NCBI RefSeq assembly: GCF_041248615.1
Contig: NZ_CP158426.1
Length of the DNA stretch: 64,000 nucleotides
From: Escherichia coli
Lineage (GTDB): Bacteria; Pseudomonadota; Gammaproteobacteria; Enterobacterales; Enterobacteriaceae
Direction: 5' to 3' (one strand)
The translations under genes were made by a program, and so were the position numbers. The notes under the pieces are model-generated. The model was given only the letters and a program-made list of their open reading frames with translations. It was not told where the DNA came from and ran no database searches. This document shows, in pieces, positions 1-64,000 of the stretch; within the stretch, counting starts at the first letter, position 1; the number at the start of each line of letters is the position of its first letter.

Positions 1-10966: not shown

Positions 10967-11905
10967 ATGAGCACTATTCTTCTTCCGAAAACGCAACACC
11001 TGGTAGTCTTTCAGGAAGTCATTAGAAGTGGTTCTATCGGCTCGGCTGCAAAAGAATTAGGGTTAACTCAACCGGCTGTCAGTAAAATCATTAACGATAT
11101 TGAAGATTATTTTGGCGTGGAATTAGTGGTGCGGAAAAATACCGGTGTAACATTAACACCTGCCGGTCAATTGTTACTCTCCCGTTCCGAATCCATTACC
11201 CGTGAAATGAAAAATATGGTTAATGAGATAAGCGGTATGTCTTCTGAGGCGGTGGTGGAAGTCTCATTTGGTTTTCCTTCATTGATTGGTTTTACTTTTA
11301 TGTCAGGGATGATCAACAAGTTCAAAGAGGTGTTCCCGAAAGCGCAGGTTTCTATGTATGAAGCGCAACTGTCTTCGTTCTTACCGGCAATCCGCGACGG
11401 TCGACTGGATTTTGCGATTGGTACGTTAAGCGCAGAAATGAAGCTTCAGGATTTACATGTTGAGCCGCTGTTCGAGTCCGAGTTTGTGCTGGTAGCCAGT
11501 AAGTCCCGAACATGCACCGGCACCACCACGCTGGAGTCGTTGAAGAACGAACAGTGGGTGTTGCCACAAACCAATATGGGGTACTACAGCGAGCTACTTA
11601 CTACGTTACAAAGGAATGGCATCAGTATTGAAAACATCGTTAAAACCGACTCAGTCGTGACAATTTATAATCTTGTTCTCAATGCTGATTTCTTAACTGT
11701 AATTCCTTGTGATATGACATCACCTTTTGGTTCAAATCAATTTATTACTATTCCGGTTGAAGAAACATTACCTGTGGCACAATATGCCGCGGTATGGTCG
11801 AAAAATTATCGTATTAAAAAAGCAGCATCGGTTTTGGTGGAATTAGCCAAAGAGTATTCATCTTATAATGGGTGTAGACGAAGGCAATTAATTGAAGTTG
11901 GTTAG
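10967..11905 (+). CDS. tdcA: LysR-type transcriptional activator of the tdc operon
   Basis: 312 aa ORF with N-terminal LysR helix-turn-helix; first gene of tdcABCDEFG. Confidence 0.93.
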   Translation: MSTILLPKTQHLVVFQEVIRSGSIGSAAKELGLTQPAVSKIINDIEDYFGVELVVRKNTGVTLTPAGQLLLSRSESITREMKNMVNEISGMSSEAVVEVSFGFPSLIGFTFMSGMINKFKEVFPKAQVSMYEAQLSSFLPAIRDGRLDFAIGTLSAEMKLQDLHVEPLFESEFVLVASKSRTCTGTTTLESLKNEQWVLPQTNMGYYSELLTTLQRNGISIENIVKTDSVVTIYNLVLNADFLTVIPCDMTSPFGSNQFITIPVEETLPVAQYAAVWSKNYRIKKAASVLVELAKEYSSYNGCRRRQLIEVG

Positions 11906-12003
11906 TTATTTGTTTTTATTTAAACATAAATAATCCACCTGTCTGTTTTGCAGGTGTCGGTTACGGTTACCTACATATTTAATTCAGGCTAAGAGGTTTT
12001 ATA

Positions 12004-12993
12004 ATGCATATTACATACGATCTCCCGGTTGCTATTGATGACATCATTGAAGCTAAACAACGACTGGCTGGGCGAATTTATAAAACAGGCATGCCTCGCT
12101 CCAACTATTTTAGTGAACGTTGCAAAGGTGAAATATTCCTCAAATTCGAAAACATGCAGCGTACCGGTTCATTTAAAATTCGTGGCGCATTTAATAAATT
12201 AAGTTCACTGACCGATGCGGAAAAACGTAAAGGTGTAGTGGCCTGCTCTGCGGGCAACCATGCGCAAGGGGTTTCGCTCTCCTGCGCGATGCTGGGTATC
12301 GACGGTAAAGTGGTGATGCCAAAAGGCGCGCCGAAATCCAAAGTAGCGGCAACGTGCGACTACTCCGCAGAAGTCGTTCTGCATGGTGATAACTTCAACG
12401 ACACTATCGCTAAAGTGAGCGAAATTGTCGAAATGGAAGGCCGTATTTTTATCCCACCTTACGATGATCCGAAAGTGATTGCTGGCCAGGGAACGATTGG
12501 TCTGGAAATTATGGAAGATCTCTATGATGTCGATAACGTGATTGTGCCAATTGGTGGTGGCGGTTTAATTGCTGGTATTGCGGTGGCAATAAAATCTATT
12601 AACCCGACCATTCGTGTTATTGGCGTACAGTCAGAAAACGTTCACGGCATGGCGGCTTCTTTCCACTCCGGAGAAATAACCACGCACCGAACTACCGGCA
12701 CCCTGGCGGATGGTTGTGATGTCTCCCGCCCGGGTAATTTAACTTACGAAATCGTTCGTGAATTAGTCGATGACATCGTGCTGGTCAGCGAAGATGAAAT
12801 CAGAAACAGTATGATTGCCTTAATTCAGCGCAATAAAGTCGTCACCGAAGGCGCAGGCGCTCTGGCATGTGCTGCATTATTAAGCGGTAAATTAGACCAA
12901 TATATTCAAAACAGAAAAACCGTCAGTATTATTTCCGGCGGCAATATCGATCTTTCTCGCGTCTCTCAAATCACCGGTTTCGTTGACGCTTAA
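12004..12993 (+). CDS. tdcB: Catabolic threonine dehydratase (PLP-dependent)
   Basis: 329 aa ORF with PLP-lysine motif (SFKIRGA). Confidence 0.95.
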
Positions 12994-13011
12994 TTAATTC
13001 GTTGAGGATAG

Positions 13012-14346
<1,335 letters not shown>

Positions 14347-14371
14347 TCCGTAACTCAGGATGAGAAAAGAG

Positions 14372-15580
14372 ATGAATGAATTTCCGGTTGTTTTGGTTAT
14401 TAACTGTGGTTCGTCTTCGATTAAGTTTTCCGTGCTCGATGCCAGCGACTGTGAAGTATTAATGTCAGGTATTGCCGACGGTATTAACTCGGAAAATGCA
14501 TTCTTATCCGTAAATGGGGGAGAGCCAGCACCGCTGGCTCACCACAGCTACGAAGGTGCATTGAAGGCAATTGCATTTGAACTGGAAAAACGGAATTTAA
14601 ATGACAGCGTGGCCTTAATTGGCCACCGCATCGCTCACGGCGGCAGTATTTTTACCGAGTCCGCCATTATTACCGATGAAGTCATTGATAATATCCGTCG
14701 CGTTTCTCCACTGGCACCCCTGCATAATTACGCCAATTTAAGTGGTATTGAATCGGCGCAGCAATTATTTCCTGGCGTAACTCAGGTGGCGGTATTTGAT
14801 ACCAGTTTCCACCAGACGATGGCTCCGGAAGCTTATTTATACGGCCTGCCGTGGAAATATTATGAAGAGTTAGGTGTACGCCGTTATGGTTTCCACGGCA
14901 CGTCGCACCGCTATGTTTCCCAGCGCGCACATTCTTTGCTGAATCTGGCGGAAGATGACTCCGGCCTGGTTGTGGCGCATCTTGGCAATGGCGCGTCAAT
15001 CTGCGCAGTTCGCAACGGTCAGAGTGTTGACACTTCAATGGGAATGACGCCGCTGGAAGGCTTGATGATGGGTACCCGCAGTGGTGATGTCGACTTTGGT
15101 GCGATGTCCTGGGTCGCCAGCCAAACCAACCAGAGCCTGGGTGACCTGGAACGCGTAGTGAATAAAGAGTCGGGATTATTAGGTATTTCCGGTCTTTCTT
15201 CGGATTTACGTGTTCTGGAAAAAGCCTGGCATGAAGGTCACGAACGCGCGCAACTGGCAATTAAAACCTTTGTTCACCGAATTGCCCGTCATATTGCCGG
15301 ACACGCAGCCTCATTACGTCGCCTGGATGGAATTATATTCACCGGCGGAATAGGAGAAAATTCAAGTTTAATTCGTCGTCTGGTCATGGAACATTTGGCT
15401 GTATTAGGCGTAGAGATTGATACAGAAATGAATAATCGCTCTAACTCCTGTGGAGAGCGAATTGTTTCCAGTGAAAATGCCCGTGTCATTTGCGCCGTTA
15501 TCCCAACCAACGAAGAAAAAATGATTGCTTTGGATGCCATTCATTTAGGCAAAGTGAACGCGTCCGCAGAATTTGCATAA
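14372..15580 (+). CDS. tdcD: Propionate kinase
   Basis: Acetate/propionate kinase family; ORF track start 14360 trimmed to MNEFPVVLV... (402 aa). Confidence 0.9.
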
Positions 15581-15613
15581 TTTAGTTGAAGTATTGTAGA
15601 GAGATTATTTTTC

Positions 15614-17908
15614 ATGAAGGTAGATATTGATACCAGCGATAAGCTGTACGCCGACGCATGGCTTGGCTTTAAAGGTACGGACTGGAAAAACGAAATTAAT
15701 GTCCGCGATTTTATTCAACATAACTATACACCGTATGAAGGCGATGAATCTTTCCTCGCTGAAGCGACGCCAGCCACCACGGAATTGTGGGAAAAGGTGA
15801 TGGAAGGCATTCGTATTGAAAACGCAACCCACGCGCCGGTTGATTTCGATACCAATATTGCCACCACCATTACCGCTCATGATGCGGGATATATTAACCA
15901 GCCGCTGGAAAAAATAGTGGGCCTGCAAACGGATGCGCCATTAAAGCGTGCGCTGCATCCGTTCGGTGGCATTAATATGATTAAAAGTTCATTCCACGCC
16001 TATGGCCGTGAAATGGACAGTGAATTTGAATATCTGTTTACCGATCTGCGTAAAACCCATAATCAGGGCGTATTTGATGTTTACTCACCGGATATGCTGC
16101 GCTGCCGTAAATCGGGTGTACTGACTGGTTTGCCAGATGGTTATGGCCGTGGGCGCATTATCGGTGACTACCGCCGCGTGGCGCTGTATGGCATCAGTTA
16201 TCTGGTGCGTGAACGCGAACTGCAATTTGCCGATCTCCAGTCCCGTCTGGAAAAAGGCGAGGATCTGGAAGCCACTATCCGTCTGCGTGAGGAGCTGGCA
16301 GAGCATCGTCATGCGCTGTTGCAGATTCAGGAAATGGCGGCGAAATATGGCTTTGATGTCTCTCGCCCGGCGCAGAATGCGCAGGAAGCGGTGCAGTGGC
16401 TCTACTTCGCTTACCTGGCGGCAGTGAAATCACAGAACGGCGGCGCGATGTCGCTGGGTCGCACGGCATCGTTCCTCGATATCTACATTGAGCGCGACTT
16501 TAAAGCTGGCGTACTCAATGAGCAGCAGGCACAGGAACTGATCGATCACTTCATCATGAAGATCCGTATGGTACGCTTCCTGCGTACACCGGAATTTGAT
16601 TCGCTGTTCTCCGGCGACCCAATCTGGGCGACGGAAGTGATCGGCGGGATGGGGCTGGACGGTCGTACGCTGGTGACCAAAAACTCCTTCCGCTATTTGC
16701 ACACCCTGCACACTATGGGGCCTGCACCGGAACCTAACCTGACCATTCTTTGGTCGGAAGAATTACCGATTGCCTTCAAAAAATATGCCGCGCAGGTGTC
16801 GATCGTCACCTCTTCCTTGCAGTATGAAAACGACGATCTGATGCGTACTGACTTCAACAGCGACGATTACGCGATTGCCTGCTGCGTCAGCCCAATGGTG
16901 ATTGGTAAGCAGATGCAGTTCTTTGGTGCGCGCGCTAACCTGGCGAAAACACTGCTGTACGCAATTAACGGCGGGGTGGATGAGAAGCTGAAGATTCAGG
17001 TCGGGCCGAAAACAGCACCATTGATGGACGACGTGCTGGACTACGACAAAGTGATGGACAGCCTCGATCATTTCATGGACTGGCTGGCAGTGCAGTACAT
17101 CAGCGCGCTGAATATCATCCACTACATGCACGACAAGTACAGCTATGAAGCCTCGCTGATGGCGCTGCACGATCGTGATGTTTATCGCACGATGGCTTGC
17201 GGCATCGCGGGTCTGTCGGTGGCGACGGACTCCCTGTCTGCCATCAAATATGCCCGCGTGAAACCGATCCGTGACGAAAACGGCCTGGCGGTGGATTTCG
17301 AAATCGACGGCGAATATCCGCAGTATGGCAACAACGACGAGCGCGTAGACAGCATTGCCTGCGATCTGGTTGAACGCTTTATGAAGAAAATTAAAGCGCT
17401 GCCAACCTATCGCAACGCCGTCCCTACCCAGTCGATTCTGACTATCACTTCTAACGTGGTGTACGGCCAGAAAACCGGTAACACGCCAGACGGTCGTCGT
17501 GCGGGTACACCGTTCGCACCGGGCGCTAACCCGATGCACGGTCGTGACCGCAAAGGTGCGGTAGCCTCGCTGACGTCGGTGGCGAAACTGCCGTTCACCT
17601 ACGCCAAAGACGGGATCTCGTACACCTTCTCGATCGTGCCTGCGGCGCTGGGCAAAGAAGATCCAGTACGTAAAACCAACCTTGTCGGCCTGCTGGATGG
17701 GTATTTCCACCACGAAGCGGATGTCGAAGGCGGTCAACACCTCAACGTCAACGTAATGAATAGGGAAATGCTGCTGGATGCCATCGAGCACCCGGAAAAA
17801 TATCCTAACCTGACAATCCGTGTCTCTGGCTACGCCGTGCGCTTCAACGCACTGACCCGTGAACAGCAACAGGATGTTATTTCACGTACTTTTACCCAGG
17901 CGCTCTGA
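15614..17908 (+). CDS. tdcE: 2-ketobutyrate/pyruvate formate-lyase (glycyl radical enzyme)
   Basis: 764 aa ORF ending with the glycyl-radical motif RVSGYAVRF. Confidence 0.95.
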
Positions 17909-17921
17909 CGCCGGAGGATGT

Positions 17922-18311
17922 ATGAAAAAGATTATCGAAACGCAACGTGCCCCAGGCGCAATCGGCCCTTATGTTCAGGGCGTTGATTTAGGCAGCATGG
18001 TCTTCACCTCCGGGCAAATTCCGGTTTGCCCACAAACCGGTGAGATCCCGGCTGATGTGCAAGATCAGGCGCGTTTAAGCCTCGAAAACGTCAAAGCGAT
18101 CGTGGTTGCTGCCGGGCTGAGCGTGGGCGATATCATCAAGATGACCGTGTTCATCACCGATCTGAATGATTTTGCCACCATCAACGAAGTCTATAAGCAG
18201 TTCTTCGATGAGCATCAGGCGACCTACCCGACCCGGAGCTGTGTACAGGTCGCGCGTTTGCCGAAAGATGTGAAGCTGGAAATTGAAGCCATCGCAGTAC
18301 GTAGTGCGTAA
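17922..18311 (+). CDS. tdcF: RidA-family enamine/imine deaminase
   Basis: 129 aa from ATG at 17922 with GGAGG Shine-Dalgarno upstream; YjgF/RidA fold; ORF track start 17859 overlaps the tdcE 3' end. Confidence 0.9.
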   Translation: MKKIIETQRAPGAIGPYVQGVDLGSMVFTSGQIPVCPQTGEIPADVQDQARLSLENVKAIVVAAGLSVGDIIKMTVFITDLNDFATINEVYKQFFDEHQATYPTRSCVQVARLPKDVKLEIEAIAVRSA

Positions 18312-18382
18312 AGCCTCGTGAGCGGGACGGTCGCAAGGTCGTTCCGCTCCACTTCACTGAACGGCAATCCGAGGGTGTGGAT

Positions 18383-19747
18383 ATGATTAGTGCATTCGAT
18401 ATTTTCAAAATTGGGATTGGTCCCTCCAGTTCGCATACCGTGGGGCCAATGAATGCCGGAAAAAGTTTTATTGATCGGCTGGAAAGTAGCGGCTTATTAA
18501 CCGCGACGAGCCATATTGTGGTCGATCTGTACGGGTCGTTGTCACTGACGGGCAAAGGCCATGCCACGGATGTCGCCATTATCATGGGACTGGCAGGAAA
18601 CAGTCCGCAGGATGTTGTCATTGATGAGATCCCTGCATTTATAGAGTTAGTAACGCGCAGCGGGCGGCTGCCAGTGGCATCTGGTGCGCATATTGTTGAT
18701 TTTCCTGTAGCAAAGAACATTATCTTCCATCCCGAAATGTTGCCTCGCCATGAGAACGGAATGCGGATCACTGCCTGGAAGGGACAGGAAGCGCTATTAA
18801 GTAAAACCTATTACTCTGTCGGCGGCGGGTTTATTGTCGAAGAAGAACACTTCGGCCTGTCGCACGATGTCGAAACGTCCGTACCTTACGATTTCCACTC
18901 AGCAGGTGAACTGCTGAAAATGTGTGATTACAACGGCCTGTCTATATCTGGCCTGATGATGCACAACGAGCTGGCGCTGCGCAGCAAAGCGGAAATTGAC
19001 GCAGGGTTTGCCCGTATCTGGCAAGTGATGCATGACGGTATTGAACGCGGGATGAACACTGAAGGCGTGCTGCCTGGTCCGCTCAATGTGCCGCGTCGTG
19101 CCGTAGCGCTGCGTCGTCAGCTGGTTTCCAGCGATAACATCTCTAACGATCCGATGAATGTCATCGACTGGATCAATATGTACGCGCTGGCGGTTAGTGA
19201 AGAAAACGCAGCTGGCGGGCGCGTGGTGACGGCACCGACTAACGGTGCGTGCGGCATTATTCCGGCAGTGCTGGCTTATTACGATAAGTTCCGTCGTCCG
19301 GTAAACGAGCGGTCAATTGCCCGCTATTTTCTGGCAGCGGGGGCTATTGGCGCGCTGTATAAAATGAACGCCTCCATCTCTGGCGCGGAAGTCGGCTGTC
19401 AGGGGGAGATTGGCGTGGCCTGTTCAATGGCGGCGGCAGGGTTAACTGAACTACTGGGCGGCAGTCCGGCGCAGGTATGCAATGCGGCGGAAATCGCGAT
19501 GGAGCATAATCTTGGGCTGACCTGCGATCCGGTTGCCGGACAGGTACAAATCCCGTGCATTGAACGTAATGCCATTAATGCCGTGAAAGCAGTAAACGCC
19601 GCGCGGATGGCGATGCGCCGCACCTCGGCACCGCGTGTTTCACTCGATAAAGTGATCGAGACGATGTATGAAACCGGCAAAGATATGAACGATAAATACC
19701 GCGAAACATCACGCGGAGGACTGGCCATTAAAGTGGTCTGCGGCTGA
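18383..19747 (+). CDS. tdcG: L-serine dehydratase (4Fe-4S)
   Basis: 454 aa from [23 protein letters not shown]...; last gene of the tdc operon. Confidence 0.92.
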
Positions 19748-19771
19748 CATTACTGTCAGCTTTCATCCTTG

Positions 19772-19797
19772 GGTGCACAAATGTGCACCTTTTTTTT
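19772..19797 (+). terminator. Rho-independent terminator after tdcG
   Basis: Stem ggtgcac-aaa-tgtgcacc followed by T8. Confidence 0.65.
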
Positions 19798-20021
19798 GTG
19801 ATCTGCCGCAAATAGAGAATGAATATTCTCTTGCAGTTAATTTAGTAGAAAATTCTTATCCATCTCCGTTATTTCAAAGTCTTGATTGTGAAGATTTTCT
19901 CTGACCTCGCGCGTATCATTTCTTTATTCTAATAACTCGCCTGCAAAAACGTAGACCGCATATCGCCTTGATGCGGCTCGGAAAAAAATAATAAGCCCTA
20001 CAAAATATTGAGCGAGAAATT

Positions 20022-21353
20022 ATGGAAATTGCATCGAATAAAGGCGTCATTGCAGACGCTTCGACCCCGGCGGGTCGTGCTGGAATGAGTGAGAGCGAGT
20101 GGCGAGAAGCGATCAAATTCGACAGTACTGACACCGGCTGGGTGATTATGAGTATCGGGATGGCGATTGGCGCGGGGATTGTTTTTCTCCCGGTGCAGGT
20201 CGGTTTGATGGGATTGTGGGTATTTTTGCTCTCATCGGTGATTGGTTACCCGGCAATGTATCTGTTTCAGCGGTTGTTTATTAATACGCTGGCAGAATCA
20301 CCAGAATGTAAAGATTACCCGAGCGTCATTAGCGGTTATTTAGGTAAAAACTGGGGCATCCTGTTAGGTGCACTCTATTTCGTAATGCTGGTGATTTGGA
20401 TGTTCGTCTATTCCACCGCCATCACCAACGATAGTGCTTCCTACCTGCATACCTTCGGCGTGACGGAAGGGTTGCTGTCAGACAGTCCCTTTTATGGTCT
20501 GGTACTGATTTGCATTCTGGTGGCGATCTCCTCACGCGGCGAGAAATTGTTATTTAAAATTTCGACCGGCATGGTGCTGACCAAGCTGCTGGTGGTCGCG
20601 GCGCTGGGCGTGTCGATGGTGGGAATGTGGCATCTGTATAACGTCGGTTCGCTACCGCCGCTGGGGCTGCTGGTGAAAAACGCCATTATTACGCTGCCGT
20701 TTACCCTGACGTCGATTCTGTTTATCCAGACGTTAAGCCCGATGGTGATCTCTTATCGCTCGCGGGAAAAATCAATTGAAGTGGCGCGGCATAAAGCATT
20801 GCGGGCAATGAATATCGCGTTTGGCATTTTGTTTGTCACCGTCTTTTTCTACGCCGTGTCGTTCACGCTGGCGATGGGACATGACGAAGCGGTAAAAGCC
20901 TACGAGCAGAATATTTCCGCGCTGGCGATTGCCGCACAGTTTATTAGCGGTGACGGCGCAGCGTGGGTGAAAGTGGTCAGCGTCATTCTCAATATCTTTG
21001 CTGTCATGACTGCATTCTTTGGCGTCTATTTAGGCTTTCGCGAAGCAACGCAAGGGATCGTAATGAACATCCTGCGTCGCAAGATACCTGCCGAGAAGAT
21101 TAACGAAAATCTCGTTCAGCGCGGCATCATGATTTTCGCCATTTTGCTGGCCTGGAGCGCCATCGTACTGAACGCCCCGGTGTTGAGCTTCACCTCTATC
21201 TGTAGCCCGATTTTCGGCATGGTAGGGTGCCTGATCCCGGCGTGGCTGGTTTACAAAGTACCGGCATTGCACAAATACAAAGGGATGTCTCTGTACCTGA
21301 TTATCGTCACTGGTTTGTTGCTTTGTGTTTCTCCGTTCCTGGCATTTTCTTGA
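20022..21353 (+). CDS. cyuP: Cysteine/serine transporter (YhaO)
   Basis: 443 aa polytopic membrane ORF upstream of cyuA. Confidence 0.88.
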   Translation: MEIASNKGVIADASTPAGRAGMSESEWREAIKFDSTDTGWVIMSIGMAIGAGIVFLPVQVGLMGLWVFLLSSVIGYPAMYLFQRLFINTLAESPECKDYPSVISGYLGKNWGILLGALYFVMLVIWMFVYSTAITNDSASYLHTFGVTEGLLSDSPFYGLVLICILVAISSRGEKLLFKISTGMVLTKLLVVAALGVSMVGMWHLYNVGSLPPLGLLVKNAIITLPFTLTSILFIQTLSPMVISYRSREKSIEVARHKALRAMNIAFGILFVTVFFYAVSFTLAMGHDEAVKAYEQNISALAIAAQFISGDGAAWVKVVSVILNIFAVMTAFFGVYLGFREATQGIVMNILRRKIPAEKINENLVQRGIMIFAILLAWSAIVLNAPVLSFTSICSPIFGMVGCLIPAWLVYKVPALHKYKGMSLYLIIVTGLLLCVSPFLAFS

Positions 21354-21380
21354 TTTACCTGAAATTTTAAGGTTTTTAAT

Positions 21381-22691
21381 ATGTTTGATTCGACTTTAAA
21401 TCCGTTATGGCAGCGTTACATCCTCGCCGTTCAGGAGGAGGTAAAACCGGCGCTGGGGTGTACTGAACCGATTTCACTGGCGCTGGCGGCGGCGGTTGCT
21501 GCGGCAGAACTGGAAGGTCCGGTTGAACGTGTAGAAGCCTGGGTTTCGCCAAATCTGATGAAGAACGGTCTGGGCGTCACCGTTCCCGGTACGGGAATGG
21601 TGGGGCTGCCAATTGCGGCGGCGCTGGGAGCGTTAGGTGGAAATGCTAACGCCGGGCTGGAAGTGCTGAAAGACGCAACTGCGCAGGCAATTGCCGATGC
21701 CAAAGCACTGCTGGCGGCGGGGAAAGTCTCAGTTAAGATCCAGGAACCTTGCGATGAAATCCTCTTCTCACGCGCCAAAGTCTGGAACGGTGATAAGTGG
21801 GCGTGTGTCACCATTGTCGGCGGGCATACCAACATTGTGCATATTGAGACGCACAATGGTGTGGTGTTTACCCAGCAGGCGTGTGTGACAGAGGGCGAGC
21901 AAGAGTCGCCGCTGACGGTGCTTTCCAGGACGACGCTGGCTGAGATCCTGAAGTTCGTCAATGAAGTCCCGTTTGCGGCGATCCGCTTTATTCTCGATTC
22001 TGCGAAGTTAAATTGTGCGTTATCGCAGGAAGGTTTGAGCGGTAACTGGGGGCTGCATATTGGTGCGACGCTGGAAAAACAGTGCGCGCGCGGTTTGCTG
22101 GCGAAAGATCTCTCTTCATCCATTGTGATTCGTACCAGCGCGGCATCCGATGCGCGTATGGGCGGCGCTACGCTTCCGGCAATGAGTAACTCCGGCTCGG
22201 GTAACCAGGGGATCACCGCAACAATGCCTGTGGTGGTGGTAGCAGAACACTTCGGAGCGGATGATGAACGGCTGGCGCGTGCGCTGATGCTTTCGCATTT
22301 GAGCGCGATTTACATCCATAACCAGTTACCGCGTTTGTCTGCGCTTTGTGCCGCAACGACCGCAGCAATGGGGGCCGCCGCCGGGATGGCATGGCTGGTG
22401 GATGGGCGTTATGAAACCATTTCGATGGCGATCAGCAGTATGATCGGCGATGTCAGCGGCATGATTTGCGATGGTGCGTCGAACAGCTGCGCGATGAAGG
22501 TTTCGACCAGTGCTTCGGCTGCGTGGAAAGCGGTGTTAATGGCGCTGGATGATACCGCCGTGACCGGCAATGAAGGGATCGTGGCGCATGATGTTGAGCA
22601 GTCGATTGCCAACCTGTGTGCGTTAGCAAGCCATTCGATGCAGCAAACGGATCGGCAGATTATCGAGATTATGGCGAGCAAGGCCAGATAA
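21381..22691 (+). CDS. cyuA: L-cysteine desulfidase (YhaM)
   Basis: 436 aa ORF, UPF0597/serine dehydratase-like family, downstream of cyuP. Confidence 0.88.
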
Positions 22692-22710
22692 ACGCCAGGT
22701 TTTGGGTATC

Positions 22711-22818
<108 letters not shown>

Positions 22819-22823
22819 TGTCT

Positions 22824-22988
22824 TTACGCGGTAGCTTCATCCTCGGCTAAACGCGTTTCAGCATCCGCGACGATGGCTTCCAGCTCGCTCAACATCTCTT
22901 CATAGCCAAAATTATTGGCGGTGCGAGCAGGTTCTTTCGCCACCACGGGCTTCACTGGCTGACGCTTTTTGGCCGATTTTTTACTCAT
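22824..22988 (-). CDS. yhaL: Small protein YhaL (54 aa)
   Basis: Absent from the ORF track (below its size cut-off); hand translation of the minus strand gives M(MM)SKKSAKKRQPVKPVVAKEPARTANNFGYEEMLSELEAIVADAETRLAEDEATA with AGGGAG Shine-Dalgarno. Confidence 0.7.
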   Translation of the reverse strand: MSKKSAKKRQPVKPVVAKEPARTANNFGYEEMLSELEAIVADAETRLAEDEATA

Positions 22989-23010
22989 CATCATCTCCCT
23001 GTAAAAACAA

Positions 23011-23712
23011 CTAGACAGGCAAATCTATCAGCAAAGCGCGCAGTGGGGAATCGGCAACCAGCGTAATGTTAGCCTCGTCACGAATAAACGCCCCATCACC
23101 GCAGGTCAGCGCCGCTTTCTCTTCATGATGCGTAAGTGCATGAAATTTCCCGTGAATCGATTGCAAATACGCGCGTGGCCCATGCAACTGGAAATTCGCA
23201 CTTTCGCCTTTGTCGAGCACAATATGATGCAGCCACACTTGCTGGCGCAATTGCAGGCTTCCCATCGCACCCTCTGGCGAGGCGATTAATTGCTGCTTGT
23301 CCATATTAAGCGCCAGCTTTTGAATCAGTGGATTCTCTCGCTGCGGGCAGGCATCCAGCCAAAGCTGCATTCGCGTTAACGGTTTGTCTTTGCTGAGATT
23401 GTGTTCGCTATAGCTGACACCCGGCTGGGTAGAGAGCAGCAACACCTCACCAGCGCTGGCCTGAACATGATTGCCTTCGCTGTCGCGATACTCTGCTTCT
23501 CCATCCAGAATCACATTTAAAATATCGACTTTGGGATAGGTTCGCGGCTGAAAGGCGGCACCTGGGGCCAGCACTTCCTGGTTAAGCACGCGCAGGGAGG
23601 CATAGCCTAACAATTTCGGGTCGAAGTAGTGTCCAAAGGAAAAAGTATACCGGGCCTGCAACCATCCGTAGTCTGCTTGTCCACACTGCCTGGCAGTTCG
23701 GGTAGTAATCAT
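23011..23712 (-). CDS. yhaK: Pirin-like bicupin protein
   Basis: 233 aa ORF, divergent from yhaJ. Confidence 0.88.
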   Translation of the reverse strand: MITTRTARQCGQADYGWLQARYTFSFGHYFDPKLLGYASLRVLNQEVLAPGAAFQPRTYPKVDILNVILDGEAEYRDSEGNHVQASAGEVLLLSTQPGVSYSEHNLSKDKPLTRMQLWLDACPQRENPLIQKLALNMDKQQLIASPEGAMGSLQLRQQVWLHHIVLDKGESANFQLHGPRAYLQSIHGKFHALTHHEEKAALTCGDGAFIRDEANITLVADSPLRALLIDLPV

Positions 23713-23816
23713 AATTCTTGACCTCTCTTTACTTCCTTTTATGGTAAGGGGCTGGACGCTACATTGTTAGCCAGATATTCTGCCCGGTATGTTCAAATTT
23801 CCTGAATGAGAACGAA

Positions 23817-24713
23817 ATGGCCAAAGAAAGGGCATTAACGCTGGAAGCACTACGGGTTATGGATGCGATCGATCGCCGGGGCAGTTTTGCGGCGGCGGCG
23901 GATGAGCTGGGACGCGTGCCTTCCGCACTTAGCTACACCATGCAAAAACTGGAAGAAGAGCTGGATGTGGTGCTGTTTGACCGCTCGGGCCATCGCACCA
24001 AATTCACTAATGTCGGGAGGATGTTGCTGGAGCGAGGGCGCGTTTTGCTGGAAGCCGCAGATAAACTGACTACCGATGCGGAAGCCCTCGCGCGCGGTTG
24101 GGAAACGCATCTCACCATTGTGACCGAGGCGCTGGTACCGACACCTGCCTTATTCCCGTTAATCGACAAACTGGCGGCAAAAGCCAATACCCAACTGGCA
24201 ATCATCACCGAAGTGCTGGCGGGGGCGTGGGAACGACTGGAGCAGGGGCGGGCGGATATCGTTATCGCGCCGGATATGCATTTTCGTTCCTCGTCGGAGA
24301 TCAACTCGCGCAAGCTCTATACCTTAATGAACGTCTACGTTGCCGCGCCTGATCACCCGATTCATCAGGAGCCGGAACCGTTATCTGAAGTGACGCGCGT
24401 GAAATATCGTGGAATTGCGGTAGCGGATACCGCTCGTGAGCGCCCGGTGTTGACCGTACAGCTGCTGGACAAACAGCCGCGCTTAACGGTGAGCACGATT
24501 GAAGATAAACGTCAGGCATTACTGGCGGGGCTTGGCGTGGCGACGATGCCGTATCCGATGGTCGAAAAAGATATTGCGGAAGGGCGGTTGCGTGTCGTCA
24601 GCCCGGAATCGACCAGCGAGATCGATATTATTATGGCCTGGCGTCGTGACAGTATGGGGGAAGCGAAATCCTGGTGTCTGCGGGAAATTCCCAAACTTTT
24701 TAGCGGAAAATAA
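23817..24713 (+). CDS. yhaJ: LysR-type transcriptional regulator
   Basis: 298 aa ORF with N-terminal LysR helix-turn-helix. Confidence 0.9.
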   Translation: MAKERALTLEALRVMDAIDRRGSFAAAADELGRVPSALSYTMQKLEEELDVVLFDRSGHRTKFTNVGRMLLERGRVLLEAADKLTTDAEALARGWETHLTIVTEALVPTPALFPLIDKLAAKANTQLAIITEVLAGAWERLEQGRADIVIAPDMHFRSSSEINSRKLYTLMNVYVAAPDHPIHQEPEPLSEVTRVKYRGIAVADTARERPVLTVQLLDKQPRLTVSTIEDKRQALLAGLGVATMPYPMVEKDIAEGRLRVVSPESTSEIDIIMAWRRDSMGEAKSWCLREIPKLFSGK

Positions 24714-24729
24714 TATTTGTTATTGTTAA

Positions 24730-24754
24730 TAAAAAGGGGCGAAATATCGCCCCA
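24730..24754 (-). terminator. Putative rho-independent terminator downstream of yhaI
   Basis: Stem ggggcga/tcgcccc with the T-run on the minus strand; coordinates approximate. Confidence 0.5.
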
Positions 24755-24763
24755 ATTCTAAGA

Positions 24764-44997: not shown

Positions 44998-45220
44998 AGA
45001 AGTTCCTTACACATAAAAAAACGGCCAACGTCGGAAGACGTCAGCCGCTGCTTTTTATGCATAGACCTCGCCTTCCGGCAAGGTCTCACTTACAACAAAA
45101 AAGGAATACGTCTGCGTATTCCTTTCGGGTTGCCCGGTGACCGGATGTGGTTTTGCACACATCGTAATGACGATCGACCGACAATGAAGTTACTCCCCTT
45201 TGCAGGTAACAAAGTATGAC
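44998..45220 (-). promoter_or_regulatory. alx 5' leader (pH-responsive element / yybP-ykoY-type Mn2+ riboswitch)
   Basis: Minus-strand leader contains GGGGAGUA-like motif and two hairpin-plus-U-tract structures (ggaatacg...cgtattcc UUUUUU; cggc...gccg UUUUUUU) upstream of the AAGGAA Shine-Dalgarno; assignment by position and from what is known of E. coli alx. Confidence 0.55.
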
Positions 45221-45279
45221 AGACCATTCAGCCAGTCAATGGTCTGTTACATACCTTTTACACTGTTTTACTTTGGCAA

Positions 45280-46266
45280 TTATAGTTTTACGCTATCTGC
45301 CGGAAAAATCACCCCAGTCTGGCTGCGGATCTCGGTCAGCAGTTTGGCGGTGATGCGACTGACCGCCAGCCCTGGATGATCCACCAGATGCTCATCCACC
45401 AGGGTAGCGAACAGCTCTGCTTCGTAGAGCATGGTATTAATATGCTGCGGTTGGGTGAGATCCTGCATCTGGCTGCCACGCGGCACAAAACACACTTTCT
45501 GGCATTCAGACAGTTTTTCAATCACCAGCGATCCCGCTTCGCCCTGAATCTCGCTTGCCAGGACAGAATCGCTCACTTTTGAGTGCTGCAACGTAACGCT
45601 GAAATCACCGTAATCCATCACCACCACGCCGTGGGCATCTACGCCGCTTGCCAACAAACTGGCGGTTGCCTGCACGCTTTTCGGCTCACCAAATAACGCC
45701 ACCGCTGACGCCAGACAGTAAAAGCCGATATCCATAATTGAACCGTTAGAGAATGCCGGATTAAAGGTGTTGGGATTCTCACCATCCAGGTAACGTTGAT
45801 ACCGCGAGGAATACTGGCAATAGTTGAAAAAGACTTTACGCAATTTGCCGACTTTCGGCAGCGCCTGGCGCAGCAAATAAAAGTTCGGCAGGCAGGCGGT
45901 TTTAAATGCCTCAAACAGCACCACCTGATTTTCCCGCGCACAGGCAATGGCGGCATCCACTTCCGCCAGATTCGACGCCAGCGGTTTCTCGCAAATCACA
46001 TGAATTTTATGGCTAAGGAAAAGTTGTGTCTGGGAAAAGTGCAGGGCATTCGGGCTGGCAATATACACCGCGTCAATGGCATCGCTTTCTGCCATCGCTT
46101 CCAGCGACGTAAACAGATGCTCGACAGAAAAATCATTGGCGAAGTGCTGGGCCTGTTCAAGGCTGCGGGAATATACGGCGGTTAACTTGTATTTACCGCT
46201 CTCATGGGCGGCCTCGACGAACTGGCGAGTGATCCAGTTCGTACCAATCACAGCGAAACGTATCAT
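45280..46266 (-). CDS. ygjR: Gfo/Idh/MocA-family NAD(P)-dependent oxidoreductase
   Basis: ORF track 45280..46284 trimmed to MIRFAVIGTNWITRQF... (328 aa). Confidence 0.88.
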   Translation of the reverse strand: MIRFAVIGTNWITRQFVEAAHESGKYKLTAVYSRSLEQAQHFANDFSVEHLFTSLEAMAESDAIDAVYIASPNALHFSQTQLFLSHKIHVICEKPLASNLAEVDAAIACARENQVVLFEAFKTACLPNFYLLRQALPKVGKLRKVFFNYCQYSSRYQRYLDGENPNTFNPAFSNGSIMDIGFYCLASAVALFGEPKSVQATASLLASGVDAHGVVVMDYGDFSVTLQHSKVSDSVLASEIQGEAGSLVIEKLSECQKVCFVPRGSQMQDLTQPQHINTMLYEAELFATLVDEHLVDHPGLAVSRITAKLLTEIRSQTGVIFPADSVKL

Positions 46267-46344
46267 AACGCGTGGATACTCCATAAAGGGATTCTGTCGT
46301 CAATGTAGCACGCCTTTTTCATCTTCGACGTGCGCAGATACGCA

Positions 46345-47037
46345 TTATTCTTTCGCCGGACAGCCATGCTCACTAAACGGCCCAATCATGACCGATGGCC
46401 CGAGATATTTCGGCTGGCGATGGAGGATTTTTGCGTCAATCACCGCGCTGACTCTGGCGAGTTTCTCCCGTAACTGAGTATAAAAACCGTGCTTCATATT
46501 GAGGTCTGGCGCGTTAAAGCCGATAGCGTCGATGCCGTACTGTTTTGCCAGCCAGATGGCGCGTTGGTTATGAAATTCTTGCGAAATAATGGTGATATGG
46601 TTTTCCCCAAACACCTTTTTGGCACGCACTACCGAATCCAGCGTTGAGAATCCGGCATAGTCGCAGAAGATCACTTTCGCCGGTACGCCTTTAGCGATCA
46701 AAGCCTGCTGCATACCTGAGGCTTCATCGTAATTTTTACGTCCGTTATCGCCACTTACCAGTAGCCATTTCACTTTTCCGGCGTGGTACAACGCTGCTGC
46801 GGTATCAATACGTCGGGTAAAGTAGCGATTACCCGGCCTCGCCCCCAGCAATAAACCCACGTTACGCGCCGGAACTGCGTTGACATCGCTCCAGGTCAGC
46901 TGCTTGCTGGTGTTGACCATAACGCGATCGGCAATAAAAAGGGTCGCTCCTGCTGTAAGCAACAATAAACAGCCAATCTTAAGAGTCCGGCGAGAAAAAC
47001 AAATACGGAGAAGAAGGCGGGCAAAGGCGCGCAGCAT
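46345..47037 (-). CDS. ygjQ: DUF218-domain protein
   Basis: 230 aa ORF with N-terminal membrane anchor. Confidence 0.88.
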
Positions 47038-47113
47038 GGTCGTTATCCTTAACGAAAGGGGGGAGGTCGATTTTAGGCGCTAAAGGAAGAAAAGATAACG
47101 CCTGACATCATTT

Positions 47114-47617
47114 TCAGATTTTGTCCTGCCCAAGTGACAACTGCGTTAGCCACAGACGAGTGTCGAATTCAAGCTGGTGGTACTGCGGCTCCATATGACA
47201 GCACAATTGATAGAACGCTTTGTTATGCTCTTTCTCCTTCAGGTGCGCCAACTCGTGCACCACGATCATGCGCAAAAACGGTTCCGGCGCGTTGCGAAAC
47301 ACGGTAGCGACGCGGATCTCCGCCTTTGCTTTCAGCTTACCGCCCTGCACACGCGAAATAGCGGTATGTAACCCGAGCGCGTTTTTCAGCACATGGATCT
47401 TATTGTCATACATCACTTTAGTGATCGGCGGGGCATTGCGCAGAAACTGATTTTTCAGATCCTGGGTATATTGCCAGAGGGCTTTATCGGTGGCGTAGTC
47501 GTGTGTTCCCGGATAGCGTTTTGCCAGCACATCGCCCAGACGCTGTTCGTTAATCAGCGTTCGCACCTGGGAAAGTAGCTGGTCGGGATAACCCTGAAGA
47601 TAAGTAAGATTGCTCAT
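47114..47617 (-). CDS. ygjP: Metal-dependent hydrolase (HExxH, UPF0582)
   Basis: ORF track 47114..47653 trimmed to [13 protein letters not shown]... (167 aa); HELAH motif present. Confidence 0.88.
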
Positions 47618-47701
47618 AACCGCCCACGAAAAAGAGAAAAAGGGTATACTCACGCACCCTTTTCAGGGGCAACGTCGAAATTTTATCATTCAGGAGGGCC
47701 G

Positions 47702-48838
47702 ATGAGCCACTTAGACAACGGTTTCCGTTCACTGACACTACAACGTTTTCCGGCGACGGATGACGTTAACCCGCTACAGGCGTGGGAAGCGGCGGATGAA
47801 TATTTGCTGCAACAGTTGGACGACACAGAAATCCGCGGCCCGGTGTTGATCCTGAATGATGCCTTTGGTGCGTTAAGTTGTGCACTGGCGGAACATAAGC
47901 CTTACAGCATTGGCGACTCATACATCAGCGAACTGGCGACGCGCGAGAATTTACGCCTCAACGGGATTGATGAATCGAGCGTGAAGTTTCTCGACAGCAC
48001 CGCTGACTACCCGCAACAGCCGGGCGTGGTACTGATCAAAGTACCGAAAACACTGGCGTTGCTGGAACAACAACTGCGTGCGCTGCGCAAAGTGGTCACG
48101 CCGGATACACGTATTATTGCCGGTGCCAAAGCCCGTGACATCCACACTTCCACGCTGGAACTGTTCGAAAAAGTGCTCGGCCCGACCACCACCACGCTGG
48201 CATGGAAGAAGGCACGCTTAATTAACTGTACTTTCAACGAGCCGCCGCTGGCCGATGCGCCGCAGACCGTTAGCTGGAAACTGGAAGGTACTGACTGGAC
48301 TATCCACAACCATGCGAATGTCTTCTCCCGCACCGGGCTGGATATTGGCGCGCGCTTCTTTATGCAGCATCTGCCAGAGAATCTCGAAGGTGAGATTGTC
48401 GATCTCGGTTGTGGTAATGGCGTTATTGGTCTGACGCTGCTTGATAAAAACCCGCAGGCGAAAGTGGTGTTTGTCGATGAATCGCCGATGGCGGTTGCTT
48501 CCAGCCGTTTGAACGTTGAAACCAACATGCCAGAGGCGTTGGATCGCTGCGAGTTTATGATCAACAACGCGCTCTCCGGCGTGGAGCCTTTCCGCTTTAA
48601 TGCTGTGCTCTGCAACCCGCCGTTTCATCAGCAACATGCGCTGACCGATAACGTCGCCTGGGAGATGTTCCACCACGCCCGCCGCTGTCTGAAAATCAAC
48701 GGCGAGCTGTATATCGTTGCCAACCGTCACCTGGATTACTTCCATAAACTGAAGAAGATTTTCGGCAACTGCACCACCATCGCCACGAATAATAAATTTG
48801 TGGTGCTGAAAGCAGTGAAGCTGGGGCGTCGTCGGTAA
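47702..48838 (+). CDS. rlmG: 23S rRNA (guanine1835-N2)-methyltransferase
   Basis: 378 aa ORF with SAM-dependent methyltransferase motifs (DLGCGNG, NPPFH). Confidence 0.92.
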
Positions 48839-48850
48839 GATTGGCAGCTA

Positions 48851-48942
48851 CCTGCCAGATAAGGCGTAAACGCCTTATCTGGCATACGTTCAGCACATTA
48901 CCCCCAGGTCGGATAAGACGCGGCAAGCGTCGCATCCGGCAC
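48851..48942. repeat. REP/BIME element
   Basis: ctgccagataaggcgtaaacgccttatctggcatac and ggtcggataagacgcggcaagcgtcgcatccggcac; coordinates approximate. Confidence 0.65.
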
Positions 48943-48955
48943 TTCAATGCACGAT

Positions 48956-51001
<2,046 letters not shown>

Positions 51002-51100
51002 TTATGTGGTCGGATGAGTTCTAATTTAGCCGTCGCCGGAGAAAAGGGAAAAGGGGAGTGCGGGGTTTGTGATGGGATTCAAAAAGAATACGCCCGGTGG

Positions 51101-51190
<90 letters not shown>

Positions 51191-51199
51191 CATTGCAAA

Positions 51200-63080
<11,881 letters not shown>

Positions 63081-63362
63081 TTAACATCTGTTGTTATTTT
63101 GCACGGTTTTTGTCGGGTATGGATTTGGCGATTGCTGCGCAAATGCACACTTTCAGGGCAACAACTGCCTGATTTTTGGGCAAGATAATTAACGTTTTCG
63201 TATAGTAATAGAGTGAAAGTATTTTAAATCAAGAGATTAGATTTATGCTTTAATCGCAAATTGCGATCTAAATCAAATTAATCAGTTAAAGATAACCGCA
63301 GCGGGGCCGACATAAACTCTGACAAGAAGTTAACAACCATATAACCTGCACAGGACGCGAAC

Positions 63363-64000
63363 ATGTCTTCTCATCCGTATGTCACCCAGCAAAATACCCC
63401 GCTGGCGGACGATACCACTCTGATGTCCACTACCGATCTGCAAAGCTATATCACTCATGCTAATGACACTTTTGTGCAGGTGAGCGGCTTTACCTTGCAA
63501 GAGTTACAAGGGCAGCCGCACAACATGGTGCGTCACCCGGATATGCCAAAAGCGGCGTTTGCAGATATGTGGTTCACCCTGAAAAAAGGGGAGCCCTGGA
63601 GCGGCATCGTGAAAAATCGCCGCAAAAATGGCGACCATTATTGGGTGCGGGCCAATGCGGTACCGATGGTGCGCGAGGGAAAAATCAGTGGCTATATGTC
63701 GATTCGTACCCGGGCGACGGATGAAGAGATCGCGGCGGTGGAGCCGCTGTACAAAGCGTTAAACGCCGGACGTACCAGTAAACGTATTCATAAAGGCCTG
63801 GTGGTGCGTAAAGGCTGGCTGGGTAAACTGCCTTCATTACCGCTTCGCTGGCGGGCGCGTGGCGTGATGACCCTGATGTTTATCTTGCTGGCGGTCATGC
63901 TTTGGTTTGTTGCTGCCCCGGTGGTGACGTATATCCTCTGTGCGTTAGTGGTATTGTTGGCAAGCGCCTGTTTTGAATGGCAGATTGTCCGCCCGATAGA
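63363..64000 (+). CDS. aer: Aerotaxis receptor Aer, N-terminal part (3' end outside window)
   Basis: ATG at 63363 opens a frame to the window end; MSSHPYVTQQNTPLADDTTLMSTTDLQSYITHAN... with a PAS domain. Confidence 0.85.
   Translation, partial: MSSHPYVTQQNTPLADDTTLMSTTDLQSYITHANDTFVQVSGFTLQELQGQPHNMVRHPDMPKAAFADMWFTLKKGEPWSGIVKNRRKNGDHYWVRANAVPMVREGKISGYMSIRTRATDEEIAAVEPLYKALNAGRTSKRIHKGLVVRKGWLGKLPSLPLRWRARGVMTLMFILLAVMLWFVAAPVVTYILCALVVLLASACFEWQIVRPI

Follow-up and report, generated by a model that had tools for sequence, protein, structure and literature searches.

YhaL, a conserved 54-residue protein encoded beside yhaK in Enterobacteriaceae: comparative evidence for translation and for an acidic helix resembling part of XseB

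Introduction

XseB is an 80-residue helical hairpin, ubiquitous in bacteria, that grips a helix of XseA in three-helix bundles and can bind differing XseA segments, contacting them at a few hydrophobic positions (PMC10835039). YhaL, the product of a small Escherichia coli gene, and XseB (PF02609, TIGR01280; PDB 8TXR, 1VP7) are both small, acidic and helical, with an M-x-K-K N-terminus. YhaL has a basic linker of 20–30 residues, which XseB lacks; its gene follows yhaK and is confined to the Enterobacteriaceae, whereas XseB is ubiquitous (PMC10835039). By analogy, docking of a helix onto the helix of a partner is a plausible mode of action common to the two proteins (PMC10835039).

A second comparison is with the small regulatory proteins of at most 50 amino acids (bioRxiv 10.1101/511675, PMC11429745). 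Like these, YhaL is short, associated with a stress regulon and overlooked by size thresholds; with 54 residues it narrowly exceeds the 50-residue limit of the class, and its annotation is of long standing. Many proteins of the class consist of a single transmembrane helix. YhaL differs from these in being soluble and charged. Like the proteins of the class, YhaL probably works through binding to a larger protein.

The neighbourhood of the gene is better described. YhaJ binds and activates the yhaK promoter in response to hydroquinone and products of 2,4-dinitrotoluene (DNT) (PMC5031710, PMC7315121), and deletion of yhaK has a strong phenotype, a 66-fold hyper-induction (PMC5031710). The gene yhaL itself is listed in the y-ome as uncharacterized and ‘followed by repeat sites’ (PMC11551758), forms with cyuA a convergent transcriptional-overlap pair that is a candidate excludon (PMC12288877), is mildly upregulated in long-term stationary phase (PMC7406224) and is truncated in one ofloxacin-evolved line (PMC12363166). 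No function for YhaL is reported in the literature searched, a literature search on ‘yhaKL’ returned nothing relevant, and the part of the proteome supplements of PMC8144880 that was consulted has an entry for neither yhaL nor yhaK. yhaL is thus a known gene for a conserved small protein whose function is uncharacterized.

Results

The yhaL reading frame and its start codon

The window, that is, the whole stretch of 64,000 nucleotides of E. coli DNA analysed here, carries a short reading frame on its minus strand between cyuA (21381-22691, plus strand) and yhaK (23011-23712, minus strand). The features at its ends are as follows.

22824..22988, minus strand: yhaL CDS of 54 codons starting at the third, conserved ATG, followed by a TAA stop at 22826-22824 (translation, RefSeq CDS, purifying selection)
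22989..22994, minus strand: two extra in-frame ATGs 5' of the conserved start (sequence)
22995..23000, minus strand: Shine-Dalgarno AGGGAG, with 6 nt between it and the third ATG (sequence)

Translation of 22824-22988 on the minus strand gave MSKKSAKKRQPVKPVVAKEPARTANNFGYEEMLSELEAIVADAETRLAEDEATA, 54 amino acids followed by a stop. A sequence-only reading had placed a 54-residue minus-strand ORF between cyuA and yhaK, had noted three ATGs and an AGGGAG motif, and had named the gene yhaL. Each of these elements is present in the sequence, and the name agrees with a RefSeq CDS at identical coordinates. A frameshift was looked for on re-reading, and a clean 54-residue product was obtained.

The RefSeq CDS, yhaL, ‘protein YhaL’ (WP_001306007.1), was found in genome NZ_AP022261.1, which is 100% identical to window positions 22600-23200 and annotates cyuA, yhaL, yhaK (pirin family) and yhaJ there. 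The window gene has the same coordinates, length and sequence as this annotated YhaL, listed in UniProt as P42625, an uncharacterized protein of E. coli K-12. A 601-base query spanning the locus matched many complete E. coli genomes at 100% identity, and at least 80% of it was present in 5389 of the 5426. Identity between window YhaL and other YhaL clusters of E. coli is 94–98%; the window protein has N25 where several of the other E. coli variants retrieved have K25, a one-residue difference. We conclude that 22824-22988 on the minus strand is yhaL, a genuine and already annotated protein-coding gene.

Beyond TAG, the stop codon of yhaK at 23013-23011, the minus strand reads ttgtttttac AGGGAG ATG ATG ATG AGT AAA. 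The three consecutive ATG triplets lie at 22994-22992, 22991-22989 and 22988-22986, with AGGGAG (23000-22995) 0, 3 and 6 nt ahead of the first, second and third, respectively. The minus-strand frame is uninterrupted over 22824..22994, giving 56 amino acids when counted from the first ATG. The two extra ATGs are confined to the Escherichia clade: in other genera the one start lies where E. coli has its third ATG, and their intergenic gap has no ATG. The position of the start is conserved across 48 loci, the codon itself being ATG in 25, GTG in 15 and TTG in eight, and a GGAG-type motif, mostly 6–8 nt 5' of the start, is the commonest arrangement among the orthologous loci. The spacing of AGGGAG and the single start in other genera make the annotated 54-residue product the best call. 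Judged by this comparison of loci, translation begins at the third ATG, served by the AGGGAG 6 nt upstream.

Selection for protein coding

In the conserved C-terminal core, pN was 0.11 and pS 0.84 between E. coli and Salmonella. Across six genera, the variable positions in the 27 core codons numbered 10, 6 and 23 at codon positions 1, 2 and 3, and in 54 distinct orthologous core DNAs the mean entropy at these positions was 0.34, 0.27 and 1.27 bits. The invariant leucine, alanine and isoleucine columns of the same 54 DNAs use six, four and three synonymous codons, respectively. Indels in the linker of the aligned YhaL homologs are always of whole codons. An Rfam search found no family overlapping the yhaL coding region. 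The comparative evidence is decisive: on the pattern of selection, from which translation is inferred, yhaL is clearly protein-coding. The follow-up thus provides a gene of the y-ome with firm comparative proof of translation from the third ATG.

An explanation of the conservation by an RNA element was considered and rejected. The only Rfam matches were sub-threshold ones to naRNA4, which we take to be a REP-derived family; they fall on the REP elements at 22711-22817 and none lies over the CDS.

Size cut-offs and the calling of small genes

The gene was missing from the original ORF list, whose default cut-off is 60 amino acids, and its ORF appears when the minimum is set to 20. It was missing because it is shorter than the cut-off, and for no other reason; the absence is a threshold artefact, and yhaL is in every standard E. 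coli annotation. Within 4.5 kb around yhaL, there are 29 ORFs of 30–59 amino acids, and yhaL alone is annotated. The yhaL ORF by itself is therefore no more than would be expected by chance, and a 30-codon threshold adds 28 unannotated ORFs in this region for one real gene. Lowering the cut-off is a poor remedy, as 28 of the 29 ORFs in this size range are not annotated genes.

The sequence-only reading had also taken the omission as a sign that small proteins in the window are under-called. As a trivial effect of a cut-off near 60 residues, this holds; beyond that it does not, since below 60 amino acids RefSeq adds only yqiM (27 aa), the sole other annotated CDS of this size in NZ_AP022261.1 over the parts of the window that are colinear with that genome, outside the extra segment of about 5.4 kb at 31380-36819 of the window. 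yqiM lies at about 30269-30352 on the minus strand, just downstream of yqjA, and is annotated as a 27-residue ‘hypothetical protein’.

Neighbouring genes and regulation

The features surrounding yhaL are as follows.

23011..23712, minus strand: yhaK, pirin-like bicupin, with a 22-nt gap before yhaL; putative yhaK-yhaL operon (ORF and annotation)
23713..23816, no strand assigned: yhaK-yhaJ interval, presumed source of the yhaL transcript (PMC7315121, PMC5031710), the yhaK-yhaL gap having no convincing promoter or terminator
23817..24713, plus strand: yhaJ, LysR-type activator of yhaK, divergently transcribed (annotation, conserved adjoining yhaK-yhaL)
22711..22817, no strand assigned: inverted REP pair (BIME) in the 132-nt convergent gap between yhaL and cyuA (inverted repeats, Rfam)

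Simple consensus scans of the 22-nt gap between yhaK and yhaL revealed no convincing promoter or terminator. A gap of this length devoid of promoter-like and terminator-like signals is what would be expected if yhaL were co-transcribed from the YhaJ-activated yhaK promoter. From the spacing and the consensus scans, yhaL is most likely co-transcribed with yhaK and thereby part of the YhaJ regulon. An internal yhaL promoter is not supported: the only promoter-like match, at 23005-22976, would start transcription inside the CDS, and matches were as numerous in shuffled sequence.

The 601-base query matched at a median of 26 sites in each E. coli genome, a number explained by the REP pair. This pair may act as a stabiliser of the mRNA 3' end or as a transcription barrier. 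The strong phenotype of yhaK deletion (PMC5031710) may arise in part from altered yhaL expression.

Phyletic distribution and synteny

Homologs of YhaL were found in Escherichia, Salmonella, Citrobacter, Enterobacter kobei, Cronobacter, Klebsiella, Raoultella, Kosakonia, Buttiauxella, Dryocola and others. YhaL is a 54-residue small protein of cytoplasmic type found in the Enterobacteriaceae only. In all 10 loci retrieved through divergent YhaL sequences, yhaJ (LysR) is divergent from a pirin gene, which is followed by the yhaL homolog after a gap of 21–35 nt, and this module of yhaJ and yhaK-yhaL is kept even where the 3' neighbour differs from cyuA. Window YhaL has the same arrangement, lying 22 nt downstream of yhaK with yhaJ divergent.

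The reverse test started from yhaK. One genome per species was scanned for a YhaK ortholog of at least 82% identity, which gave 80 loci. A YhaL-like ORF was present in 49 of these, always on the same strand and directly after yhaK, the gap being 13–62 nt with a median of 24 in the 48 loci with a scorable start. The remaining 31 species are cleanly without yhaL: past the yhaK stop comes a palindromic element, with the next gene beyond it. Such loci belong mainly to the Enterobacter cloacae complex, Lelliottia, Leclercia, Silvania and Cedecea, with Huaxiibacter and a few others. In the loci examined, yhaL never occurs without yhaK, while yhaK often occurs without yhaL. YhaK, absent its small neighbour in 31 of 80 species, does not need YhaL. 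The phyletic pattern of the gene is hence defined: it is restricted to the Enterobacteriaceae, always attached to yhaK, and missing in 31 of 80 species with YhaK. For a family present in one bacterial family at one locus, strict synteny could stem from vertical inheritance and not from functional coupling.

Three observations on individual loci were made. Palindromic repeats of the CCCTCTCCC...GGGAGAGGG type occupy the place of yhaL in the loci lacking it (L019-L092, for example L030 at 2700-2860). Enterobacter kobei retains a YhaL homolog despite its absence in the cloacae complex. On one metagenomic contig (L010), a 90-residue ORF without a Pfam match stands at 2699-2971 in the place of yhaK, upstream of an intact yhaL homolog; yhaK may be truncated or pseudogenised there and yhaL retained.

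A basic tail and an invariant acidic helix

The protein divides into two parts.

22905..22988, minus strand: codons 1-28, Lys/Arg-rich N-terminus MSKKSAKKRQ and a variable linker predicted to be disordered (AF2, charge +7)
22830..22904, minus strand: codons 29-53, acidic amphipathic helix with the invariant ML-x-ELEAIV, resembling XseB helix 1 (AF2, alignment, hhalign)

Prediction by AF2 with the family alignment gave no secondary structure for residues 1-28 (pLDDT 61–75) and a single helix for residues 29-53 (block pLDDT 91–94). The charges are split in the same way, +7 over residues 1-28 and -8 over residues 29-54, in agreement with the earlier description of a basic/acidic peptide. One heptad register puts Y29, L33, L36, V40, A43 and L47 at a/d positions, which are 88% hydrophobic; the hydrophobic moment of the helix was unexceptional when compared with shuffled sequences (p = 0.11).

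In 43 aligned members, a Lys/Arg-rich N-terminus (MSKK..KK) is followed by a variable linker of 15–30 residues, by the almost invariant core [FL]-[GS]-[YF]-[ED]-[ED]-M-L-x-E-L-E-A-I-V-x-[DE]-A-x-x-R-L and by an acidic tail. The window protein has FGYEEMLSELEAIV in its C-terminal helix, as demanded by the family pattern [FL]-[GS]-[YF]-[ED]-[ED]-M-L-x-E-L-E-A-I-[VI].

YhaL homologs of Kosakonia and relatives (L056, L064, L066, L068, L087, L093) are without the Lys/Arg-rich N-terminus and keep the invariant helix. They start, for example, with MSSTMN or MNSSVTKISFES, often without an obvious Shine-Dalgarno sequence. That this lineage keeps the helix and not the basic N-terminus indicates that the helix is the functional core. 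One invariant acidic helix thus provides a defined functional core for an uncharacterized gene.

Searches of Pfam and of PDB sequences, with the single protein and with profiles, gave nothing usable. The lone PDB match, a gyrase helix at E = 5.3, was discarded as chance. Three long proteins, P0106 (2895 aa), P0129 (893 aa) and P0143 (273 aa), match the YhaL profile in five to eight separate stretches each; they are likely to be helical proteins built of repeats similar to ELEAI.

Resemblance to the first helix of XseB

The only NCBIfam matches for window YhaL were to XseB models, at 13.5–13.8 bits against cut-offs of 71–92 and hence sub-threshold. Among the 43 members, 17 match NF002141 (best E = 2e-4) and 15 match NF002140, with other members matching four further XseB models; the best E-value of any family member to an XseB model, 2e-4, is likewise sub-threshold. 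When the YhaL profile was compared by hhalign with E. coli XseB, the sequence of which was verified as that of PDB 8TXR, and with an XseB alignment, P was about 1e-4 and the probability 58–62%. The alignment pairs YhaL 27-43 (FGYEEMLSELEAIVADA) with XseB 9-25 (ASFEKALSELEQIVTRL), in helix 1, over 17 columns with eight identities. The invariant XseB residues F11, E12, L15, E17, L18 and E19 fall on Y/F29, E30, L33, E35, L36 and E37 of YhaL, and the helix-1 signature of XseB, F-E-x-x-L-x-E-L-E-x-I-V, is found in YhaL.

Other searches gave no such link. Pfam Exonuc_VII_S (PF02609) had no match to YhaL at E <= 10, no XseB chain appeared in PDB searches with YhaL, and an exhaustive search of 1.84 billion proteins with the YhaL profile yielded 76 matches at E <= 1e-3, of which the 48 inspected were all YhaL-like and none was XseB. 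The two-helix hairpin of about 80 residues is not found in YhaL, for which AF2 gives a single helix at 29-53 and which ends at residue 54. Lacking a second helix, YhaL cannot form the XseB hairpin. Membership of the XseB family was accordingly rejected, with a probability of about 58% over 17 columns and scores far below the cut-offs, and the resemblance was kept. YhaL falls outside the XseB family, but may function in the manner of half an XseB.

Discussion

The data show that yhaL is a real and conserved gene attached to yhaK, and that the constrained part of its product is a single amphipathic acidic helix. The best explanation overall, to which we assign a probability of roughly 85%, is that yhaL is a genuine protein-coding gene, most likely co-expressed within the YhaJ regulon, whose product would act by helix docking. 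The yhaL transcript would arise from the YhaJ-activated yhaK promoter, would be induced by hydroquinone and DNT metabolites, and would have the REP pair after the gene. The only strongly constrained part of the protein is the 25-residue acidic amphipathic helix with its heptad-like hydrophobic stripe. Such a lone helix is unable to fold by itself, and most likely docks, if need be after self-pairing, on a partner protein that offers it a helix or groove, in a manner analogous to the gripping of XseA by the helices of XseB. In this way, YhaL could tune the quinone/redox stress response through YhaK/YhaJ. The basic disordered tail would add electrostatic contacts, but is dispensable, being absent in Kosakonia. 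The most probable partner would be the co-expressed YhaK/YhaJ module, a tentative assignment to which we give somewhat less than even odds. As a whole, YhaL is most likely a partner protein of the YhaJ regulon that acts by helix docking.

It is alternatively conceivable that YhaL is an autonomous, self-associating coiled coil whose basic tail binds nucleic acid or the ribosome, with yhaK a mere neighbour. The sharp segregation of the basic tail (+7) from the acidic helix (-8), the heptad-like a/d stripe, the predicted disorder of the tail, the many yhaK genomes without yhaL and the rise of yhaL in long-term stationary phase (PMC7406224) are all in keeping with this proposal. Against it, the Kosakonia lineage has conserved the helix but not the basic N-terminus, so that nucleic-acid binding cannot be the core function. 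Moreover, yhaL was never found apart from yhaK, and Pfam and NCBIfam searches gave no similarity to a known nucleic-acid-binding family. We regard this alternative as unlikely.

The resemblance to XseB invites two further proposals. YhaL may descend from, or have converged on, the first helix of XseB and be a free-standing half-hairpin that grips YhaK, YhaJ or the XseA stalk by pairing with itself or with a partner helix, which we consider quite unlikely. If it were true, it would add a layer of small-protein control to the quinone/nitroaromatic regulon of YhaJ or a link to ExoVII-dependent DNA repair, and phenotypes of yhaK deletion might partly reflect altered yhaL expression.

The narrower proposal is that YhaL, as a shortened paralog or a mimic of XseB, places its own helix in XseB sites on the XseA stalk and modulates assembly or activity of ExoVII. 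XseB models are the recurring best match of the family, with P about 1e-4 by hhalign, all six invariant positions of XseB helix 1 have conserved counterparts in YhaL, the two proteins share the opening M-[PS]-K-K, and JGI automatic annotation calls some members ‘exonuclease VII small subunit’; XseB itself tolerates varied XseA segments (PMC10835039). The match nevertheless covers 17 columns only, at about 14 bits against curated cut-offs of 71–92, Pfam and PDB searches were without XseB, none was present among the 48 inspected of 76 profile matches, and a similar ELEAI helix was found by chance in a gyrase chain. YhaL also has no second helix, and a genomic link to xseA or xseB is absent. Loss of ExoVII sensitises cells to quinolones. 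A yhaL deletion was built in an ofloxacin study, and it is not listed with the knockouts whose tolerance changed (PMC12363166). Action of YhaL as an XseB mimic is thus very unlikely. The likeness to XseB helix 1 and the co-expression with YhaK under YhaJ provide a testable lead.

Finally, the idea that the ORF is untranslated, its conserved sequence being a non-coding part of the yhaK 3' UTR or its annotation being kept by habit, gains something from the 29 ORFs of 30–59 amino acids that arise by chance in the surrounding 4.5 kb, but is effectively refuted by the comparative data, that is, by a third-position entropy about four times higher and up to six synonymous codons for invariant residues, by pN far below pS, by indels that keep the frame, by a Shine-Dalgarno sequence and start position that are conserved while ATG, GTG and TTG interchange, and by the absence of Rfam families over the coding region.

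Other observations in the window

Compared with NZ_AP022261.1, to which it is otherwise nearly identical, the window carries an additional segment of about 5.4 kb at 31380-36819, with exuR and exuT on its two sides. The segment codes for a fimbrial operon of the CS1 type (alternate chaperone-usher), with a chaperone, a major subunit, an usher and a tip adhesin, the last two being placed as follows.

32984-35686: TcfC-like usher, 900 aa (CS1-type fimbrial operon)
35683-36762: CfaE/CblD tip adhesin (CS1-type fimbrial operon)

Of 5426 complete E. coli genomes, 1918 carry the fimbrial segment, only six of them at 99% identity or above. Elsewhere, garL is flagged as frameshifted in NZ_AP022261.1, and the matching stretch of the window, at about 4862-5631, is 99.3% identical.

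What the first reader, a model, noticed from the sequence alone, without database searches (positions are those of the whole stretch)
44998..45270. alx leader with two hairpin/U-tract structures ahead of the start codon
On the minus strand the ~220-270 nt leader of alx contains a GGGGAGUA-like motif typical of yybP-ykoY Mn2+ riboswitches and two stem-loops each followed by a U-run (ggaatacg...cgtattcc UUUUUU and cggcugacgucuuccgacguuggccg UUUUUUU), the second ending ~20 nt before the AAGGAA Shine-Dalgarno. This is consistent with the known pH/Mn-responsive control of alx; the element is intact here.
Basis: partly seen in the sequence, partly recalled or inferred. Interest (0 to 1): 0.3.

Follow-up and report, generated by a model that had tools for sequence, protein, structure and literature searches.

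The report
Known alx manganese/pH riboswitch leader
This is the well-studied 5' leader of the E. coli alx gene, a manganese- and alkaline-pH-sensing riboswitch with two built-in terminator hairpins; it is intact and ordinary here, and the one useful point is that the standard Rfam model cannot detect it.

Summary
On the minus strand, between ygjR and alx, lie GGGGAGUA (45198-45191), hairpin 1 plus U6 (45122-45097), hairpin 2 plus U7 (45047-45015), the SD AAGGAA (45008-45003) and the ATG (44997).

This is the E. coli alx leader (PRE/SraF), a yybP-ykoY-class Mn2+ riboswitch that also responds to alkaline pH. Both hairpins are published intrinsic terminators: site B in aptamer helix P4 (~108 nt) and site D/P6 (~190 nt).

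Rfam RF00080 gives no hit at E<=10, even on the bare aptamer. This is a model limitation. The mntP control scores only 41.6 bits against a cutoff of 45, and the alx aptamer lacks helix P2 (three-way junction).

Independent support from 67 orthologous Enterobacterales leaders: P3.1, P3.2 and the P4 base are >=98% paired with compensatory changes, and so is the anti-terminator helix (nt 128-136 with 165-173).

A small comparative addition: the P6 hairpin and its T-run occur in all 80 orthologues, whereas a run of >=5 T after P4 occurs in only 11 of 80.

Verdict: already known, low interest.

The parts
45213..45239 (-). Putative sigma-70 promoter of alx: -35 TTGACT (45239-45234), 15-nt spacer, extended -10 TGTCATACT (45221-45213).
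   Evidence: Read from the sequence only. The scan tool did not report it because the spacer is shorter than 16 nt. The start near 45204 is inferred: published termination products of ~108 and ~190 nt (PMC9472077) coincide with the two U-tracts under this numbering. Not tested here.
45078..45204 (-). Mn2+-sensing aptamer, nt 1-127, three-way-junction type (P1, L1, P1.1, L2 capping loop, P3.1-L3-P3.2, P4).
   Evidence: Unique composite motif. 49 of 127 positions are invariant in 63 aptamers. Covariation in P3.1, P3.2 and the P4 base. Scores 124.4 bits with the alx-type model R1, which is expected by construction. Architecture from PMC12153347 and PMC12934788 (crystal structure 9JGM).
45191..45198 (-). 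L1 core GGGGAGUA (nt 7-14), rising strand. It also pairs with the SD region in the OFF fold.
   Evidence: Invariant in 67 of 67 leaders. In the full-length MFE fold, nt 8-18 pair with nt 197-207.
45165..45170 (-). L3 loop UCAUUA (nt 35-40), including A37, the Mn2+-coordinating adenosine.
   Evidence: C33-A37 and A40-G42 are invariant. The alx-type L3 consensus UCAUUAC and the role of A37 come from PMC12153347 and PMC12934788.
45093..45132 (-). Aptamer helix P4 (nt 73-112).
   Evidence: P4 base: 3 of 4 pairs show compensatory change and 99.3% of cells are paired. Folds. The tip is variable in length and sequence across species.
45097..45102 (-). U6 tract of intrinsic termination site B (nt 103-108). 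It pairs with A80-A82 when P4 is complete.
   Evidence: In vitro, ~46% of elongation complexes terminate at ~108 nt and NusA enhances this (PMC9472077). A run of >=5 T occurs here in only 11 of 80 orthologues.
45078..45092 (-). Falling strand UAAGUGAGACCUUGC (nt 113-127): the 3' halves of P1.1, L1 and P1. This is the switch strand shared with P5.
   Evidence: Invariant in 67 of 67 leaders. Pairs with nt 2-18 in the aptamer or with nt 133-142 in P5.
45063..45086 (-). P5 anti-aptamer hairpin (nt 119-142), part of the OFF state.
   Evidence: Forms in the MFE folds. The upper 6 pairs are kept in at least 66 of 67 leaders; the lower 4 pairs are kept in 37 to 63 of 67. Named P5 in PMC12153347.
45069..45077 (-). 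5' strand of the anti-terminator ('P5/P6') helix, nt 128-136, part of the ON state.
   Evidence: 98.8% of cells paired with nt 165-173. G130-C171 changes to A-U in 12 species and A132-U169 to U-A in 4. The helix forms spontaneously at transcript length 190 nt when P1/P1.1 are held closed.
45032..45040 (-). 3' strand of the anti-terminator helix, nt 165-173. It overlaps the 5' arm and loop of P6.
45015..45047 (-). P6 ('hairpin D') intrinsic terminator: stem nt 158-183 plus U7 at nt 184-190.
   Evidence: 94.3% of cells paired, with 3 pairs showing compensatory change. T-run found in 78 of 80 orthologues by pattern; the other two (L054, L070) also keep it. About 13% termination at ~190 nt in vitro (PMC9472077).
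45003..45008 (-). Shine-Dalgarno AAGGAA (nt 197-202), 5 nt upstream of the ATG at 44997.
   Evidence: Paired in the OFF MFE fold.
44032..44997 (-). alx coding sequence, 321 aa, TerC-family Mn2+ exporter. This is the regulated gene.
   Evidence: Pfam TerC at 181.8 bits. RefSeq annotation. Function from PMC10197570.

Best explanation
This is the E. coli alx 5' leader, also known as PRE (pH-responsive element) and first seen as the small RNA SraF. It is a three-way-junction member of the yybP-ykoY Mn2+ riboswitch class and turns on the TerC-family Mn2+ exporter Alx when cytoplasmic Mn2+ rises, particularly at alkaline pH.

Proposed sequence of events:
1. Transcription starts near 45204. P3.1-L3-P3.2 and P4 fold first.
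2. The tip of P4 plus its U6 tract is an intrinsic terminator (site B) that aborts a large share of transcripts at ~108 nt, before the metal pocket exists.
3. Once nt 113-127 emerge, they can close P1/L1/P1.1 against nt 2-18. L1 then docks on L3 around Mn2+ (A37).
4. Without Mn2+, nt 119-128 pair with nt 133-142 instead (P5), and P6 forms. Some polymerases terminate at ~190 nt. In read-through RNA, the freed L1/P1.1 rising strand pairs with the SD region, so translation is off.
5. With Mn2+, and more readily at alkaline pH, the aptamer holds the switch strand. nt 128-136 pair with nt 165-173, which prevents P6 from forming and leaves the SD free, so translation is on.

Shown here: the sequence elements, their conservation, covariation for P3.1, P3.2, the P4 base, P6 and the anti-terminator helix, and the mutually exclusive folds.

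Taken from the literature: Mn2+ binding, the pH effect, termination efficiencies, translational output and Alx function.

Inferred: the promoter and the exact transcription start.
For: - Locus identity. TerC family.
- The two terminator-like hairpins.
- Unique composite motif.
- L1, the L3 core and the switch strand are invariant in 67 leaders from about 30 genera.
- Covariation for the ON structure: P3.1 3/5, P3.2 5/6 and P4 base 3/4 pairs with compensatory change, all >=98% paired. The anti-terminator helix is 98.8% paired with 3 compensatory pairs. For the whole structure, 0 of 500 shuffles reach the observed values, and sliding the 3' partners drops pairing from 95.6% to 35-46%.
- OFF structure: P6 is 94.3% paired with 3 compensatory pairs.
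- Energetics: OFF MFE -92.2 kcal/mol, against -76.4 with the aptamer closed. At 190 nt, closing P1/P1.1 is enough for the anti-terminator helix to form.
- Published residues all match under one numbering: A11, C19, G23, U35, A37, A114, A137, and termination at 108/110 and 190.
- Literature: two intrinsic terminators B and D with 46% and 13% termination in vitro (PMC9472077). Three-way junction, P4 termination site, P5 and P6 (PMC12153347). 68-fold induction by pH and 21-fold by Mn2+ in translational reporters, and Alx exports Mn2+ (PMC10197570). Crystal structure 9JGM and the L2 capping-loop pH mechanism (PMC12934788).
Against: - Rfam RF00080 gives no hit at E<=1 in 4 kb, at E<=10 in 341 nt, or at E<=10 in 143 nt. 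It also finds none of 20 orthologous leaders. RefSeq/PGAP annotates no riboswitch here.
- P1 and P1.1 are invariant, so covariation neither supports nor opposes them.
- The 5' arm of P5 is invariant and its lower four pairs are weakly kept.
- SD pairing with L1 is 71.5% conserved, cannot show compensatory change, and is predicted by MFE in only 18 of 67 orthologues. The translational-occlusion step may therefore be partly specific to E. coli.
- The nearest-neighbour model favours OFF by about 16 kcal/mol, so the ON state must depend on ligand binding, tertiary contacts and transcription kinetics, none of which I could compute.
Confidence: 0.95

Rival explanations
1. A plain leader with two tandem Rho-independent attenuators and no ligand-sensing aptamer. 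On this reading the GGGGAGUA motif is a coincidence.
For: No RF00080 hit at any threshold tried. GGGGAGTA alone occurs at chance frequency in the window. No riboswitch feature in RefSeq.
Against: The composite L1 + L3 + switch-strand motif never appears in shuffles. L1, the L3 core and the switch strand are invariant across about 30 genera, while the helices between them covary. The RF00080 model also under-scores the proven mntP aptamer. Published Mn2+ response, A37U phenotype and crystal structure (PMC12153347, PMC12934788).
Confidence: 0.02
2. The leader is primarily a small-RNA gene (SraF). The ~108-nt or ~190-nt terminated products would be the functional output and act in trans, with alx regulation a by-product.
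For: The region was first catalogued as the sRNA SraF, and in vitro ~46% of complexes terminate at site B and ~13% at site D (PMC9472077). Both terminators are confirmed in the sequence.
Against: None of the papers read reports a trans target. The site-B U-tract is absent from most orthologues (>=5 T in 11 of 80), while the aptamer and P6 are universal, so a 108-nt product is not the conserved feature. Deleting the leader changes alx expression in cis (PMC10197570). This reading could coexist with the riboswitch function.
Confidence: 0.08
3. A pure pH sensor that works through prolonged RNA polymerase pausing at alkaline pH (the original PRE model), with Mn2+ binding irrelevant.
For: The original description of PRE as a pH-responsive element, with kinetic control of folding, as cited in PMC9472077 and PMC10197570. 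The large energy gap favouring OFF is consistent with some form of kinetic control.
Against: Pauses were measured to be shorter, not longer, at alkaline pH (PMC9472077). Alkaline pH alone cannot activate the switch, Mn2+ binding is required, and A37U abolishes the pH response (PMC12153347, PMC12934788). The Mn2+-binding residues are invariant across orthologues.
Confidence: 0.05

Closest known systems
E. coli K-12 alx leader (PRE, pH-responsive element; SraF), the three-way-junction yybP-ykoY Mn2+/pH riboswitch
   Same: The same element. It is 207 nt from the published +1 to the ATG, in the same position between ygjR and alx, with identical L1, L3, switch strand, P5, P6 and both terminator U-tracts. 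Only 3 substitutions relative to K-12.
   Different: nt 24 is U rather than C, giving a U.G wobble in P3.1. nt 50 and 55 in the P3.2 apical loop are C rather than A. No functional difference is expected.
Canonical four-way-junction yybP-ykoY Mn2+ riboswitches (E. coli mntP, L. lactis, X. oryzae; Rfam RF00080)
   Same: The L1 core GGGGAGUA. An L3 internal loop containing CGUCA with the Mn2+-coordinating adenosine. Two helical legs. A P1.1 switch strand shared with the expression platform. Control of a metal-exporter gene (TerC family here).
   Different: No P2 helix: a 3-nt capping loop replaces it, giving a three-way junction. L3 is UCAUUAC rather than ACAUACU. P4 is long and carries an intrinsic terminator. 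The response includes alkaline pH. The two types are mutually undetectable by covariance models: RF00080 misses alx and the alx-type model R1 misses mntP. The alx type is confined to Enterobacterales (PMC12153347).
Terminator/anti-terminator (transcriptional) riboswitch expression platforms
   Same: Holding P1/P1.1 closed frees a strand (nt 128-136) that pairs with the 5' arm of a terminator hairpin (P6) and prevents it from forming.
   Different: In E. coli the measured output is mainly translational (68-fold translational induction at alkaline pH, PMC10197570). Termination at P6 is only about 13% in vitro and barely pH-dependent (PMC9472077). The platform combines a weak terminator with SD occlusion.

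Membership tests
yybP-ykoY Mn2+ riboswitch | Match to the Rfam RF00080 covariance model at or above its gathering score of 45 bits. This is a detection criterion, not a biological one. | tested here: not met
   No hit at E<=1 in 4 kb, at E<=10 in 341 nt or at E<=10 in 143 nt. None in 20 orthologous loci. The control, the E. coli mntP aptamer, scores 41.6 bits, which is also below 45.
yybP-ykoY Mn2+ riboswitch | Conserved L1 sequence GGGGAGUA on the 5' strand, opposite an A/G-rich 3' strand followed by P1. | tested here: met
   GGGGAGUA at nt 7-14 and GAGA-CCUUGC at nt 118-127. Both are invariant in 67 of 67 leaders.
yybP-ykoY Mn2+ riboswitch | L3 internal loop between P3.1 and P3.2 carrying the conserved Mn2+-coordinating adenosine. 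| tested here: met
   C33-G34-U35-C36-A37 is invariant. It is flanked by P3.1 (3/5 pairs compensatory) and P3.2 (5/6 compensatory), both about 98% paired. The metal contact itself is known only from the literature (PMC12934788).
yybP-ykoY Mn2+ riboswitch | Four-way junction with a P2 hairpin stacked on P1. | tested here: not met
   Only 5 nt (C19-G23) separate P1.1 from P3.1, leaving no room for a helix. The literature describes a three-way junction with an L2 capping loop (PMC12153347, PMC12934788). This defines a structural variant and does not exclude it from the class.
yybP-ykoY Mn2+ riboswitch | P4 helix completing the left leg. | tested here: met
   P4 base: C73-G112 is invariant, and pairs 74-111, 75-110 and 76-109 covary; 99.3% of cells are paired.
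yybP-ykoY Mn2+ riboswitch | The 3' strand of P1/P1.1 pairs alternatively with the expression platform (switch helix). | tested here: met
   nt 119-128 belong both to the aptamer P1/L1 3' strand and to the P5 5' arm. P5 is 91.5% paired across orthologues, but no covariation is possible because the strand is invariant.
yybP-ykoY Mn2+ riboswitch | Located upstream of a metal-transport gene (TerC, MntP/UPF0016 or P-type ATPase families). | tested here: met
   Alx matches Pfam TerC PF03741 at 181.8 bits, E = 1.3e-53.
yybP-ykoY Mn2+ riboswitch | Binds Mn2+ and regulates expression in response to it. | not testable with these tools
   Literature only: 21-fold induction of the translational reporter by 500 uM MnCl2 (PMC10197570); Mn2+-dependent docking and crystal structure 9JGM (PMC12934788).
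alx-type (PRE) three-way-junction subclass | L3 consensus UCAUUAC, an L2 capping loop in place of P2, and a position upstream of an alx orthologue in Enterobacterales. | tested here: met
   UCAUUAC at nt 35-41, and C19/G23 with U18/A114 present. Same arrangement in the 80 orthologous loci, apart from L029, which has lost the aptamer core. The R1 model score of 124.4 bits is circular, because the window sequence was in the training set.
Intrinsic (Rho-independent) terminators, applied to the two hairpins | A G+C-containing stem-loop immediately followed by a U-run. | tested here: met
   Both are reported by the scan, with 12 and 13 pairs and tails TTGTTGTAAG and TTTTTATGTG that follow the T's already counted inside the reported stems. 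Two were found against 0.3 expected.
Intrinsic (Rho-independent) terminators, applied to the two hairpins | Actual release of RNA polymerase at the U-run. | not testable with these tools
   Literature: products of ~108 and ~190 nt persist after chase. About 46% and 13% termination at pH 7.2, and NusA enhances site B (PMC9472077).

The most novel reading that the evidence does not exclude
The strong terminator inside the aptamer (site B, the tip of P4 plus U6) may be a recent, lineage-restricted addition. An uninterrupted run of >=5 T after P4 occurs in only 11 of 80 orthologous leaders (Escherichia, Pseudocitrobacter and a few others). Enterobacter, Kosakonia, Cedecea and Pantoea have a short P4 with no U-run. 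On this reading, Escherichia added a pre-aptamer gate, sensitive to NusA, that sets the fraction of transcripts allowed to sense Mn2+ at all, or that makes the ~108-nt SraF fragment for a separate trans-acting role. The tip of P4 also looks like a tolerated landing site for REP and ERIC-type repeats.
Probability: 0.12. Interest if true: 0.4.

Novelty: already known. Interest (0 to 1): 0.1.

Why it matters
The element itself adds nothing new biologically. It has been studied since 2009 by reporter assays, transcription kinetics, co-transcriptional probing, smFRET and crystallography.

The practical value is methodological. The standard covariance model (RF00080) and RefSeq/PGAP annotation miss this experimentally proven riboswitch, which is present in 5,419 of 5,426 complete E. 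coli genomes. 'No Rfam hit' therefore must not be used as a refutation for this class, and a separate model of the three-way-junction subclass would close the annotation gap.

The 67-leader alignment built here also gives independent phylogenetic support for the published anti-terminator ('P5/P6') helix. It shows in addition that the two terminators differ sharply in how widely they are conserved.

Tried and rejected
1. RF00080 scans of progressively shorter stretches (4 kb, 341 nt, 143 nt) and of 20 orthologous loci found nothing. I rejected 'not a yybP-ykoY element' as the conclusion after the mntP control scored below threshold.

2. My first reading placed GAGACC...GGUCUAUGCAUA as an L3-like element. 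This was wrong. GAGACC is the 3' strand of L1/P1, and GGUCU is the 3' arm of P5. L3 is UCAUUA at nt 35-40.

3. A local hairpin GAUCG/CGAUC around L3 appears in the MFE fold of nt 1-126. I rejected it because A43-U60 and U44-A59 covary as part of P3.2, and the G31/C32 variants are not compensated.

4. I initially paired G23 with C73. I dropped this because C73-G112 heads the covarying P4 helix, and the literature pairs G23 with C19.

5. A reverse search of mntP with an alx-type covariance model found nothing. The link between the two subclasses therefore rests on the shared L1/L3 cores and published 3D structures, not on model scores.

6. SD occlusion by L1 as a conserved feature was inconclusive.

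7. The 45-aa ORF at 45090-45227 (-) starts upstream of the mapped 5' end and overlaps the aptamer. I did not pursue it as a leader peptide.

8. An attempt to read the 2009 PRE paper by PubMed id failed because it is not held.

Full report
**What is in the sequence.**
- GGGGAGTA lies at 45198-45191.
- A GGAATACG/CGTATTCC hairpin followed by T6 lies at 45122-45097.
- A CGGCTGACGTC/GACGTTGGCCG hairpin followed by T7 lies at 45047-45015.
- AAGGAA lies at 45008-45003, and the ATG of a 321-codon ORF at 44997.

The consensus scan reports exactly these two terminator-like sites on the minus strand, where 0.3 would be expected by chance. The 8-mer GGGGAGTA alone is not beyond chance: 1 was found against 0.77 expected. 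The composite AAAGGGGAGTA...CGTCA...GAGACC never occurs in 100 shuffles.

Two small corrections apply. The leader is 207 nt (45204-44998) rather than 220-270. The second U-run ends 6 nt before the SD rather than about 20.

**Where it is.** The 501 bases around the leader match 5,419 of 5,426 complete E. coli genomes at >=95% identity, between ygjR and alx. RefSeq annotates the two genes and nothing between them. The ORF product is a TerC-family protein (Pfam 181.8 bits), and K-12 annotates it as the Mn2+ exporter Alx. The 288-nt intergenic region differs from K-12 MG1655 at three positions: nt 24, 50 and 55. These fall in a wobble position of P3.1 and in the P3.2 apical loop. The element is therefore intact.

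- Rfam 15 RF00080 gives no hit at E<=1 in 4 kb, at E<=10 in 341 nt, or at E<=10 on the bare 143-nt aptamer.
- It gives none in 20 orthologous loci.
- As a positive control I fetched the E. coli mntP leader, whose aptamer has been crystallised. RF00080 finds it at only 41.6 bits, below its own gathering score of 45.
- The printed consensus of that model includes a P2 hairpin after L1 and an L3 reading GUCAACAUACU. The alx RNA has no P2 and has GUCAUUAC.
- In the reverse direction, a covariance model I built from 63 alx-type aptamers scores the window at 124.4 bits, finds no second copy in the 64 kb, and does not find mntP even with filters off at E<=10.

The two E. coli Mn2+ aptamers are thus mutually invisible to covariance models. 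The failed test reflects the model, not the RNA.

**Anatomy.** Published residue numbers all coincide with the right bases if nt 1 = window 45204. These include A11 in L1, C19.G23 and U18.A114 in the L2 capping loop, U35-A37 in L3, A137 in P5, and termination at 108/110 and 190 nt. On that numbering:
- P1 is nt 2-8 with 122-127.
- L1 is nt 9-14 opposite 118-121.
- P1.1 is nt 15-18 with 114-117.
- P3.1 is nt 24-28 with 67-72.
- L3 is centred on nt 35-40.
- P3.2 is nt 42-47 with 56-61.
- P4 is nt 73-112.
- P5 is nt 119-142.
- P6 is nt 158-183, followed by U184-190.
- The SD is nt 197-202.

Its U-tract pairs with A80-A82 when P4 is complete. The second hairpin is P6 in the expression platform.

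**Comparative test.** A search of one genome per species with the Alx protein returned 80 loci, from Escherichia to Pantoea, Erwinia and Winslowiella. L1, the L3 core and the switch strand GTAAGTGAGACCTTGC recur at fixed relative positions. In a MAFFT alignment of 67 distinct leaders, nt 2-18, 33-37 and 112-129 are invariant. I counted pairs for the published ON structure.

| Helix | Pairs with compensatory change | Cells paired |
|---|---|---|
| P3.1 | 3 of 5 | 98.2% |
| P3.2 | 5 of 6 | 98.1% |
| P4 base | 3 of 4 | 99.3% |
| Anti-terminator (nt 128-136 with 165-173) | 3 of 9 | 98.8% |

In the anti-terminator helix, G130-C171 is replaced by A-U in 12 species and A132-U169 by U-A in 4. For the whole structure, none of 500 shuffles reaches the observed values, and sliding the 3' partners by 1-3 columns drops pairing from 95.6% to 35-46%.

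Some caveats apply. The shuffle control ignores phylogeny. The structure was derived from E. coli, which favours it over the slid versions. P1 and P1.1 never vary, so they are uninformative.

For the OFF structure, P6 is 94.3% paired with 3 compensatory pairs. P5 keeps its upper six pairs in at least 66 of 67 leaders, but its lower four only in 37 to 63 of 67, and it has no compensatory change because its 5' arm is the invariant switch strand.

**Switching logic.**
- The full-length MFE fold (-92.2 kcal/mol) is the OFF state: P5, P6, and nt 8-18 paired with nt 197-207 across the SD.
- Forcing P1/P1.1 closed costs about 16 kcal/mol.
- At transcript length 190, when the polymerase sits on the U-tract, forcing P1/P1.1 closed is enough for the anti-terminator helix to replace P6 (-65.6 kcal/mol with or without enforcing it).

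This fits a kinetically controlled, ligand-stabilised switch.

SD-L1 pairing is less well supported outside E. coli. It is 71.5% conserved, cannot show compensatory change, and is predicted in 18 of 67 MFE folds.

**What the literature adds (not testable here).**
- Hairpins B and D are characteristic intrinsic terminators. About 46% and 13% of complexes terminate at ~108 and ~190 nt in vitro. NusA enhances site B. The leader was first seen as the sRNA SraF (PMC9472077).
- The aptamer is a three-way junction without P2 and has an intrinsic termination site in P4. The alx type occurs only in Enterobacterales and has L3 UCAUUAC. Alkaline pH alone does not switch it; Mn2+ binding is required (PMC12153347).
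- Translational reporters rise 68-fold at alkaline pH and 21-fold with Mn2+, and Alx exports Mn2+ (PMC10197570).
- A crystal structure (9JGM) and a proposed A114 protonation mechanism in the L2 capping loop explain the pH sensitisation (PMC12934788).

- The two terminators differ in conservation. The P6 T-run is found in 78 of 80 loci by pattern. The other two also have it: one is interrupted by an ERIC-like insertion and one is followed by 45 extra nt. A run of >=5 T after P4 occurs in only 11 of 80, and many genera have a 14-17-nt P4 with no U-run.
- The P4 tip and the P3.2 loop tolerate large insertions of repeat elements.
- One species (Atlantibacter sp. RC6, L029) has lost the aptamer core.

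**Verdict.** The element is already known in detail, so interest is low. The useful lesson is that a missing Rfam hit is not evidence against this subclass.

Noticed in passing
window 43763-43928 (-), within the alx-sstT spacer 43417-44031: A G+C-rich structured segment gives a sub-threshold full-length match to Rfam TwoAYGGAY (29.9 bits against a cutoff of 43, E = 0.083; first loop CAUGGAUG) and folds better than shuffles (z = -3.19). The spacer is 615 nt here and 398 nt in K-12, which carries a different repeat at this site. A 261-nt query around the segment matches 16,039 places in 5,425 of 5,426 E. coli genomes (median 3 copies per genome), with nothing annotated under the eight matches listed. 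It looks like an unannotated dispersed repeat encoding a structured RNA.
   Followed up: partly
L002 about 910-1072 (Escherichia albertii NBRC 107761): About 160 nt containing two REP-like palindromes is inserted inside aptamer helix P4, flanked by a partial duplication of the P4 hairpin. The REP-like palindromes gave weak Rfam naRNA4 and ES036 hits. L1, L3, the switch strand, P5 and P6 are intact.
   Followed up: partly
L013, L014, L036 (Siccibacter, 'Enterobacter pulveris'); L023, L057 (Superficieibacter); L054 (Erwinia persicina): ERIC-like or REP-array insertions of about 150-270 nt sit in the tip of P4. In L054, an ERIC-like element sits between the two arms of the P6 terminator. The P4 tip appears to be a tolerated insertion site for repeat elements.
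   Followed up: partly
L029 1090-1203 (Atlantibacter sp. RC6): The leader reads CTGCAAAGGGGAGTCACTTCCTTGCCGGAAGGCGAGAC... The whole aptamer core (about nt 27-122) is missing, apparently by recombination between two CTTGCCGG direct repeats. P6, the T-run and the SD are retained. This is a natural aptamer-less variant.
   Followed up: no
L016, L027, L056, L076 (Phytobacter and relatives, Winslowiella): Insertions of 35-70 nt in the apical loop of P3.2. The helix below them is conserved.
   Followed up: no
window 45219-45247 (-): A perfect 10-bp inverted repeat, ACAGACCATT...AATGGTCTGT, with a 9-nt spacer, lies just after the ygjR stop codon. It overlaps the putative -35 (TTGACT) and abuts the extended -10 of the alx promoter. 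It could be a ygjR terminator stem or a regulator binding site.
   Followed up: no
window 45257-45286 (+): A promoter-like site on the opposite strand (TTTACA-18-TATAGT, 10 of 12 matches) points into the 3' end of ygjR in antisense. It is probably a chance match in A+T-rich intergenic DNA.
   Followed up: no
L082 2462-2558 (E. coli K-12 mntP leader): The crystallised mntP Mn2+ aptamer scores 41.6 bits with RF00080, below the family's gathering cutoff of 45. Threshold-based annotation would therefore miss both E. coli Mn2+ riboswitches.
   Followed up: yes
alignment A1/A2 column for nt 19 (window 45186): C19 is the residue proposed to form a C19.A114+ wobble in the pH-sensing L2 capping loop. 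It is not invariant: it is G in Pluralibacter- and Pantoea-type leaders (L015, L021, L058, L061, L077, L080, L081), and the loop is one nt shorter in L066 and L069. A114 is invariant. This may bear on how general the proposed pH mechanism is.
   Followed up: no
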